DNA from: Cyanobacteriota bacterium | GTDB taxonomy: Bacteria; Cyanobacteriota; Cyanobacteriia; Cyanobacteriales; Nostocaceae | Length of the DNA: 64,000 nt | Assembly: GCA_046045965.1 (NCBI GenBank) | Contig: JBJOKS010000008.1 | Location: 1 to 64,000, forward strand | Reading direction: 5' to 3' | In this document: positions 1 through 64,000 of the stretch, piece by piece | Layout of the letters: each line of letters starts with the position of its first letter | Numbering within the stretch: position 1 is the stretch's first letter | Translations under genes and position numbers: made by a program | The notes under the pieces: generated by a model | Database searches by the model: none | What the model was told of the DNA's origin: nothing | The model's input: the letters and a program-made list of their open reading frames with translations, nothing else

Positions 1-21
1 AAATACTGGAGAGAATCATGA
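1..21 (+). CDS. C-terminal end (KYWRES*) of a probable DUF4258-family toxin, cut by the window edge
   Basis: Frame 1 reads aaa tac tgg aga gaa tca tga; its stop overlaps the next ATG (ATGA), as is typical of DUF4258-DUF2283 pairs. Confidence 0.45.
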   Translation, partial: KYWRES

Positions 22-218
22 AAATTACCTACGACGCAGAAGTTGATGTTTTAAGAATTATATTCAGCAATGTGCCAATTGAAGAAAGTGATGAAGAAAA
101 ACCAGGAATCATTTTAGATTATGACGACGCTGGAAATATTATAGGAATTGAAATAATAGACGCTTCTAAACGTATTGATAATCCCTGTTCAGTTGAGTAT
201 TCTGTTAGTAATTCTTAG
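18..218 (+). CDS. DUF2283 domain protein (putative antitoxin)
   Basis: MKITYDAEVDVLRIIF...GIILDYDDAGNIIGIEIIDAS matches the DUF2283 pattern. Confidence 0.85.
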   Translation: MKITYDAEVDVLRIIFSNVPIEESDEEKPGIILDYDDAGNIIGIEIIDASKRIDNPCSVEYSVSNS

Positions 219-288
219 GTTGAGTTGACATAAAAGCACCATTTGTATTAAATGAGAAGATTAACAACAGAAGTCGGGAATCTGAATT

Positions 289-488
289 TTGTCAGCATCA
301 GGATAACCAGGATTAAAGGATGTACAGGATGGTAATTTTCAGATTGTTTATTATCATTGGAAAACAATAATCAAAAAACATCCTCAAAATCCCCAACATC
401 AAAAAAACAATCATTCAATCACATCCTGAAAATCCTAAAATCCTGGACATTATCTCGACTTCGCTCGATAACCACCTGATTCAGACAA
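289..488. mobile_element. MITE-like element with imperfect ~43-bp terminal inverted repeats and a 24-nt insertion in the right arm
   Basis: Left arm ttgtcagcatcaggataaccaggattaaaggatgtacaggatg pairs with right arm catcctgaaaatcctaaaatcctggacat[451-474]cctgattcagacaa. Confidence 0.65.
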
Positions 489-497
489 TTAAAAAAC

Positions 498-1892
498 TTA
501 TTTACCAATACAAAACCTACTAAAAATCCGATCTAAAACCGATTCCGTCACCTCCTCACCCGTTATTTCTCCCAACGCATAAATCGCACCTCGTAAATCA
601 ATAGTCCAAAAATCTAAAGGTAATTGATTTTTAATTGTTTCTTGCACCCGTACTAAATCAATCTTCGCTTTTGTTAATGCTGCTGCTTGTCTTTGATTAA
701 TAGCTAAATCCATATTAGCAGCTTCCACATTTCCAACTTCCACGCTTTCCAAAATTGCTGTTTCTAAATCATCAATACCTTGATTTTTTGCAGCAGCAGT
801 TTCAATTTTAGATTTTGGATTTTGGATTTTAGATTTTAGAGTTTGTTTTTCTGCTTCGGAAATGAGGTCAATTTTATTAATTACTAATATCAAAGGACGG
901 TGTTTTACTTGTTCATAAATTTCTTGATCTGCATCTGTCCAACCCACAGAACCATCAATAGTAAATAATACTAAATCAGCATTATTAGCAGCTTGACGCG
1001 ATCGCTCTACCCCTATCTTCTCAACCTGATCAACAGTTTCCCTAATACCCGCAGTATCCAAAACCTGAATAGGTATTCCCCCCACAACTAACTGTGATTC
1101 TACCACATCACGGGTTGTACCAGGTAAGTCCGTAACAATAGCGCGATCGCTCTGACTCCAAGCATTTAATAAACTTGATTTTCCCACATTCGGACGACCA
1201 ACAATGGCAACTTTTAACCCCGTTCGCAATAATTCACCTTTATCTTTTGTCGCTAATAATTGATTAATTTCTAAACTAATTTGATCAATTTCATTAATAA
1301 TTCTTTGTTCATCTAAAGGTGGTAAATCTTCTTCAAAATCAATTCTCGCTTCAATTTCTGCTAAAATATCTAAACATTGAGATCGTAAATTTCTAATCGG
1401 TTGCGCTAATTTTCCCCGTAAACCTGCTAATGCTGTTTGTGCTGCTTGGGGAGATTTTGCACCTACTAAGTCTGCAATACTTTCTGCTTGGGTTAAATCT
1501 AATCTACCATTTAAAAATGCTCTTAATGTAAATTCTCCCGGTTGTGCTAATCTCGCACCATTTTCTAAACATAGTTGCAATACTTGTTGCACGGCCATAA
1601 TTCCCCCGTGACAATGGAACTCTACCACATCTTCACGGGTAAAAGAACGGGGCGCTTTCATAATCAACAATAAAGCCTCATCAATAACTTGCTTAGTTTG
1701 AGGTTGACGGATAAAACCATAAAGGATGCGGTGACTTTCCCAAGGTTGTTTTCCCGGTGCATAAAATAGAGTTTGAGCGATCGCCAAAGCTTGATCACCA
1801 GAAACCCGCACAATACCTACACTACCTTGTTGGGGGACAACAGCAGTAGCGATCGCCGCAATCGTTCCAGTATGAGTTAATAATTCTGACAT
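498..1892 (-). CDS. mnmE: tRNA modification GTPase MnmE (TrmE)
   Basis: TIAAIAT N-terminus, [10 protein letters not shown]1, PGTTRD G2, DTAG G3, NKID G4, C-terminal FCIGK. Confidence 0.98.
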
Positions 1893-2013
1893 AGGAGTTT
1901 AGGTAACAGGTGACAGTGAACGGTGAACAGTGAACAGTAATAACTGACTGACAACGTTAATAGTAATATTTATCTAAAAGGTAATAAAGCCGTACTTTAG
2001 AGAGGAATTTACT

Positions 2014-2214
2014 GTGGAACAAACAATTAACTGCGCTGAGGCTTGCGTTAATGGTTGTATTTTAGGCGATAAATGCCCCAATCTCGAAGCTAGAGCAGCA
2101 GCATCTAAGTTTATTGAAGAGACTTCTTTAGATCAAATGCTAGAAATGGCAGAAGAAAGACTGCGGAAAAAAATGATGGAACCGCCAAAATGGGTATTTC
2201 CTGAAGACGTTTAA
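2014..2214 (+). CDS. Small conserved cyanobacterial protein with a Cys cluster
   Basis: GAGGA RBS before GTG; C-x3-C-x3-C-x5-C motif. Confidence 0.75.
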   Translation: MEQTINCAEACVNGCILGDKCPNLEARAAASKFIEETSLDQMLEMAEERLRKKMMEPPKWVFPEDV

Positions 2215-2236
2215 TAGACATTTAACGGAAATGATG

Positions 2237-2283
2237 GTAGGGATAATTCATGTAGCTTGCTTCCCACAGGGTATTGTCCCTAC
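2237..2283. repeat. REP-like palindrome (gtagggataat...attgtccctac) interrupted by an SDR-like ~20-nt insert
   Basis: Arms gtaggga/tccctac enclose tagcttgcttcccacagggt. Confidence 0.6.
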
Positions 2284-2317
2284 AACTTTTTCGGATATAT
2301 CTAATATTATTTTTTGG

Positions 2318-3079
2318 TTAAATAGTATCTGGATCAACACCTAATTCTCTCAACTTGGCCGCCAAGCGATCGCTACATCTTTTTTCCTCCTCAGCACGTT
2401 GTTTTTCATATTCAGCACGTCTCCTTTCTTGTTCTGCACGCCTATTCTCTCTTTCAGCCCGTTCTTGTTCCAATCTTGCCACTTCGGAAGGTGTAGGAAC
2501 TAACACACCCGCATCAGTAAAAAAGCGTAATTTATTTTCCTCAACCGCCAAAAATAACCCTAACTGCTGACTCCATAACCAACCTTGATCATTAGGTTCT
2601 ATAGGTTCATACTTCCCAGCTAAAAGCACAAACCCCGCAAACTCCAAATTTTGAGGATCAAACCAAAAATATTCCGGTGTTCTAAAAATATCTTGGTAAA
2701 TTTGCTTTTTCAAACCCCGATCAGTATTAGCGGTAGAATCTGATAACAGTTCTACAATCACATTAGGATACTTACCATCCTCTTCCCACACTACCCAACT
2801 TTTACGCAGTTTACGTTCAGTATCCAGAACCACAAAAAAATCTGGACCCCGGAAATATTCAGACTTCAACTGACGAGGACTGTAATAAATCGTAACATTC
2901 CCAGAGGCATAGAAATTATTTCTATTTTGCCACAACCATTCAAGACATTGAATGAGCAGCATCATTTGTTCTCGGTGAAAGTCAGTTTCCAAAGGTGGTT
3001 CATCACTGTATAAATCTCCTGGAGGAAATATAACATCTTCTGTAACGGGAATTTCTGGAATTTCTTGGATCAGAGTCAT
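2318..3079 (-). CDS. Uma2 family (DUF820) putative endonuclease with coiled-coil tail
   Basis: SDEPPLET, GPDFFVV, PNVIVELLSDST..D...K, PEYFWFDP, LAAKLRELGVDPD. Confidence 0.92.
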   Translation of the reverse strand: MTLIQEIPEIPVTEDVIFPPGDLYSDEPPLETDFHREQMMLLIQCLEWLWQNRNNFYASGNVTIYYSPRQLKSEYFRGPDFFVVLDTERKLRKSWVVWEEDGKYPNVIVELLSDSTANTDRGLKKQIYQDIFRTPEYFWFDPQNLEFAGFVLLAGKYEPIEPNDQGWLWSQQLGLFLAVEENKLRFFTDAGVLVPTPSEVARLEQERAERENRRAEQERRRAEYEKQRAEEEKRCSDRLAAKLRELGVDPDTI

Positions 3080-3145
3080 GGTAATAAGTGATTTAGAAAT
3101 AAAGGGGTTAAGTCTAATGTAACACTACCTACTTGTTTATAGAAT

Positions 3146-4714
3146 TTAATCTACATATTTAATATTTAAACTTTCCACAAATTCACGTTCTTTAAATTTT
3201 AAATACTCATCTCTTTGAGAAACAAAATCATCTATTTTACCCTGGTTATATAAAGTAACCATCTCTTCTGTTATAAAATGCTTTTCTAAAACATCAGGAT
3301 CATTATTGTTAATAAAATTAGCTAATGTTTTTTTATCAGGTGCTTGATCAAATTCAGAAGATAATCTTAAAATGATATTTCCTGGAGTTCTATCTTTCTT
3401 AGAAGAAATAAAAATTTCTTTTATTCCTTCCATATCTTGAGGTTCACTATTACCAAGAATTGATTTTAAATAAAATAATTGTAATGCTTTCGGTCTGACT
3501 CCTGTAAAATTCAATTTACTTGGATACTTAGATGTACTAAATTCCATATCCTCATTAACTCTATAAATTCCATCATTGTGTTCTCCCTTAGCAAATTGGC
3601 AAAATATTTCATAAGCGGTTCTATGCTGACTAATAGAATAGATAGTAAAATAATTAGAATAGGTAGTTATCCAAAACCAATTTTTTAACAATTGCAATTC
3701 TGCAACTGTAGGATCTGGATTTAATCTAAAATATTCAGATATAAAAATTAATTGAGCAGGATATGGTAACAAACGGATATCTATTACACATAAATTTTTA
3801 TATAAAAACAGTACGGCTTTCTTTATGTGTATATAAACATTTTGGGTCAAAGATTCTAAATCTTGTTTCTTGAGTAATTCTTCTATTTTGACATAATAAT
3901 AAATTTTTCCAGTCGCAGTAGAGATACAATCTAAAACAGTATCTCTTTTTAAAGCATCAAAATTATAAACATTTAAAGTATTAAGAAATTCAGTAATTGA
4001 TTCATTAAGAAAAAATCCTGTTTTCTCATTATAACTCAATGCTGATAACATAAAATCTTCAGAAATTTCTGTTCCTGTAGAATTTACCCTAGAAAAAATT
4101 TCTACAGCACTTTTGATATCTCCTCCTTTTATCTCTACATAAGGTAATTTATATTTATGTAAAATATTATGCAAATTTCTTGCATTATCAATATATTGAT
4201 TTTTTTCAATTTCTGGAATATCTTCTTTATCTAATTCACGCAGCAAATTAAATAATTCACGATTATCATAAATTTGATAAAGAGGACTTGAAAAAATATT
4301 CTTATCTTTTTTATTTCGGATATAGATAAATCTATTTTCTCTAATGTCGAAATAGATCAAAAAATCCCTCAATTCATTTTCGTTTACTGTTAAAAATTCT
4401 TGAGGATTCATCAAAGCACCAAACAAAGTGGATATTCTTTGAAATCCATCTAAGACATATATAGTTTCTCTATTTTCTTTGTTTATTATATAGGGACCTA
4501 TTTGATTCTTGGTTTTATATCCTGTAGTATTCCAAAATAATAAACTACCTATAGGATAACCTTTCAAAATGCTATCAAATAATTCTAGCATTTGAGAAGT
4601 CTTCCAAACAAATTCTCTTTGAAAGATAGGGATTTTATATGCTCCATTAGCTATATCATTTAATAGGTCTTCCAGAAATATGGTGTCAGGTTTAATAGTG
4701 ATTTTATCATTCAT
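3146..4714 (-). CDS. DUF262 (ParB/GmrSD-like) domain protein
   Basis: IPIFQREFVW, SILKGYPIGSLLFW, VLDGFQRISTL and IFSRVNSTG are DUF262 motifs. Confidence 0.9.
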   Translation of the reverse strand: MNDKITIKPDTIFLEDLLNDIANGAYKIPIFQREFVWKTSQMLELFDSILKGYPIGSLLFWNTTGYKTKNQIGPYIINKENRETIYVLDGFQRISTLFGALMNPQEFLTVNENELRDFLIYFDIRENRFIYIRNKKDKNIFSSPLYQIYDNRELFNLLRELDKEDIPEIEKNQYIDNARNLHNILHKYKLPYVEIKGGDIKSAVEIFSRVNSTGTEISEDFMLSALSYNEKTGFFLNESITEFLNTLNVYNFDALKRDTVLDCISTATGKIYYYVKIEELLKKQDLESLTQNVYIHIKKAVLFLYKNLCVIDIRLLPYPAQLIFISEYFRLNPDPTVAELQLLKNWFWITTYSNYFTIYSISQHRTAYEIFCQFAKGEHNDGIYRVNEDMEFSTSKYPSKLNFTGVRPKALQLFYLKSILGNSEPQDMEGIKEIFISSKKDRTPGNIILRLSSEFDQAPDKKTLANFINNNDPDVLEKHFITEEMVTLYNQGKIDDFVSQRDEYLKFKEREFVESLNIKYVD

Positions 4715-5763
4715 ATTATTTTCGCTATTTTTAGTAAAATTTGTTCAAGTTCAGAAATTTCCTCTATTTTTCCATCAGGTAATTCAATTTTCACTTTGTG
4801 ATGTTCGCATCTTTGTTCCAGTAGTCGGTAAGAAAAATTACCAAGGAACATTTCAGGAAATTCGGTTTTTATTGTTTTTTCACCTATTCCTATATTATTA
4901 TAATTGTACTCTATAAAATCTAAATCATCTGTGTTTGTATTTTTTAAATCATTTTTCTGAGTTGCGGTTATCTCTGGAAATTTATCAAACAATATATCTA
5001 AAGGAATATAATTTTCTAACTCTTTTTTGTATAAAATATGCCATATAATCAAATCGTGATCTTCATAGATGATATCATTTTCACTTGGAGGATTACTGAT
5101 TTCTCGGTTTTTTAAAAATTCAATCAGTTTTTTGTATTTTCGTGCATTAAAATCATCATCAGAATTTTTATCACTATCAAAAAGAGCCATTAACTTATAT
5201 TTATATATATTAAAATAACGAGGAGCATTCATCCAGTGTTGTATTCTTTTTTGTATTTCTCCACTTCCACCAGCATTATCAAATTCTATAATTTCTCTTT
5301 TGATAGCATTACTTATTAATACATAAATAGAACGTCTTTTTTTAGAACTACTATACTTTTGGGAAATTCCTTCAATAAACTTACGATCATTAATTCCATT
5401 TTCTACAATTATTGTAGAACGCTCTGTCAGAATTTTATAAGCATTCCTGGGGTGTATTTCTCCCGCATCAGTTCCAATAGTTATACGAGTAAGATAGGTT
5501 CTATATAATACAGGAATGGGTTCAAGAATTTTTTTCTCAAAATATTCTTTTAAAGATTTTCTGTCGAGTTTAGATAAGCAATTTTCATAAATATCATTTT
5601 TATAAAAAATATATTCATTTTTATCATCAAAGAAAATTTTGCTAATGCTTGTAGCATCTATAAAATGATTATTCTCAGTCAATTTAACTAATATTTTAGC
5701 TAAATCAGATTGAATTTCTAAATTTTGATTCTGAAAAATGGCAGGGTTGAAAGATATGATCAT
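4711..5763 (-). CDS. Putative OLD/TOPRIM-like nuclease
   Basis: IIVENGIND (TOPRIM Glu), AGG loop, LFDSD (DxD) and KKELENYIP (OLD-type helical motif); ATGA overlap with the DUF262 gene. Confidence 0.6.
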   Translation of the reverse strand: MIISFNPAIFQNQNLEIQSDLAKILVKLTENNHFIDATSISKIFFDDKNEYIFYKNDIYENCLSKLDRKSLKEYFEKKILEPIPVLYRTYLTRITIGTDAGEIHPRNAYKILTERSTIIVENGINDRKFIEGISQKYSSSKKRRSIYVLISNAIKREIIEFDNAGGSGEIQKRIQHWMNAPRYFNIYKYKLMALFDSDKNSDDDFNARKYKKLIEFLKNREISNPPSENDIIYEDHDLIIWHILYKKELENYIPLDILFDKFPEITATQKNDLKNTNTDDLDFIEYNYNNIGIGEKTIKTEFPEMFLGNFSYRLLEQRCEHHKVKIELPDGKIEEISELEQILLKIAKII

Positions 5764-5782
5764 ATTGATATCCTGGGTATAT

Positions 5783-7003
5783 CTATTGTTCTTCTTCTTT
5801 TCTTCTCAGTGCTTTTTGCATTTCTAATATTTCTTTCATACCTTCATTAAAAACACCTTCTGGCCACTCAGTTAGAACCCCATCCTCCTCAACAGTTATT
5901 TCCCGTAGTTCTTTACCTTTCAACTCAGCATCTTCTATCCAGTAAATTATTAAATCATCTTTGGTAAAACCAAAATCATTTTCAACAACTAATTTCCGCA
6001 AGCGCAAGATTATATTTTCAGAATGGGTTTCAATAATAAAAGTCTGATTATTTTCCTTTGCTGACTTTGCAAATAGTTCAGCTAAATCACCATGTGCAGC
6101 AGGATGTAAATGTAATTCTGGTTGTTCTAAAACAATTATTGAATCAGGTCTATCAGTAACATTAGCACGAACAACTAAAGGTAATGCTTGATTCATTCCT
6201 TGTCCTACATCCATAATATTTACTTCAGTATCATTTTTAGTAAGTAGAATTTGGATAAGAGGTCTTTTACTTGTATCATCTACTATCAATTCCCAACCGT
6301 CAAAATGGTCTTTGTACCACTCTCCTACCTTCTCATACAACTTATCTTTTTTCTCTAATTTACTGACTCCAAGCATTATATAAGCATTTTCACCTGTAAT
6401 ACCTGTATCTCTAAATTTTGTCTTTCCAGTTAAAGAAAAGCATCTTTGAGGCAAAATTCTAAAAGGTCCAATATAATCTACATCAATTTGGGGGATTTTA
6501 AAATTTACAGATAAATTTTCATTTGTACCTTCTTTTATAAATTCCTTGGGTATAAAACCTTTAAATTCACAATCATAAAATTCCTGATCAATATCGTTAA
6601 CGTAAGAAAAAGCAAAGGATTTCAGATCAAATTCCTCTATATTATCTTTATATTTCCATTGCCAAATATCTAAACCATAGCCATCTGTTTTTTTAAGTAA
6701 CCCAACTTCTATTTGTATATTATTATCAAATATAATTTGAAAATTTAAACTAATTCCTCCAGGGTTATTATCAGGGAATAAATTATCAAAATCTGCACCT
6801 AATTCCACTCCGTTATTTTTTAATAACAGAGGTTCATCTATATCTCCCTTGAGCGAAGTTTCCAGCAAAGTAAACAGTTTAGCAATAGAACTTTTACCAG
6901 AACTATTTTTACCAATCAAAATAGTAATTGGTTTTAATTGCATCGTCTGTTTTTCATAAAATGCTTTGTAATTTTCAAAGGATACTGATTTTATTCTTAC
7001 CAT
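5783..7003 (-). CDS. ABC/AAA_21 ATPase with C-terminal DUF3696
   Basis: SFENYKAF, Walker A GKNSSGKS, signature VGQGMNQ, Walker B LEQPELHLHP, H-loop ETHS, C-terminal WPEGVF. Confidence 0.9.
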   Translation of the reverse strand: MVRIKSVSFENYKAFYEKQTMQLKPITILIGKNSSGKSSIAKLFTLLETSLKGDIDEPLLLKNNGVELGADFDNLFPDNNPGGISLNFQIIFDNNIQIEVGLLKKTDGYGLDIWQWKYKDNIEEFDLKSFAFSYVNDIDQEFYDCEFKGFIPKEFIKEGTNENLSVNFKIPQIDVDYIGPFRILPQRCFSLTGKTKFRDTGITGENAYIMLGVSKLEKKDKLYEKVGEWYKDHFDGWELIVDDTSKRPLIQILLTKNDTEVNIMDVGQGMNQALPLVVRANVTDRPDSIIVLEQPELHLHPAAHGDLAELFAKSAKENNQTFIIETHSENIILRLRKLVVENDFGFTKDDLIIYWIEDAELKGKELREITVEEDGVLTEWPEGVFNEGMKEILEMQKALRRKEEEQ

Positions 7004-7052
7004 GATTAATAAACCTTATAAATTTATACTCGGATTCTCTGAAATGAATTAT

Positions 7053-7087
7053 GAGAAGTAATCATCATCATTGATATGATACTTCTC
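7053..7087. terminator. Inverted repeat between the muiA-family gene and the ATPase (terminator or operator)
   Basis: gagaagta-atcat...atga-tacttctc. Confidence 0.4.
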
Positions 7088-7130
7088 CTTGTATTTACTC
7101 TGTATTTGTAAATGAAGTACGTTTATTCCT

Positions 7131-8759
7131 TTATATATCCAACCCCAAAACCGTTATCTCTGGTGGATGCTCTACCGTAAACTGATAATAAATCTCCTGC
7201 TGTTCCTGCGCTCCCAGCACCAAATCCCATTCTAAAATACCCATTTCTCCCAACTGAATCTGCGGGTTAGAACGAATCAAACGCACCTTAATTTGTTCAT
7301 TCCTACTCACTGGTAATTGTTCAGTTAACTTCAAATTTGCAGCTTGATTTAATAAATTAGTCACAATTATCCGATAAGCATAAGTCACCCGACGTTGGTT
7401 ACTCATTAATTTCTTATCTACCTGACGTTCCACTAAATCACGCTCAATTTTTACCCCTTCATCTATACCCAAATTAATCTTAAATTCCTGTCCCGGAGCA
7501 ATATTTGTTAATTGAGTTTCACCGACAAAAATCGTATCCCGAAAAATATTTGCCTTCCCTGCTAATAAAATTGCTCCATCAGCGGGATTTTTCACCTGAG
7601 CTTGTAAATATGCAAAACTCACTAAACGCGGTATTCCTACATAATTAAAATTACAAGAATAATCTGCTTGAAAAATTGTAGTTTTATGAGGTGTTCCATC
7701 TGTGGGAATATGACCACAACTATTCAGTTTAAATGTCACCACACTACCTTGTTTAGATATTTCTGTAATGACTGTTTCCGCATCAATTAAATAGTCTTCA
7801 TTTTCTTCTTTGATTGATTTTGGCGCACTGGGAACAGGAGGTAAAAGCACTCCCATAGCTGGAGGAGGAGACATAGAACGCTGAACAGCAATAGGATCGT
7901 TAGCACTGAATCTGGGAATGTCAATATACCAAGGTTTTAGTTTAGGTGGTAATGAACCTAAACCCAATTTAGCTGTAGAAAGCGTCAAAGGTACATCGAT
8001 CCAATCTTCCCCTGTGGTTTGGTTGACTTCTGCTAAATAAGTTAAATGCAGAATGTTATTTTTACTATCAACCCGTAAATCATAAATGGGTTTCCAACTA
8101 GCACGGTTGACCACATAAGAAATTTCTAATTCAAATTCACCAGATCCAGACACCTCAACTTCAACAATTACATTTAAGCTTTCTTTGGGATGTGGTGTTT
8201 GAGTTTTTTGTAATGTAGCGCGAAGAGCTTGTAATTGTTTTTCTAATTCCTGTTGTTGAGTTTTACATTCTCCAGCAGCGATCGCATATTCGCTATACTG
8301 ACTACCGATAAAATTCAGAAAATCCAAAGTTTCACTCAAACTCAGATTTTTCCGTGACAAACTCTGAGCAAAAGGTTCTTCGGTCTTTTCCCCTAAACCA
8401 GTAATAAAACTAGATTGTAATGCCAAAGCATCAATTTGAGCTTGGAGATGGCGTTTTTCTGCTTCTAGTTGCTGAATTTGTCTAGTCAACTGTGCTACTC
8501 TTTCCGCCACTGGTTCAGTAGTATAAATGCGATCGCTGCTTACCCCCAACAACCGCACCCCTACTGTACCAGTACCACTCACCCGCACAGACTCAGTTTC
8601 CAGAGTTACAGGCAATGGTGTAATTAATAACTCTCGTTCTTCTCCTGTTAAAGAGATGACACCTCGTCTTGTAACTAGAGCTTTGTCACCATAGACTGTG
8701 ACACCAACAATCTGGCTTTGTATTGTTTTACGCCAAGATGATACTTCTGGGTTAATCAT
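7131..8759 (-). CDS. Mucoidy inhibitor MuiA family protein (DUF4140/DUF4139)
   Basis: VTVYGDKALVTRRG N-terminus, coiled coil, ASWKPIYDLRV, QTTGEDW..V.LTLSTA. Confidence 0.9.
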   Translation of the reverse strand: MINPEVSSWRKTIQSQIVGVTVYGDKALVTRRGVISLTGEERELLITPLPVTLETESVRVSGTGTVGVRLLGVSSDRIYTTEPVAERVAQLTRQIQQLEAEKRHLQAQIDALALQSSFITGLGEKTEEPFAQSLSRKNLSLSETLDFLNFIGSQYSEYAIAAGECKTQQQELEKQLQALRATLQKTQTPHPKESLNVIVEVEVSGSGEFELEISYVVNRASWKPIYDLRVDSKNNILHLTYLAEVNQTTGEDWIDVPLTLSTAKLGLGSLPPKLKPWYIDIPRFSANDPIAVQRSMSPPPAMGVLLPPVPSAPKSIKEENEDYLIDAETVITEISKQGSVVTFKLNSCGHIPTDGTPHKTTIFQADYSCNFNYVGIPRLVSFAYLQAQVKNPADGAILLAGKANIFRDTIFVGETQLTNIAPGQEFKINLGIDEGVKIERDLVERQVDKKLMSNQRRVTYAYRIIVTNLLNQAANLKLTEQLPVSRNEQIKVRLIRSNPQIQLGEMGILEWDLVLGAQEQQEIYYQFTVEHPPEITVLGLDI

Positions 8760-8782
8760 TGCCAGTTTTCCACCATGTTTAA

Positions 8783-8826
8783 CAGTTATCAGTTATCAGT
8801 TACCAGTTATCAGTTATCAGTTACCA
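8783..8826. repeat. Heptamer tandem repeat (CAGTTAT/CAGTTAC)n
   Basis: Direct reading. Confidence 0.9.
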
Positions 8827-8915
8827 CTGTTACTTTTTGACTGTTCCCTGGTTTAATGGTTCTGTTGGTTAATTGTCAATGGTTTGCGGTTGCACCGTCA
8901 AGAAGGAAGGCAGTT

Positions 8916-9851
8916 TTAGTTGTAAACTTTATCCGTTATAAGAGGAAAAATATCCTGCTCCCCAATTTTCTTTGCAGCCTCTAGCAGATACTCATAATAA
9001 GTACGAGCAACAATAGATAACTGTTTACCTGCTGGATAAGCTATGTACCAAATTCGCTTAATGGGAAAATGCTGCACATCCAAAATGCTGAACTCATGAG
9101 CATCTGTCAGCAAGGTATGACGAGATAAAACCGAAATTCCTAAACCTCCGGCGATTGCTTGTTTAATCGCTTCATTACTCCCTAATTCCAACTTCACCTT
9201 TACCTTTACCCCATGTTCATCAAAGAGAGACTGGACAGCGCGACGAGTTCCAGAACCTGGTTCGCGCATAATAAACGGTTCCTCTGCCAACCGTTCGATG
9301 GGAATATTTTTTTCCTTTGCTAAGGGATGACCAGCAGGTGCAAAAACCACCAAAGGATTTTCTAAAAAAGGCTCGAAATTGATATCCAGATGATCTGGAA
9401 CTTGGCTCATAATATACAAGTCATCCAGATTACCAATCATCCGCTCCAAAATCCGTTCATGATTCGTCACTTGCAGCGAAATATCAATTCCCGGATAAAG
9501 TTGGCAAAATGGACCCAACAAACGCGGAATAATATATTTCGCTGTGGTAATTACCGCCAAGCGTAATTGACCTTGTTTTAACCCTTTTAAATCTGCCACG
9601 GTCATTTCAAATTGGGATATTGTCTCAAAAATCTGACGACAAGTGGCAAATAACTCCCGACCCGCTTCTGTCAAAAATAAGCGTTTTCCCACCTGTTCAA
9701 ACAATGGCAACCCTACCGATTTTGTCAATTGCTTGATTTGCATCGATACGGTAGGTTGGGTGAGAAATAATTCTTCAGCAGCACGAGTAAAGCTACCGTG
9801 CCGTGCAGCGGCCTCGAACACCTTCAACTGGTGCAACGTCGCTTGGTTCAA
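8916..9851 (-). CDS. cmpR: CbbR-subfamily LysR regulator of carbon uptake (CmpR/NdhR type)
   Basis: ATLHQLKVF...SFTRAAEELFLTQPTVS HTH, MREPGSGTR, LGSNEAIKQ; lies downstream of ccmO. cmpR versus ndhR cannot be fully resolved by eye. Confidence 0.75.
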   Translation of the reverse strand: MNQATLHQLKVFEAAARHGSFTRAAEELFLTQPTVSMQIKQLTKSVGLPLFEQVGKRLFLTEAGRELFATCRQIFETISQFEMTVADLKGLKQGQLRLAVITTAKYIIPRLLGPFCQLYPGIDISLQVTNHERILERMIGNLDDLYIMSQVPDHLDINFEPFLENPLVVFAPAGHPLAKEKNIPIERLAEEPFIMREPGSGTRRAVQSLFDEHGVKVKVKLELGSNEAIKQAIAGGLGISVLSRHTLLTDAHEFSILDVQHFPIKRIWYIAYPAGKQLSIVARTYYEYLLEAAKKIGEQDIFPLITDKVYN

Positions 9852-9891
9852 GGTGATTCTCCTCTAATAGCAATTCGTAGACATATATTTA

Positions 9892-9905
9892 GTATCACTG
9901 AATAC
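9892..9905. promoter_or_regulatory. Candidate NtcA box (GTA-N8-TAC)
   Basis: GTAtcactgaaTAC, about 40 bp upstream of the LysR start. Confidence 0.5.
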
Positions 9906-9950
9906 TAACAAAATATGTGGCGACACACATACCAAGTTATAAGTCTAATT

Positions 9951-9966
9951 ATAGATAAAAGTCTAT
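9951..9966. promoter_or_regulatory. Candidate NdhR/CmpR-type LysR operator (ATAG-N8-CTAT)
   Basis: ATAGataaaagtCTAT upstream of the LysR gene. Confidence 0.6.
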
Positions 9967-10095
9967 CCTCGTTATCAGAAGTGTGGTATTGGACTTATGG
10001 GATTGAGAAGTTATGATCAAAACAACACAAAACTAAAGATGCCTTCCAACCCAAGATGAATGCTGAGTATTAAATAATTTATTATTTAGAATTCA

Positions 10096-10890
10096 TCATT
10101 CATCGTTCCATAATTCTTCTTTAACTTTTACAGGCAATTGGGCTAAATCGGGTAACTCCACTGCTACCGCATCCACAATCTTATCCTTGATATTCAAGGG
10201 TATATTGATTGCTTGACGTTCCTCTACCCAGCAACTAGCTACAGGCAAGGTTAGCTCCATTTCATCCAATGGTCGAGGAATCACCATTACCGCGTTCAAT
10301 TCCCCAATGCGTTCTGCTTCAAACATTCCCGCTTCCACTGCTACGGCAACATTAGCTACAGAACCGCGAATAATAGCTGTACACAAACCAGCACCAATTT
10401 TTTCATAAGCTGCTAAATGAACATCAGCAGATTTGAGCATGGCATCACAAGCGCCTACCATTGCGGGAAAACCCCGTGTTTCTACTAAACCAATTGCTTG
10501 ATTACTCAATTGGCTATAATTGCCTTCCTCCATCAATTTACTGATACGGGTGGTAATTGGTAGCACAATATCAAGGTTGGGATAAGGTCGGGGAATCACC
10601 AAACTAGAAACCAACTGACCAAATTGTTCAGCAGTTTGTACACCAGCTTCTACAGCCAGACGCACATCAGCGATACCACCCCGGACAATTGCTGTACAGT
10701 GACCGCTACCAATTTTTTCATAGCCAACTAAGTGGACTCCAGCCGACTTTAACATCATGTCAGCTGTTCCAACAATAGCCGGGAAACTGAGGGTCGATAC
10801 TAAACCCAAGGCCGTATCTTTGAAGTTGTCTCGGTGACGGTGACGTGATGGCTGGATAGTGGTAATAGACCGTTGATTAGATGTTTCCAT
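10096..10890 (-). CDS. ccmO: Carboxysome shell protein CcmO (tandem BMC domains)
   Basis: Two BMC domains (ADMMLKSAGV..., DAMLKSADV...); likely start ATG at 10890. Confidence 0.93.
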   Translation of the reverse strand: METSNQRSITTIQPSRHRHRDNFKDTALGLVSTLSFPAIVGTADMMLKSAGVHLVGYEKIGSGHCTAIVRGGIADVRLAVEAGVQTAEQFGQLVSSLVIPRPYPNLDIVLPITTRISKLMEEGNYSQLSNQAIGLVETRGFPAMVGACDAMLKSADVHLAAYEKIGAGLCTAIIRGSVANVAVAVEAGMFEAERIGELNAVMVIPRPLDEMELTLPVASCWVEERQAINIPLNIKDKIVDAVAVELPDLAQLPVKVKEELWNDE

Positions 10891-10939
10891 CGTGAATTCT
10901 CCAGGATACTCGCAAAGAAAGACAACTAACAATTAACAC

Positions 10940-11722
10940 TTACTCTGAGAAATTGTCAGAGTTTTCGTCACTCAGGGATTGCCGATGGGGAAACAATGTG
11001 GTTAACAGTCTGTTAATGCTTCCTTGTCCATATATCTGTGTCCCAAAAGTATTACGGGTTTCAGAGTTTGCTGGACTGGTTTCGGATTCCTGAGAGTTAG
11101 TTTCTGGAGAACCTGGGAGATTTGTTTCTGTCGGGGTGGAGTCAGTAACCAGGGGTGTTTCTGCAACTGGTGGTGACTGGCTTTTAGGGGTAGGAGAAGA
11201 TGGAGGTGCGGAAGTAGATTGTTGTTTAAAATCTATAAATGCCGCAGCAGAGAATTGAGTTGACGTAATTACCTTTTCTTCTGGTGGTGGTTCTGGAGAA
11301 TTTGTCGCAGTAGTATTTGTGGTATCTGTGGCAGTTTGTACTTCCGATTGAGTTTGATGTTGATCAATTTGCCGACTTCTATCTCCCAGAATTGAACCTG
11401 CTGGTACTACTTGCTCTGGTGCGACGGAACAGTTAAACACTGTCGTAGCAGCACCAATACAAGCATTCGCCCCAATTTTGCCTTGGCCAACCATCAAAAA
11501 GCCGGCTCCCAGGTTTGCTCCTGCTTCTATTTCTAGGATACCCTCATTGACCTGGAGAATTGACCCCATGCCAATACATACTCCAGGACCAATAATAATT
11601 TTACTGTTGGCAGATGCTTGGAGTATTACTCCTGGTGCTATCACCGCGCTCTTATGAATATTAACCTCGCCACTAATACACGTATCAAAATTGTCGCTGA
11701 GGCGAAGCAACGGCACAGACAT
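10940..11722 (-). CDS. ccmN: Carboxysome assembly protein CcmN
   Basis: Hexapeptide repeats, Pro/Thr linker, C-terminal encapsulation peptide IYGQGSINRLLTTLFPHR. Confidence 0.93.
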   Translation of the reverse strand: MSVPLLRLSDNFDTCISGEVNIHKSAVIAPGVILQASANSKIIIGPGVCIGMGSILQVNEGILEIEAGANLGAGFLMVGQGKIGANACIGAATTVFNCSVAPEQVVPAGSILGDRSRQIDQHQTQSEVQTATDTTNTTATNSPEPPPEEKVITSTQFSAAAFIDFKQQSTSAPPSSPTPKSQSPPVAETPLVTDSTPTETNLPGSPETNSQESETSPANSETRNTFGTQIYGQGSINRLLTTLFPHRQSLSDENSDNFSE

Positions 11723-11776
11723 GGAATTTATTACCTCGGAAGCCGGAAAATATGAATATTGAAATTTAAGCTGAGA

Positions 11777-11893
11777 TGGGGATTGGGGACTGGGGACTGG
11801 GGACTGGGGACCCTTGACTGGGGACTGGGGACTGGGGATTTTACCCTTCTTCCCTATCTCTTGCCTCCTGCCTCCTGCCTCCTGCCTCCTGCC
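11777..11893. repeat. STRR heptamer arrays (GGGGACT)n and (TGCCTCC)n
   Basis: Direct reading between ccmM and ccmN. Confidence 0.9.
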
Positions 11894-11896
11894 TTA

Positions 11897-13552
11897 CTAT
11901 GGACGTTGGATAATTGCTTCCAACACGCGGCGTTTAGCTGCGGGGTCGATTCCAATTAAACGCACGTATTCACCTGCATATTCAGAGATGATAGCTTCTA
12001 AGGCAGCGATCGCATCTCTTTCTGTTCTCGCTTCAATTTGTCCTGCACTTGCCCAAGTTCCTGTACGGAAACGGCGCTGGTCTACGTGTTCAACGCTAAT
12101 CTTAAACCCACCTGTTAACAACTGTCTCAGTTGGTCTACTACTTCTGCACTCAAGCGTGTGTTGGTTGCGGTTGCAGTTGCAGTTCCACCACCAGAAGAA
12201 GCTACTGCTGTTTTGGTACTACCAGAAGATACTACTTGACCGTTGGGACGTTGAATGATGGTTTCTAATACGCGACGTTTAGCTTTGCTGTCAATGCCGA
12301 TTAAACGTACATATTCCCCTTGATGAGAAACCATACATTCTTCTAAAGCCGCTACCACCTCACTAGCTGAAGTTGTTTCAATGGGTTGACAGCTTTCCCA
12401 AGTACCTGTACGAAAACGACGCTCATTTACGTGTTCTGTGCCAATTTTGTAACCATTAGCCAAAAGCTGGCGAATTTGGTTAATAGTTTCCGCACTGAGA
12501 CTACCACTAGCAACAGCACCATTACCATTACCATTACCGTTGCCGTTGTAGCTGCTGTAAGATGTAGCAGCAGGAGCTTTAAAGCTGGTTGTGCTTGTAG
12601 CTACCACACCATCGGGACGTTGAATGATGGTTTCTAATACGCGTTTTCTGCCGTTGTCAATACCAAACAAACGCACGTACTCACCACTATGGTCTATTAA
12701 ACAAGATTCTAACGCGGCGATCGCCGCTCCCAAAGACCTGGTTTCAATGGGCTGGCAGCTTTGCCAAGAACCTGTGCGGAAACGTCTTTGATCTACGTGT
12801 TCAGTGCCTATTTTATAACCTTGTTCTAGTAGATAGCGCACCTGCTCTACTGTTTCTGCACCCAATTTGCTTGCCACTTCACTACTCCTGTCCAATTCTT
12901 CAACTGTAATACTTGTATAAGATTTCGCTAACTCATCCCGAATCGGGGCAATACACTTAAGATCCTCTGCACAGCGATAACCAGACCGCAAAGCCTGGTT
13001 AATCCCCACAACGTGGTGAGCAAATTGCTGATCCTGAGCTTGTACGTCTGGCAACCGATCAGCTTGCTGCTGTGTAGTAATTATTGAACCAGAAGCTACG
13101 TATTTACCTGGGGGAATTTCTACATCTTGTATTAATGCGTGCATCATGACGATGCAACCTGCTCCTACTCTGGCATTAAAGACAGTGGAGCGAAAGCCTA
13201 TAAAGCAACTATCCCCTACATAAGCTGGTCCATGAATGAGCGCCATGTGGGTAATAGAAGCATCTTTACCAACCCATACTGAGTAGTTTTTGCCATCATC
13301 ACCAATTACTCGGCCTTGCTCCAACCCATGAATGACTACACCATCTTGAATATTAGTATTTTCACCAATAAAAAAAGGTGTTCCTTCATCTGCTCTAATC
13401 GAAGTTCCTGGAGCAATAATCACATTCTGACCCAGGTGTACATCCCCAATTAAGTTACAAGAAGAATGTACAAATGCGGTTTTATGGATATCGGGTTCAG
13501 CTAAACTCCTTGACCACGGGGTTGGGGGTGCCGCCGTGCTGCGGACTGCCAT
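11897..13552 (-). CDS. ccmM: Carboxysome protein CcmM (gamma-CA domain plus three RbcS-like domains)
   Basis: [26 protein letters not shown]; three EHVD/N..RFRTG.W...RVLE.IIQRP repeats. Confidence 0.97.
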
Positions 13553-13579
13553 CGCGAGATTCCTCCTGAAATATGCTTT

Positions 13580-13664
13580 TTGTCAGTTGCCAGTTGTCAG
13601 TTGCCAGTTGTCAGTGTTATCAAAAACCAATGACTAATGACTAATGACTAATGACTAATGACTA
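13580..13664. repeat. STRR heptamer arrays (TGYCAGT)n and (AATGACT)n
   Basis: Direct reading. Confidence 0.9.
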
Positions 13665-13665
13665 T

Positions 13666-13965
13666 CTAAAATTGGTCTTTTTTGCTGTAAATGAGGCGAT
13701 CTTCCACGTAAATGGTATCTATTATCGCCACCACTGCTGCATCTAACGGACGTTGTTCATTGCCAAGAACTTGACGAGCGGCACTGCCACGACTGACAAG
13801 CACCCACTCATCTACTCCTGCTCCCACAATATCGGCTGCTACCTCATATTCTGGCAGGAGTTTTCCGTCTTCATCTACTAATTGCAACAGCAGTAGTTTG
13901 ACACCTCTAAGACTGGGATCTTTTTGCGTGCTAACTACTGTGCCACGAACTTTGGCAATTTGCAT
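13666..13965 (-). CDS. ccmL: Carboxysome vertex protein CcmL
   Basis: MQIAKVRGTVVSTQK...GAGVDEWVLVSRGSAAR. Confidence 0.97.
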   Translation of the reverse strand: MQIAKVRGTVVSTQKDPSLRGVKLLLLQLVDEDGKLLPEYEVAADIVGAGVDEWVLVSRGSAARQVLGNEQRPLDAAVVAIIDTIYVEDRLIYSKKDQF

Positions 13966-13971
13966 TATAAA

Positions 13972-14316
13972 TTATGGTCTTCTACCAAAAGGACGAATGG
14001 CGTTTACACCTTCCCGGAATTGTTCTACATCTTCTGTATAACGAATTGGGAGAACGTATTCCAGGTTTTCGTGAGGACGAGCAATGATGTGAGTAGACAG
14101 GACTTGTCCACCGTTGACTCGCTTCACATTTTCAACTCCAGCTGCTACTGATGCTTGGACTTCGGAAACGTCACCGCGAACGATGACTGTCACCCGACCA
14201 CTACCTATTTTTTCATACCCTACTAAGGTAACGCGAGCAGCTTTCACCATCGCATCGGCAGCTTCTACTACTGCTGGAAAGCCCAGCGTTTCAACCATTC
14301 CCACTGCAATCGACAT
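13972..14316 (-). CDS. ccmK1: Carboxysome shell protein CcmK1 (C-terminal extension)
   Basis: BMC domain with an ~11-aa C-terminal extension. Confidence 0.9.
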
Positions 14317-14532
14317 TATTCTAAATCCTTAAATCAAGTTTTCCGATAGGTACAAGTTTGCACTCAAGCAACTATTCTCACAACTTGTAGAAAATCGTGA
14401 GTTCTCAAAGGGTGATCCTTTACATAAAGAAAGGCGTTCAAGGGCTAAACAGCAAGCCCTTTAAATCATAGCCCGTGGGCATTTGACTTGACTTTTAGTT
14501 TGACCCCGTTAATCACTTTTTTTAACCAGTTT

Positions 14533-14841
14533 TTAAGTGCGGAACTGTTCTACTGCTTCTGTATACCGAATTGGTAAGACATATTCTAGGTTTTCGTGGG
14601 GACGAGCAATGATGTGAGTCGATAAAACTTCACCACCATTTACTCTTCTGGCTGCGTCAACACCAGCTGCTACTGAAGCTTGGACTTCAGATACGTCACC
14701 CCGGACTATCACGGTAACACGCGCACTACCAATTTTTTCATATCCTACCAAAGTAACACGGGCTGCTTTCACCATCGCATCAGCAGCTTCTACTACTGCC
14801 GGAAAGCCTTTTGTCTCAATCATTCCAACTGCAATTGGCAT
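14533..14841 (-). CDS. ccmK2: Carboxysome shell protein CcmK2
   Basis: [29 protein letters not shown]...[10 protein letters not shown]. Confidence 0.92.
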
Positions 14842-15499
14842 CGCAGAACTCCTAAAAATTTAATACAATCTGTACTATGGATAGAAATTTTTGACGGGGA
14901 TGCTCATTGTGAGCCAAGCAAATACTTCTAAAATTAAGCATATGAAACCTTGGCATCCCTGGCAACATAAATTACTATAATAGTTTGTAATAAAATAGTT
15001 TTAAAAAACTTAACAAAACTTAATATACCCAAAAAATACATCAAAGTTTACGGTTTCCTAGAGCGGCCGCTTATGATTTATAATTTCTTTATTACTTTAG
15101 AAAATCACATTCATAACCAGGGCTAATCTTATCTAGTCAGGATTGATCACAGTCTGTATATTTTACAGTCTCAGTCTTTCCTATATTTCTGCTATCTGCA
15201 CAGGTATTAAATGAAAACCATATAAGTTTTTTAAATATAAAGTATAAACTTCTTTGGTCAAAACAGCAAGACAAATTTCCGATCAGAGGATTAGTACAGA
15301 TAAGTAAATGCTGTTAAATCTGTAAAGTTTATATTTAACTGCCATTGAATAGTGCAAGTTAAAGTAAAAATGCTGATGCAAGTTTTTTGGAGAAATAGTT
15401 AAGAAAAACCTGATTTTTCCCAAATTACCTTTTTTAAAGCCAAGGATTGTTTTTAGGGTGTTTAATAAACTAAAAGCTGATTCGTCAAGGAAAATGTAA

Positions 15500-17356
15500 A
15501 TGAATGATTTTCTCTTTTTCACAAGTTGGTTTGTACCTTTTTATAGCTTACTGGGGGCAATTTTAACCTTGCCTTGGGGCATAGGATTAATACAAAGGAC
15601 AGGACCTAGACCTGCTGCCTACTTCAACTTGCTGACGACCTTGTTAGCTTTTGTTCATAGCCTGTTTGTATTTCAAGATATCTGGAATAGAGATCCAGAA
15701 ACTTTAATAATTACTTGGTTCCAAGCCGCGGATTTTAAGTTAACCTTTGCGTTGGAATTGTCACCAGTGAGTATTGGAGCAATCGTTTTAATCACAGGAT
15801 TAAGTCTATTAGCCCAAATTTATGCCTTGGGTTACATGGAAAAAGACTGGTCGTTAGCCAGGTTTTTTGGGTTGCTGGGATTTTTTGAAGCTGCTTTGAC
15901 TGGCTTGGCAATTAGTGATTCTTTGTTTCTCAGTTATGCTTTGTTGGAAGTCCTCACCCTTTCCACTTACTTGCTGGTGGGTTTTTGGTATGCTCAACCG
16001 TTGGTAGTAACAGCAGCGCGGGATGCGTTTTTAACCAAGCGGGTGGGAGATTTATTATTATTGATGGGTGTTGTCACCCTTTCTACCCAAGCTGGTAGTT
16101 TGAATTTTTCTGATTTGTATGAGTGGGTGCAAAGTGCCAATTTAAGCCCATTGACATCAACATTACTAGGTATAGCATTGATTGCTGGTCCAGCGGGTAA
16201 ATGCGCTCAGTTTCCCCTGCATTTGTGGTTAGATGAAGCAATGGAAGGACCAAATCCCGCTTCTGTAATGCGTAACTCCTTGGTAGTAGCTGGTGGTGCT
16301 TATGTTTTGTACAAGATTCAACCAATCCTGGTCTTATCCCCAGTGGCGCTGAATGCTTTGGTAGTCATGGGTACAGTAACTGCGGTGGGAGCAACATTAG
16401 TATCAATTGCTCAGATTGATATTAAACGAGCTTTATCTCATTCCACCAGTGCCTATATGGGATTAGTGTTTTTGGCAGTGGGTTTAGAACAAGGTGGTGT
16501 GGCCTTGATGTTGCTGTTAACTCATGCGATCGCTAAAGCATTATTATTCATGAGTTCTGGCTCTATCATATATACTACCCAAAGTCAAGACTTGACAGAA
16601 ATGGGTGGCTTGTGGTCGCGGATGCCAGCTACTACCACCGCCTTTGTAGTTGGTTCAGCCGGAATGGTAACACTACTACCACTAGGAAGCTTTTGGGCTA
16701 TGTTGGCCTGGGCTGATGGCTTAGTGAAAGTTAGCCCTTGGGTAATTGCAGTTTTAGTTTTAGTCAATGGTTTGACAGCCTTGAATTTAACTAGGGTTTT
16801 CCGCCTCATATTCTGGGGAGAACCACAACAGAAAACACGCCGCGCCCCAGAAGTGGGTTGGCAAATGGCCTTCCCAATGGTGACTTTAACCATATTGACC
16901 CTATTATTACCCCTGATGCTTCAGCAATGGTACTTATTACCAAGCTGGGAAAGTATTGATTGGTACATATTAATATCTTTGTTTACTTCTACTGTATTAG
17001 GGGTGGGTATTGGCTCAACCATTTACCTGCACAAAGGTTGGTCAAGATCCACCATTCTGGCATGGAGATTTGTACAGGATTTGCTAGGTTATGATTTTTA
17101 CATTGACAAAGTTTATCGCCTCACCATAGTTAGTGCAGTAGCATTGTTGTCAAAGATTTCTGCTTGGTGCGATCGCTATCTAGTAGATGGTTTGGTGAAC
17201 TTAGTCGGCTTTGCTGCTATTTTCGGCGGACAAAGTTTAAAATACAGCATTTCCGGTCAATCCCAAGCTTATATGTTAACCATCCTCGTAGTGATCAGCG
17301 TCCTTGGTTTCTTCATTAGCTGGTCATTGGGTTTACTGGATAAATTGCCTTTTTAA
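15500..17356 (+). CDS. ndhF4: NDH-1 subunit F4 (CO2 uptake)
   Basis: RTGPRPAAY, KCAQFPLHLWLDEAMEGPNPAS; in an operon with ndhD and cupB. Confidence 0.88.
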   Translation: MNDFLFFTSWFVPFYSLLGAILTLPWGIGLIQRTGPRPAAYFNLLTTLLAFVHSLFVFQDIWNRDPETLIITWFQAADFKLTFALELSPVSIGAIVLITGLSLLAQIYALGYMEKDWSLARFFGLLGFFEAALTGLAISDSLFLSYALLEVLTLSTYLLVGFWYAQPLVVTAARDAFLTKRVGDLLLLMGVVTLSTQAGSLNFSDLYEWVQSANLSPLTSTLLGIALIAGPAGKCAQFPLHLWLDEAMEGPNPASVMRNSLVVAGGAYVLYKIQPILVLSPVALNALVVMGTVTAVGATLVSIAQIDIKRALSHSTSAYMGLVFLAVGLEQGGVALMLLLTHAIAKALLFMSSGSIIYTTQSQDLTEMGGLWSRMPATTTAFVVGSAGMVTLLPLGSFWAMLAWADGLVKVSPWVIAVLVLVNGLTALNLTRVFRLIFWGEPQQKTRRAPEVGWQMAFPMVTLTILTLLLPLMLQQWYLLPSWESIDWYILISLFTSTVLGVGIGSTIYLHKGWSRSTILAWRFVQDLLGYDFYIDKVYRLTIVSAVALLSKISAWCDRYLVDGLVNLVGFAAIFGGQSLKYSISGQSQAYMLTILVVISVLGFFISWSLGLLDKLPF

Positions 17357-17505
17357 ACTGGGGACTGGGGACTGGGGACTGGGGACTGGGAAGAATCACC
17401 TATTTACTATTCCATATTCCCAATGACCAATGACTAATGACCAATGACCAATGACTAATGACTAATGACTAATGACTAATGACTAATGACTAATGACTAA
17501 TGACA
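17357..17505. repeat. STRR arrays (CTGGGGA)n and (AATGACY)n
   Basis: Direct reading between ndhF4 and ndhD4. Confidence 0.92.
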
Positions 17506-17510
17506 AGCTT

Positions 17511-19013
17511 ATGATTCTGAGTACGTTGATTTTGCTGCCGTTACTGGGTGCAGCATTAATTGGTTTTTATCCCGCTGCTATCAGTGGTAAAATAGCCCGT
17601 AGAGTAGCGTTGGCTTTTGCGGTAATTATTTTCTTGTGGACAGTTTTCCTCACAATTAAATTTAATCCTGGGGAAGTCGGAATACAGTTTGCTGAATCTC
17701 TACCTTGGATAGATGCTTTAGGTTTGAACTATAATCTAGGCATAGATGGTTTATCCTTGCCATTACTTTTATTGAATGGACTTTTAACCTGTATTGCCAT
17801 CTACAGCAGCGATGAATCTCTTCAGCGTCCGAGATTTTATTACTCCTTAATCCTACTATTAAGTGCTGGGGTGATTGGAGCCTTTTTGGCACAGGATTTA
17901 TTATTATTTTTCCTGTTTTACGAGTTGGAATTGATTCCCCTATATCTACTAATTGCAATTTGGGGTGGTGCAAAAAGAGGTTATGCGGCTACGAAGTTTC
18001 TGATTTATACAGCAGTTTCGGGAATCTTAATTTTAGCCAGTTTCTTGGGCATGGTTTGGTTGAGTAATTCTCCCAGTTTTGGACTAGCAACCTTAAACAC
18101 TAGTCATCTATCTTTAGCGACACAACTATTACTATTAGTAGGAATTTTGGTAGGGTTTGGAATTAAAATCCCTCTTGTTCCCTTTCATACTTGGTTGCCA
18201 GATGCTCACGTCGAAGCTTCCACACCAATTTCTGTACTGTTAGCTGGGGTATTGTTGAAATTAGGAACTTACGGCTTACTGAGGTTTGGGATGAACTTGT
18301 TGCCTGAAGCTTGGGTATATGTAGCACCTTGGTTAGCAACATGGGCAGTAATTAGTGTGCTGTTTGGCGCTTCCTGTGCGATCGCTCAAACTGACATGAA
18401 AAAAATGGTAGCCTATAGTTCTATCGGACACATGGGCTATATTTTGTTAGCAGCAGCAGCAGCTACACCTTTAAGCGTTTTAGGTGCTGTAATGCAAATG
18501 ATCAGTCACGGCTTAATTTCCGCCCTCATGTTTCTGCTAGTAGGAGTTGTGTATAAAAAAGCTGGTAGCCGAGATTTAGAAGTGCTTCGGGGACTACTAA
18601 ACCCAGAACGAGGAATGCCGGTGATCGGCACATTGATGGTTTTAGGAGTCATGGCCAGCGCAGGTATACCAGGAATGGTAGGTTTTATTTCCGAATTCAT
18701 TATTTTTCGGGGTAGTTTTGCGGTTTTCCCAGTCCAAACCCTGATTTCAATGCTGGGTACAGGTTTAACTGCGGTTTACTTCCTAATTCTGCTCAATCGT
18801 GCCTTTTTTGGGCGTTTATCTGCACAAGTAATTAACTTGCCACGAGTTTATTGGAGCGATCGCATTCCTGCATTTATCTTAGCTGTGTTAATTGTGATTT
18901 TTGGTATCCAACCCTCTTGGTTAGTGCATTGGACCCAAGCAACAATTACAGCAATGGTAAATACACCCAGTTTAGTGGCAACTGTGCCAGTAGATAAAAC
19001 TGAGAAAAATTAA
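17511..19013 (+). CDS. ndhD4: NDH-1 subunit D4 (CO2 uptake)
   Basis: NuoM-like, KIPLVPFHTWLPDAHVEASTP; the upstream ATG at 17493 lies inside the repeat array, so 17511 is the more likely start. Confidence 0.88.
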   Translation: MILSTLILLPLLGAALIGFYPAAISGKIARRVALAFAVIIFLWTVFLTIKFNPGEVGIQFAESLPWIDALGLNYNLGIDGLSLPLLLLNGLLTCIAIYSSDESLQRPRFYYSLILLLSAGVIGAFLAQDLLLFFLFYELELIPLYLLIAIWGGAKRGYAATKFLIYTAVSGILILASFLGMVWLSNSPSFGLATLNTSHLSLATQLLLLVGILVGFGIKIPLVPFHTWLPDAHVEASTPISVLLAGVLLKLGTYGLLRFGMNLLPEAWVYVAPWLATWAVISVLFGASCAIAQTDMKKMVAYSSIGHMGYILLAAAAATPLSVLGAVMQMISHGLISALMFLLVGVVYKKAGSRDLEVLRGLLNPERGMPVIGTLMVLGVMASAGIPGMVGFISEFIIFRGSFAVFPVQTLISMLGTGLTAVYFLILLNRAFFGRLSAQVINLPRVYWSDRIPAFILAVLIVIFGIQPSWLVHWTQATITAMVNTPSLVATVPVDKTEKN

Positions 19014-19111
19014 AAGGTGTTAGGTTTGTAGTAGAGTTTTATTACTACTACCTCATCTTTAAACTTCTCTTGGTCAGACGTAATTATGTTTAATTTTCTG
19101 GAGAAATAGTA

Positions 19112-20242
19112 ATGCTTAATATGAAAAATAAACCTGTTAATCATCCCTTATCTGAATACATTCACCGTTTACAAACAGGGGAAGCTTTACTTAAAGATAG
19201 TCCCGAAAATGTTTTAGAAGTTGTCGGCATTCTCAAAAGTTATGGTGTAGTTTTAGATGCCTATTCTAAAAATCTAATTTATATTGCAGAACATCAATTT
19301 TTAGTAAATTTTCCCTTCTTTAAATATTTTGATGGAGAGATTTCTTTTCAGAAATTACTCCGGCATTGGTGGCATGATAGAATTAATTTTGAATATGCTG
19401 AATATTGCATGAAAACCATGATGTGGCATGGTGGTGGTGGGTTAGATACGTTTTTAGATAGTCAAGAATTTGCTGATAGATGCAAAGTTGTGATTAATGC
19501 TAAATTGAAAAACAATACCTTAATGTTAGGTATTAATCAACTGTTTCCTGATTTTTTAATTGAACAGTTGCGAGTATCTGCATATTACAGTGGTTTAGGC
19601 CAATTTTGGCGAGTCATGGCTGATATTTTCCTCAGCTTATCAGACCTTTATGATCAAGGAAAAATTACATCAATTCCTGAAGTTGTAGATCATATTAAAG
19701 CTGGTTTGGTTGCAGATGCTTTAAAACCTATTACCTACGATGTAAAAATTGGTGGTAAAGTTTATGATATTATTCCCAAATCAGTTGGTTTAACCTTTCT
19801 TGCAGATACAGCAATTCCTTATGTAGAAGCAGTATTTTTCCGGGGAACACCCTTTTTAGGAACTGTTTCTTTAAACGCTCAAGCATATCAAGTTCCCCCA
19901 GATCAGGCAAGATTCCAATATGGTGCATTATACGCCGATCCTTTACCTATAGGTGGTGCGGGTATTCCTCCGACTTTGTTAATGCAGGATATGCGCCATT
20001 ATTTACCAGAATATTTACATAGTATTTATCGTCGCAGTTTGCGTGGTGAAGATGATCTGCGAGTACAAATTTGTATGAGTTTCCAAAAGTCGATGTTTTG
20101 TGTCACCAGTGCTGCTATTTTAGGACTGATGCCTTATGCTTTGGATACTGAAGATTTATCCGAACAAAAAGCAAATCAGGTTTATTTAGAAAAATGGATG
20201 GACAGGTTAACAACTTCGCAAATATTGGAAGTTAATAAATAG
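19112..20242 (+). CDS. cupB: CO2 hydration protein CupB (ChpX)
   Basis: WHDRINFEYAEYC, GAGIPPTLLMQDMRHYLP; 376 aa (shorter than CupA). Confidence 0.9.
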   Translation: MLNMKNKPVNHPLSEYIHRLQTGEALLKDSPENVLEVVGILKSYGVVLDAYSKNLIYIAEHQFLVNFPFFKYFDGEISFQKLLRHWWHDRINFEYAEYCMKTMMWHGGGGLDTFLDSQEFADRCKVVINAKLKNNTLMLGINQLFPDFLIEQLRVSAYYSGLGQFWRVMADIFLSLSDLYDQGKITSIPEVVDHIKAGLVADALKPITYDVKIGGKVYDIIPKSVGLTFLADTAIPYVEAVFFRGTPFLGTVSLNAQAYQVPPDQARFQYGALYADPLPIGGAGIPPTLLMQDMRHYLPEYLHSIYRRSLRGEDDLRVQICMSFQKSMFCVTSAAILGLMPYALDTEDLSEQKANQVYLEKWMDRLTTSQILEVNK

Positions 20243-20391
20243 AATATAGTTTTAAAAATCAATTCAGAAGGAACTATTAACGGGCAACTATTAACAGGAA
20301 AAACTCATATTTCAAAACATGAGATTGAAATAATGACACTGTTTTTTTCGTTGCTATTCATCTCAAAAAACATCTTTTTTTGACTGAGCTT

Positions 20392-21546
20392 TCAACTCAG
20401 AAATTTTTGTTTCTTATCTGTTCCCTGTTCCCTGTTCCCTTTTTTGTAAAATTTTAGATGTTGATGTGCTACTTCTAATTTGGAAAAATTAAAATCATCA
20501 ATAGTTCTATTCAGGGGTTGTTCTAAAGCACAAACAATGGCTTGTGAGAGATTTTTGACAGCATCACCTTGAAGATCAAAATAACAACAGCTAGAATCAG
20601 CAATTTCTCTAAATATGGGAATATCAGAGCAAACCACCTGACACGAAAAATATAGAGCTTCTGCTAAGGGTAAACAAAATCCTTCCTGAGATGAAGCAGC
20701 AATAAAAAGTTCACATTTTTGATACAACCAACATAATTCATTATCCTTGATGGCATGAATTAGTGTCACTTGATCTTCAAGAGAAAGATGATGAATTAGA
20801 TTGAATAAACTCTCTGTTTCTGGTCCTGTATTACCTACAATAATTAGCTTAGTGGCATCTTGGAGATAACCATGTTTCTTCAAAAAGGAAAAAGTCTGTA
20901 TCAACAAATCTATGTTTTTGTTTTTACGATGTTGGGCGACACATAATAAAAAAGAATTATGATCACCAATATCTAAATCTACAGGTTGCTGAGAAGTAAT
21001 ATGACTAAAATCGACATAATTATAAATAACCATAATTTCTTTGGATGATGGAAGATGTGGAAAATATGAATTCAGGCTACTTAGTGTAGATTGAGAAACA
21101 CAGGTAATAGCATCACTATTCTCTATACATTGTTTTAAAAACAAACGGTTAAAAATAACATTTGGATATCCAAAAACCTCTGGTTTTTCATAGGGATACA
21201 AATCGTGAATTGTAGAAACAACAGGAGATGAGAACAGTGATCGCAGGAAAGGAAAAGGAAATGACAAATGAACAATGTCAGGACTAAGACGCTTGACCAA
21301 TTTTGGCAAGCCAAATAAAAACCAGATATTTCTTGCCAATGAACTATTTTTAATATCTACACCAATTAACTGAATTTTGGGGGAATGAAAAAATAGTTCA
21401 AAGTAATGCTTCTGCCATGCTCCGACAATTAAGGTTACTTTGCTAACCTCTTGAGTATCAGCCAGACATTGAGCAAGATTTGCAGCATATCTGCAAACAC
21501 CAGTTGGCTTTGAAGGCCTGTGTAAAGCAGCAATTAGTATGTGCAT
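20392..21546 (-). CDS. Glycosyltransferase family 4
   Basis: TIHDLYP, KNKNID, EGFCLPLAEAL, SDIPIFRE. Confidence 0.9.
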   Translation of the reverse strand: MHILIAALHRPSKPTGVCRYAANLAQCLADTQEVSKVTLIVGAWQKHYFELFFHSPKIQLIGVDIKNSSLARNIWFLFGLPKLVKRLSPDIVHLSFPFPFLRSLFSSPVVSTIHDLYPYEKPEVFGYPNVIFNRLFLKQCIENSDAITCVSQSTLSSLNSYFPHLPSSKEIMVIYNYVDFSHITSQQPVDLDIGDHNSFLLCVAQHRKNKNIDLLIQTFSFLKKHGYLQDATKLIIVGNTGPETESLFNLIHHLSLEDQVTLIHAIKDNELCWLYQKCELFIAASSQEGFCLPLAEALYFSCQVVCSDIPIFREIADSSCCYFDLQGDAVKNLSQAIVCALEQPLNRTIDDFNFSKLEVAHQHLKFYKKGNREQGTDKKQKFLS

Positions 21547-21614
21547 ATTAGTTTTCTGATCTTAAGTGTTAGATATTAGTAAGGTGGGAAAAACTAATTT
21601 CGTGGAAAGCCGGT

Positions 21615-22877
21615 TCAAAAAACCTGAGATATAACGTCAGTCTCCGAAACTTTCTTGCTGGCAATCTCTACATAAAGTTTATGGAGACGCTCTCCTACAA
21701 CCTGCCAACTGTAGTTTTCACTTACTAGTTTCCGGCCTGCCTGACCCATACTGACTTTCAGTTCTGGGTCTTTAACTAAATGAATCATCGCTGCTGCTAA
21801 GTCACGTACAGCTTGATATGGTTCGTCAGCAGCAATCTTAAACCCGGTTTCCTCTGTCACTTGAACAGCTGGTCCGCCTAAATCTAAACAGATTACCGGA
21901 CGACCTGCTGCCATAGCTTCCATGCACACCCACCCTCCAGAATCATGTAAGCTGGGATGAACTAGCACATGACAGTCCCGCAATAAATCTAAAGCCTTTT
22001 CACGAGGCAACTTGCCCCAAAATTGAACTTTTTGAGCAATGCCTAAATCTGATGCCAAAGTTTGCAGGTGATGCCATTCTGGTCCATCTCCTACTATCCA
22101 GTATTCTGTATTCGGTAGATTCGCTTGCGCGAAGGCTCGCAGTCCAAGGTGAAAGCCTTTCCAGTGTAAAAGTCTACCCATGCTGATAAATCTTACTATT
22201 GGCTCATTAGGCATTTCATATTGTTTGAGATGTTCTATATCTTCTGCTGATAACCCTGATTCTGGCAAAATCTGCACATGATTTGAACCCATCTTATAGA
22301 GACACTGGGCTGTATCCTGCGTTGTGGCTCTGACTACAGCACTTCTTTTAGCAGTTAGATGTACAAACGGGTCTTGCTCTCCCAACCAGCGAGCGCCGCT
22401 GCGGGCAATTTCGTATATTTTGCCATTCCAGCTAAAATCCTGCCAAAAGCTGATGGGTGCAGACTCTCCACCGCCTACTGGACCCCAAATAAGGGGAATT
22501 GGTAGCAGTGAGAGGAAACAAGGATTGGAATATTTGACAAAAGTAACATGGTGCATCAAGTCAAAATCAATTTTCTGATGTAAACGACGGGCGACAAAGT
22601 AGGCTTGAATTTGCCAGAGGTAATAGTGAAGTTGCATTCCCCCAGACTGTCCCCAGCGTCTGCTATCTTGCCAAAAGGGTAGAGTAAAGTAAACAAAGTG
22701 AAGATTGGGGATGGGGTTGCGTGCCAATTCTGCGTTGATGACATCCTGACTCTCATCGGGTCGAGTGAGTACCCAGACTTGATGGTATTTAGCGGCTTCT
22801 CTGGCAATATTCCAACCCACACCAGGTTCAGAACCCATACCTGGTTCGCAGGAGTAAGCAGATATTAAAATCTTCAT
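21615..22877 (-). CDS. Glycosyltransferase family 4
   Basis: MKILISAYSCEP..GSEPGVGW, GRLLHWKG, PSLHDSGGWVCMEAMAAG. Confidence 0.9.
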   Translation of the reverse strand: MKILISAYSCEPGMGSEPGVGWNIAREAAKYHQVWVLTRPDESQDVINAELARNPIPNLHFVYFTLPFWQDSRRWGQSGGMQLHYYLWQIQAYFVARRLHQKIDFDLMHHVTFVKYSNPCFLSLLPIPLIWGPVGGGESAPISFWQDFSWNGKIYEIARSGARWLGEQDPFVHLTAKRSAVVRATTQDTAQCLYKMGSNHVQILPESGLSAEDIEHLKQYEMPNEPIVRFISMGRLLHWKGFHLGLRAFAQANLPNTEYWIVGDGPEWHHLQTLASDLGIAQKVQFWGKLPREKALDLLRDCHVLVHPSLHDSGGWVCMEAMAAGRPVICLDLGGPAVQVTEETGFKIAADEPYQAVRDLAAAMIHLVKDPELKVSMGQAGRKLVSENYSWQVVGERLHKLYVEIASKKVSETDVISQVF

Positions 22878-24283
22878 AGGGAATTGGTAATAGGTAATTG
22901 ATAATTGGGAAATTCTTTTCTCCTGCTACCATGGCTTTTTTGTTTTTTTAGTCGTCGTTCTTGCCATGCTATTCCTAATATGAAAGTAATAAAAAGCATG
23001 AAGCCTGGTTCCTCTATTTGAGTAAAAATAAAACCCAGGACGAAAACAGTTAGTAAAGTAATTTTTAAAGAATCATCTAGACCAAAGTGTTGCCAGGTCA
23101 AATAGCCTAGAAATAGGTATGTTCCTACACCCAAAAGTCCTAAATCCCCCCATATTCCAGCCCAGCCAAAAATGGGCATGAAGAAAGTAGAACCAGAACA
23201 AAGCCAAGAATTACCACAAAATTCCATTGCTTCTTGACCAATGGGACTCGTGGTAGCGCCTAGTGGTCCAAGTATAGACCAATAATCTTTCAGAAACCAT
23301 GCTCCTAGACGACTTACAGTATGTCCTGGACCTAGACCAAATAACCAATCTAAAGATGATTGATAATCAGATAAAATAGAACGCAATGAGTAGAATTTGG
23401 TATACCAAGCCTCACCATCGGGTCCGTAAAGTTCCGGTCGCGCCCAGGATGTAAATGCAGCAAATGCTTCTAAGTTTTGTACACACCAAAGAAATACGTA
23501 TCCGAAGATAGCGATCGCACTCAGAAGTTTGATAGTTTTACCAAGATCCTTTAAATTGACCAAGATGAGCAGTCCCCAGGCGATTAGATAGGCAAGTACA
23601 ATTTGTTTGGAGTCAGAAAATAGAATCTGCCAGAAAGCAGCGATAATTACCATGATTCTTATCCATAATGGAACAGTCTTTTCATTAGTAAAAAAGTAGA
23701 GAGCAAAAGCAACTGATACCGAAGCAGATACATAATTTCCAGCCCCAGAAATAAAAAATACTCCACCGCATCCATCTGTGCCATTAAATCCGTTAGCAGA
23801 GATAATTTCTGCATCAATTAGAGGTTTTTGGACAGCAGCGAGGACGAAGTTAATGACAGCAGACCAGATCAGCCATTTTTTGATGCGTGTAATGGATTTA
23901 GCAGACATGGGAATACAGGCGATCGCTAACAGAAAGATAAAAGGTTCGCCAAGCATCATGAAAGAGACAATTGCGTTAATTAAGCCTGTGTTATTCCATA
24001 AAGCACTAGCCAAGATGGTTACTAGAAACATGAAAATTCCCAATAAAAAAGAATATGCAATGGCAATTTGTTTATGCTCTTTCACCCGAATTGTGAATAA
24101 TACAACTCCTAAAACAAGTGGAACAATTACAAAATGAGCAAGGTTAAGGATTGAGGGTGCGCGAGTAATTGAGCAAAAAATTCGAGAGTAGAAAACTGTG
24201 GAAAATGCCAAGATAATTAAGCTGGTATTATCAATTAATCCCTTTGTCTTTGGTTTCTTAGTTGTCGGTGATTGTAAATACAT
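22874..24283 (-). CDS. Polytopic membrane protein, possible polysaccharide polymerase (Wzy-like)
   Basis: About 10-12 hydrophobic segments, LFGLGPG loop motif, position among GT genes. Confidence 0.55.
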   Translation of the reverse strand: MYLQSPTTKKPKTKGLIDNTSLIILAFSTVFYSRIFCSITRAPSILNLAHFVIVPLVLGVVLFTIRVKEHKQIAIAYSFLLGIFMFLVTILASALWNNTGLINAIVSFMMLGEPFIFLLAIACIPMSAKSITRIKKWLIWSAVINFVLAAVQKPLIDAEIISANGFNGTDGCGGVFFISGAGNYVSASVSVAFALYFFTNEKTVPLWIRIMVIIAAFWQILFSDSKQIVLAYLIAWGLLILVNLKDLGKTIKLLSAIAIFGYVFLWCVQNLEAFAAFTSWARPELYGPDGEAWYTKFYSLRSILSDYQSSLDWLFGLGPGHTVSRLGAWFLKDYWSILGPLGATTSPIGQEAMEFCGNSWLCSGSTFFMPIFGWAGIWGDLGLLGVGTYLFLGYLTWQHFGLDDSLKITLLTVFVLGFIFTQIEEPGFMLFITFILGIAWQERRLKKQKSHGSRRKEFPNYQLPITNSL

Positions 24284-24341
24284 AATTTTGATATTTTAGA
24301 GCTTTTGCTTGATCTTCGCCAGTCAATATCTATCTACTAAA

Positions 24342-24480
24342 TAGGGTTTGCTGATAAAGTCTTTTCGTTGAGGTCTAGGAGTCAGGAGTCAGGAGTCAGG
24401 AGGAGATTTGAAAACTTCTTTTCCATCTCTCGAACTCTACAAAAGTGCAAGGTTTTTGAGTCATAAGACGCTATATCGAA
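24342..24480. mobile_element. MITE/IS-end remnant carrying (CAGGAGT)n
   Basis: Starts tagggtttgctgataaagtc, resembling termini of cyanobacterial IS/MITE elements; no partner end seen. Confidence 0.35.
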
Positions 24481-24500
24481 AGCACCTACTTTCCTGTTTA

Positions 24501-25754
24501 TCAGCCTCGAACCTTTGATTTATCTGGGTTTTGCATTTTTTCAGCAAGCCCTAAATATTTTGATTTTTGATCTGCTAACTGTTCATAAATTGAAACCAAA
24601 TGGGCTACTGATTTTTTCCAAGTCAATTGTTTAGCTCTCGCACAACCCTGAGCAATTAATTTTTGACGATATATGGAATTCTGTTTCAGACTAACTACAG
24701 TTTCAGACATAGCTTTAATATCCATAGGCTCTACTATTACCGCTGCATTATCCACCACTTCAGGTAGGGATGAAACATTGGAAGTAATTACGGGTAGTCC
24801 GCAGGCCATAGCTTCTAAAATTGTCAAACCAAACCCTTCATAAAGAGATGGTGCTAAGAGAACATCGGCTGCATTATAAAGTTGAATCAGAATATTTTGA
24901 TCAGCAGTACCAAAATCAAGAATATCTTGGATAAGATTGTGTTCTTTAATAAAGTCTATTTGCTCTGGTGTGAACTTGCCACCACAACGCCAAAGACGCA
25001 CACTATAACCTTTTTCTTTTAAAGATTTTAACACTTGTAAAACAGTGATAATATTCTTGCGTTGGTGGGTTGAACCAATATTAAGTAAACAGATTTCTTC
25101 AGGCGATCGCTGATATTTTGTCCGAAATAATTTTACTTCTGGGGATGGTAATGGTTCAAAAGATGCTTCAACTCCGTTGGGAATTACCACAATTTTTTCT
25201 AATGCAATATCCAACCTTTCATGAACATCCTTAGCTGTATTAGAGGAAACAGAAACGACACAATCAGCATAACACATTCCTTTGACAGAAAATTGCCAAG
25301 ATGCCATACTAAAAGCAGGAAAACGGGATTGTCCTTTGAGAATTTCTGGATAGATCAACTGCACCAAATCGTGACAGGTAATAATAATAGGTTTACCTTT
25401 TTTCTTTAACCAATAAGCTACATGAGCATTGGTATGATCAATAATGTGATAAATATCTGCTTCTATCTGACAAACTTGTTGAGGATGATGCCAATAACGT
25501 TTGTAATATTTGTGGATACCTGTGCCAGAGTGCCATAGATGATCTTGATTTTTACTCCAAGGTTGGGGTGCAATTTCGATAATTTCCCAATGGGGACGGA
25601 TTCGTTTTAATTCAGTAACTAAATTGTTAGCATAGACATCCATGCTGTAGGCAACATTAGCTTCTCTGCGAATAATTACTAATCGCATTGCATATTTATC
25701 TCCAAATAATCTGAACAGTGTAGTTTGAATTTTTCGAGATGTCCTTAAATTCAA
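24501..25754 (-). CDS. Glycosyltransferase family 4 (true start probably MRLVII)
   Basis: TCHDL, RKNI, PSLYEGFGLTILEAMACG, SSLPEV. Confidence 0.9.
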   Translation of the reverse strand: MNLRTSRKIQTTLFRLFGDKYAMRLVIIRREANVAYSMDVYANNLVTELKRIRPHWEIIEIAPQPWSKNQDHLWHSGTGIHKYYKRYWHHPQQVCQIEADIYHIIDHTNAHVAYWLKKKGKPIIITCHDLVQLIYPEILKGQSRFPAFSMASWQFSVKGMCYADCVVSVSSNTAKDVHERLDIALEKIVVIPNGVEASFEPLPSPEVKLFRTKYQRSPEEICLLNIGSTHQRKNIITVLQVLKSLKEKGYSVRLWRCGGKFTPEQIDFIKEHNLIQDILDFGTADQNILIQLYNAADVLLAPSLYEGFGLTILEAMACGLPVITSNVSSLPEVVDNAAVIVEPMDIKAMSETVVSLKQNSIYRQKLIAQGCARAKQLTWKKSVAHLVSIYEQLADQKSKYLGLAEKMQNPDKSKVRG

Positions 25755-25757
25755 CTT

Positions 25758-26726
25758 TTAATCAAGAAGATTCTTGTCTATCAGATCAAGTAATCTAGAG
25801 GATTTTTCTGTAGTAAATTTTCTAGCAAAAAAAAATTCAGAGTAACTAAAAGCTCCGCGGATTAATGATGTATCCATCAGATTGCACAATTCTTTGGACA
25901 TTCGTTGTTCGCTTGGTTTTCTATTTAAAGACAAGTCCTCAAGAAACTCATAATCATCCTCAATAAAAATTCTCCCCTCAAAGTTTAGCGTGATATTTGA
26001 AACTTCATGAGGCCACCTAATTTCTTTCCGAAACCCTCCTGCTTTTTCCAGAAAAGGAGAGTTAGCTACAACGGTATGAAAACAATGTTCATCAGGTGCG
26101 TGAGCATATTTATAAAAATTTAAAAAAACTGGATTTTGTTTTAGATATTGTAAAATGAAAGCAGCACATTTAGGAGTAATTGCCCACCATTGGCTACCCC
26201 AAGCTGTTGAAACATTTTTTAGAGGCTTTTTTGTCACTCCTAAATGAAATATTTTTTGTAATATTTGTCTAAAGAGTCTGTCATTATAAAAAGGTTGTAA
26301 AGGTTCCATAAACCAGTAGTTAGTGAGCCGTTTTTCAGAGGGTAATGGCGATTCATTGAGGTTAGTAATTTTAATAAATTGTCTATCGGGATTGCTTTTC
26401 AAAAAATCATAGAATGTGGATACAGGTTTAATTGGATAATCAGAACCAGAGAGAAGTACCAAATGTGAAAAATTTTCATTGGATGCCAAAGCAGCTTTAA
26501 TAAGGTTTAAAATTGCCTTGACCATTGAAATCCCTCCCCAATAAACTTTTATTCTCTCGGAAATGAAAGCTACTGACTTTATATGGGCAATATGTATATA
26601 TCTATCAATATTTGTTTTTTTGTCCAAATGTATAAAAATATGAGCCTGATAATCAATAGATTTAATCAATCTTTCCAAGTGAATTGGATCGTGATGAGCT
26701 AATACTAAATAGGCTATCTTAACCAT
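25758..26726 (-). CDS. Core-2/I-branching beta-1,6-N-acetylglucosaminyltransferase-like (GT14)
   Basis: KIAYLVLAH, IHLDKK, VYWGGISMV, LSGSDYPIKP, GSQWW, PDE..FHT, FARKF. Confidence 0.88.
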   Translation of the reverse strand: MVKIAYLVLAHHDPIHLERLIKSIDYQAHIFIHLDKKTNIDRYIHIAHIKSVAFISERIKVYWGGISMVKAILNLIKAALASNENFSHLVLLSGSDYPIKPVSTFYDFLKSNPDRQFIKITNLNESPLPSEKRLTNYWFMEPLQPFYNDRLFRQILQKIFHLGVTKKPLKNVSTAWGSQWWAITPKCAAFILQYLKQNPVFLNFYKYAHAPDEHCFHTVVANSPFLEKAGGFRKEIRWPHEVSNITLNFEGRIFIEDDYEFLEDLSLNRKPSEQRMSKELCNLMDTSLIRGAFSYSEFFFARKFTTEKSSRLLDLIDKNLLD

Positions 26727-26782
26727 GAAAAAAACTCCTTGATTAACAAAAAAGCTAATTTAAAGTTGAAGAAAAACAGATT

Positions 26783-28021
26783 CTATTGATGACAATGTTG
26801 AACAGGATTATGAATACTTACAATACCTTGTTTAATTCTCTCGATCACTTCCAAAAAAGCTTTCACTTCGCAATAAATATCTTGTCCATAAAAGACTTCT
26901 TTAGACTTGGTGCTATACTTCTTGCGAGTTTCAATATCAGTCATTTCTAGCATTCTATTTGCTAAAATATCAGAATTACCACAAGGATAAACCAAACCAT
27001 TGTAGCGATGGCGAACTGTATCGTTATATCCCCAATTGCCACAGCGATCGCTTAAAATAGGTGGACAACCTGACACCATTGCTTCTGAAACTACAAGAGG
27101 ATGAGGATCGATCCAAGAGGTGACAACAAAAACATCCATCGCTGCATAGTAAAGAGGAATTTTGGCTTGATTCACAAAACCCAGATTGATAACTTCTCCA
27201 TTACCCAGTTGACTAAGACATTGATTAATCTCCGATTCTAACTCACCGCCACCAATCATAATTCCCCTAATGCGTGGATCACGTTGATGGGCTTTTTCTA
27301 TAGCTTCGATAAATTCAAAGGGATTTTTCCGCTCAATATATTTACCTGCAAAGCCATAGATTAAAGTATCTTCATTCCAACTAAGTTCTTGACGAATTTT
27401 CAGGATTTCCTCTTGGTTTTGTCTAATTGATTGCTCAAATCTTTCACCATCTATAGGGTGACAACCACGGACAATTTTTGCGTCTGCAACACCATAATGA
27501 CGCAAGTGAATTTCATTATGGTCACCGCATGAAAGCCAGTAATCTGCTAAGTTCAGCATCCAGGGATAAAGAATCGCCATCACAATTTGCCGTAAGCGAC
27601 TGTAGCGACAATCTGACATGATGGTTGCATCGTTCTGCATGATTAAAGGAATGCCACGCAGTTTACACAGCAAAGCCGTTAATCTATAGGAGTAATTAAC
27701 AAAACTCTGCATAAAAATAGCATCGAAATTATCTGAAGTTAGATAACTAAATAACTCTGGGCTGATAACGTTCTTTTTTTGTTGGGATGGAACTTTTCCA
27801 AACAAATCTTTGAGGTAATCATACTCATAGCCACTCAATAAGTCAACATCCCAAGGTTGAGAACTTTTACCCAGTAAAACATCGCCACTAAGTTGATTTT
27901 CATTGCACAAATAAAATACTTTTACTGAAATATCTGGTTGTTCATTCAACTTTTTCCATAGAGGTCCGTGGTGTTGAGTTGGATGGGTAAAAACAACGCC
28001 TAAACGAAATTGATCATTCAT
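26783..28021 (-). CDS. Glycosyltransferase family 4
   Basis: THPTQH, GKYIERKNP, GFVNQ, LVVSEAM. Confidence 0.85.
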   Translation of the reverse strand: MNDQFRLGVVFTHPTQHHGPLWKKLNEQPDISVKVFYLCNENQLSGDVLLGKSSQPWDVDLLSGYEYDYLKDLFGKVPSQQKKNVISPELFSYLTSDNFDAIFMQSFVNYSYRLTALLCKLRGIPLIMQNDATIMSDCRYSRLRQIVMAILYPWMLNLADYWLSCGDHNEIHLRHYGVADAKIVRGCHPIDGERFEQSIRQNQEEILKIRQELSWNEDTLIYGFAGKYIERKNPFEFIEAIEKAHQRDPRIRGIMIGGGELESEINQCLSQLGNGEVINLGFVNQAKIPLYYAAMDVFVVTSWIDPHPLVVSEAMVSGCPPILSDRCGNWGYNDTVRHRYNGLVYPCGNSDILANRMLEMTDIETRKKYSTKSKEVFYGQDIYCEVKAFLEVIERIKQGIVSIHNPVQHCHQ

Positions 28022-28057
28022 AAAACTAATTCTTAATGAGTATGTATTATCAGCAAT

Positions 28058-29113
28058 TTATTTAACTAATGTGCGAATTTTAATTAATATTTGATCAATT
28101 GTTTTTGGACGAAGATGCGGAGCATATAACCAAGTAAAACCCAATTTTGCTAGTGGAACTGGCATCAGTCCCACCCAGAGAAAAAAGATGCTATAAATAC
28201 ATCGTTTCTGACAGTTAAAGTCAGAATATTTCCAAAGAGACTGCAATCCCCAATAAATGAGTTGAAGTGAATTGTCTGAAGGAACAGGATGGGCTTGAGG
28301 ATCTAGACGCAGAGATGCTAAACGTGACCACAAACGACCCAACGATCTTTTTCCCAAGTCACTAGGAACTTCCAAACCGAACTCCCTAGCTAGTTCTAGC
28401 AGTAGAGCAAAGTTTTGTAAATCATGTTCCACAAATCTGCGAAATCGGCTGCCGGAAACTGATGTTAACGCCCATTGGTTGCTGTTATGAATGCGGTATA
28501 AACCAAGTGGTTCTTCAATGGCAACAACTTCACCATAAAAAGGAGTTGAAATCATTAAATAGTCATCAGCGGTGGTTTTATAATCATTGGGAATTGGGAA
28601 AACATTAGTTAGAGTAGTTCGACTGTAAGCATTACCGCTCATGGGTGTACTCGTATAGCTACTGGTTTCCAGCAAATGTCGCCACACTTCTCCACAAGAC
28701 AACTTTGCTTCAGTCGTAGGAGTGCAATATCCTAATGGTTGCTTTTCGGTATCCACGACTTGTAAGCGGTAGTGAACTTTCCCAATTTCAGGCTTCCATA
28801 CCTCTACAACTTGTTGAACTGCATTAGGTAAGAGACAGTCATCAGAGTCAAGGAAAAGGATAATATCACCATGACTAGATGCAAAACCACTATTTAGAGC
28901 CGCAGCTTGTTTGCCGTTCTCTTGGAAGATTGGTGTAATGCGATCGCTATATTCAGCAATAATATCACGGGAATTATCAGTTGAACCATCATCAACAACA
29001 ATTATTTCCGTATGAGGATAGGTTTGGTTAATGGCGCTATTGATTGCTTCTGGGAGAAAGCGATCGTAGTTGTAATTATTAATGATGATACTTACAATCA
29101 AGTTCTTATCCAT
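28058..29113 (-). CDS. Glycosyltransferase family 2
   Basis: SIIINNYNY, VVDDGSTD, FLDSDD. Confidence 0.92.
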   Translation of the reverse strand: MDKNLIVSIIINNYNYDRFLPEAINSAINQTYPHTEIIVVDDGSTDNSRDIIAEYSDRITPIFQENGKQAAALNSGFASSHGDIILFLDSDDCLLPNAVQQVVEVWKPEIGKVHYRLQVVDTEKQPLGYCTPTTEAKLSCGEVWRHLLETSSYTSTPMSGNAYSRTTLTNVFPIPNDYKTTADDYLMISTPFYGEVVAIEEPLGLYRIHNSNQWALTSVSGSRFRRFVEHDLQNFALLLELAREFGLEVPSDLGKRSLGRLWSRLASLRLDPQAHPVPSDNSLQLIYWGLQSLWKYSDFNCQKRCIYSIFFLWVGLMPVPLAKLGFTWLYAPHLRPKTIDQILIKIRTLVK

Positions 29114-29206
29114 AACTGTAAAGCCTATGAATATTGCGGTGAATATGACAAAAAACTAAGAATTTATTAGGGGAGTATTTACTTTTAAGGTGAGATAGTT
29201 ATGAAA

Positions 29207-30181
29207 CTAATCAACTATTTGAGTAAAAGACAAGCCTAAACGAATTTGTCTAGGAAGATAAGTAATACTCAGCCTTAGAAAAGCTTTCCAGGATAGAAAT
29301 AAGCGTAACGATTCTTTAAATAACTGGCGAGCTTGTTGAATGTCGTTAAATTCCAATCTAGCCCTACCACACCTATACAACATATATGCTAACTGCTGTT
29401 CAATAAACTTTTGCCATTCAGGAAAGTAATTCGCTGCCAGCAAACTACGGTATATGAAAACTTCTGGCTCAAATTTATCAGCAGATGGTCTAAGGGTTTC
29501 CATCTGGGGATGTATTCTATAACGAGTTAAACGTTCCGCAACATAGTAAAATGGCTGACCACTGACTGCTAGTAAACAACTAATCCAAAAATCATAAGCT
29601 CCAGAAACATCACTAACAAGTAAATCGGTATTGAGAAATTCTTTTCGGAAAACAGCGGACTGAACAAGGGGAATTGTTTTATTGAGTGCGAGATAAGTTG
29701 TGTTTCTTAACTCACCTTCAGCAAGTTTATCTCTTTTGAATATTTTTGTATTTCTATCGGTTTGTTGCATATCAATTTTGCCATCTTGAAGCATGATCCA
29801 ATGATCGCTAAATGCTAATATCCGTCCAGAATCTTGCTCTAATGGTAATACTAACCGCAACAAGAAATTGGGTTCCCAATAATCATCATCATTAAGAATA
29901 GCCACATATTTTCCTCTTGCTTCCAAGATGGCAACACGTATATTTAATGCTACACCAAGTCTCCGCTGATTAGACCGATAACGCACTCGATCAGGTCTAC
30001 TAACTGATTCGCAAATAGTTTTTGCAGCTTCACTATCTGCGTCGTCTGTAACAATAATTTCATAGGAATCAAATGTTTGTGCTAAAACGCTCTCGATAGC
30101 CTCTCGGAGAAACTCAACTCGTTTAAAAACAGTGACAATGATTGTTACCAGGGGTTCCATATTACTTAATTCTATTATCAA
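29207..30181 (-). CDS. Glycosyltransferase family 2
   Basis: VTIIVTVFKR, IIVTDD, ILNDDDYW, YRIH. Confidence 0.9.
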   Translation of the reverse strand: MIIELSNMEPLVTIIVTVFKRVEFLREAIESVLAQTFDSYEIIVTDDADSEAAKTICESVSRPDRVRYRSNQRRLGVALNIRVAILEARGKYVAILNDDDYWEPNFLLRLVLPLEQDSGRILAFSDHWIMLQDGKIDMQQTDRNTKIFKRDKLAEGELRNTTYLALNKTIPLVQSAVFRKEFLNTDLLVSDVSGAYDFWISCLLAVSGQPFYYVAERLTRYRIHPQMETLRPSADKFEPEVFIYRSLLAANYFPEWQKFIEQQLAYMLYRCGRARLEFNDIQQARQLFKESLRLFLSWKAFLRLSITYLPRQIRLGLSFTQIVD

Positions 30182-30214
30182 TATCTTTGATTACTCAGCC
30201 GCTACTTGCAATTT

Positions 30215-31363
30215 TTATGCTATTGTTATGAGCAAATCTCTAACTTTTTGACCAGCTACTCTCCAGTTCAGACGCGATTCATATTCATTAAAAGCAGAGA
30301 GAGCTAATTCTTTGTATTGATGGTAATTTGTAAATATATTATAAATATATTCACAATATTCCATAGGATCACTATCCCGATCAAATAGTTTTCCATTCAC
30401 ATCATCTTTGATAATTGTCGGAATTCCACCAACGCTTCTTGAGATACAAGGTACTCCTAATGAATTGGCTTCACAAAAAACAATAGGGCTACAATCTGCA
30501 ATTGAAGGTAGGATTAAAAAATGAGAATCGGCAATGAGTTGATATATTTTCTTTTTACCTTCAGAAGTGGATTTTGGAATAAACCCCATAACTTTAACAA
30601 AATCAGGTAGGGTTTCATCCACGCTAGGTTGACAGCCAACTATTGTTAATTCTATATTTAAACCTAAATTATTCAACTTTTTAGCTACATCCAAAGCGAT
30701 ATCTCCTCCCTTCCGAAACCAATCCATCCCTAGAAATAGCAATTTACATTGATTTGTGGGTCTAGATTGAATCTGGCTTTTAATTTCGTTAATAGTTAAA
30801 TTACTTTCAATATTTGCCCCGAAAGGTACAACTTTCACCTTTTCAGGATCGGTATTGTAATAGTTAATAGCTGTTTGGGCTGCCCATTCAGAAGAGTAAA
30901 TTGCTAACTGAGATTTTTGTAGACTTATACTCTGAATCAAATGGGCATTATGGAGTGATTCTTGACAGAGATGACTATATACAGGATAAAAATCTATGAG
31001 ATTGGCAAAGGTAGCATCTGCCCAAAAAACAATTGGTTGATTACATTCGAGATAAGCAATTGAATCACTTCCTGCACTAAAGACGATATCAGCTTCCATA
31101 GTATTCAACTTTTGATAAATTTGTTTTCCATGGTCTTTTAAAATCAATGAATTGATATATTTTATATAGTTTTTTCCCAAATATTTATAGTAACGACTTT
31201 TCAATTTAGTCACAAATTGTAGTGCTAATCTATCCTCTAATGGTCCAATATAATCAAGAGGCATAGATTGCTTTTGAAGTGACTGAGCAATATAATAGCC
31301 TGTCCCAGACCACTTGTTGCTGAGAACTTTTGCATCAAAATTAGTAACGTAAGCTATTTTCAT
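30215..31363 (-). CDS. Glycosyltransferase family 4
   Basis: WSGT, DATF, VVPFGAN, RKGGD, PSIADCSPIVFCEA. Confidence 0.9.
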   Translation of the reverse strand: MKIAYVTNFDAKVLSNKWSGTGYYIAQSLQKQSMPLDYIGPLEDRLALQFVTKLKSRYYKYLGKNYIKYINSLILKDHGKQIYQKLNTMEADIVFSAGSDSIAYLECNQPIVFWADATFANLIDFYPVYSHLCQESLHNAHLIQSISLQKSQLAIYSSEWAAQTAINYYNTDPEKVKVVPFGANIESNLTINEIKSQIQSRPTNQCKLLFLGMDWFRKGGDIALDVAKKLNNLGLNIELTIVGCQPSVDETLPDFVKVMGFIPKSTSEGKKKIYQLIADSHFLILPSIADCSPIVFCEANSLGVPCISRSVGGIPTIIKDDVNGKLFDRDSDPMEYCEYIYNIFTNYHQYKELALSAFNEYESRLNWRVAGQKVRDLLITIA

Positions 31364-31413
31364 TAATTCTTCAATCCTGTTTGAATAAATATTATAGGGA
31401 ATGACATAATTCC

Positions 31414-33207
31414 TTATCTTCGTCGTGCAATCACTTCCTGGTAACTACCTGATTTAACAATTCGACCTTGTTCAAGTTGGTAAATACAATCACAATGCTT
31501 AATTGTTGAAAAGCGATGAGCAATAATAATGATTGTCTTATTACCAGCTAAAGCTTTTGTTGCTTCAGTAATTAGATGTTCTGTTTCAGTATCTAACGCA
31601 GCAGTTGCTTCATCAAAAACTAGTATTTCTCTTTCGTGATAAAGTACCCGCGCAATTCCTACTCTTTGGCGTTGTCCTCCTGATAAAAGAACTCCGCGTT
31701 CACCAATAATAGTTTTCACTCCGTCTGGAAGTTGTTCTACTACTTCGCTGAGTTGAGCCATTTGAATTGCTGTTTTTAATTTATTTTGATCAATTAAATG
31801 ATCAGCAACTCCATAAGCAATATTTCGCTCAAGGGTATCATCAATCAAAAATATAGATTGGGGAACATAACCAAGCATATTCTGCCAGGCGCGTAAGTTG
31901 CTATAAACTGAAACTCCGTCAACTTTGATATCTCCAAATTGAGGGATAAAAAGACCCAGTATAACATCAATCAAAGTGGTTTTACCAGCACCAGATTTAC
32001 CAATTAGTCCAATAGATTCTCCCTTACGAATAGATAGGGAAATATCTTCTAGTACATTTTTTGTAGTGTTTGGATATTGAAAGGTGAGGCTATCTAAAAT
32101 CACTTTATCAGAAAACTGAAATATTTGCTGATCTTTTAGCAATAATTTATTATAAATTCTAGCAGAATCAAAGTCAGTTATCAGCTTTTCTTTTTCCAAC
32201 TCTTTAAGATCAAAGAATAGCCGATCAAGAGAATAACTGTTACCTCTAATCACATTAATTCCAGAAATTAAATTTCCGACTGCCGGTAGTAGACGAACTG
32301 AGGCAAGTGCAAAAATTCCTAAAACTCCAGTTAGATTTTGCGTTTGATTTTGATTTAAAGTAATAAATAAAAATGTAAAGCCTATTAAGAAGCTCATCAT
32401 TAATGGCTCAAGTACAAAGCGGGGAAGATTACCATAGGCTGAAGTTAAAGTGGTACTTTTGGCGTAAATTCTCGACTGCTCTTCCATCTGATCTTCAAAA
32501 TAGGATTCGCACCCAATAATCCGAGTTTCCTTCAAACCTCCTAATCCATGATTAGTAATGCGAATCATCTGACCATAGGCATGAAATCCTTCTTTGTTCC
32601 ACCGGGCTAAACGATCTTTCATTGGATACAATAAACAAAAAGAAATAAGTAGCAAGACAGCAATGATAATTAAGGCGATCACATTGGTTTGGATTAAAAG
32701 GAGCATTAATGCCAGAACAATTACAGTATTAGAGATAAATGTCAATAACGTAGATACTACACCAATAGAGACTGCATCTGTGGTATTAATGAGATTTTGA
32801 ATCAGTGTTGCTGAATTCATCCGCAGATGATAGCTATAAGGAGCTTGAATATATGCTTTTAGGAGTTTACAAGATAGTTCTCTTTTTAAGCCAAAGCCAA
32901 ATTTTAAGACAGTTTTTTGAGCGTTAAAAGCTAAAAAAGATTTCAGATAAAAAGCAATAACAACTACCAACCCTAAAAAAATCAAAAATTGCTCTTCAGA
33001 GTGGAAATGCAACTGTTTGTAAATTAAATGTAACCAGTTACTATTTTTGATTATATCTGGAGTGATAGCGATCGCAATAAATGGAGCAATCATTCCTATT
33101 CCAAAAACTTCTAAGCCAGAAACAAGGATGAATAGAAAAAGCATGGTTATCAGCGACTTGTGATTGCCTTTGGTAATATATAAAAACTTAGTTAAAAAAT
33201 GAGCCAT
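31414..33207 (-). CDS. ABC transporter permease/ATPase (HepA/PglK/MsbA-like glycan flippase)
   Basis: N-terminal TM domain, GKSGAGKTT, LSGGQRQR, VFDEATAALD, IAHR. Confidence 0.9.
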   Translation of the reverse strand: MAHFLTKFLYITKGNHKSLITMLFLFILVSGLEVFGIGMIAPFIAIAITPDIIKNSNWLHLIYKQLHFHSEEQFLIFLGLVVVIAFYLKSFLAFNAQKTVLKFGFGLKRELSCKLLKAYIQAPYSYHLRMNSATLIQNLINTTDAVSIGVVSTLLTFISNTVIVLALMLLLIQTNVIALIIIAVLLLISFCLLYPMKDRLARWNKEGFHAYGQMIRITNHGLGGLKETRIIGCESYFEDQMEEQSRIYAKSTTLTSAYGNLPRFVLEPLMMSFLIGFTFLFITLNQNQTQNLTGVLGIFALASVRLLPAVGNLISGINVIRGNSYSLDRLFFDLKELEKEKLITDFDSARIYNKLLLKDQQIFQFSDKVILDSLTFQYPNTTKNVLEDISLSIRKGESIGLIGKSGAGKTTLIDVILGLFIPQFGDIKVDGVSVYSNLRAWQNMLGYVPQSIFLIDDTLERNIAYGVADHLIDQNKLKTAIQMAQLSEVVEQLPDGVKTIIGERGVLLSGGQRQRVGIARVLYHEREILVFDEATAALDTETEHLITEATKALAGNKTIIIIAHRFSTIKHCDCIYQLEQGRIVKSGSYQEVIARRR

Positions 33208-33247
33208 CAGTGCTTAATCTCAGATGAATTGGATTGATGAAGAAGGT

Positions 33248-34252
33248 CTAAAATATGGATGTAGCTTTTCTAAATTCATAAATTAACCTCAACCAGAATC
33301 TTCTCCAGATCGTCAGTCTCCAACCTGACCATGCTGTCATATCTACATATTCAAAAAAATATTCTTTAAGTAGAGTATGACGAGATGTCCAAGGTTTTTT
33401 ATTTGAGACGTAGTGAATAATATAAGGATCACGAATGAGATTGTTGTAAACTTCTTCTGTGAATGGACTTTCTTTCCAAGAAGAAAAACCATAGACACTA
33501 CTAGGTGAACAATTCCATCTGGGATCGAGTTCTCCCCATTTACTTGTCAGCAGTGCATTTAAGATATCTTGATCGTGCCAACGGATATACTCTGTCTTTT
33601 GCTTCAGGTAATTTATAGCTTTAGCACTAATATTATCAGTTCGCCACTTTTTGAGGTTGATAACTAGAACACCTGAGTTGAAATATTTAGAATCTGAAGA
33701 AATTCCTAGTTCTTTATAATTTAGTAGTCCATGAGAATTTGACACATAAGGTATCCATGTATCTTGCGCTGCTAATACGTAATTATCTCCCAAGTCAGTT
33801 TGCCATAGTTGCTCCAAATTTCCCCTAACTACTAAGTCACAATCTAGATAAATTACCTTTTCCAACTCATCAGGTAAAAGTCTAGGAATTAACAACCTAA
33901 AAAATGCAGCAATTGAAACGTATTTGGCTATTGTTTTACCATCTGGACCAAGGCGTTTGTTGATTTCTTCAATATCATTTCCCAGCAAAGAATCAGGTTG
34001 TGGTAAGAATTTGACTTGGCACTTTTCTGAATCTAGCGATTTTAGTATCTTCTGTTTATTGTGTTTCTTGATGCCTCCATCAATAATAAATAAGAGTAAT
34101 TGGCGATCGCTCTGAAGATTTACGAGTGCAGATCGAACCGTTACTGCTACTTGCATGGCATAGTTATCATCAGCTGCACAAACTATGACAATAGGGTCAC
34201 TTTCAAAAATATGTTTCGTTTTATTCTCACTGTTTAAGCTATCAACTTGCAT
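33248..34252 (-). CDS. Glycosyltransferase family 8
   Basis: AADDNY, YLDCD, YFNSGV, DQDILN, IIHY...KPW. Confidence 0.92.
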   Translation of the reverse strand: MQVDSLNSENKTKHIFESDPIVIVCAADDNYAMQVAVTVRSALVNLQSDRQLLLFIIDGGIKKHNKQKILKSLDSEKCQVKFLPQPDSLLGNDIEEINKRLGPDGKTIAKYVSIAAFFRLLIPRLLPDELEKVIYLDCDLVVRGNLEQLWQTDLGDNYVLAAQDTWIPYVSNSHGLLNYKELGISSDSKYFNSGVLVINLKKWRTDNISAKAINYLKQKTEYIRWHDQDILNALLTSKWGELDPRWNCSPSSVYGFSSWKESPFTEEVYNNLIRDPYIIHYVSNKKPWTSRHTLLKEYFFEYVDMTAWSGWRLTIWRRFWLRLIYEFRKATSIF

Positions 34253-34337
34253 AGTTGCAACCCCATTAAATTGAGTCTTGTGATCTAGTAGATGGAATTT
34301 TTAGCTAACAAATAATCAAGTCAAAAGAGCGTGAAGG

Positions 34338-35990
34338 TTAACGGGAGTAATAGCGGGAGCGTAGTGAATGGTAACGTGAACGAAATCCTTCGGGTAGTAA
34401 GAGATTAAGTGGATTATTGCGGAAACCATACTGTTTGACCAAACTGAACCATAGATGTAGCCGTTGTTCTAGTGGCATTAATGGCATTTGCCAGTGGATG
34501 ATCTTGTGAAGATTGGCACTGCCAAGGGATAAATGCGTGCATGAAAAGACATCAGGCTCACCCAAAAACATCTCAACGTTTGAATCTGAGTCTGTAGTGA
34601 CTTTGGGTAAAGTAGTTGCGCGTAGGTATAAATTTTCCAAAGAATGCAGCCAGTTTTTTCCCCAATGGGTTTGTGCTAATTTTGTTCTAGTTGCTTCCCC
34701 CAAAGAAAGCCTAAATTCCTCATCTTCAACTAAGCGCGACAAGACTGCTGTATACTCTTCAAGGTCTAGCACTCGAATTAAATTACCCGTTAGACCCGGC
34801 ATATCGGCACAAAAAATTTCACAGGCATCAGAGGAGTATAGAGAGCGACTCACTAAAGGAGTACCGTAACTTCCAGCTTCCAGCAGTGATGTATTCGAGA
34901 CAAAAGGAAACGAGTCAACATAAATATCAGCAGCTTGGTAAAATACGGACGTATCTTCGGTCTGTCCAAGAACTCGAATCCTGCCCTGAGTTTGCTGGAT
35001 AGCTGCGGACCAATCTTCGTCGCTATCACCTGGACCGATAACAATGAGTATGGCTTGCTTGTACTTTTTCAGTAATGAAAGATGTGCATTAGCAAAACTC
35101 ATACCGTCAATGGTTCTATACTTAGCTGCTCTAGCAATGGAAAGTAGCAGAACACTGTTTTCATCAATACCAAGGTGTCGCTTCGCTTCTGAACGAGAAA
35201 GTTCTCTAATAGCTGGTTCTAGAACCGTAGGAAGAAGCATATTGCGTTCTGGTTCAATACCCCTGCGCTGCTGTGATAAACGCATTCCCGACTCACGCAG
35301 ATTAGCAACAACATCGCTAATCCCCGCACCTAACCAACACCAGTGATCACCGTGATTGGTATAGATAATGGGTGGAGTTTGCTCCTTATTTGCAAATGCA
35401 ATTGTGGCAACGACTTCGTACTCCCAAGTATGTAACACAACTATATCTGCTGTTGAAGCACATTCGCGTAACCTTTTAGCTCTGGCAATAACGCCGCCAA
35501 ATTTGTCGTTTAATATGTATATCTTGCCTTGACTATTGAATACAGCATCTTTGATAGATTTGGGAACTTCGTCTGGTGCTTGTCTAATCAAAGCAAGTGA
35601 GTGCGATCGCTCAGTATCCTGCTCAATCCAGCGCCGAATCAATCTAGGAGGTCCACCGTAGGTAGAAACATTGGTAGAAATATGTAGTATGTTCTTTGGG
35701 CTTCCAGATAAAGAAGTAATTTTTCGAGGAAAAAGGTTGCTTGGTATAGTCTTGCGTCCAATTGTCAGAAGAATCTGCTCAAGTTCAGGACTGGTGTAAA
35801 ATCCACAATGGTTAAATTGAGCATACTGCGCTGCAATCCCTACATACACCGCCGCAGCTTCATATTTGCCACGCTGCATTAAGTCTTTTGCCTGTGAGAC
35901 CAACTGGCGAAACTCCTGAAAATTTTGTTGAATCAGACGGCTGCCTTCTTCTCGCCAAAGGTTTAGTCTATGACTAGTTAATGTCTCCAT
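34338..35990 (-). CDS. Glycosyltransferase (GT-B fold) with N-terminal extension
   Basis: GGPPRLIRRW, NHGDH, ADIYVDSFP...SLLEAG. Confidence 0.75.
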   Translation of the reverse strand: METLTSHRLNLWREEGSRLIQQNFQEFRQLVSQAKDLMQRGKYEAAAVYVGIAAQYAQFNHCGFYTSPELEQILLTIGRKTIPSNLFPRKITSLSGSPKNILHISTNVSTYGGPPRLIRRWIEQDTERSHSLALIRQAPDEVPKSIKDAVFNSQGKIYILNDKFGGVIARAKRLRECASTADIVVLHTWEYEVVATIAFANKEQTPPIIYTNHGDHWCWLGAGISDVVANLRESGMRLSQQRRGIEPERNMLLPTVLEPAIRELSRSEAKRHLGIDENSVLLLSIARAAKYRTIDGMSFANAHLSLLKKYKQAILIVIGPGDSDEDWSAAIQQTQGRIRVLGQTEDTSVFYQAADIYVDSFPFVSNTSLLEAGSYGTPLVSRSLYSSDACEIFCADMPGLTGNLIRVLDLEEYTAVLSRLVEDEEFRLSLGEATRTKLAQTHWGKNWLHSLENLYLRATTLPKVTTDSDSNVEMFLGEPDVFSCTHLSLGSANLHKIIHWQMPLMPLEQRLHLWFSLVKQYGFRNNPLNLLLPEGFRSRYHSLRSRYYSR

Positions 35991-36029
35991 ACAATGTTTC
36001 TCTTCTGCTGCTAATGGTAAGCACTGCTC

Positions 36030-37196
36030 TCAAACTAAACAAACTCTTTTCAAAACCTGAACAACATAATCCTGTTCTGGCTCGGTCATCTGATGCAAAA
36101 GTGGCAAAATAATGGCATGATCTTGAGCTTTTTCACTTTCAACCAGGCGATCGCTCCCATAAGACCAAGTTTCAATCTGATATGCTGGTTCTCGATGAGC
36201 GCACATAATTCCCCGTCTAGTGGAAATCCCAGCATCTAACATGATCTGCATGACTTGAAGCTGATTGCAACTATCAGGAAGACGCACGCAGTAACTTTGC
36301 CAATTACTTTTTCCCCAAGTTGGCTGTGTTGGTAATTTCAATCCTGGTATATCTGCCAACTGATGATGATATCGCTGTGCTAAATAACGACGGCGTTCCC
36401 CAATTTCCGGTAAGCGTTTGAGTTGTTCCCGTCCGACTGCTGCCTGAATATCAGTCATGCGGTAGTTGTAACCCAACATAGGGTAAGACTCAAAAATTAC
36501 CTGTTTTGCGCCATGACGGACAGTATCAGGTACACTCATTCCATGTTGTCGCCAGAGACGGAATTGTTGATTCCATTCAGGATTATTAGTGGTAATCATT
36601 CCACCGTCACCTGTGGTAATTACCTTGCGGGGGTGAAAGGAAAAGCAAGCGATATCTCCATGCGGTTTACCGATTTTCTGCCATTGTCCATTCCAGAAAA
36701 TTTCACTACCAATGGCACAAGCAGCATCTTCAATCACTGGTAAATTGTAGCGGTGGGCAATATCTAAAATGGCTTTGAGATCGCAAGGCATTCCCATCTG
36801 ATGAACGATGAGAATAGCGCGAGTGCGTTGATTAATCGCATCTGCAATTAACACCGGGTTGATATTATATGTCTGCGGTTCAATATCCACAAAGACTGGA
36901 ATCGCGCCACAGTAGCGAATGCTGTTAGCGGTGGCAATATAAGAGTGACTGACAGTAATTACCTCATCTCCTGGCTGCACACCTACAGCTAACAGTGCTA
37001 GGTGCAAGGCTGTGGTGCAATTAGAAACAGCACAAGCATAGTTTGCCCCTACATAAGCTGCAAATTCTTGTTCAAATGCTGCAACTTCTGGTCCTTGAGT
37101 GACCCAACCAGACATGATAGCGCGTCTTGCTGCTTCTGCTTCTGGTTCGCCAAGCCAAGGTTTAGCAATGGGGATATTTTGCATCTGCTTAGACAT
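36030..37196 (-). CDS. DegT/DnrJ/EryC1/StrS aminotransferase
   Basis: SGWVTQGP, EDAAC, FSFHPRKVITTGDGG, GYNYRMTD. Confidence 0.93.
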   Translation of the reverse strand: MSKQMQNIPIAKPWLGEPEAEAARRAIMSGWVTQGPEVAAFEQEFAAYVGANYACAVSNCTTALHLALLAVGVQPGDEVITVSHSYIATANSIRYCGAIPVFVDIEPQTYNINPVLIADAINQRTRAILIVHQMGMPCDLKAILDIAHRYNLPVIEDAACAIGSEIFWNGQWQKIGKPHGDIACFSFHPRKVITTGDGGMITTNNPEWNQQFRLWRQHGMSVPDTVRHGAKQVIFESYPMLGYNYRMTDIQAAVGREQLKRLPEIGERRRYLAQRYHHQLADIPGLKLPTQPTWGKSNWQSYCVRLPDSCNQLQVMQIMLDAGISTRRGIMCAHREPAYQIETWSYGSDRLVESEKAQDHAIILPLLHQMTEPEQDYVVQVLKRVCLV

Positions 37197-38163
37197 GGCT
37201 TGTTTCCTTCCACTGCTTTTGCAGACACCACCAAGTAACCAAACGAGATAACCCTTCTTCTAGAGATACCTGTGCTTCAAATTCTAATAATTCTTTTGCT
37301 TTGCTTACATCTGCTAGTCGGCGTTGTACGGGGTTAACTTTACGTTCTGGTTTATATTCTGGTTGGAGATCAGAACCCATCACTTTCAGTAAACTATGGG
37401 CTAAATCATTTAAACTAGTTTCTACACCACTAGCAATATTGAAAACTTCATCTGTGATATCTGCTTTGGCTGCCAAGATGTTAGCTCTAGCAATATCTTC
37501 GATATAGACAAAATCCATTGTTTGCTCACCATTACCAAAAATCAATGGTGGTTGTCCGGCAACAATTCGCTCCATCCAGCGAATCAATACTTCAGTGTAA
37601 ACACCGTAAATATCCATTCGTGGTCCGTAGACGTTGAAGTAGCGTAATCCTACATAATTGAGTCCATACATTTCATAGAAACTGCGGAATAAACCCTCGT
37701 TAAAGGTCTTAGCTGCACCGTAGATGGTGCGGTTATTGTAGGGATGATGAGATTCAGTTGTGGGGAAATTCTCTGCCATGCCATAGATTGAAGCTGAAGA
37801 GGCTGCGACTACTTTTTTTACCCCGGCTGTAACTGCTGCTTCTAAAATATTGAAAGTACCATCTGCGAGAACTTCCAATGCTAGACGGGGTTCTTCTGCA
37901 CATTGGGTAATGCGAATTGCGGCTTGATGAAAGACTATATCCACACCTTGCATGATATCAGCCAGAAGTTGGCGATCGCGGATATCTCCCTCAACAATGA
38001 CTAAAGGACCATTAGCCTGTGTCCAAGCTAGGTTCTCACGACATCCACGGGTAAAATTATCTAGGATAATAATTTCCGATACTCCCTCTTTTACCAATAA
38101 ATCGGCAATATGAGAACCAACTAAACCAGCACCACCTGTAATTAAAATTCGCTTATTTTGCAT
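37189..38163 (-). CDS. NAD-dependent epimerase/dehydratase
   Basis: [26 protein letters not shown]; likely start ATG at 38163. Confidence 0.92.
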
Positions 38164-38860
38164 ATTCTCTGTTCTCCGATGGTTCAAATCCTTCTCGCCA
38201 GCGTAAAAACTTAGCAGGAACACCAGCTACAATGGCAAATGGTGGTACATCTTGAGTGACAACTGCTCCAGCACCAACAATACTGCCTTTACCAATTGTG
38301 ACTCCAGGTAGAATAATTGCATTCATGCCAATATCTGCTCCTGTTTCCACTTTTACTGATTTGATTTCCAAGTCTGTTTTGATAATGGGAATGTCTATTG
38401 GTAAGCCGGTATGAGTTGAACCCAGGACTTTTGCACCTGGACCCCAGCCCACATAATCTTCAATAATTAAGTTCCGAGCATCAAAATAGCTCTGTGGTCC
38501 AATCCAAACATAGTTACCGATTATGCACTTACCATCAAACCGTCCCTGGATATAGGTTTGTGAACCAATAAAAACGCGATCGCCGATTTCAAAAGTTTCT
38601 AAATGTTTAAAACCCACGCTACTGCCAATATGAACGCCGTGGCCAAATTTACAGGATATTGCCCGGCAAATAATTCGCCGCATCAAGAGATCAAAATCAG
38701 TCTCACCTAAAGTAAATCGGGTATACAGTTCGATTAAATTCTGATGGCTATACTGATGGCGGAAAGACGCTGCCATTTCTAGTTCAAATTCTGGATCTGG
38801 TTTTAACTCTTGGGAACCATGTACAGCTTGCACTATCCTACTTTTCACTAGTTCAGGCAT
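38153..38860 (-). CDS. Hexapeptide-repeat acyltransferase
   Basis: [30 protein letters not shown]...GVPAK. Confidence 0.9.
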
Positions 38861-39954
38861 GGTATCCTCTCAGAGATGGAAGCACTAACAGTTTCTATTT
38901 GCACTGAAGATAGTTCTGCAAACATAGGCAGTGAAAGCACTTCCTTGGCTGCTAGTTCCGAGTGGGGAAAATCACCTGCTTGATATCCTAAATCTGCGTA
39001 AGCTGGTTGCAAATGCACAGGAATTGGGTAGTGAATGCCTGTTTGCACTCCCTGTTCATGTAACCGCTGTTGTAGTAAATCCCTTGCTGTAGAGCGCACA
39101 GCATAAATATGGTAAACATGATGGCTATATGGCATGACGCTGGGAGTGATCACGTCTGCTTTTGCTAGGAGTTTGTCGTACTGTAGGGCGATCGCTCTCC
39201 TAGCCTGAGTCCAGGTATCTAAATAGCGTAACTTGACCCGCAAAATTGCTCCTTGCAAGCCATCCATACGGTAGTTATAACCCTTGAGAACATGATGATA
39301 TTTGCGTTTTTGCCCCCAGTCTCGCAGCATATCAATGATGTGGGCATATTTAGGGTTATTGGTGACAACCATCCCTCCCTCACCATAAGCCCCTAAGTTT
39401 TTACCAGGATAAAAACTAAAACAACCTAAGTCCCCAATACTACCAACTCTTTGCCCCTTATACTCAGCCCTGTGTGCTTGGGCGGCATCTTCAATGACAA
39501 TTAGACCATAACGTTGAGCAATTTCTAAAATTGGGTCCATGTCTGCTGGTTGACCATAGAGATGAACTGGCAAAATTGCTTTAGTCCGTTCGGTAATAGT
39601 TGCCTCAATTTGCGTTACATCTATGGTGTAGGAAATCGGGTCAATATCAACAAAAACAGGGGTTGCACCAGTGTAACAAATGGCTGCTACGGTAGCGACA
39701 AAGGTGAAAGGTGTGGTAATTACTTCATCACCAGGACCAATACCAGCGGCTAATAATGCTAAATGCAGGGCGCTAGTACCTGTATTCACAGCGATTCCAT
39801 ATTTAGCACCACAGTAGTAGGAAAACTCTTCTTCTAAAGCAGCAACTTCACTGCCTAAGACAAATTGTGTACTTTCCAGAGCTTTAAAGACAGCGCCATC
39901 AATTTCGTTTTTAATGCTATTGTACTGAGCTTTTAAATCTATGAATGGAATCAT
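38848..39954 (-). CDS. DegT/DnrJ/EryC1/StrS aminotransferase (WbpE/WlbC-like)
   Basis: [34 protein letters not shown]. Confidence 0.93.
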
Positions 39955-41078
39955 AGTGCTACCTTTGCTAAGTCTAGTTCAATTAATCGTCCTTGCTGCT
40001 TGATCGATTGAGTAGCAGCTTCCAAAATTCGTATTACCCGCAGTCCTGCTTCTCCATCTGTGAGGGGGTGATGGCCTTGGCGAATACAATCAATAAAATG
40101 TAATGCCTCAGTTTGTAAAGCTTCTGTCATATCCAACTTGGGAGACCACATATCACCTGTGCGATAACCGACCAGCATTTGGTAAACGTTCTCAGGACTA
40201 TCATTCACCGTAATTCCCTTGTCGTAGACTTTAATCTTTTCACTGGGTTCTAAATCGTCATAACAGACCATTTTTTCACTACCTCCCAGTATTGTCCGGC
40301 GCATTTTTACTGGTGCGAGCCAATTCACATGAATGTGTGCAATCAAGTTATTCTCAAAAAATAAGGTTAAGTAGGCAATGTTTTCTGGTTCGCTAGAAAC
40401 ATGACTCATACCTGTAGCTGATACAGCATAAGGCTTTGATGGTAATATATAGTCCATAATTGAGAGATCATGAACTGCCAAATCCCAGATGACATTGACA
40501 TCATGCTGGAATAATCCCAAGTTGACACGCACGGAATCATAATAATAGATATCGCCTATAACCTTTGTCGCTACCAGTTCTTGCATTTTCCGCACTGCAC
40601 CTGTATACACAAAGGTGTGATCTACCATCAACACCAAATTGCGTTTTTGAGCCTCATCTATCAGTCTGATTGCCTGTTGGGAGGAAACAGTCATCGGTTT
40701 TTCTACTAAGACGTGTTTACCGGCTTGCAAAGCGGCTAGGGCTAAATCGTAATGGGTAGAAACTGGTGTAGCAATCGCGATCGCATCTATATTTGGCTCT
40801 ACAAAAAGGTCTTGGCTATTGGTGGTGAGCTTGATGGCTGGGTATCGAGATTGCACCTTTGCCAGTCTATCTATTTGAAAATCACTAACTGCTACGACTT
40901 CTGCTCCTGGTATATCAGCAAAGCTGCGGACTAAATTGGGACCCCAGTAACCATAACCAATGACACCAATTTTGACTGTATTAATTGCCTGATTTTGCTT
41001 ATTGATGGAGATGTTTACTTTATCTGTGTCAATATTTGAATCAAAAGCTTGCGCGGAGTAAGCATGAGTATTTGTCAT
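39951..41078 (-). CDS. Gfo/Idh/MocA oxidoreductase (WbpB/WlbA-like)
   Basis: IGYGYWGPNL, ATP..H, KHVLVEKP, WDLAVHD. Confidence 0.92.
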   Translation of the reverse strand: MTNTHAYSAQAFDSNIDTDKVNISINKQNQAINTVKIGVIGYGYWGPNLVRSFADIPGAEVVAVSDFQIDRLAKVQSRYPAIKLTTNSQDLFVEPNIDAIAIATPVSTHYDLALAALQAGKHVLVEKPMTVSSQQAIRLIDEAQKRNLVLMVDHTFVYTGAVRKMQELVATKVIGDIYYYDSVRVNLGLFQHDVNVIWDLAVHDLSIMDYILPSKPYAVSATGMSHVSSEPENIAYLTLFFENNLIAHIHVNWLAPVKMRRTILGGSEKMVCYDDLEPSEKIKVYDKGITVNDSPENVYQMLVGYRTGDMWSPKLDMTEALQTEALHFIDCIRQGHHPLTDGEAGLRVIRILEAATQSIKQQGRLIELDLAKVAL

Positions 41079-41463
41079 GGGATATAAGTTGTCAATTTTA
41101 TCAAACTTGATTGGTAAAGAATTAGTGGAGATGACAGTAAAGCCAACTAACAGTTGCTAGAGCTTCTTAAAAGTAATCTTTTCAACAATACTTTCCCTAA
41201 AATTGAAAGTTCAGAAGATGATCTTGAAACTATAAATTTACTTGGGACTTTATCTTGGCAAAAACCACAAAGCTAAAAAATTTGCTCTGGTTTTTCACTA
41301 GAATTTTTTCAACCACCGATTTTTTGGGTTTGGATATATTATACATTAACATCTTGTGTGGTTTGTTGCAGAAAAATTGGCACATTTTACAAATCTCAAT
41401 TTGGTGGATGTATTGTTTAAAAATCAGCCTTAAATATCTAAAAAAACTGAAGTATTACCTGAT

Positions 41464-41970
41464 TTATCTTAGCAATTTACTATTTGCAAATTCACCAGTC
41501 TTGGGAACACAACCTATGACCCTAGCAGGTACTCCAAGCACAGTTTTGTCATCAGGAACATCATGAGTTACTACTGCTCCAGCCCCAACTATGGCGTTTT
41601 CACCAATTGTAACTCCTGCCAGGATAGTAGCATTGCTGCCAATAGAGGCACGGCGTTTGACATAAGTTTTAATTACAGTCCAATCATCTTCGGTTTTTAG
41701 GCTACTATCTTCATTAGTAGCGCGGGGGTAAATGTCATTAGTAAACATCACTCCGTGACCAATAAACACTTCGTCTTCGATGATCACACCCTCGCAAATA
41801 AAAGTGTGCGATGAAACTTTACATTTATCTCCGACTATGACATTTTTCTGAATTTCAACAAAGCTGCCAATCTTGGTTTCATCTCCAATGATACAACCGT
41901 AAAGATTGACAAGATCAGGATGAATAATTTTAACTTCTTTACCTAATCGAACATTATCATTTATAGCCAT
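41464..41970 (-). CDS. N-acetyltransferase, hexapeptide family (WbpD/WlbB-like)
   Basis: [31 protein letters not shown]. Confidence 0.9.
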
Positions 41971-42923
41971 CTTTGTCTACCTCTAATTCACAAAAAATAT
42001 TCTAAATAAGTACATTCAGAACCTTGCCATTGCTACTCTTTTATCTTGATGTTGTGCATACTAAGTTCAAGTTTCATTTATGACTTAACCTACTTCTAAA
42101 ACAGTAATGAAAGTGAATCCAAAACCACGAGAATTTGCAGAAATCTATACTCTGTACTAGCAGATACGAATTTGAGGCAGATGAGAGAAAATCCTGATCA
42201 AAAACGTATTAGTTGATTCAAATTTGATGAAATTCCTGTACCAGTGTTTGTTAGGTTACTCAAAAATTATTCAAACACTATACAGTGATTAGAAAAATAT
42301 ACATCTCTATCATTAGATAGATATATCTGATAACTTCAATGCCTCGCTGTAGTGGCAATTTTATGCTGATAGAGAGATGTATTTGAATTTTGTCAATCAG
42401 CATTAAACCAGATTACAGAATACTTCAATGTAGAAGTCCATATATGACTTTCCCAGTTGATGCCAACTTCATACAGTCATCATATTTCCTGACTAAAACT
42501 ATGATAATTACGGATAAATTGTAAATTTTTTAAAAAGACAGGACTTCCAGATTCAATACTTGTTGCTTAAGGGAGAAAAAACCCTTTCTCTTTTACTTTT
42601 TTCCAGGTCAAGTTAATATTACTATCTGTAAAACCCTGATTAGTATTGCTTACTCATTGACAAAGTGATAAATATAAACAATACTTTATCTGAATTGAGA
42701 GCCTAGAAATTCTGCCAATTTGACCACCATAACCCCTACATAAGTGTTACTTTCCAACTTGGTAGACTTTTAAAACCTTGATGCTGCTCAAATTTAAGTC
42801 AACTTATGGTTGATGGTTTCAGTTATTTTATAAGTACAAGGATACAGAGCATTTGGATTGAGAATGATTTGGCAATCAGGATGATTAAGTTGGAATTAAA
42901 TTAGAAAATATCCAAGGTTAAAA

Positions 42924-45122
42924 ATGAGAAAAAAACCCTATTCTCAGCAGAATTTATCTATATCTGGAATAAATAAACAGCAGTATCAATCTGTGCCTTT
43001 CATGTACACAGTTCAGCATGAAGAAAGTAATGAAGGAGGATTGAATATAGGCAGATTATTTGCAGTTATTCGCCGCAGAATACTAATAATTGGAATTGGA
43101 ACCACTACTGTTGCTTGTGCCAGTATAGGATTAGCTCTGAATAGTCCTCCAATGTATATTTCTAAATTTGAACTTTTAACTGAGCCAATAACCGCTGAAG
43201 ATAAAGTAGTCCGAGACAACAGATACAACAGACAAGAGGATTCTAACAAAGTTGATGAAACCAAATTGAAGATTTTACAAAGTCCTCAGCTGATGTCTCC
43301 TATCACTCAACAAGTTCAGATGTATTATCCAGGCAGCAGGACACCTCAACTCAAAATCAAACTCCTGCCAAATACTCAAATTTTAGAAGTTAGTTACCAA
43401 GATTCTAATCCTGAGAAAGTTTTATTTGTATTAAATAAAGCATCTGAATCTTACTTAAAATACAGTTTAGAGGAACGACAAACAGACACTAAGTTAGCAA
43501 TTAAATTTGTGGAAGAGCAACTACCACAAATGACGCAGAGAGTCGAAAACCTTCAGTTACAACTACAAATTTTTCGTCAAAAGTATGGCATTATTAATGC
43601 TGAAATTCAAAGTCAGCAGCTTGCTAGTCAATTTGATCAAATTGTGCAGAAACGGCTAGATAACGAAATACAATTGACTAGAACTCAAACACTTTACGCT
43701 AGTCTGCAAAAACAGTTGCAACTGGAAGCTGATGAAGCAGAAGCTATTTCAGCTTTGAGTGAGTCTCCTGATTACCAGAAGCTATTGAACCAACTCCAAG
43801 ATGTAGAAGCTCAAATTGCTATAAAATCCTCCCAATATACGGATAATAGCCCAAATATTCAAAATCTGCTAATTCAAAGACAAAATTTACGGGCTTTAGT
43901 AGACAAAGAAAAATTGCGGATTGTGGGAATAAAATTGTCAAACAAAACTACGAATTCTTTAGATTCAGCAGCACCAAATTCGGCTCGTCTGCGAGAAATA
44001 CAAAAATTTATTGAAGCACATAAGCAAATTCAAATATTAAAAACCCAAATCCAATTTCTTGCTCAATCTGAAAATTTTTTGCAGCAACAGGTTAAACAGT
44101 TTCCGGCGCTCATTCGTCAAAAAAATGATTTAGAACGGCAATTAAAAATCGCTGTTGATAACTTAAATAACTTTTTAAATGAACGGGAAAGATTGCGAAT
44201 AGATTCAGCCCAAAAGCAGATACCTTGGCAGATACTTACTCCTCCTAGTCAACCTCGAAATCTTGCAGTTACTAGCCATAGGTTAATTGTAGGAACAATT
44301 TTGGGATTATTATTAAGCATAGGACTTGCTTTGCTTATAGACAAGCTCAACAACGTCTTTTATAAACTTGAGGAAGTCAAAGATACAATTAAACTACCAA
44401 TATTAGGGAATATTCCTCATATTAGGTTTGGCAAGAATGGTAAGCCTGATCAAAAACATGATAGCTCAAACTTTTGGGAATCTTTCCACTCAGTTTATAC
44501 AAATATTTGTCTTCTCAATAGTGATAATGCTATCCGTTCTCTAGCAATTATTTCAGCCGCTCCTGGAGATGGTAAATCGACAATTGCTTTTTACTTAGCT
44601 CAGACAGCAGCAGTAATGGGTAAACGTGTGCTATTAGTAGATGGAAACTTGCGTAATCCTATTATACATAAAATGTTGGATTTACCCAACACAGAAGGAT
44701 TAAGCAACCTCATTGCTGAAGGGCTAAATTTTGAGAATGTTATCCAAAGACCCCATAGCTACATCAGAGAACAAATTTATAGTTCACAGAAAACAACTTT
44801 AAAAAATACAGAAGAATTATCTTTAGAGCATAAGTTGTTGATCTTAACTGCTGGTCAAATTACCCCAAATCCCACAATTTTACTTTCAGATCCTCAGATG
44901 CAAAACTTGACAGAAAAATTTAAGGAAAATTTTGATTTAATTATATATGACACATCACATCTCTTAGGTTTTGCAGATACTAGTCTCCTAACTAGGCACA
45001 CAGATGCAAGTATTTTGACTATAGGAGTAGGTAAAACAAAGTGTTCTGTTTTAGCCAAAGTATTAGAGCAATTAAATTTTTATTCTACTCCTATTTTGGG
45101 TGCGATCACTGTCAATATATAA
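42924..45122 (+). CDS. GumC/Wzc-like polysaccharide co-polymerase with tyrosine-kinase domain
   Basis: Two TM segments flanking a coiled coil; SAAPGDGKST Walker A, LLVDGNLRNP, LIIYDT. Confidence 0.9.
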   Translation: MRKKPYSQQNLSISGINKQQYQSVPFMYTVQHEESNEGGLNIGRLFAVIRRRILIIGIGTTTVACASIGLALNSPPMYISKFELLTEPITAEDKVVRDNRYNRQEDSNKVDETKLKILQSPQLMSPITQQVQMYYPGSRTPQLKIKLLPNTQILEVSYQDSNPEKVLFVLNKASESYLKYSLEERQTDTKLAIKFVEEQLPQMTQRVENLQLQLQIFRQKYGIINAEIQSQQLASQFDQIVQKRLDNEIQLTRTQTLYASLQKQLQLEADEAEAISALSESPDYQKLLNQLQDVEAQIAIKSSQYTDNSPNIQNLLIQRQNLRALVDKEKLRIVGIKLSNKTTNSLDSAAPNSARLREIQKFIEAHKQIQILKTQIQFLAQSENFLQQQVKQFPALIRQKNDLERQLKIAVDNLNNFLNERERLRIDSAQKQIPWQILTPPSQPRNLAVTSHRLIVGTILGLLLSIGLALLIDKLNNVFYKLEEVKDTIKLPILGNIPHIRFGKNGKPDQKHDSSNFWESFHSVYTNICLLNSDNAIRSLAIISAAPGDGKSTIAFYLAQTAAVMGKRVLLVDGNLRNPIIHKMLDLPNTEGLSNLIAEGLNFENVIQRPHSYIREQIYSSQKTTLKNTEELSLEHKLLILTAGQITPNPTILLSDPQMQNLTEKFKENFDLIIYDTSHLLGFADTSLLTRHTDASILTIGVGKTKCSVLAKVLEQLNFYSTPILGAITVNI

Positions 45123-45228
45123 GGACAAAATATTAGGTTTTTAACCCTGTCAAATAACAAATAGTAATGGCTAAGGATTCGCATGATATTTTTACTAGCT
45201 TTGAATTGTCAAACTCCAGTTTAAAACT

Positions 45229-46071
45229 TTGTCAACACAACAATATAAAAAAGAGATGCTAACTGCCAACAACCAAATTTCAATTCAATACTTAAATCCA
45301 TCTCAGGAATTTGAAGCTTCAAAAATCCCGGCAAAAATAGATATCATTGGCTCTCCTGTTACTGCTTTACCTTTTGAGGTACAAATAAATATCATATTAG
45401 AATGGGCGATAAGTAAAGTCAGTAAAGTTATTTGCGTAGCTAATACCCATATGCTTGTGGAAGCTTATTGGCATCCAGATTTTTCCTCTGTTTTAAAGAG
45501 TGCAGATATTGTTACTCCTGACGGGATGCCGCTGGTTTGGATGTTGAAACTCATGGGTGCAGGTACTCAAAATCGCGTTGCGGGTGTGGATATTCTTTTA
45601 TCTTTGTGTAAATTAGCTCCACTCAGAGACATTAATCTTTTCTTCTTGGGTTCTGATGTAGTAATTCTAGAGAAGATGCGAAAGAATTTAGAGCGTGTCT
45701 TTCCGAATGTGAAAATTGCTGGAATGGAACCTTTACCATTTCGTCCACTCACATTGCAAGAGGATGAAGAGATTATCAAAAAAATTAATGACAGTGGGGC
45801 TGGAATAGTTTTAGTAGCTCTAGGATGTCCTAAACAAGAGTATTGGATGAATCAACATAAAGGCAAAATTCAGGCTGTGATGATTGGTTTGGGGGGAGCA
45901 TTTCCTGTCTTGGCAGAAAGCCATAAAAGAGCGCCCTATTGGATACGTCATTTAGGGGGTGAGTGGTTTTATCGTCTGATTCAGGAACCATTGAGACTAT
46001 TTAGTCGATACAGTACAACTATCCCAGTTTTTATCTGGCTGGCTTTAAAGCAAATCCTAAATTTAGCGTAA
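45229..46071 (+). CDS. WecB/TagA/CpsF family glycosyltransferase
   Basis: VTPDGMP, RVAGVD, ALGCPKQE, GLGGAF, RAP, EWFYRLIQEP.RL. Confidence 0.93.
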   Translation: MSTQQYKKEMLTANNQISIQYLNPSQEFEASKIPAKIDIIGSPVTALPFEVQINIILEWAISKVSKVICVANTHMLVEAYWHPDFSSVLKSADIVTPDGMPLVWMLKLMGAGTQNRVAGVDILLSLCKLAPLRDINLFFLGSDVVILEKMRKNLERVFPNVKIAGMEPLPFRPLTLQEDEEIIKKINDSGAGIVLVALGCPKQEYWMNQHKGKIQAVMIGLGGAFPVLAESHKRAPYWIRHLGGEWFYRLIQEPLRLFSRYSTTIPVFIWLALKQILNLA

Positions 46072-46224
46072 CTATTCAGGCCTCATTGGTGAGAAGTTAA
46101 GCCAGTAAATATTTTGTCACAAAGCTTTCCGAGAATTATTGAAAAAACCTGTTCAGACCATCGTTGAATCTGAGGAAAAGGAGGATTTTAGCACTAATTA
46201 TTTTAAATCACAAATTATGATTTA

Positions 46225-46353
46225 TAAGTAGTCGTGCAAAATAAATTTTATATTTGGGAGAGGGAACAGGGAACAGGGAACGGGGAACAGATAAGAACTA
46301 CAGAGATTTTTGTTGGTTTCAAAAATGTTAAATTAATTTTGCTCAGGTACTTA
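46225..46353. mobile_element. MITE-like element with imperfect TIRs and internal (AGGGAAC)n
   Basis: taagtagtcgtgcaaaataaatt ... aattaattttgctcaggtactta. Confidence 0.6.
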
Positions 46354-46464
46354 GCAAGCATTTGACTTTTGACTTTTGCTATACCTTCCTTTTGAGGGAA
46401 GAATCACCTGATTGAACAGACAGAAGATAAAGATGACTGTCTTTCAAGATGGAAATTATTTGCT

Positions 46465-46740
46465 ATGTCATCAATATTATTAGCAGTTCAAGCCACTGTC
46501 CCCAATACCGGAACTACTTGGAACTGGTCAGCAACACCAGTTATCATTGGCAGTTGTTTATTAATGCTTGTCCTTGCTGGTTGGTCTATCCGCTATCCCC
46601 AGGTAGGTCCAAAAATGCCTTTACCTTTCCCTGGACTTTTCAATCATCCTAGTGTTGCTACATTCTTAGCAGCGATGAGTTTTGGTCATATTGTCGGTGT
46701 GGCTGCGGTTTTAGGTTTGACCAATATTGGTGTTTTTTGA
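46465..46740 (+). CDS. psaK: Photosystem I subunit PsaK
   Basis: [37 protein letters not shown]. Confidence 0.92.
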
Positions 46741-46833
46741 CACTCCCTGGTCTAAAGACACGGGGATTCTTGGTTCAATGAGACCACTTAAACTAGACTC
46801 CTTGCGTTATCTAGCTCAGAGGTGGGACTCTCC

Positions 46834-46878
46834 ACGCCAGTTGCTTCAAGTCGGGAAACCCGCCCAACGCACTGGCTC
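46834..46878 (+). repeat. SDR5-like structured dispersed repeat nested in the IS element
   Basis: acgccagttgcttcaagtcgggaaacccgcccaacgcactggct. Confidence 0.65.
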
Positions 46879-47037
46879 CCAAGCGTTAACTTTCGGTCTG
46901 CCCGACCGTAGTTGCATGACTGCAAGTCCTGTTGAGCATGAAACAATTTGTTTCAAAATTCTGATTCGTCTAGCTCCTATAAATCTTTTACCTACTGCTA
47001 GGAAGAAACTAGAACAATGCAGTAGAACCGCATAGAT

Positions 47038-47082
47038 GAGGCAGTGCGGTCTTGGGGTCTCCCCAAGTAGAGCAACCGCCGT
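47038..47082 (-). repeat. Second SDR5-like repeat nested in the IS element
   Basis: Minus strand acggcggttgctctacttggggagaccccaagaccgcactgcctc has the same architecture as the 46834 copy. Confidence 0.65.
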
Positions 47083-47582
47083 TTAATTGTCAAGGTACAG
47101 ATTGCCGTTAAGCAGTTAGGTTTTTATACAGGTTGATTACCATTCCTGTTACAAGTAGTATAACACAAGTCGTTGGAGGCTAAAGCCTCTAACTGGCTTT
47201 CATCCCCGGCTTAAAAGACATTAACACCTAAAAATTTTGGGGATTTTTAGGTGTCAATTCCGGGGTTTTCAGCCTATTTTCTTATAAGAACTTGACAAAA
47301 ACACTTGGTGAATCAAATTTGTCAGGTGCTTTATTTTTATGGTGATCAGGAAATAGGCTGAAAACCCTCAAAATCTTATTTCTCTGTGTCCTCTGCGTCC
47401 TCTGTGGTTCGCTTTTCAATTACTTGTGCGTAAGTCCTGCGAAAATTTCTCTAATTTAAATCTGTTATAGCGCATCAGAGTAAATTAATTGTTTATTCTA
47501 GAAATAAGATCCCTAGTTTTGATTCATCAACTAGTGTTCATAGGTGAGTAATGTATAAAAACTAGATAAAGAAATTGATGTA

Positions 47583-48782
47583 ATGCAAAAAAATTGGCAA
47601 ATTGGATCTTTATTTGGCATTCCATTGTTTTTAGACCCGTTATGGTTTGTAATTTTAGGGTTGGCGACTTTAAATTTTGGGGTTGCTTACCAACAATGGG
47701 GAAATGCCACAGCTTGGAGTGCTGGACTGGTGATGGCACTGCTGTTATTTACGTCTGTGCTGTTACATGAGTTAGGACATAGCTTGGTAGCACAGTCTCA
47801 AGGGATTAAAGTTAATTCCATCACGCTGTTTTTCTTTGGTGGTATTGCGGCGATAGAGGAGGAGTCAAAAACACCGGGTAAAGCGTTTCAAGTGGCGATC
47901 GCAGGTCCTGCGGTAAGTATAGTCTTGTTTTTGCTGCTAACTCTAGGTTATAATGTCATTCCTGATACTACACTATTGAGTGTAATGGTGAGGGATTTAG
48001 CAAGAATTAACTTGGTTGTGGCTTTATTTAACTTGATTCCTGGTTTACCTCTGGATGGGGGACAGGTGTTAAAAGCAGCACTTTGGAAAGTTACAGGCGA
48101 TCGCTTTCAAGCGGTACATTGGGCAGCCCGGTCTGGACAGATTTTAGGTTATGGTGCGATCGCTCTGGGATTTGCGATAGATTTCTTTACCAGGGAACTA
48201 ATCACAGGTTTATGGATTGTACTATTAGGTTGGTTTGCAATTCGCAACGCTAACAGCTACGACAGTGTAACCACATTACAAGAAACCCTACTCAAACTAG
48301 TAGCTAGTGATGCTATGACCCGTGATTTTCGCGTAGTTGATGCAAATCAAACATTACGAGAGTTTGCTGACTTATATCTTTTAGAAACATCCTCCCCACA
48401 AGTTTATTTTGCCGCTGCTGATGGACGTTACCGGGGTTTAGTAAAAGTTGATGATTTGCGGACAACCGAAAGAAGTCAGTGGGAAACTGAAACTGTACAA
48501 AAAATTGTTCATCCCCTAAATACAATACCCACCGTTAGCGAATCAACTTCTTTAGCAGAAGTTATTAACAAGCTGGAAAACGAACAGCTACACCAAATCA
48601 CGGTACTTTCTCCCGCAGGTGCTGTAGCTGGTGTAATTGACAGGGGAGATACTGTTAAGTGTTTAGCACAAAAGTTAAATTTGCGAGTCACTGAAGCGGA
48701 AATTAAGCGGGTTAAAGAAGAAGCTAGTTTTCCTCCAGGGTTGCAACTAGGAGTAATAGCGAAGTCAGTAGGTGATAGGTGA
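47583..48782 (+). CDS. Site-2 protease (peptidase M50) with CBS domains
   Basis: LLHELGHS, AGP, FNLIPGLPLDGG. Confidence 0.93.
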   Translation: MQKNWQIGSLFGIPLFLDPLWFVILGLATLNFGVAYQQWGNATAWSAGLVMALLLFTSVLLHELGHSLVAQSQGIKVNSITLFFFGGIAAIEEESKTPGKAFQVAIAGPAVSIVLFLLLTLGYNVIPDTTLLSVMVRDLARINLVVALFNLIPGLPLDGGQVLKAALWKVTGDRFQAVHWAARSGQILGYGAIALGFAIDFFTRELITGLWIVLLGWFAIRNANSYDSVTTLQETLLKLVASDAMTRDFRVVDANQTLREFADLYLLETSSPQVYFAAADGRYRGLVKVDDLRTTERSQWETETVQKIVHPLNTIPTVSESTSLAEVINKLENEQLHQITVLSPAGAVAGVIDRGDTVKCLAQKLNLRVTEAEIKRVKEEASFPPGLQLGVIAKSVGDR

Positions 48783-48941
48783 CTGGGGACTGGAGACTGG
48801 GCAAGAAAATTTTAAATTTTAGATTTTAGATTGGATTTCATGAAATACAATCCAAGATCCAAAATCCAAAATCCAAAGTCCAAAATCCAAAATAAATAAC
48901 TTCTGACTACTGCTATAATTCGTAATTAATAAATTCAGATA

Positions 48942-48962
48942 AGGGTGGAAAAAATCCACCCT
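48942..48962. terminator. Bidirectional hairpin between convergent genes
   Basis: agggtgga-aaaaa-tccaccct. Confidence 0.6.
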
Positions 48963-49003
48963 AAGTAGTACAAAACTGTATCTAAATTAAAATCTGCTAA
49001 TTA

Positions 49004-49696
49004 TTAAGTTCGAGTTTCTAAAGGATTGGCGACATAGTTAAATGTTGGTTCAGAATTCCAAGGACCACGTTGTTCTTCTTCATTTCCATTTGTTGATAAG
49101 TTATAGTAAAGATAAACCGTTTCATCTGGTTGAACATTACCAAATAAAGGATCAGTTAACTTACCTAAAGAATCTAGAGCTTTCATGAACATTTGGGTAT
49201 GAGAAACTTCTCTTGTCAAAAGATGGACTAAAGTGTTTTTAGTTCCCTGATCTGTGGCCAGCTTAATTAACTCTTCATAAGTTTGCCGAGCGCCACCTTC
49301 TGCGGCAATATTCGCCCGTAAATCACGGACTACATCACCACCTTCATTCAAGTAATTTGCAGTCCAAGCGTGACCTTGACTATCAAGAAAATGCGGTCCA
49401 ATGCCGCGAATAGCAAAAAGAGTGCTTCTGTAAGCTTCGGTTTGGTCGGTATTTTTTGTATGAGCTTCAATGAGTTTACCAACCATCTCTAAATGACCGA
49501 ATTCTTCAATAGCAATATCTTGGAGCATATCCCGAATACCAGGATTTTCAACATGAAAAGATTGCACCCAATATTGCAAAGCTGCTGTGAGTTCTCCGGT
49601 TGCACCACCAAATTGCTCTAGGAGTAATTGAGCAAAACGAGGGTTACATTCATCAACTTTGACAGAATGAATCGGTTCTTTTTTGTGAAAAAACAT
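49004..49696 (-). CDS. katB: Manganese catalase (KatB-like)
   Basis: LLEQFGGATGEL, DIAIEEFGHLE, NIAAE, REVSH. Confidence 0.88.
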   Translation of the reverse strand: MFFHKKEPIHSVKVDECNPRFAQLLLEQFGGATGELTAALQYWVQSFHVENPGIRDMLQDIAIEEFGHLEMVGKLIEAHTKNTDQTEAYRSTLFAIRGIGPHFLDSQGHAWTANYLNEGGDVVRDLRANIAAEGGARQTYEELIKLATDQGTKNTLVHLLTREVSHTQMFMKALDSLGKLTDPLFGNVQPDETVYLYYNLSTNGNEEEQRGPWNSEPTFNYVANPLETRT

Positions 49697-49748
49697 ACAA
49701 GTAAGTAATTTAAACTTCTAATTTCTAACTTCCAAATTTATTCTCAAT

Positions 49749-50024
49749 TTAGGCTCGGCTACTTCTTTGCAAAAGTGTCCATAGATAAATAGCAATTATT
49801 GCGCCAATTATTGCCACAAAAATACCAGGAATACTTAAAGTAGTCGCCGTAACTTGTAGAGTGCCTGTGCGGAGGAGTGTAAACAAAGTTCCACCAATAA
49901 AAGCACCAACAATACCTAGAATTATTGTTGAGAGAATACCACCACCTTGACGACCTGGATAAACAGCTTTTGCAAGCGCACCGGCTAATAGTCCTAAAAT
50001 TATCCAAGCAATAATATTAATCAT
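49749..50024 (-). CDS. GlsB/YeaQ/YmgE family stress-response membrane protein
   Basis: IIAWIILGLLAGALAK.VYPG..GGG...IILGIVGAFIGG. Confidence 0.9.
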   Translation of the reverse strand: MINIIAWIILGLLAGALAKAVYPGRQGGGILSTIILGIVGAFIGGTLFTLLRTGTLQVTATTLSIPGIFVAIIGAIIAIYLWTLLQRSSRA

Positions 50025-50227
50025 TGCTGATTGCCTCAATCATTTAATTAATTCGCTCTGTATCAAATTTATCGAACATTAAGTTTGGTTATTTCTACCA
50101 TTTGATATATTTCTCTAAATCAAAAGTTGGAGATATTTAGAGAATAATTAAGAAGTTCAAGGAGTATGACTTATGTCTAGGTTCGCTATCAAAAGTTTTA
50201 AGTTTTCAGTTTTAATTTAATAAAAAT

Positions 50228-50256
50228 ATACCCGAATTCTTAGAGAAGCCGGGTAT
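50228..50256. repeat. REP-like hairpin, copy 1 of a local family
   Basis: atacccg-aattcttagagaagc-cgggtat. Confidence 0.65.
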
Positions 50257-50314
50257 CTAAACAATTAAAAGCATGAAGAATGAAGAATTTAGAATGTAGA
50301 ATTACTTTTGGCAA

Positions 50315-50375
50315 CGGGGATTTTACCCCGACGCAAAACCCGCTGCTTGTAGAAGCAGGGGACTTTCACCCCCAA
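50315..50375. repeat. Triple-hairpin repeat, possibly an IS200/IS605 end remnant
   Basis: cggggattttaccccg, ctgcttgtagaagcag and ggggactttcacccc. Confidence 0.4.
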
Positions 50376-50413
50376 AGGTAAGTTAAACAATTACCAATTA
50401 CCAATTACCATAC

Positions 50414-51796
50414 TCAAATGGCACGAGAGAATTTTGTTTCTCTAATTCTGCTATGAGTATCGAAGTTAACGGCAATGTTTCTGACTAGTAATCTCCCCGT
50501 ATCTGTGATTTGGATTTCGTCGGCTAATAAATTCACTAGTCCATCATTTTCTAGAGGTTTTAACTCTTCTAGTTCCTGGTAGAAATAGCTATCAAAATCA
50601 ATGTGATATTTACGTTCAATATCTGACTTATGTAGCTGAAAGTGAGACATTATAGACATAATTACATCCCGTCTGATGATGTCATCTTGGGTTAATTTAA
50701 TGCCTTTACTTGTGGGAATAATACCTGCTGAAACAGCCTGATAATAGTCCTTTAAGCCTTTATGGTTCTGAGCATAAGCATCTTCTAGCATACTAATAGA
50801 TGTGGAACCAAAACCAAAAAGTTCTGTTTCTGCGTGGGTGGTGTAACCTTGGAAGTTGCGTTTGAGTGTACCATGACGTTGAGCGATCGCTAATTCATTA
50901 TTAGTTTTGGCAAAATGATCCATACCAATAAACAAATACTCGTTATTTGTTAACTCTTCAATGGTCATTTTCAGAATATCTAACTTTTCCTGGGCTGTAG
51001 GTAATGAATCTTCAGAAATTCTTTTTTGTACAGGTTTTACCCAAGGTACATAGGCAAAGTTAAACACCACAATTCGGTCAGGATCTAAAGCGATAGTCTT
51101 TTTGACTGTTTCCTGAAAAGTATGCAGATTTTGGTAGGGTAAACCATAAATTAAGTCTACATTCACACTGGCAAAATTAGCCTCTTTAATCCAATCCATT
51201 GCCTCAAAAAGCATTTTTTCTGGTTGAATACGATTAACGGCTTCTTGCACTTGGGGGTTAAAGTCTTGGATACCAAAACTAATGCGATTAAAGCCAATAT
51301 CTCTGAGAAATCGAATGTATTCTTTATTGACATAGCGGGGGTTAATTTCAATGGAAATTTCTGCTTGTGAATCAATATTGAAATAACGGTTGATCTTGTT
51401 CCACAAAAATTCAACTTGGTGCATTTCTAAATAATTAGGTGTACCTCCACCCCAATGCACCTGAAGCACTTTTCGGCTTGTATCAATCAACTCTGTGGTG
51501 TTTTTGATTTCCTGTGCCAAATTTTGTAGGTAAGGTTTGGCAATATTCTTGTTATTAGAAATTACCGTATTACAACCACAAAAATAACAAGCACTTTGAC
51601 AAAAAGGAATGTGGAAATACAAAGATAACGGCGTTTGACGTTGATTAGAATTAATGATGGCTAGTTCAAAATCTGGCGCGGTGAATGTTTCTATTAATTC
51701 TGTAGCGGGTGGGTAGCTGGTGTATCTGGGTGCGCGAGTGTCATACTTTTTAATCAAGTCTAGATCGAACTTGACACCAGGTAATAGAAAGACCAT
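50414..51796 (-). CDS. hemN: Oxygen-independent coproporphyrinogen III oxidase
   Basis: PRYTSYP, HIPFCQSACYFCGC radical-SAM motif, GGGTP, RNFQGY; GGAGGT RBS. Confidence 0.95.
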   Translation of the reverse strand: MVFLLPGVKFDLDLIKKYDTRAPRYTSYPPATELIETFTAPDFELAIINSNQRQTPLSLYFHIPFCQSACYFCGCNTVISNNKNIAKPYLQNLAQEIKNTTELIDTSRKVLQVHWGGGTPNYLEMHQVEFLWNKINRYFNIDSQAEISIEINPRYVNKEYIRFLRDIGFNRISFGIQDFNPQVQEAVNRIQPEKMLFEAMDWIKEANFASVNVDLIYGLPYQNLHTFQETVKKTIALDPDRIVVFNFAYVPWVKPVQKRISEDSLPTAQEKLDILKMTIEELTNNEYLFIGMDHFAKTNNELAIAQRHGTLKRNFQGYTTHAETELFGFGSTSISMLEDAYAQNHKGLKDYYQAVSAGIIPTSKGIKLTQDDIIRRDVIMSIMSHFQLHKSDIERKYHIDFDSYFYQELEELKPLENDGLVNLLADEIQITDTGRLLVRNIAVNFDTHSRIRETKFSRAI

Positions 51797-52018
51797 CAAA
51801 ACCTCCGAGTTGCTGTTAGTTTAACGCCTAGTGGTTGTACCAATGTTGAATTGTAGATTGGGAATAGTTACGGTTATTTTCCCAATTTGTTGTTGTAAAA
51901 TTGGCATTGTTTTGTGAGGAAATGCCAATATATTTGTATGCTTCAGCTTAAATTACTGAAACTAATTAGCTAGGACTTACTTCAAGAAACCCGGTGTTGA
52001 TTAAAAATACTATCAGCA

Positions 52019-52693
52019 TCAAACTAGGTCGTTATATGTAGCTCGACCTAATGCTTGCATTAAAATTGGTTCTAACTCTTTAATTATCTCCATATTCAGG
52101 TAAAAAGCATGGTTAGCTTCTGCTACAATTTTGTCAGCAGTTGTATCATCAACGGGTACGTTATCTAATGCTTGACGATACTTGTTTTTGAATTCCTGCT
52201 TATCGGGAATTTGCTCGAAATTGTAAAAGGAAGTTCCTTCATATCCAGACAGTTTTAAGGCTGATTGAGCAATTTTTTGTAGCATTTGTCCACCGGAAAG
52301 ATCACCCATATAACGGGTATAGGTATGACCTAATAACAAAGCAGGTTCATGGGTAGAAAGTTGGTGAATGCGCTTAATGTAATTTTGAGTTGCTATTGAT
52401 GGTGTAATCAAGTTTCGCCAGAGATTACCATTGTAAAATAACATATCTTTTTCAAGAGATGCTTGGCGATTTAGTTCGGGAAAATACATTACACTAATTA
52501 CAGGATGTTGTTTATTTTTCTCAATTGCTGTTTCTAGTTCACTGTAAACAAAATACAGATTACTCAAAAACTTAATAAAGCATTCTCTATCTACAACTCC
52601 TTGGACAAAACATTTCATAAAACCGACATTTTCTGCGTCTGTATGAGCTTGTTGAGTACCAGAACGCAGTTTGATGGCTAAATTATTACTCAT
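52019..52693 (-). CDS. Heme oxygenase (low-oxygen-type paralog, ho2-like)
   Basis: LRSGT..AH..AENVGF, FPELNR, HTYTRYMGDLSGGQ; clustered with hemN and acsF. Confidence 0.9.
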   Translation of the reverse strand: MSNNLAIKLRSGTQQAHTDAENVGFMKCFVQGVVDRECFIKFLSNLYFVYSELETAIEKNKQHPVISVMYFPELNRQASLEKDMLFYNGNLWRNLITPSIATQNYIKRIHQLSTHEPALLLGHTYTRYMGDLSGGQMLQKIAQSALKLSGYEGTSFYNFEQIPDKQEFKNKYRQALDNVPVDDTTADKIVAEANHAFYLNMEIIKELEPILMQALGRATYNDLV

Positions 52694-53086
52694 TGTTGCT
52701 TCCTTCGTGTTCACGTGCAAATTTGCTCAATAGTCATCGACTTGTTTATCAGTTCACCGTCGATACCACAGCCAGAAAATTGCTATTCTAGGTTTATGGG
52801 GTGATGCACTAATCTATCCAGCAAGCACCAATGCTGATAAAGATCAGGGCAATTTTTATCTCTTACAAAATATTTAACTATTAATCTTCTTGTAAATATA
52901 AAGATATTCATATTTCTTTAGACTTGCATGAGGAAAACTGTTTTCTTCATAGGTATTTAAACTCTGATAAAAGCATGAATGCTCTGGTAACTTTGTACAA
53001 AGTTGTTTCAATAATTTAACTGATGACTACTAATCACTATTTATGCTTATATAGTTTTTATGGGAGTAAATATCAAAAGGATTCTT

Positions 53087-54163
53087 ATGGTTAAGTCTTT
53101 GGAAACTCCGCCAGTTGAGTTACTTAAACCAGGTGTAAAAGCGCCTGTTCAAGAAACATTATTAACCCCCAGGTTTTATACCACAGATTTTGATGCTGTG
53201 GCAAAAATAGATATTTCTGCTCATGAAGCGGAAATCAGGGCTGTAGTTGACGAACTTAAGGCTGATTATAACCGCCATCACTTTGTTCGTGATGATGAAT
53301 TTAAACAGTCTTGGGATCACATTCAAGGTGAGAAACGACTAGCTTTTATTGACTTTTTAGAACGTTCTTGCACTTCTGAATTTTCGGGGTTTCTGCTGTT
53401 TAAAGAGTTGTCCCGTCGTATCAAAGATAGTAACCCTCTACTATCAGAAGCATTTGATTATCTAGCAAGAGATGAAGCGCGTCATGCGGGTTTTTTGAAT
53501 AAGTCAATGGCAGATTTTAATCTTTCCCTGGACTTAAGTTATCTCACTAAAAATCGTACCTACACTTTCTTTCCTCCAGAGTGGGTTATTTACACTGTTT
53601 ACCTGTCGGAGAAAATTGGCTACTGGCGTTATATTTTAGTATATCGTCACATGGAACAACATCCAGAATTCCAGTTTTATCCTTTATTTAGAAAGTTTGA
53701 AAGCTGGTGTCAGGATGAGAATAGACACGGAGATTTTTTCAAGGCTTTGTTACGTTCTCAACCCCAGTTATGGAATAATTGGAAAGCACGTTTATGGGTG
53801 CGTTTCTTTTTACTAACTGTGTTTGTTACCCATACAATGACAGTGTTTGAACGGGCGAATTTTTATGAAATATTAGGAATTCATCCCCGTAAATACAACA
53901 ATCAGGTAATTACAGAAACTAACAAAACCGCAGCGAGAGCTTTTCCCACTATCTTAAATACAAATCACCCCTACTTTTTCTGGTATTTGGAACAGTGTGC
54001 AATTAATAACCAGAAATTAATTGAACTCAAGAACAGCAAAAAATTGGGAATTGTGAAGTTTTTCCAAAAAATACCGTTGATGAAAAACATCTTTTGGTAT
54101 ATGTTAAAACTTTACTTAATTAAACCCATCAATGCTGAAAAGAATCGTGAGGCTGTTTGTTAA
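53087..54163 (+). CDS. acsF: Mg-protoporphyrin IX monomethyl ester oxidative cyclase (AcsF/ChlAII type)
   Basis: ETLLTPRFYTTDF, SEFSGFLL, RDEARHAG, DENRHGD diiron motifs. Confidence 0.95.
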   Translation: MVKSLETPPVELLKPGVKAPVQETLLTPRFYTTDFDAVAKIDISAHEAEIRAVVDELKADYNRHHFVRDDEFKQSWDHIQGEKRLAFIDFLERSCTSEFSGFLLFKELSRRIKDSNPLLSEAFDYLARDEARHAGFLNKSMADFNLSLDLSYLTKNRTYTFFPPEWVIYTVYLSEKIGYWRYILVYRHMEQHPEFQFYPLFRKFESWCQDENRHGDFFKALLRSQPQLWNNWKARLWVRFFLLTVFVTHTMTVFERANFYEILGIHPRKYNNQVITETNKTAARAFPTILNTNHPYFFWYLEQCAINNQKLIELKNSKKLGIVKFFQKIPLMKNIFWYMLKLYLIKPINAEKNREAVC

Positions 54164-54242
54164 TTGATATTTTCCACCTTTGACGGTTTGTATTATTCTT
54201 AATTTCTAATCTCGCGTAATTCCTGATGTTTTGTAAGTTGTC

Positions 54243-54275
54243 AGATCCCCAAATTCTTTGAAAAGCCGGGGATCT
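54243..54275. repeat. REP-like hairpin/terminator after acsF
   Basis: agatcccc...ggggatct followed by a T-run. Confidence 0.65.
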
Positions 54276-54423
54276 TTTTTTGACATAAATTTATAATCAG
54301 ACCAACCTTAGTCAAATCCGGCACTTAACAAAATTGACAAAAAGATCCGTGTATACATTACCTGCTGAATAGAGATAAAATTGATAAGTATCCGGCATTT
54401 ACCTTCACGGAGATTATAGCCTG

Positions 54424-56148
54424 ATGTTGCTGTGCCTCAGAATTGAGAATTTTGCCCTTATTGACCAACTAGAGTTGGATTTTGGCGCTGGTTTGAATGT
54501 GCTGACAGGAGAAACCGGCGCGGGAAAGTCAATTATTTTAGATGCGATTGATGCGGTTTTGGGTGGTAAAGTTTCTAGTCGTGTGATTCGTACAGGGACT
54601 AGTCGCGCTTTGGTCGAAGGGACTTTTAGTATAAATCCTTTTCTGGCTGCTTGGTTGAATGAACAGGAAATTGATTTAATTGATGATAATTCGGTCATAA
54701 TTAGTCGAGAAATTGCCGTTACTACCAGTAATATTCGCAGTAGATCGCGAATAAATGGGGTGTTGGTAAATCGGCAAATCATGGGAAGTTTGCGCGATCG
54801 CCTTGTAGAAATTACCGCTCAAGGGCAAACTGTACAAGTGGGACAATATGCCCAAGTTCGAGATTGGTTAGATTTATATGGTGGTGATAATTTAATTCAA
54901 AACCGGCAACAAGTAGGTGTTGCTTTTAGTGCCTATAATTTTGCACACCAAACTTTAGAAAAACGCCGCACTTCCGAACGAGAACGCTTACAACAACTCG
55001 ATTTACTCACCTATCAAGTTCAAGAATTGAGTGCAGCCAATCTCGATGATCCGCAAGAAATGGAACAATTAACTCAGGAAAGAGAACGTCTAAATCATGT
55101 TGTTGATTTACAACAAATGAGTTACAAAGTTTATCAAGCTTTATATCAAAATGAAGATGAAACTCCTACTGCTGCCGATTTATTGGGAGATAGTGAAACA
55201 ATCTTAAATCATATTGTCGAGTTTGATTCTCGAATGCAACCGATGTTAGAATTGGTGCGAGATGCAGTAGCAGCAGTGATGGAAGTGGGTAGACAAATTA
55301 GTATTTATGGGGAAAGTTTGGAAGCTGATCCCCAAAGGTTGGAGGAAGTAGAAGAAAGGATTCGGGAATTAAAGCAAATTTGTCGTAAATATGGACCAAC
55401 TCTGACAGAAGCTATAGCTTATTATGAACGTATCCAAAAAGAATTAGCAGAACTCAATAACCATGAACTATCAATTGAAACTTTGGAACAACAAGAACAA
55501 GTTTGTTTACAATATCTCAACCAAGTTAGTCAAAAATTAACCCAATTGCGTCTGCAAACTGCGGCTAATTTAGAATTTCATTTATTGGCTGAACTCAAAC
55601 CTTTAGCAATGGAAAAGGTAAAATTTCAAGTTGAAATTACGCCAACTTCTCCAACGGCGATGGGTGCAGATAAAATTACCTTTATGTTTAGTCCTAACCC
55701 TGGTGAACCCATACAACCGTTAACAGAAATTGCTTCTGGTGGGGAAATGAGCCGATTTTTATTGGCTTTAAAAGCTTGTTTTAATCAACATGATGGTGCG
55801 GAAACAATGGTATTTGATGAAATTGATGTTGGTGTTTCTGGTAGAGTTGCCCAAGCTATTGCGGAAAAATTACACCAACTTAGTCAAAGTCAGCAAGTAT
55901 TATGTGTGACTCATCAGCCGTTAATTGCAGCAATGGCAGATCGACATTTTCGCGTAGATAAACAAGTGATTAATAAAAATGGTAATACTGAACAGCGGAC
56001 AGTTGTGAGAGTTACTAGCTTAGATAATTTAAATACCCGTCGTGAAGAGTTAGCACAGTTAGCCGGTGGTAAGTCAGGCAATGAGGCGATCGCATTTGCC
56101 GAGTCATTATTGCGACAGGCTACAAATCATCGTCAACAGGAAGGGTAA
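54424..56148 (+). CDS. recN: DNA repair protein RecN
   Basis: IENFALI, TGETGAGKSI, ASGGEMSR, FDEIDVGVSG, VTHQP. Confidence 0.97.
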   Translation: MLLCLRIENFALIDQLELDFGAGLNVLTGETGAGKSIILDAIDAVLGGKVSSRVIRTGTSRALVEGTFSINPFLAAWLNEQEIDLIDDNSVIISREIAVTTSNIRSRSRINGVLVNRQIMGSLRDRLVEITAQGQTVQVGQYAQVRDWLDLYGGDNLIQNRQQVGVAFSAYNFAHQTLEKRRTSERERLQQLDLLTYQVQELSAANLDDPQEMEQLTQERERLNHVVDLQQMSYKVYQALYQNEDETPTAADLLGDSETILNHIVEFDSRMQPMLELVRDAVAAVMEVGRQISIYGESLEADPQRLEEVEERIRELKQICRKYGPTLTEAIAYYERIQKELAELNNHELSIETLEQQEQVCLQYLNQVSQKLTQLRLQTAANLEFHLLAELKPLAMEKVKFQVEITPTSPTAMGADKITFMFSPNPGEPIQPLTEIASGGEMSRFLLALKACFNQHDGAETMVFDEIDVGVSGRVAQAIAEKLHQLSQSQQVLCVTHQPLIAAMADRHFRVDKQVINKNGNTEQRTVVRVTSLDNLNTRREELAQLAGGKSGNEAIAFAESLLRQATNHRQQEG

Positions 56149-56512
56149 ACAGCAACTCTGATCCTATCAGTTACTTACCATCAATATAATATTCAGGATT
56201 TGTGAAATTTATATGTAGAATGTTGACAAATCAAACCGGAGTATTTAATACTTTAGTTAATCTCACTGAACATCAGACAGTAATACTAGCATCAAAAAAC
56301 CACTAAACCTGTTCATGTTATATTCCTTGAAAGATCCTTTCGTCAGAATTACGGAAAAATCAGGTTTTCTGAAGATGTTTTTTTAAGTAATAAGACTGTA
56401 CTGAAACCAGTAAGATTTTAACAGAGATATCGGGTTATTTTTATACCGATTGATTTCTTCTATTTACGCACTTAATCAAGTTCCCTATTAAATTACTCAG
56501 GATGACAACATA

Positions 56513-57340
56513 ATGAAGTACAAAATGAATTACACTTTGAAAAAGCTGGCTACTACAGCAATAACGCTGACTGGGGTTGTTACTGCTGCTGGTATCACTC
56601 TCTCAGCACAATCTGCCCAGGCGCTTACTATCAACTTTGGTCCTGGTGATTTTCAGATTGACACCGGCGGTAGGGGCAGTAACAATGCTCTTGCAACTTC
56701 CACAATTAATACAACCGGTATTATAGGTTCAGCAACATCAAACACAGGAGGTTTCAACAATGCATTCTCAAACACTTTTATATTACTAGGTGCGAATCCA
56801 ACTAACGTATTAGGGACTAGTACAGCACCAGCAAACCGTGATGATTTTAGAGGCACTAATACTACGGCCACAAGTGATACTGACATTGTGCTTGATGCTT
56901 TTCAAGTTACTCAACCAATTGCACTGTCCTTTGATTTTGCATTTTACGGCAACGCATCAGCAACAGTCAACAACAACATTGATCAATTCAGTATATCCCT
57001 GTTTCGTCAAAGCGATGGTGCTGAATTTACCTTTTTGAGTCGAAGTTCCAATCTTGGATATGGTGCTCTAAATAATCAAACAGTAAATATTAATGGGGGC
57101 ATTTTCGATGAAGGTGTCTTAGAAGCAGGAACTTACCAACTACGACTCTCCTTGACTGAGGGTACTAACACATTAGGAAACTCAGCAGCAGGTTTCAATA
57201 ACATTTCTCTTAACGTCGCTGAACCTGTTCCCTTTGGATTTTCCACAAATGCGAGTTTGCTAGTATTTGGTGGTGTGTTTTATGGTTTCAACAAATTCAG
57301 AAAAAAACAGGCTTTAAAGAAGTCTCAGGTAGAAGCATAG
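56513..57340 (+). CDS. Secreted PEP-CTERM/PFE-CTERM-type surface protein
   Basis: Signal peptide ending AQA, Thr/Asn/Gly-rich body, C-terminal PVPFGFS + hydrophobic helix + KFRKK. Confidence 0.8.
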   Translation: MKYKMNYTLKKLATTAITLTGVVTAAGITLSAQSAQALTINFGPGDFQIDTGGRGSNNALATSTINTTGIIGSATSNTGGFNNAFSNTFILLGANPTNVLGTSTAPANRDDFRGTNTTATSDTDIVLDAFQVTQPIALSFDFAFYGNASATVNNNIDQFSISLFRQSDGAEFTFLSRSSNLGYGALNNQTVNINGGIFDEGVLEAGTYQLRLSLTEGTNTLGNSAAGFNNISLNVAEPVPFGFSTNASLLVFGGVFYGFNKFRKKQALKKSQVEA

Positions 57341-57365
57341 ATCAAAATACTTCTGATTTTAAGAT

Positions 57366-57403
57366 TTTATCCCCCCAATACCTCAATGAATTCGGGGGAT
57401 AAA
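57366..57403. terminator. Hairpin between convergent genes
   Basis: tttatccccc...gggggataaa. Confidence 0.6.
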
Positions 57404-57502
57404 CTTCTTAAATTCAGTTAAGATTTACAGCATATTGCAGGTAAAGGAGCTAAACAATTTAATCATAAATAACTTCTGACTCCTGAATCCTGCTGTATGT
57501 TT

Positions 57503-58879
57503 TTACTCCTGGTCTGATGCTCTGATATTTCCAGACATTGCTTGCAAAAGTTGCTCAATTTCTTCTACAGTATTGTAATGTGCTAATCCAATTCTTAATA
57601 AACCACCAGATGATTCTAAACCTAACTTTTCTGTAAGTTCAACAGCATAGAAATTTCCATGCCAGGTAAAGATACCTTTTTCTCCTAACATCTTCGCTAC
57701 ATCTGCCGATTTTTTACCCTCAATTGTGATAGAAACTGTGGGAGTTCTCCAGTTAAATTTGCTAGGTTCAGTAATACCATAAACCGTTACATCAGGAATT
57801 GCTAACAACCCAGAAATCAGCTTTTTACTTAATTCTCTTTCATATTGTTGGATAGCTGACATTGCTGCTAATAAAGCTGCACGACGACTGTGATAAGCAG
57901 ATGTTAACTCATAATTTGGTTGTTCTTTTGAAGTCAGAAACCGGGGACAATGAAAAGTAGTTAAACCTTCCCTATCTGCTGCTATTAAAGAATCTAGTAG
58001 TTCATTATCTAAGGTTGGGGAAACATGACAACCTAATTTAGCTAAATAATTAATTGTAGCGACTAACCCCGCTAAACCTTCATGATTTAAAGTTCCTGTT
58101 TCCCATTTTGAGGGAATTTCATTAGTTGCAGGTCTGACTTTATAGGGAGAAAATTTTGTTAAATGTTCTCTTTTTGCATATAAAATTCCTACATGGGGAG
58201 CAAAGAATTTATAAGCTGAACAAGCGAGAAAATCACAATTTAAATGATGGACATTAATAGGTGCATGGGGAGCATAATGAACAGCATCAACGAAAACCAA
58301 AGCACCCACAGCATGAGCTAATTTGACAATTTTGGTGATATCATTAATAGTTCCCACTGCGTTAGAAGCATAGGTGACAGCAACTAATTTTGTTTTTTCA
58401 TTAATCTTTGTTTCTAAATCGCTAAAATCTAAGGTGCAATCTGAAATCTTGATATCAACAAACTGAATATTTACACCTTTTTCTTCTAAAGCGACCCAAG
58501 GAGAAATATTAGCAGCGTGGTCTAATTTTGTGACAATTATTTCATCTCCTGGTTGTAATTCTCGACCTATAGCACGACTGACACTAAAAGTAAGAGTTGT
58601 CATATTTGCACCAAATACGACTTCATCATGATCGCATCCTAAAAAATCGGCGATCGCTGCTCTGGCAGAATTAATTACTGCATCAGTTCGCGCACTGGTG
58701 GTAAAATAACCGTGAGCATTAGCATTACACCTAACTAAATAATCATTGATATTATCTAATACTGCACCAGGTACTTGAGTTCCCCCAGGTCCATCAAAAA
58801 AAATAGCTGGTTGTCCGTTAATGGTTTGAGTTAATGCGGGAAACTGGGATCTAATCCATTTTATATCTAGAGATTCCAT
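57503..58879 (-). CDS. Cysteine desulfurase-like aminotransferase class V
   Basis: FDGPGGTQVP, DHAAN, VDAVHYAPH, CSAYKFF, ETGT, GNFYA. Confidence 0.9.
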   Translation of the reverse strand: MESLDIKWIRSQFPALTQTINGQPAIFFDGPGGTQVPGAVLDNINDYLVRCNANAHGYFTTSARTDAVINSARAAIADFLGCDHDEVVFGANMTTLTFSVSRAIGRELQPGDEIIVTKLDHAANISPWVALEEKGVNIQFVDIKISDCTLDFSDLETKINEKTKLVAVTYASNAVGTINDITKIVKLAHAVGALVFVDAVHYAPHAPINVHHLNCDFLACSAYKFFAPHVGILYAKREHLTKFSPYKVRPATNEIPSKWETGTLNHEGLAGLVATINYLAKLGCHVSPTLDNELLDSLIAADREGLTTFHCPRFLTSKEQPNYELTSAYHSRRAALLAAMSAIQQYERELSKKLISGLLAIPDVTVYGITEPSKFNWRTPTVSITIEGKKSADVAKMLGEKGIFTWHGNFYAVELTEKLGLESSGGLLRIGLAHYNTVEEIEQLLQAMSGNIRASDQE

Positions 58880-58945
58880 AATTATATTTCCTCATTATTT
58901 ACCGAATAATTCCCTGTATCTCTATCTCCAGAATAATCTTTATTT

Positions 58946-59058
58946 TATGAACTTGGTGATAATTTAGCTATAAGCATCCTTCATACCCATCCTAGTCGCT
59001 CTGATAAAAGTAGGTGAGTTTCTAATTCATTGACTGACCCTTGTGCTATAGTCACCAA
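58946..59058 (-). pseudogene. Fragment of a four-helix-bundle (23S rRNA IVP-like) gene
   Basis: Minus frame LVTIAQGSVNELETHLLLSERLGWV*RMLIAKL resembles the family's IA.GS..ELET motif. Confidence 0.55.
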
Positions 59059-59085
59059 GATTATATTATGGGTAGTTGGAAGTAA

Positions 59086-59210
59086 TATAGGACTCCTATT
59101 TGATTTTTGAACAGAACTCCGTACATACTGAAAACCTTCTTTCCTTTTCCCTGTTCCCTGTTCCCTACCTCCACGAAAAATTCATGAATCAAATAAATCG
59201 GATCACTATA
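59086..59210. mobile_element. Nostocales-type MITE with imperfect TIRs and internal (TTCCCTG)n
   Basis: tataggactcctatttgattt ... aatcaaataaatcggatcactata. Confidence 0.6.
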
Positions 59211-59356
59211 GAATTTGTTGCTTCTGTTAATTGCCGCATAGTATTTTCCATTATTATGCAAGAATTTAAGAGTCGTAAAATCTCCCAAAACCTCTTCTCT
59301 GTTCCCTGTTCCCTGTTAAGAGTTCCCTTGTCATAACGAAAATTTTTAACGCTAAC

Positions 59357-60241
59357 CTACTTATTGGGGAAACCAACTTTATTCAAAATATTCATGGGAC
59401 CGATATTTTTAACTAACTGCAATTGTTCATGATTTCGCACCAGTAAAGCACCAGCAAACCCCAAAGAGTTGATAGAAATTGACTCAAATTCTTCATGAGA
59501 ACGCGGTACAATTAACATCCAATCTCTCGTAGCTAAAAGATTATAAGCCCCAGAATGTTGATTATTATCAACAGCTGTAATACCAACCGCTGCTAGTAAA
59601 GCATGATATTTTTCTAAAGTTACTGCGGCGCTTTCTTCAGGTTGAATAGTTCTGAAAGCGTGTAAAAAAGGTAGTGCTGGTATAGTTGCGATCGCCTCCG
59701 AAAAATTTACATCTTTTAATAATGGTGTAATCGGAATTTCTTGACCAGAAAAAGGGACAATTTGTAAATGTTTATGTCGCTGACTCGCACCGGCAAGTTT
59801 ACCGCCATTGTAAAAAACTAATCCATCAAAATCAGCTAAAGTTGCCCACATTGCCGCAAAATCTTCTAAGGTAAGTAAGCTTTCTTGTTCTTCAAAACTG
59901 CGGGTGATAATCAACAAGTGATAATCTACAACATTGAATTTATTTAAAATGCACAGATGAGTCTCAGAAATCTCAGCTACAAATAAATCTTCTTCATAAG
60001 GCAAAAAAGGATTAAACTCTTTACCAGTTGCAGCAGTTTGTTTTTCTTGTTTTTCCTTAGCTGCTTGTTTACGATTTAAATTTGATAATATCCGCACCAA
60101 GAATTTAACTCCATCCTGTTCAACAAATTCAAATTCCGTCGGGATAGATTTTAGCGCCCCGCATTTTAAAGCGTGTTCCGTTGTTTGTTTGACTTTCTCC
60201 CATAATGTCCCTGGTTCGAGGAATATTTTCCCTGGTTTCAT
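59357..60241 (-). CDS. ATP adenylyltransferase / Ap4A phosphorylase
   Basis: FNPFLPYE, LNKFNV, FYNGG..AGASQRHKHLQ, INSLGFAG. Confidence 0.92.
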   Translation of the reverse strand: MKPGKIFLEPGTLWEKVKQTTEHALKCGALKSIPTEFEFVEQDGVKFLVRILSNLNRKQAAKEKQEKQTAATGKEFNPFLPYEEDLFVAEISETHLCILNKFNVVDYHLLIITRSFEEQESLLTLEDFAAMWATLADFDGLVFYNGGKLAGASQRHKHLQIVPFSGQEIPITPLLKDVNFSEAIATIPALPFLHAFRTIQPEESAAVTLEKYHALLAAVGITAVDNNQHSGAYNLLATRDWMLIVPRSHEEFESISINSLGFAGALLVRNHEQLQLVKNIGPMNILNKVGFPNK

Positions 60242-60312
60242 CTGTGTTGATAATGACAGTGCTAAAGGTGCTAAAATATTATATAGTAATCCTCAATAAT
60301 TATCTAACAACA

Positions 60313-60344
60313 ATATCCCCAACTTCTAGAGAAATCGGGGATAT
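60313..60344. repeat. REP-like hairpin family copy
   Basis: atatcccc-aacttctagagaaatc-ggggatat. Confidence 0.65.
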
Positions 60345-60388
60345 GAAGATGGTATAATTATTACCAAAATTTGATCTTATTTTATAAA

Positions 60389-60832
60389 TTAACTACGCAC
60401 TGTTTCCGGCCAAAGTTCTCGCAATGCAGGTGGCATCATGTGAACAACATCTTCAATTTCTCCTTGGGAAACCCTTTGAGCCATAATTTTGAAGACAGCA
60501 CGCACCAAGGTTTCCGGATCAATATCAGCATTAACGTTGCGGAAATAATCACGAATATGCTGTAAAAATTCTTCCTTTGTTCTATCTTTACTCTGTTTTG
60601 CACCTGGCCGCCAATTTTCGTAGTAAAAACCACCTAAAAGAATGGGTAATTGCGCTCCTAAATGGGCAGCTTCTTCTACAGTTAAGCGATCGCGCAGTAC
60701 GTGTAATGTAGCTCGCAAACCTTGAAAAACTTGGTGTTTGTTTTCCCAACCTAATTCTTTTGCTAACTCATTAATCCAAGGAATTGTTTTTTGTACAGTA
60801 GCATCAAAGGTATCTAATCCTGTCATTGTCAT
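60389..60832 (-). CDS. DUF2267 domain protein
   Basis: FDATVQKT..W, LRATLHVLRDRL..EEAAHLGAQLP; AGGAGA RBS before ATG 60832. Confidence 0.9.
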   Translation of the reverse strand: MTMTGLDTFDATVQKTIPWINELAKELGWENKHQVFQGLRATLHVLRDRLTVEEAAHLGAQLPILLGGFYYENWRPGAKQSKDRTKEEFLQHIRDYFRNVNADIDPETLVRAVFKIMAQRVSQGEIEDVVHMMPPALRELWPETVRS

Positions 60833-60939
60833 AATTATTTCTCCTGTTTGTGTGCTGCAATTGCTTGATAACTTATGTATGTCAAAAAACCCGCTTACTA
60901 AGTAAGTCAACATAATTAAACATAAAACTCTGAGGAGAT

Positions 60940-60972
60940 AGATACCCAAGTTATTTGATCAGTCGGGTATCT
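60940..60972. repeat. REP-like hairpin family copy
   Basis: agataccc...gggtatct. Confidence 0.6.
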
Positions 60973-61260
60973 GGGTATTACGTTTTTTTCAGTTGAACTA
61001 CCTACTGAGTTCAAATTATAAAAACCTGGATATTTTTTAACTTCTAGCTAATGGAACATAATCTTTTATTTACTCCTCTATCTGCTAGGAGATTAAGCAT
61101 ATTTTTTTAATTTTTTTTAATTTTTTCTCATTTTTTTTAGGTCAAAACTAGCCCGAATATTGCTGTGCAGTAATATTCAACACTCAGGAATTAAGATTGA
61201 ATACTCAGCACTACTGATGTAGTTTAGGTTAAACTAATGGCAGTGTGTGAGGAGTAAAAT

Positions 61261-62448
61261 ATGACAAATCGCAACCAGATAGAACTATTTGCATTGAGTT
61301 TTCTGAGTGTATGCTTTTGTCTGGGTATGAGTTTAGGAGTAACTATCAGATTTGGCAGAATACAGGAATCAAATGCTACTGCAACAGAGATTCCCGCATT
61401 TTCTCCTGACTCTATACCCAGCTTAGGTGAAGAACAACAAACAATCACTATTAAAGCTGTTGGTGATATCATTCCTGGTACGAATTTTCCTGATTATAGA
61501 TTGCCACGAAATCCCAATCAATTACTACCACAATCAGTGAGAAATCATCTACAAGGATCAGATATTTTATTTGGTAACTTTGAAAGCACCTTAACTAACC
61601 ATCCCTACAGTGCAAAAGATATCCGTCGCGGACAAACTTTTGCTTTTCGTTCTCCTCCCTCTTATGTCCAATTATTTGCCGCAGCTGGTTTTAATGTCTT
61701 GAACATAGCCAATAATCACACAATGGATTTTGGCATAGTTGGGTTTAAAGATACAATCATAAATTTAGAAACTGCGGGGATTAAAACATTAGGTCATAAA
61801 AATCAAATTCTTTATTTAGAAGCTAATCAAATTCCCATAGCTATGATTGGCTTTACAACCTACGATTTATATAATTCTGTTCATAACTTAGAAACTGCTA
61901 AAGCCTTGGTAAAAGAAGCTAAAAACAACGCCAACATTGTAATTGTTTCTATGCAAGTAGGAGCAGAAGGAACCAGTGCTTTACACGTCAAAGACAAAAC
62001 AGAATATTTCTATGGTGAAAATCGAGGTAACTCCTTAAAATTTGCCAGGACAATGATTGATATAGGTGCAGATTTAGTATTAGGACATGGTCCTCATGTT
62101 CCGAGAGCGATTGAACTTTACAAAGGAAAAATTATTGCTTATTCATTAGGTAACTTTTTAGGATATCGCACTTTAGCTACAAATGCCCAAACTAGTTACT
62201 CAATGATTTTAGAAGTCAAACTCAACACAGAAGGTAACTTAGTATCTAGTAAAATTATTCCTGTGCATTTAAATCGGCAAGGTATCCCACAAATCGATCA
62301 ATATTTCCGCACTGTGGGATTACTGCGTTATTTAAATAATCATGATTTTCCTGACAGTAACTTAGCAATTAATAACCAGGGAGAGATTGTTATTTTAAAT
62401 CAACAAAATGCAATAATTCAGGAGTCAGGAGTCAGGAGTCAGGAGTGA
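61261..62448 (+). CDS. CapA family (poly-gamma-glutamate synthesis-like) metallophosphoesterase
   Basis: AVGDI, GNFE, ANNHTMDFG, GADLVLGHGPHV, YSLGNF. Confidence 0.9.
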   Translation: MTNRNQIELFALSFLSVCFCLGMSLGVTIRFGRIQESNATATEIPAFSPDSIPSLGEEQQTITIKAVGDIIPGTNFPDYRLPRNPNQLLPQSVRNHLQGSDILFGNFESTLTNHPYSAKDIRRGQTFAFRSPPSYVQLFAAAGFNVLNIANNHTMDFGIVGFKDTIINLETAGIKTLGHKNQILYLEANQIPIAMIGFTTYDLYNSVHNLETAKALVKEAKNNANIVIVSMQVGAEGTSALHVKDKTEYFYGENRGNSLKFARTMIDIGADLVLGHGPHVPRAIELYKGKIIAYSLGNFLGYRTLATNAQTSYSMILEVKLNTEGNLVSSKIIPVHLNRQGIPQIDQYFRTVGLLRYLNNHDFPDSNLAINNQGEIVILNQQNAIIQESGVRSQE

Positions 62449-62512
62449 TAATAATTATTATCAATACTGATAGTGAAAGTTATATTGATTTTTGATTTTC
62501 AATCTTCACAAT

Positions 62513-64000
62513 CTAATTACTCTCACTTTCTGATTTTTCCCAAGACTTCTCTTCTTTTTGAGCTTGATTATCAGCAGGTGTATTTGACTTTGTTTCTTGT
62601 GTTGGTACAACCACAGCAGAAGAATCTGTACTCTGAGATTGCTTTGGTATAGTTGGTACGACGACAGAATTGTTAGGTGGTGGTGGTGCTGGTATAACTA
62701 CAGGTGCTTCTGGTTTTGCCGGTTGGGGTGAGTCGTTATTCTCAATAGCAGGGGGTAAGATATTTTCTGGGGATGCAGTAGGTTCAGGAGATGATTTAGC
62801 TTCCCGTAGCTTCTCAACTATAGATGGTGTGGGAGCAACCACAGGTGTAGATGTGGTTTGTTGATTTTTGCGTCGTGGGGTTTCTGAATAATTATCTTGA
62901 GGTGAAGTTTGTTCAGAAACGCGATCGCTAGTAGGAGTTGGTTCTGGAGAAAAACTACGTTTACGCTTGCGTCGTTCTGAAGTAGAAAATGATGCAGACT
63001 CACGGGTAGAATTGTTTTGATTATTTTGAATTCGAGGTAATGGTGTAGCTTCAACCATCGGTTGTGGTGTGGTAGATTCTTGAGTAGGTTGTTCAAAAAG
63101 TGGTTGGGGGGTTTGTAACTGAGATTTTGGTAACATTCTCGTGACGCTAAACCCTGCTGTCACAGCAACAAAAGCGACACCAACGCTAATAAATACCTTA
63201 GATGAGCCGAGTTTTTTTGGTAATGCTGTAACTTTGCTAACTGGTGATGGTGTCGTAGCAGGAATAGGTACAGGTTGTTTTAGCCGATTTTCTAACTCTA
63301 GGGCTGATAAATCTATGGTCGGTGCTGGTTGCGTGGGTAGTTGCGGTGTGATCTCAAAGCCGCTTTCAGGTAATAATTTTAGCCACTCTGCTACTGTAGC
63401 GGGGCGAAACCGAGACTCCACAGCCATACCGCGCATAACAGCTTGATTAATGGCTGCACTCAGATGGGGTTGCAGTTCACGAGGAGAGGGCATTGGTTCT
63501 CTATCACGTAATAATGCAGGTATGGGAACTTGTCCGGTTAACAGTGCATACAAAGTTGCCGCTAAACCATAAACATCGGTAGCTGAGGTGCGCGGTGCTT
63601 GGGTTAAATATTGTTCAATGGGTGCATAACCCTCACTCACTAAGCCTGTGTGAGTTTGTTTAACACCGCTGTTAAATTCTCTGGCTATGCCAAAATCAAT
63701 CAGCACTACTTCCTGCGTTCCTTGGCGGAGGATAATATTATCAGGTTTAATATCTCGATGCAGCAAACCGTTGTTATGTACTACCTGCAATGCTGCCCCA
63801 ATTTGGCGGATATAATGAATTGCTGTCTCCTCTGATAAAGGTATTCCTGGTAACACAAAGGCTTGTCCTAATGTTTCCCCTGGAATATATTCCATCACCA
63901 TGTAAGGTAGTCCATCTTCTACAAAAAAGTCACTAACTCGGACAATGTTGGGATGGATGCAAGTGGCTAATCTTCTGGCTTCATCTTGAAATTGACGCTC
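62513..64000 (-). CDS. Ser/Thr protein kinase, N-terminus beyond the window
   Basis: HPNIVRV (near 63940), [37 protein letters not shown] helix and Pro-rich tail. Confidence 0.95.

Follow-up and report, generated by a model that had tools for sequence, protein, structure and literature searches.

Does the non-coding DNA directly behind psaK in this member of the Nostocaceae hold a gene for a TnpB guide RNA that lacks a TnpB of its own? A sequence-only reading of the window (the whole stretch of 64,000 nt that was analyzed) had proposed on its minus strand a stand-alone omegaRNA gene with its own promoter, a boxA-like motif, and a guide directed against the element-free psaK allele. The letters it named were all found on that strand: TGTTATACT at 47165–47157, GTACCTTGACAA at 47098–47087, GAGTGTCAA ending at 46737, and AAAACACCAATATTGGTCAA at 46736–46717. 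All the testable parts of that reading came out as proposed, and the locus is probably a guide-RNA-only hitch-hiker that would use TnpB supplied in trans against the empty site, TTAT followed by psaK; TnpB loading, cleavage, and the function of the boxA-like motif are the putative steps of this explanation. The features of the locus are listed in Table 1.

Table 1. Features at the psaK locus, in window coordinates
Feature	Position	Strand	Basis
psaK	46465..46740	+	Pfam PF01241 (PSI_PSAK), E 3e-12
Flank, would-be guide, antisense to last psaK codons	46717..46736	-	Divergence point of 30 copies
Whole protein-less IS200/IS605-type mini-element (547 nt)	46737..47283	-	Boundaries from alignments of six own copies and of 30 copies
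Right-end subterminal hairpin and terminal TCAA	46737..46769	-	Covariation; end common to the TnpB IS of the genome
OmegaRNA-type scaffold (model R1)	46737..46927	-	R1 match, 106.2 bits, E 1.6e-22
45-nt small dispersed repeat, interrupts scaffold	46877-46833	-	RNA-library and copy comparison
5′ RNA module (model R2)	46977..47150	-	R2 match, 90.4 bits, E 3e-14; covariation
45-nt small dispersed repeat, interrupts 5′ module	47081-47037	-	Joints lacking the 45 nt in RNA-library contigs
boxA-like 12-mer GTACCTTGACAA	47087..47098	-	32/32 family members
boxB-like hairpin preceding the 12-mer	47114-47103	-	Hairpin scan of family members
Extended -10 TGTTATACT, predicted start near 47150	47157..47165	-	Position conserved across copies
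Left end	47166..47283	-	Homology; common to full-length TnpB IS C22, C15, and C21
Long left-end subterminal hairpin, terminator-like with T-run	47258-47220	-	Hairpin scan
TTAT target/TAM, immediately 5′ of left end	47284..47287	-	Flank divergence across copies
Original psaK terminator	47302..47328	+	Hairpin; directly behind psaK in G065 and G140

The insertion at psaK

Alignment of the six copies in this genome showed that they have the whole stretch from TTAT to GAGTGTCAA in common and nothing outside it. TTAT is the exact point at which the upstream flanks diverge in these six copies and in three full-length TnpB IS; it also stands 5′ of the left end of the IS at C4, making four full-length IS in all. 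At the other end, GTGTCAA was the terminus of all 30 copies aligned (25 genomes), with the flanks diverging thereafter. Terminal inverted repeats and a target duplication were absent. In two genomes of the same genus (G065 and G140), psaK (...GGTGTTTTATAG and ...GGTGTTCTGTAG, respectively) runs directly into the sequence that here lies beyond the left end. Judged by these empty sites, the insertion was precise, made no duplication, and placed the element at the psaK stop codon, immediately 3′ of TTAT. Both the TTAT TAM and the existence of an element-free psaK site, which the sequence-only reading had postulated, were thus recovered.

The element consists of four units, namely the left end, its own promoter, a two-part RNA gene, and the right end, and is too short for a transposase or TnpB. 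Its two ORFs (52 and 102 aa) had no Pfam match, and a tblastn search of the element with five TnpBs yielded nothing beyond the last ~10 tnpB codons, in agreement with the earlier claim of a protein-less element. A small ORF in the 5′ module has an ATG, and its frame is 6, 11, or 14 codons long depending on the copy; it was judged non-coding from the alignments by eye. In the right-end hairpin (helix 11), six of eight pairs showed compensatory changes. A second subfamily has a left end homologous to that of the C4 IS, and this homology stops right at the -10 element of the mini-element. As judged from these alignments, 47283–46737 is a non-autonomous, PATE-like element of the IS200/IS605 type that has lost tnpB, and this observation is beyond chance.

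Palindrome-associated transposable elements (PATEs) are protein-less IS200/IS605 derivatives (PMC3119063, PMC10055086), and some of them carry omegaRNAs that are used in trans, as stated in PMC10055086, a preprint that covers the PATEs of Geobacillus. The element at psaK shares with PATEs, as these sources portray them, the near-terminal hairpins and the lack of both terminal inverted repeats and target duplication; like the PATEs of Haloquadratum, it has itself been invaded by still smaller mobile repeats. It differs from the PATEs portrayed there in having an internal promoter, a conserved ~130-nt 5′ RNA module found in no full-length IS of the genome, and a two-part RNA gene kept across an entire cyanobacterial order.

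The last psaK codon (F, not L) and the stop codon TGA are completed by the end of the element, whereas the orthologues end in ...NIGVL*, and the psaK terminator has been displaced to a position 547 nt further from the stop codon. On genome comparison, this insertion is probably recent and is not a conserved regulatory arrangement, because it is absent from both same-genus genomes in which psaK was found. The flank AAAACACCAATATTGGTCAA is the reverse complement of the last psaK codons, and the 20-mer and the 16-mer of the guide each occur once in the genome.

These features bear on the alternative that the RNA works independently of TnpB, either as an antisense or convergent regulator of its neighbor, here psaK, or with the 5′ module as a small RNA in its own right that rides on a transposon. 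A regulatory role would suit a transcript that enters psaK antisense, as this one would, since no minus-strand terminator-like site was found within 46300–46737, and it would suit a psaK gene severed from its terminator. However, no antisense target is common to the copies because the flanks of every copy differ, and the probably recent date of the psaK insertion also argues against such a role.

The 3′ scaffold and its TnpB relatives

The earlier suggestion that the 3′ part resembles tnpB 3′ ends was borne out within the same genome. The last ~146 nt of the element (~150 nt) are a structured RNA domain with homology to the scaffold that tnpB genes encode at their 3′ ends, and this part retains a remnant of the last ~10 tnpB codons. 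The covariance model R1, for which only 3′ parts of mini-elements were used (22 of them), matched in full length at the ends of the intact tnpB genes at C4, C15, and C22, with E values of 3.7e-18, 2.8e-15, and 7e-12, respectively. These genes encode OrfB_IS605 and a Cas12f1-like TNB domain, and the hairpins common to them and the mini-elements show compensatory differences between the two. R1 was also tried on five distant genomes that hold mini-elements and are complete or near-complete (1 to 3 contigs). It was found directly behind the TNB domains of TnpB ORFs in four of the five; G179, which has four mini-elements, gave no TnpB-linked R1 match at E ≤ 0.001.

A TnpB that shares the ends of the element, on which the proposal depended, is therefore present in this genome: the left end is common to C22 and C15, and R1 matches lie at C4, C15, and C22. 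The TTAT TAM is common to the mini-elements and the TnpB IS, and the genome has intact TnpBs. As in the known omegaRNAs (reRNAs) of IS200/IS605 elements (PMC8612924, PMC10055086), the scaffold of the mini-element is encoded at the right end and corresponds to the tnpB 3′ end by overlap or homology, and the TAM is the target motif of the transposon; here, these features were read from sequence. The DNA flanking the right end, which is the guide in the known omegaRNAs, would be the guide here too. Set against the omegaRNAs described in those sources, the mini-element has its scaffold outside any gene, would take its enzyme from another locus, and has an extra 5′ module. Its RNA scored below the threshold of every Rfam family: a search of window positions 45500–48500 with Rfam 15 gave nothing relevant at E ≤ 1, and two insertion-free copies gave no match at threshold, the best lead being RAGATH-18 on the C5 copy (E 0.51; 23.8 bits, where the gathering score is 44.9).

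The copy at psaK scored 106 bits with R1, compared with 148–173 bits for the four insertion-free full-length copies of the genome and the C32 part-copy; the C18 copy, which shares the 45-nt insertion, scored 104.7. Four Y1_Tnp matches were found at three places in the genome, two of them at C11. A tnpA gene lies beside a matching right end only at C11, and there it is split by a stop codon or frameshift (in a 92%-complete assembly); the family may therefore be immobile in this genome at present.

Promoter, 5′ module, and RNA fold

The claim that the element has its own promoter was upheld by the constant position of the extended -10 in close and distant copies. In 26 of 29 close copies, an extended -10 (TGnTAnnnT) with varying hexamers ends 6–7 nt upstream of the conserved block; 28 of the 29 reach far enough upstream for the comparison, and the remaining two of these have TAnnnT only. 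Among 28 distant copies, 15 have an extended -10, 12 have TAnnnT only, and one has neither. A two-hexamer promoter scan did not call this site because it has no -35, which the scan requires.

The 5′ module comprises, in order, hairpin H1 (47149–47128), the small hairpin, the 12-mer, and a long double hairpin. It measures ~130 nt and is specific to mini-elements: model R2 matched only the six mini-elements in this genome and none of its TnpB IS. No part of the element is better conserved (92% versus 85% mean column identity), and this is the stretch that the sequence-only reading had listed as about 150 nt of non-coding sequence. The two-part RNA gene is ~300 nt long in the family and 414 nt long at psaK because of the two small-repeat insertions there. 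With R2, the psaK copy scored 90 bits and the other five copies of the genome 145–166 bits; given its two 45-nt insertions and lowered model scores, this copy may be weakened. Three motifs of the 5′ module occurred in 0 of 6 files that accompany PMC4734099, a source on the multi-copy small RNAs of Nostoc 7120; its tables may hold no sequences.

A covariation test supported the consensus fold. The paired fraction of cells was 98.3%, compared with 89.5% in shuffled alignments; double changes occurred in 23 pairs (14.8 in shuffles) and 118 cells (32.9 in shuffles), values reached by none of 500 shuffles, and slid controls gave 9–26 cells. A single-sequence fold of the psaK copy (z = -3.7) paired both inserted repeats with each other and was set aside as uninformative on the native fold.

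The core of the element occurs in 93 of 151 genomes of the family, and R2 was found in at least 67 of 151 genomes of the order (22 candidates scored per genome). At all 28 distant loci examined across the order, R1 lies about 30–55 nt behind R2, and the two-part RNA gene is intact. The psaK copy belongs to a mobile family that occurs throughout the order. Shorter derivatives also exist, including one of ~240 nt from left to right end at L090 and truncated copies at L069. A search for a full-length parent, in which tnpB would separate the 5′ module from the scaffold, led to three kinds of candidates, all rejected: in G082, an unrelated kind of TnpB IS has inserted into a mini-element; at five loci where the 3′ match is short, no tnpB ORF of at least 250 codons is present; and the G068 locus is a truncated copy that has lost its 3′ part.

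Could the element be an inert, decaying, MITE-like deletion derivative of a TnpB IS, one that needs nothing but its DNA ends, for TnpA, and whose RNA, if any, is transcriptional noise? Internal deletions that leave fused ends are described as common in IS605-type elements (PMC3119063). The shorter and truncated derivatives, the two small repeats that struck the psaK copy, and the nearest tnpA, which looks broken, also fit decay. Nevertheless, we consider inertness very unlikely. For TnpA the subterminal hairpins suffice, yet 11 helices in the ~300 nt of interior sequence are maintained, with compensatory changes; the promoter position is fixed while its letters vary; the order of the two parts is retained at each of the 28 distant loci; and the 5′ module, in which R2 matches no TnpB IS, is no leftover of an IS.

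The same module can be cited for the TnpB-independent RNA, since it is the best conserved part and is missing from the TnpB IS, as can G179, with its mini-elements and no R1-type TnpB match. However, apart from truncated copies, the 5′ module always occurs with a TnpB-type scaffold, and we regard independence from TnpB as unlikely. The guide-RNA-only element that depends on TnpB in trans is the explanation retained below.

The boxA-like motif, the transcript, and their meaning

The 12-mer in the 5′ module was compared with GAACCTTGAAAA, given as cyanobacterial boxA by name in PMC8461337. The assembly studied here has no 16S 3′ end; the rRNA-spacer comparison was made with G068, in which the consensus was checked by pattern search in four rRNA spacers. 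The consensus of the 12-mer in the family was G-N-ACCTTGA-(C/A)-AA, with an ACCTTG core invariant in 32/32 members. Agreement with the rRNA-spacer boxA was 12/12 positions in 2 members, 11/12 in 12, 10/12 in 17, and 9/12 in 1, and about 0.04 matches with up to two mismatches are expected by chance per 414 nt. A hairpin of 3–7 pairs (at least 4 pairs in 28/32) lies 0–7 nt upstream of the 12-mer in every member, and a 7-pair hairpin ends 2–3 nt before boxA in the G068 rRNA spacer. The motif was found in none of the four full-length IS; a boxA-like match in the degenerate IS at C11 is set in ~650 nt of unrelated sequence. The boxA likeness proposed earlier thus held, with an exact rRNA-spacer boxA in two members and a small hairpin always ahead.

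It is doubtful, though possible, that the 12-mer is instead the -35 of a second promoter, a pairing partner of the 3′-terminal UGUCAA that closes the scaffold in a pseudoknot-like manner, or a site bound by a different protein. The -35 consensus is TTGACA, and this hexamer serves as such in the full-length IS at C15 and C22 (TTGACA, 17 nt, TAnnnT). Moreover, the copy in the window matches boxA at only 10/12 positions. However, no -10 lies 16–18 nt downstream of the 12-mer, where there is a covarying stem, and RNA-library contigs reach upstream of the motif. Pairing of the 12-mer with the 3′ end of the element was predicted by both RNAalifold and a single-sequence fold, but the two sides never covary or compensate each other in the family. 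Seven of the 32 members are of the TTGAAA type (L096, L097, L099, L111, L122, L123, and L124), and right ends were read for the first three: in L097 and L099 the right end stays TGTCAA, and in L096 TGTCAA lies in the flank just past the model match, giving in each case a mismatch in the middle of the 6-bp helix. In L093, both sides are changed and the pair is not restored. The A/C alternation in the 12-mer and the hairpin ahead of it, by contrast, fit an rRNA boxA.

The arrangement resembles rRNA boxB-boxA: a small hairpin whose sequence is free and, at most a few bases on, letters like G-A-ACCUUGA-A-AA, all close to the 5′ end of a long structured RNA that is not translated. A boxA has also been described ahead of CRISPR arrays (Stringer et al., cited in PMC7862264); the RNA made there is a guide RNA precursor, as is proposed for the mini-element. 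The mini-element motif differs from the known sites in lying outside an rRNA operon or CRISPR leader and, as far as sequence can tell, in that position 10 is mostly C and position 2 mostly T or C. A literature search for 'boxA' together with 'TnpB' returned only genome reports that were unrelated, judged by title. We tentatively propose, at somewhat less than even likelihood, that the boxB-hairpin/boxA-like signal recruits NusB/S10-type factors, which would make the polymerase read processively or help the RNA to fold as it is transcribed. A bolder version, which we think less likely, is that the 5′ module is an acquired boxB/boxA Nus-factor site that would provide an rRNA-type, processive, RNA-folding polymerase, and that the element is a hyperparasite competing for the TnpB of full-length IS.

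Positions 46737–47142, including the 12-mer, lie under contigs of four of four RNA-library runs (from four studies), contigs that are strandless and from libraries that may hold DNA. X1 record 1 (335 letters, 0 differences), likewise strandless and from a library that may hold DNA, joins psaK to the right end, and X2 record 15 (99 letters, 0 differences) spans the first small repeat and the 5′ block. Records of X2 and X4, from contigs without strand or ends, enter 46737 from other flanks, and in another family member, one X2 contig reaches past the predicted start on its upstream side (loose end at 47151). The left-end bins at 47161–47242 had zero cover in four of four runs, and the left ends of relatives would fail the 92% limit. 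The matched parts of contigs end at 47139–47142, where 47142 is a variable base and an assembly-graph branch point; the X4 letters after the matched part are presumably Illumina adapter. No conclusion was drawn from the missing left-end cover or the depth figures.

In the probable guide-RNA-only scheme, transcription would begin near 47150 at the position-conserved extended -10 and pass the 5′ module with its boxB-hairpin/boxA-like signal. The polymerase would continue through the scaffold, out over the right end, and into the antisense DNA of psaK. A TnpB of a C4-, C15-, or C22-type IS would bind the scaffold in trans, with the first ~16–20 flank bases as the guide. Excision of the element from one chromosome copy by TnpA would restore the TTAT-plus-guide site, which would be cut and then repaired with an element-bearing sister copy as the template, a cut-and-repair cycle corresponding to the homing and retention scheme that has been proposed for TnpB IS.

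The host thereby has a PsaK with an altered last residue, a psaK gene separated from its terminator, and convergent transcription probably aimed at psaK. OmegaRNAs borne by PATEs are already in print (PMC10055086, for the PATEs it covers); the dedicated promoter and the boxA-bearing 5′ module appear to be new. The family supplies many natural pairs of TAM and guide for trans-loading tests, and the 5′ module is a candidate device for high-level or correctly folded guide-RNA expression, bearing on how cyanobacteria transcribe structured RNAs that are not translated and on how omegaRNA expression cassettes might be designed. If the bolder boxA proposal is true, it would give abundant, correctly folded guide RNA reading into the flank and would be the first link of rRNA-style antitermination to transposon guide RNAs, kept across a whole cyanobacterial order. 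If the guide-RNA-only explanation is true, TnpB guide RNAs would persist as independent, promoter-equipped genes that parasitize the nuclease of other transposons, and guide-only elements could exceed every single TnpB IS in age and distribution.

Insertion of the mini-element at the 3′ end of psaK

The sequence-only reading had proposed a stand-alone omegaRNA gene in a protein-less element next to psaK, and all the motifs it listed were present at their positions on the minus strand.

Features of the mini-element and its surroundings
Feature	Position	Strand	Remarks
Mini-element	47283-46737	minus	547 nt
Extended -10	47165-47157	minus	TGTTATACT
12-mer	47098-47087	minus	GTACCTTGACAA; boxA-like
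45-nt dispersed repeat	47081-47037	minus	in 5′ module
45-nt dispersed repeat	46877-46833	minus	in scaffold
Mini-element 3′ end	ends 46737	minus	stretch with terminal GAGTGTCAA
20-base flank	46736-46717	minus	reverse complement of final codons of the psaK ORF
psaK ORF	46465-46740		Pfam PSI_PSAK, E 3e-12
New psaK stop codon	46738-46740		from mini-element
psaK terminator	47302-47328		displaced hairpin
Inverted left-end fragment	47350-47372	plus	GGAAATAGGCTGAAAACCCTC; pairs with 47265-47283 (minus)
Repetitive sequence	47380-47430	minus	ACAGAGGACGCAGAGGACACAGAGA-type

A search of the own genome with 46740-47320 returned 33 matches, which were then sorted by finer BLAST. Six copies could be aligned end to end, namely the window copy, a second copy on the same contig (C8) outside the window, and the copies on C18, C5, C21, and C34. 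In all six, alignment placed TTAT before the element and GAGTGTCAA at its end, between unrelated flanks. GTGTCAA formed the end of 30 of 30 copies from 25 genomes, with divergence beyond. The left end was found in 21 of these by a pattern search that itself required TTAT, so that this count is not independent; the TTAT assignment is based on the alignments of the six own copies and on those with full-length IS200/IS605-type insertion sequences carrying TnpB (TnpB ISs).

At the empty site of two same-genus genomes, psaK ended in ...NIGVL-stop and was directly followed by a hairpin terminator, the same hairpin that lies beyond the left end of the mini-element in the window. The empty site and the shared borders indicate that the mini-element inserted precisely, duplicating no bases, at a position immediately 3′ of TTAT as read on the minus strand. 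Through the insertion, the last residue of PsaK changed from L to F, the stop codon was replaced by one from the mini-element, and the terminator was displaced by 547 nt. A contig of 335 letters from RNA-library run X1 matched 46450-46778 with 0 differences, and the junction between psaK and the mini-element is therefore real outside this assembly.

In another genome of the genus (G109, 99% complete), the psaK query had no match at E ≤ 1e-10, which may mean that this psaK paralogue has diverged or is absent from that genome. Just past the psaK terminator, the start of the left end occurs a second time as an inverted fragment, which forms an inverted repeat of ~100 nt with the mini-element's own left end. 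The fragment resembles an isolated left end that remains from another element, and the sole Rfam match in the inverted repeat was a chance miRNA-precursor match to its hairpin. The repetitive sequence beyond it, with a spurious 45-aa ORF rich in QRT, probably represents one more of the genome's dispersed repeats.

Kinship with TnpB insertion sequences

The TnpB TNB domain had 11 matches in the own genome, 8 of them in open frames of at least 368 aa. Over ~95-125 nt from its start, the mini-element was homologous to full-length TnpB ISs at their left ends, those on C22, C15, and C21 for the window copy's subfamily and that on C4 for the other subfamily, where the homology ended exactly at the mini-element -10. 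TTAT preceded all four ISs. At the right end, tnpB frames came as close as 15-38 nt to the terminal hairpin and TCAA that the mini-element also has. This TCAA, together with the GAAT immediately 5′ of the hairpin, resembles the tetranucleotides that serve IS608 as cleavage site and guide. In a DNA alignment, the last ~150 nt of the mini-element corresponded to the coding sequence at the 3′ end of tnpB from C15 and C22, with hairpins preserved via compensatory changes; the protein remnant consisted of the last ~10 tnpB codons and nothing more.

A covariance model of this 3′ part (R1), trained on 22 mini-elements only, gave 18 matches at E ≤ 1 in the own genome, all spanning the whole model. Seven matches reached E 1e-22 or better. 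Six of them were the full copies, and the seventh was a part-copy on C32 that kept the 3′ domain and the right end but had no match to the model of the 5′ RNA module (R2). The window copy scored 106 bits (E 1.6e-22). The likeness to tnpB 3′ ends noted in the sequence-only reading was borne out by the kind of covariance-model search that it had suggested, since R1 also matched the ends of the intact tnpB genes on C4 (3.7e-18), C15 (2.8e-15), and C22 (7e-12), whose ORFs combine OrfB_IS605 with a Cas12f1-like TNB domain. Weaker matches were found on C11, C7, C1, C21, and at further places. R1 lay directly behind the TNB domains of TnpB ORFs in 4 of 5 distant complete or near-complete genomes (1-3 contigs) with mini-elements; the fifth, G179, with four mini-elements and 18 TNB matches, had no TnpB-linked R1 match at E ≤ 0.001. 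The R1 matches thus assign the 3′ part to the scaffold type encoded at the ends of one clade of TnpB genes.

C11 also carries an IS605-type element (22304-23762) whose divergent tnpA is interrupted by a stop or frameshift, with a 150-aa tnpB remnant and a right end identical in type to that of the window copy. The ~650 nt of unrelated sequence between remnant and right end (start GTGCG-like) could be an intron or other mobile insert.

Promoter, boxA-like motif, and spread of the 5′ RNA module

The most conserved part of the mini-element was the ~130 nt between left end and scaffold, with 92% mean column identity. R2 was built from this part, and its matches in the own genome were confined to the six mini-elements (150 of ~3,150 first-look candidates scored). 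An extended -10 ended 6-7 nt upstream of the conserved block in 26 of 29 close copies; of the remaining three, one had just 4 nt of upstream sequence and two had a -10 only. The hexamers varied (TATACT, TATGAT, TATAAT, TATATT, TAAAAT, and others) at a fixed position, which speaks for selection on function. Among 28 loci of distant genomes, 15 had an extended -10, a further 12 had TAnnnT, and 1 had neither.

The alignment fold of 22 insertion-free copies contained 11 helices. Paired cells amounted to 98.3% (89.5% in shuffles), and both-side changes were seen in 23 pairs and 118 cells (14.8 and 32.9 in shuffles, respectively), values reached by 0 of 500 shuffles; slid controls gave 9-26 cells. 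Compensatory changes were also present in the helices of the 5′ module, those for the first hairpin being added by more distant members.

The window 12-mer agreed with cyanobacterial boxA at 10 of 12 positions, matches with up to 2 mismatches being expected 0.04 times per 414 nt, and taken alone it is weak evidence for boxA. In 32 members, the 12-mer read G-(T/A/C)-ACCTTG-(A/G)-(C/A/T)-AA with ACCTTG invariant. Two had exactly GAACCTTGAAAA, named as boxA of the cyanobacterial 16S-23S spacer in a passage of PMC8461337, and 12 more differed from it in one place. A pattern search located GAACCTTGAAAA in 4 of 4 rRNA spacers of a complete same-family genome (G068), 2-3 nt after a 7-pair hairpin. 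The 16S rRNA 3′ end was not found in the assembly of the own genome (92% complete, 107 contigs), whose rRNA operons seem unassembled. In all 32 members, a 3-7-pair hairpin of free sequence ended 0-7 nt upstream of the 12-mer, the same order as boxB-boxA in the rRNA spacer. The motif was absent from all four full-length ISs of the own genome on either strand.

Both the alignment fold and a single-sequence fold predicted instead that UUGACA of the 12-mer pairs with the 3′-terminal UGUCAA. This pairing was not maintained across members: L097 and L099 have UUGAAA while their right end is unchanged, and L096 has UUGAAA while TGTCAA stands in the flank just after the model match (right ends were read for these three of 7 UUGAAA-type members). 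The boxA-like nature of the 12-mer, as first proposed, is instead supported by its conservation, the exact spacer match, and the upstream hairpin. According to a passage of PMC7862264 citing Stringer et al., boxA upstream of CRISPR arrays raises guide-precursor levels. A literature search for boxA together with TnpB returned unrelated genome reports only, judged by title.

Of 151 genomes sampled from the family, 93 contained the core; in a sample of 151 genomes from the order, screened under stricter filters with 22 candidates scored per genome, 67 contained the 5′ module. R2 was followed by R1 at ~30-55 nt in 28 of 28 fetched distant loci, never with a gene between. Judged by these comparisons, the two-part RNA gene is both old and widely distributed.

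The sole candidate for a full-length parent with tnpB between R2 and R1 (L072, G082 C1:2235400-2238400) was rejected, because its tnpB (418-aa ORF) belongs to a different TnpB IS that is nested in the 5′ module of a mini-element and splits it. Shorter derivatives, such as L090 (G001 C70) and similar short matches, measured ~240 nt from left to right end; of their scaffold just the final ~100 nt were left, and the 5′ module was absent.

RNA libraries, state of the window copy, and a probable mode of action

Four RNA-library runs (X1 and X2 among them) from four studies, out of 24 runs found, were compared. Contigs on 46737-47142 occurred in 4 of 4 runs; they are strandless, give no start, end, or level, and may come from libraries holding DNA, and were therefore taken to show presence in RNA libraries only. 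Some were identical to the window copy, among them X2 record 13 and X2 record 15, whose 99 letters span the joint between the first inserted repeat and the 5′ block. Joints in the metatranscriptome contigs revealed relatives without each 45-nt insertion, and in another family member one X2 contig extended past the predicted start on its upstream side.

Both 45-nt repeats are hairpin-forming, each at a site where the hairpin could bulge from the fold. At least 10 other copies of the scaffold repeat exist in the genome, including one that lies in the left end of the C21 TnpB IS; for the repeat in the 5′ module, the number is at least 2. R1 and R2 scores were lower for the window copy with its two insertions, and by these models it may work less well. 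The insertions recall the Haloquadratum protein-less IS derivatives (PATEs), which are described as targets of small mobile repeats in a passage of PMC3119063.

The observations of the sequence-only reading were thus confirmed, and its interpretation was supported as far as sequence comparison reaches, which is the level at which anatomy, insertion, homology, and conservation of the mini-element were demonstrated. A guide-RNA-bearing PATE is an already known kind of element. The literature searched contained no match for the boxA-bearing module, the dedicated promoter, or the two-part RNA gene found across the order; bioRxiv supplements and PATE extended-data figures lay outside its scope and may bear on this claim.

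A cut-and-restore scheme has been described for TnpB ISs and also noted for PATEs (in a passage of PMC10055086). In the window, most likely, transcription would start near 47150 on the minus strand, and RNA polymerase would pass the boxB/boxA-like signal and the scaffold before leaving the mini-element into psaK antisense DNA. TnpB from an IS of the C4, C15, or C22 type would bind the scaffold in trans, and the complex would cut the TTAT+guide site restored when TnpA excises the mini-element from one chromosome copy, after which recombination with a sister copy would restore the mini-element.
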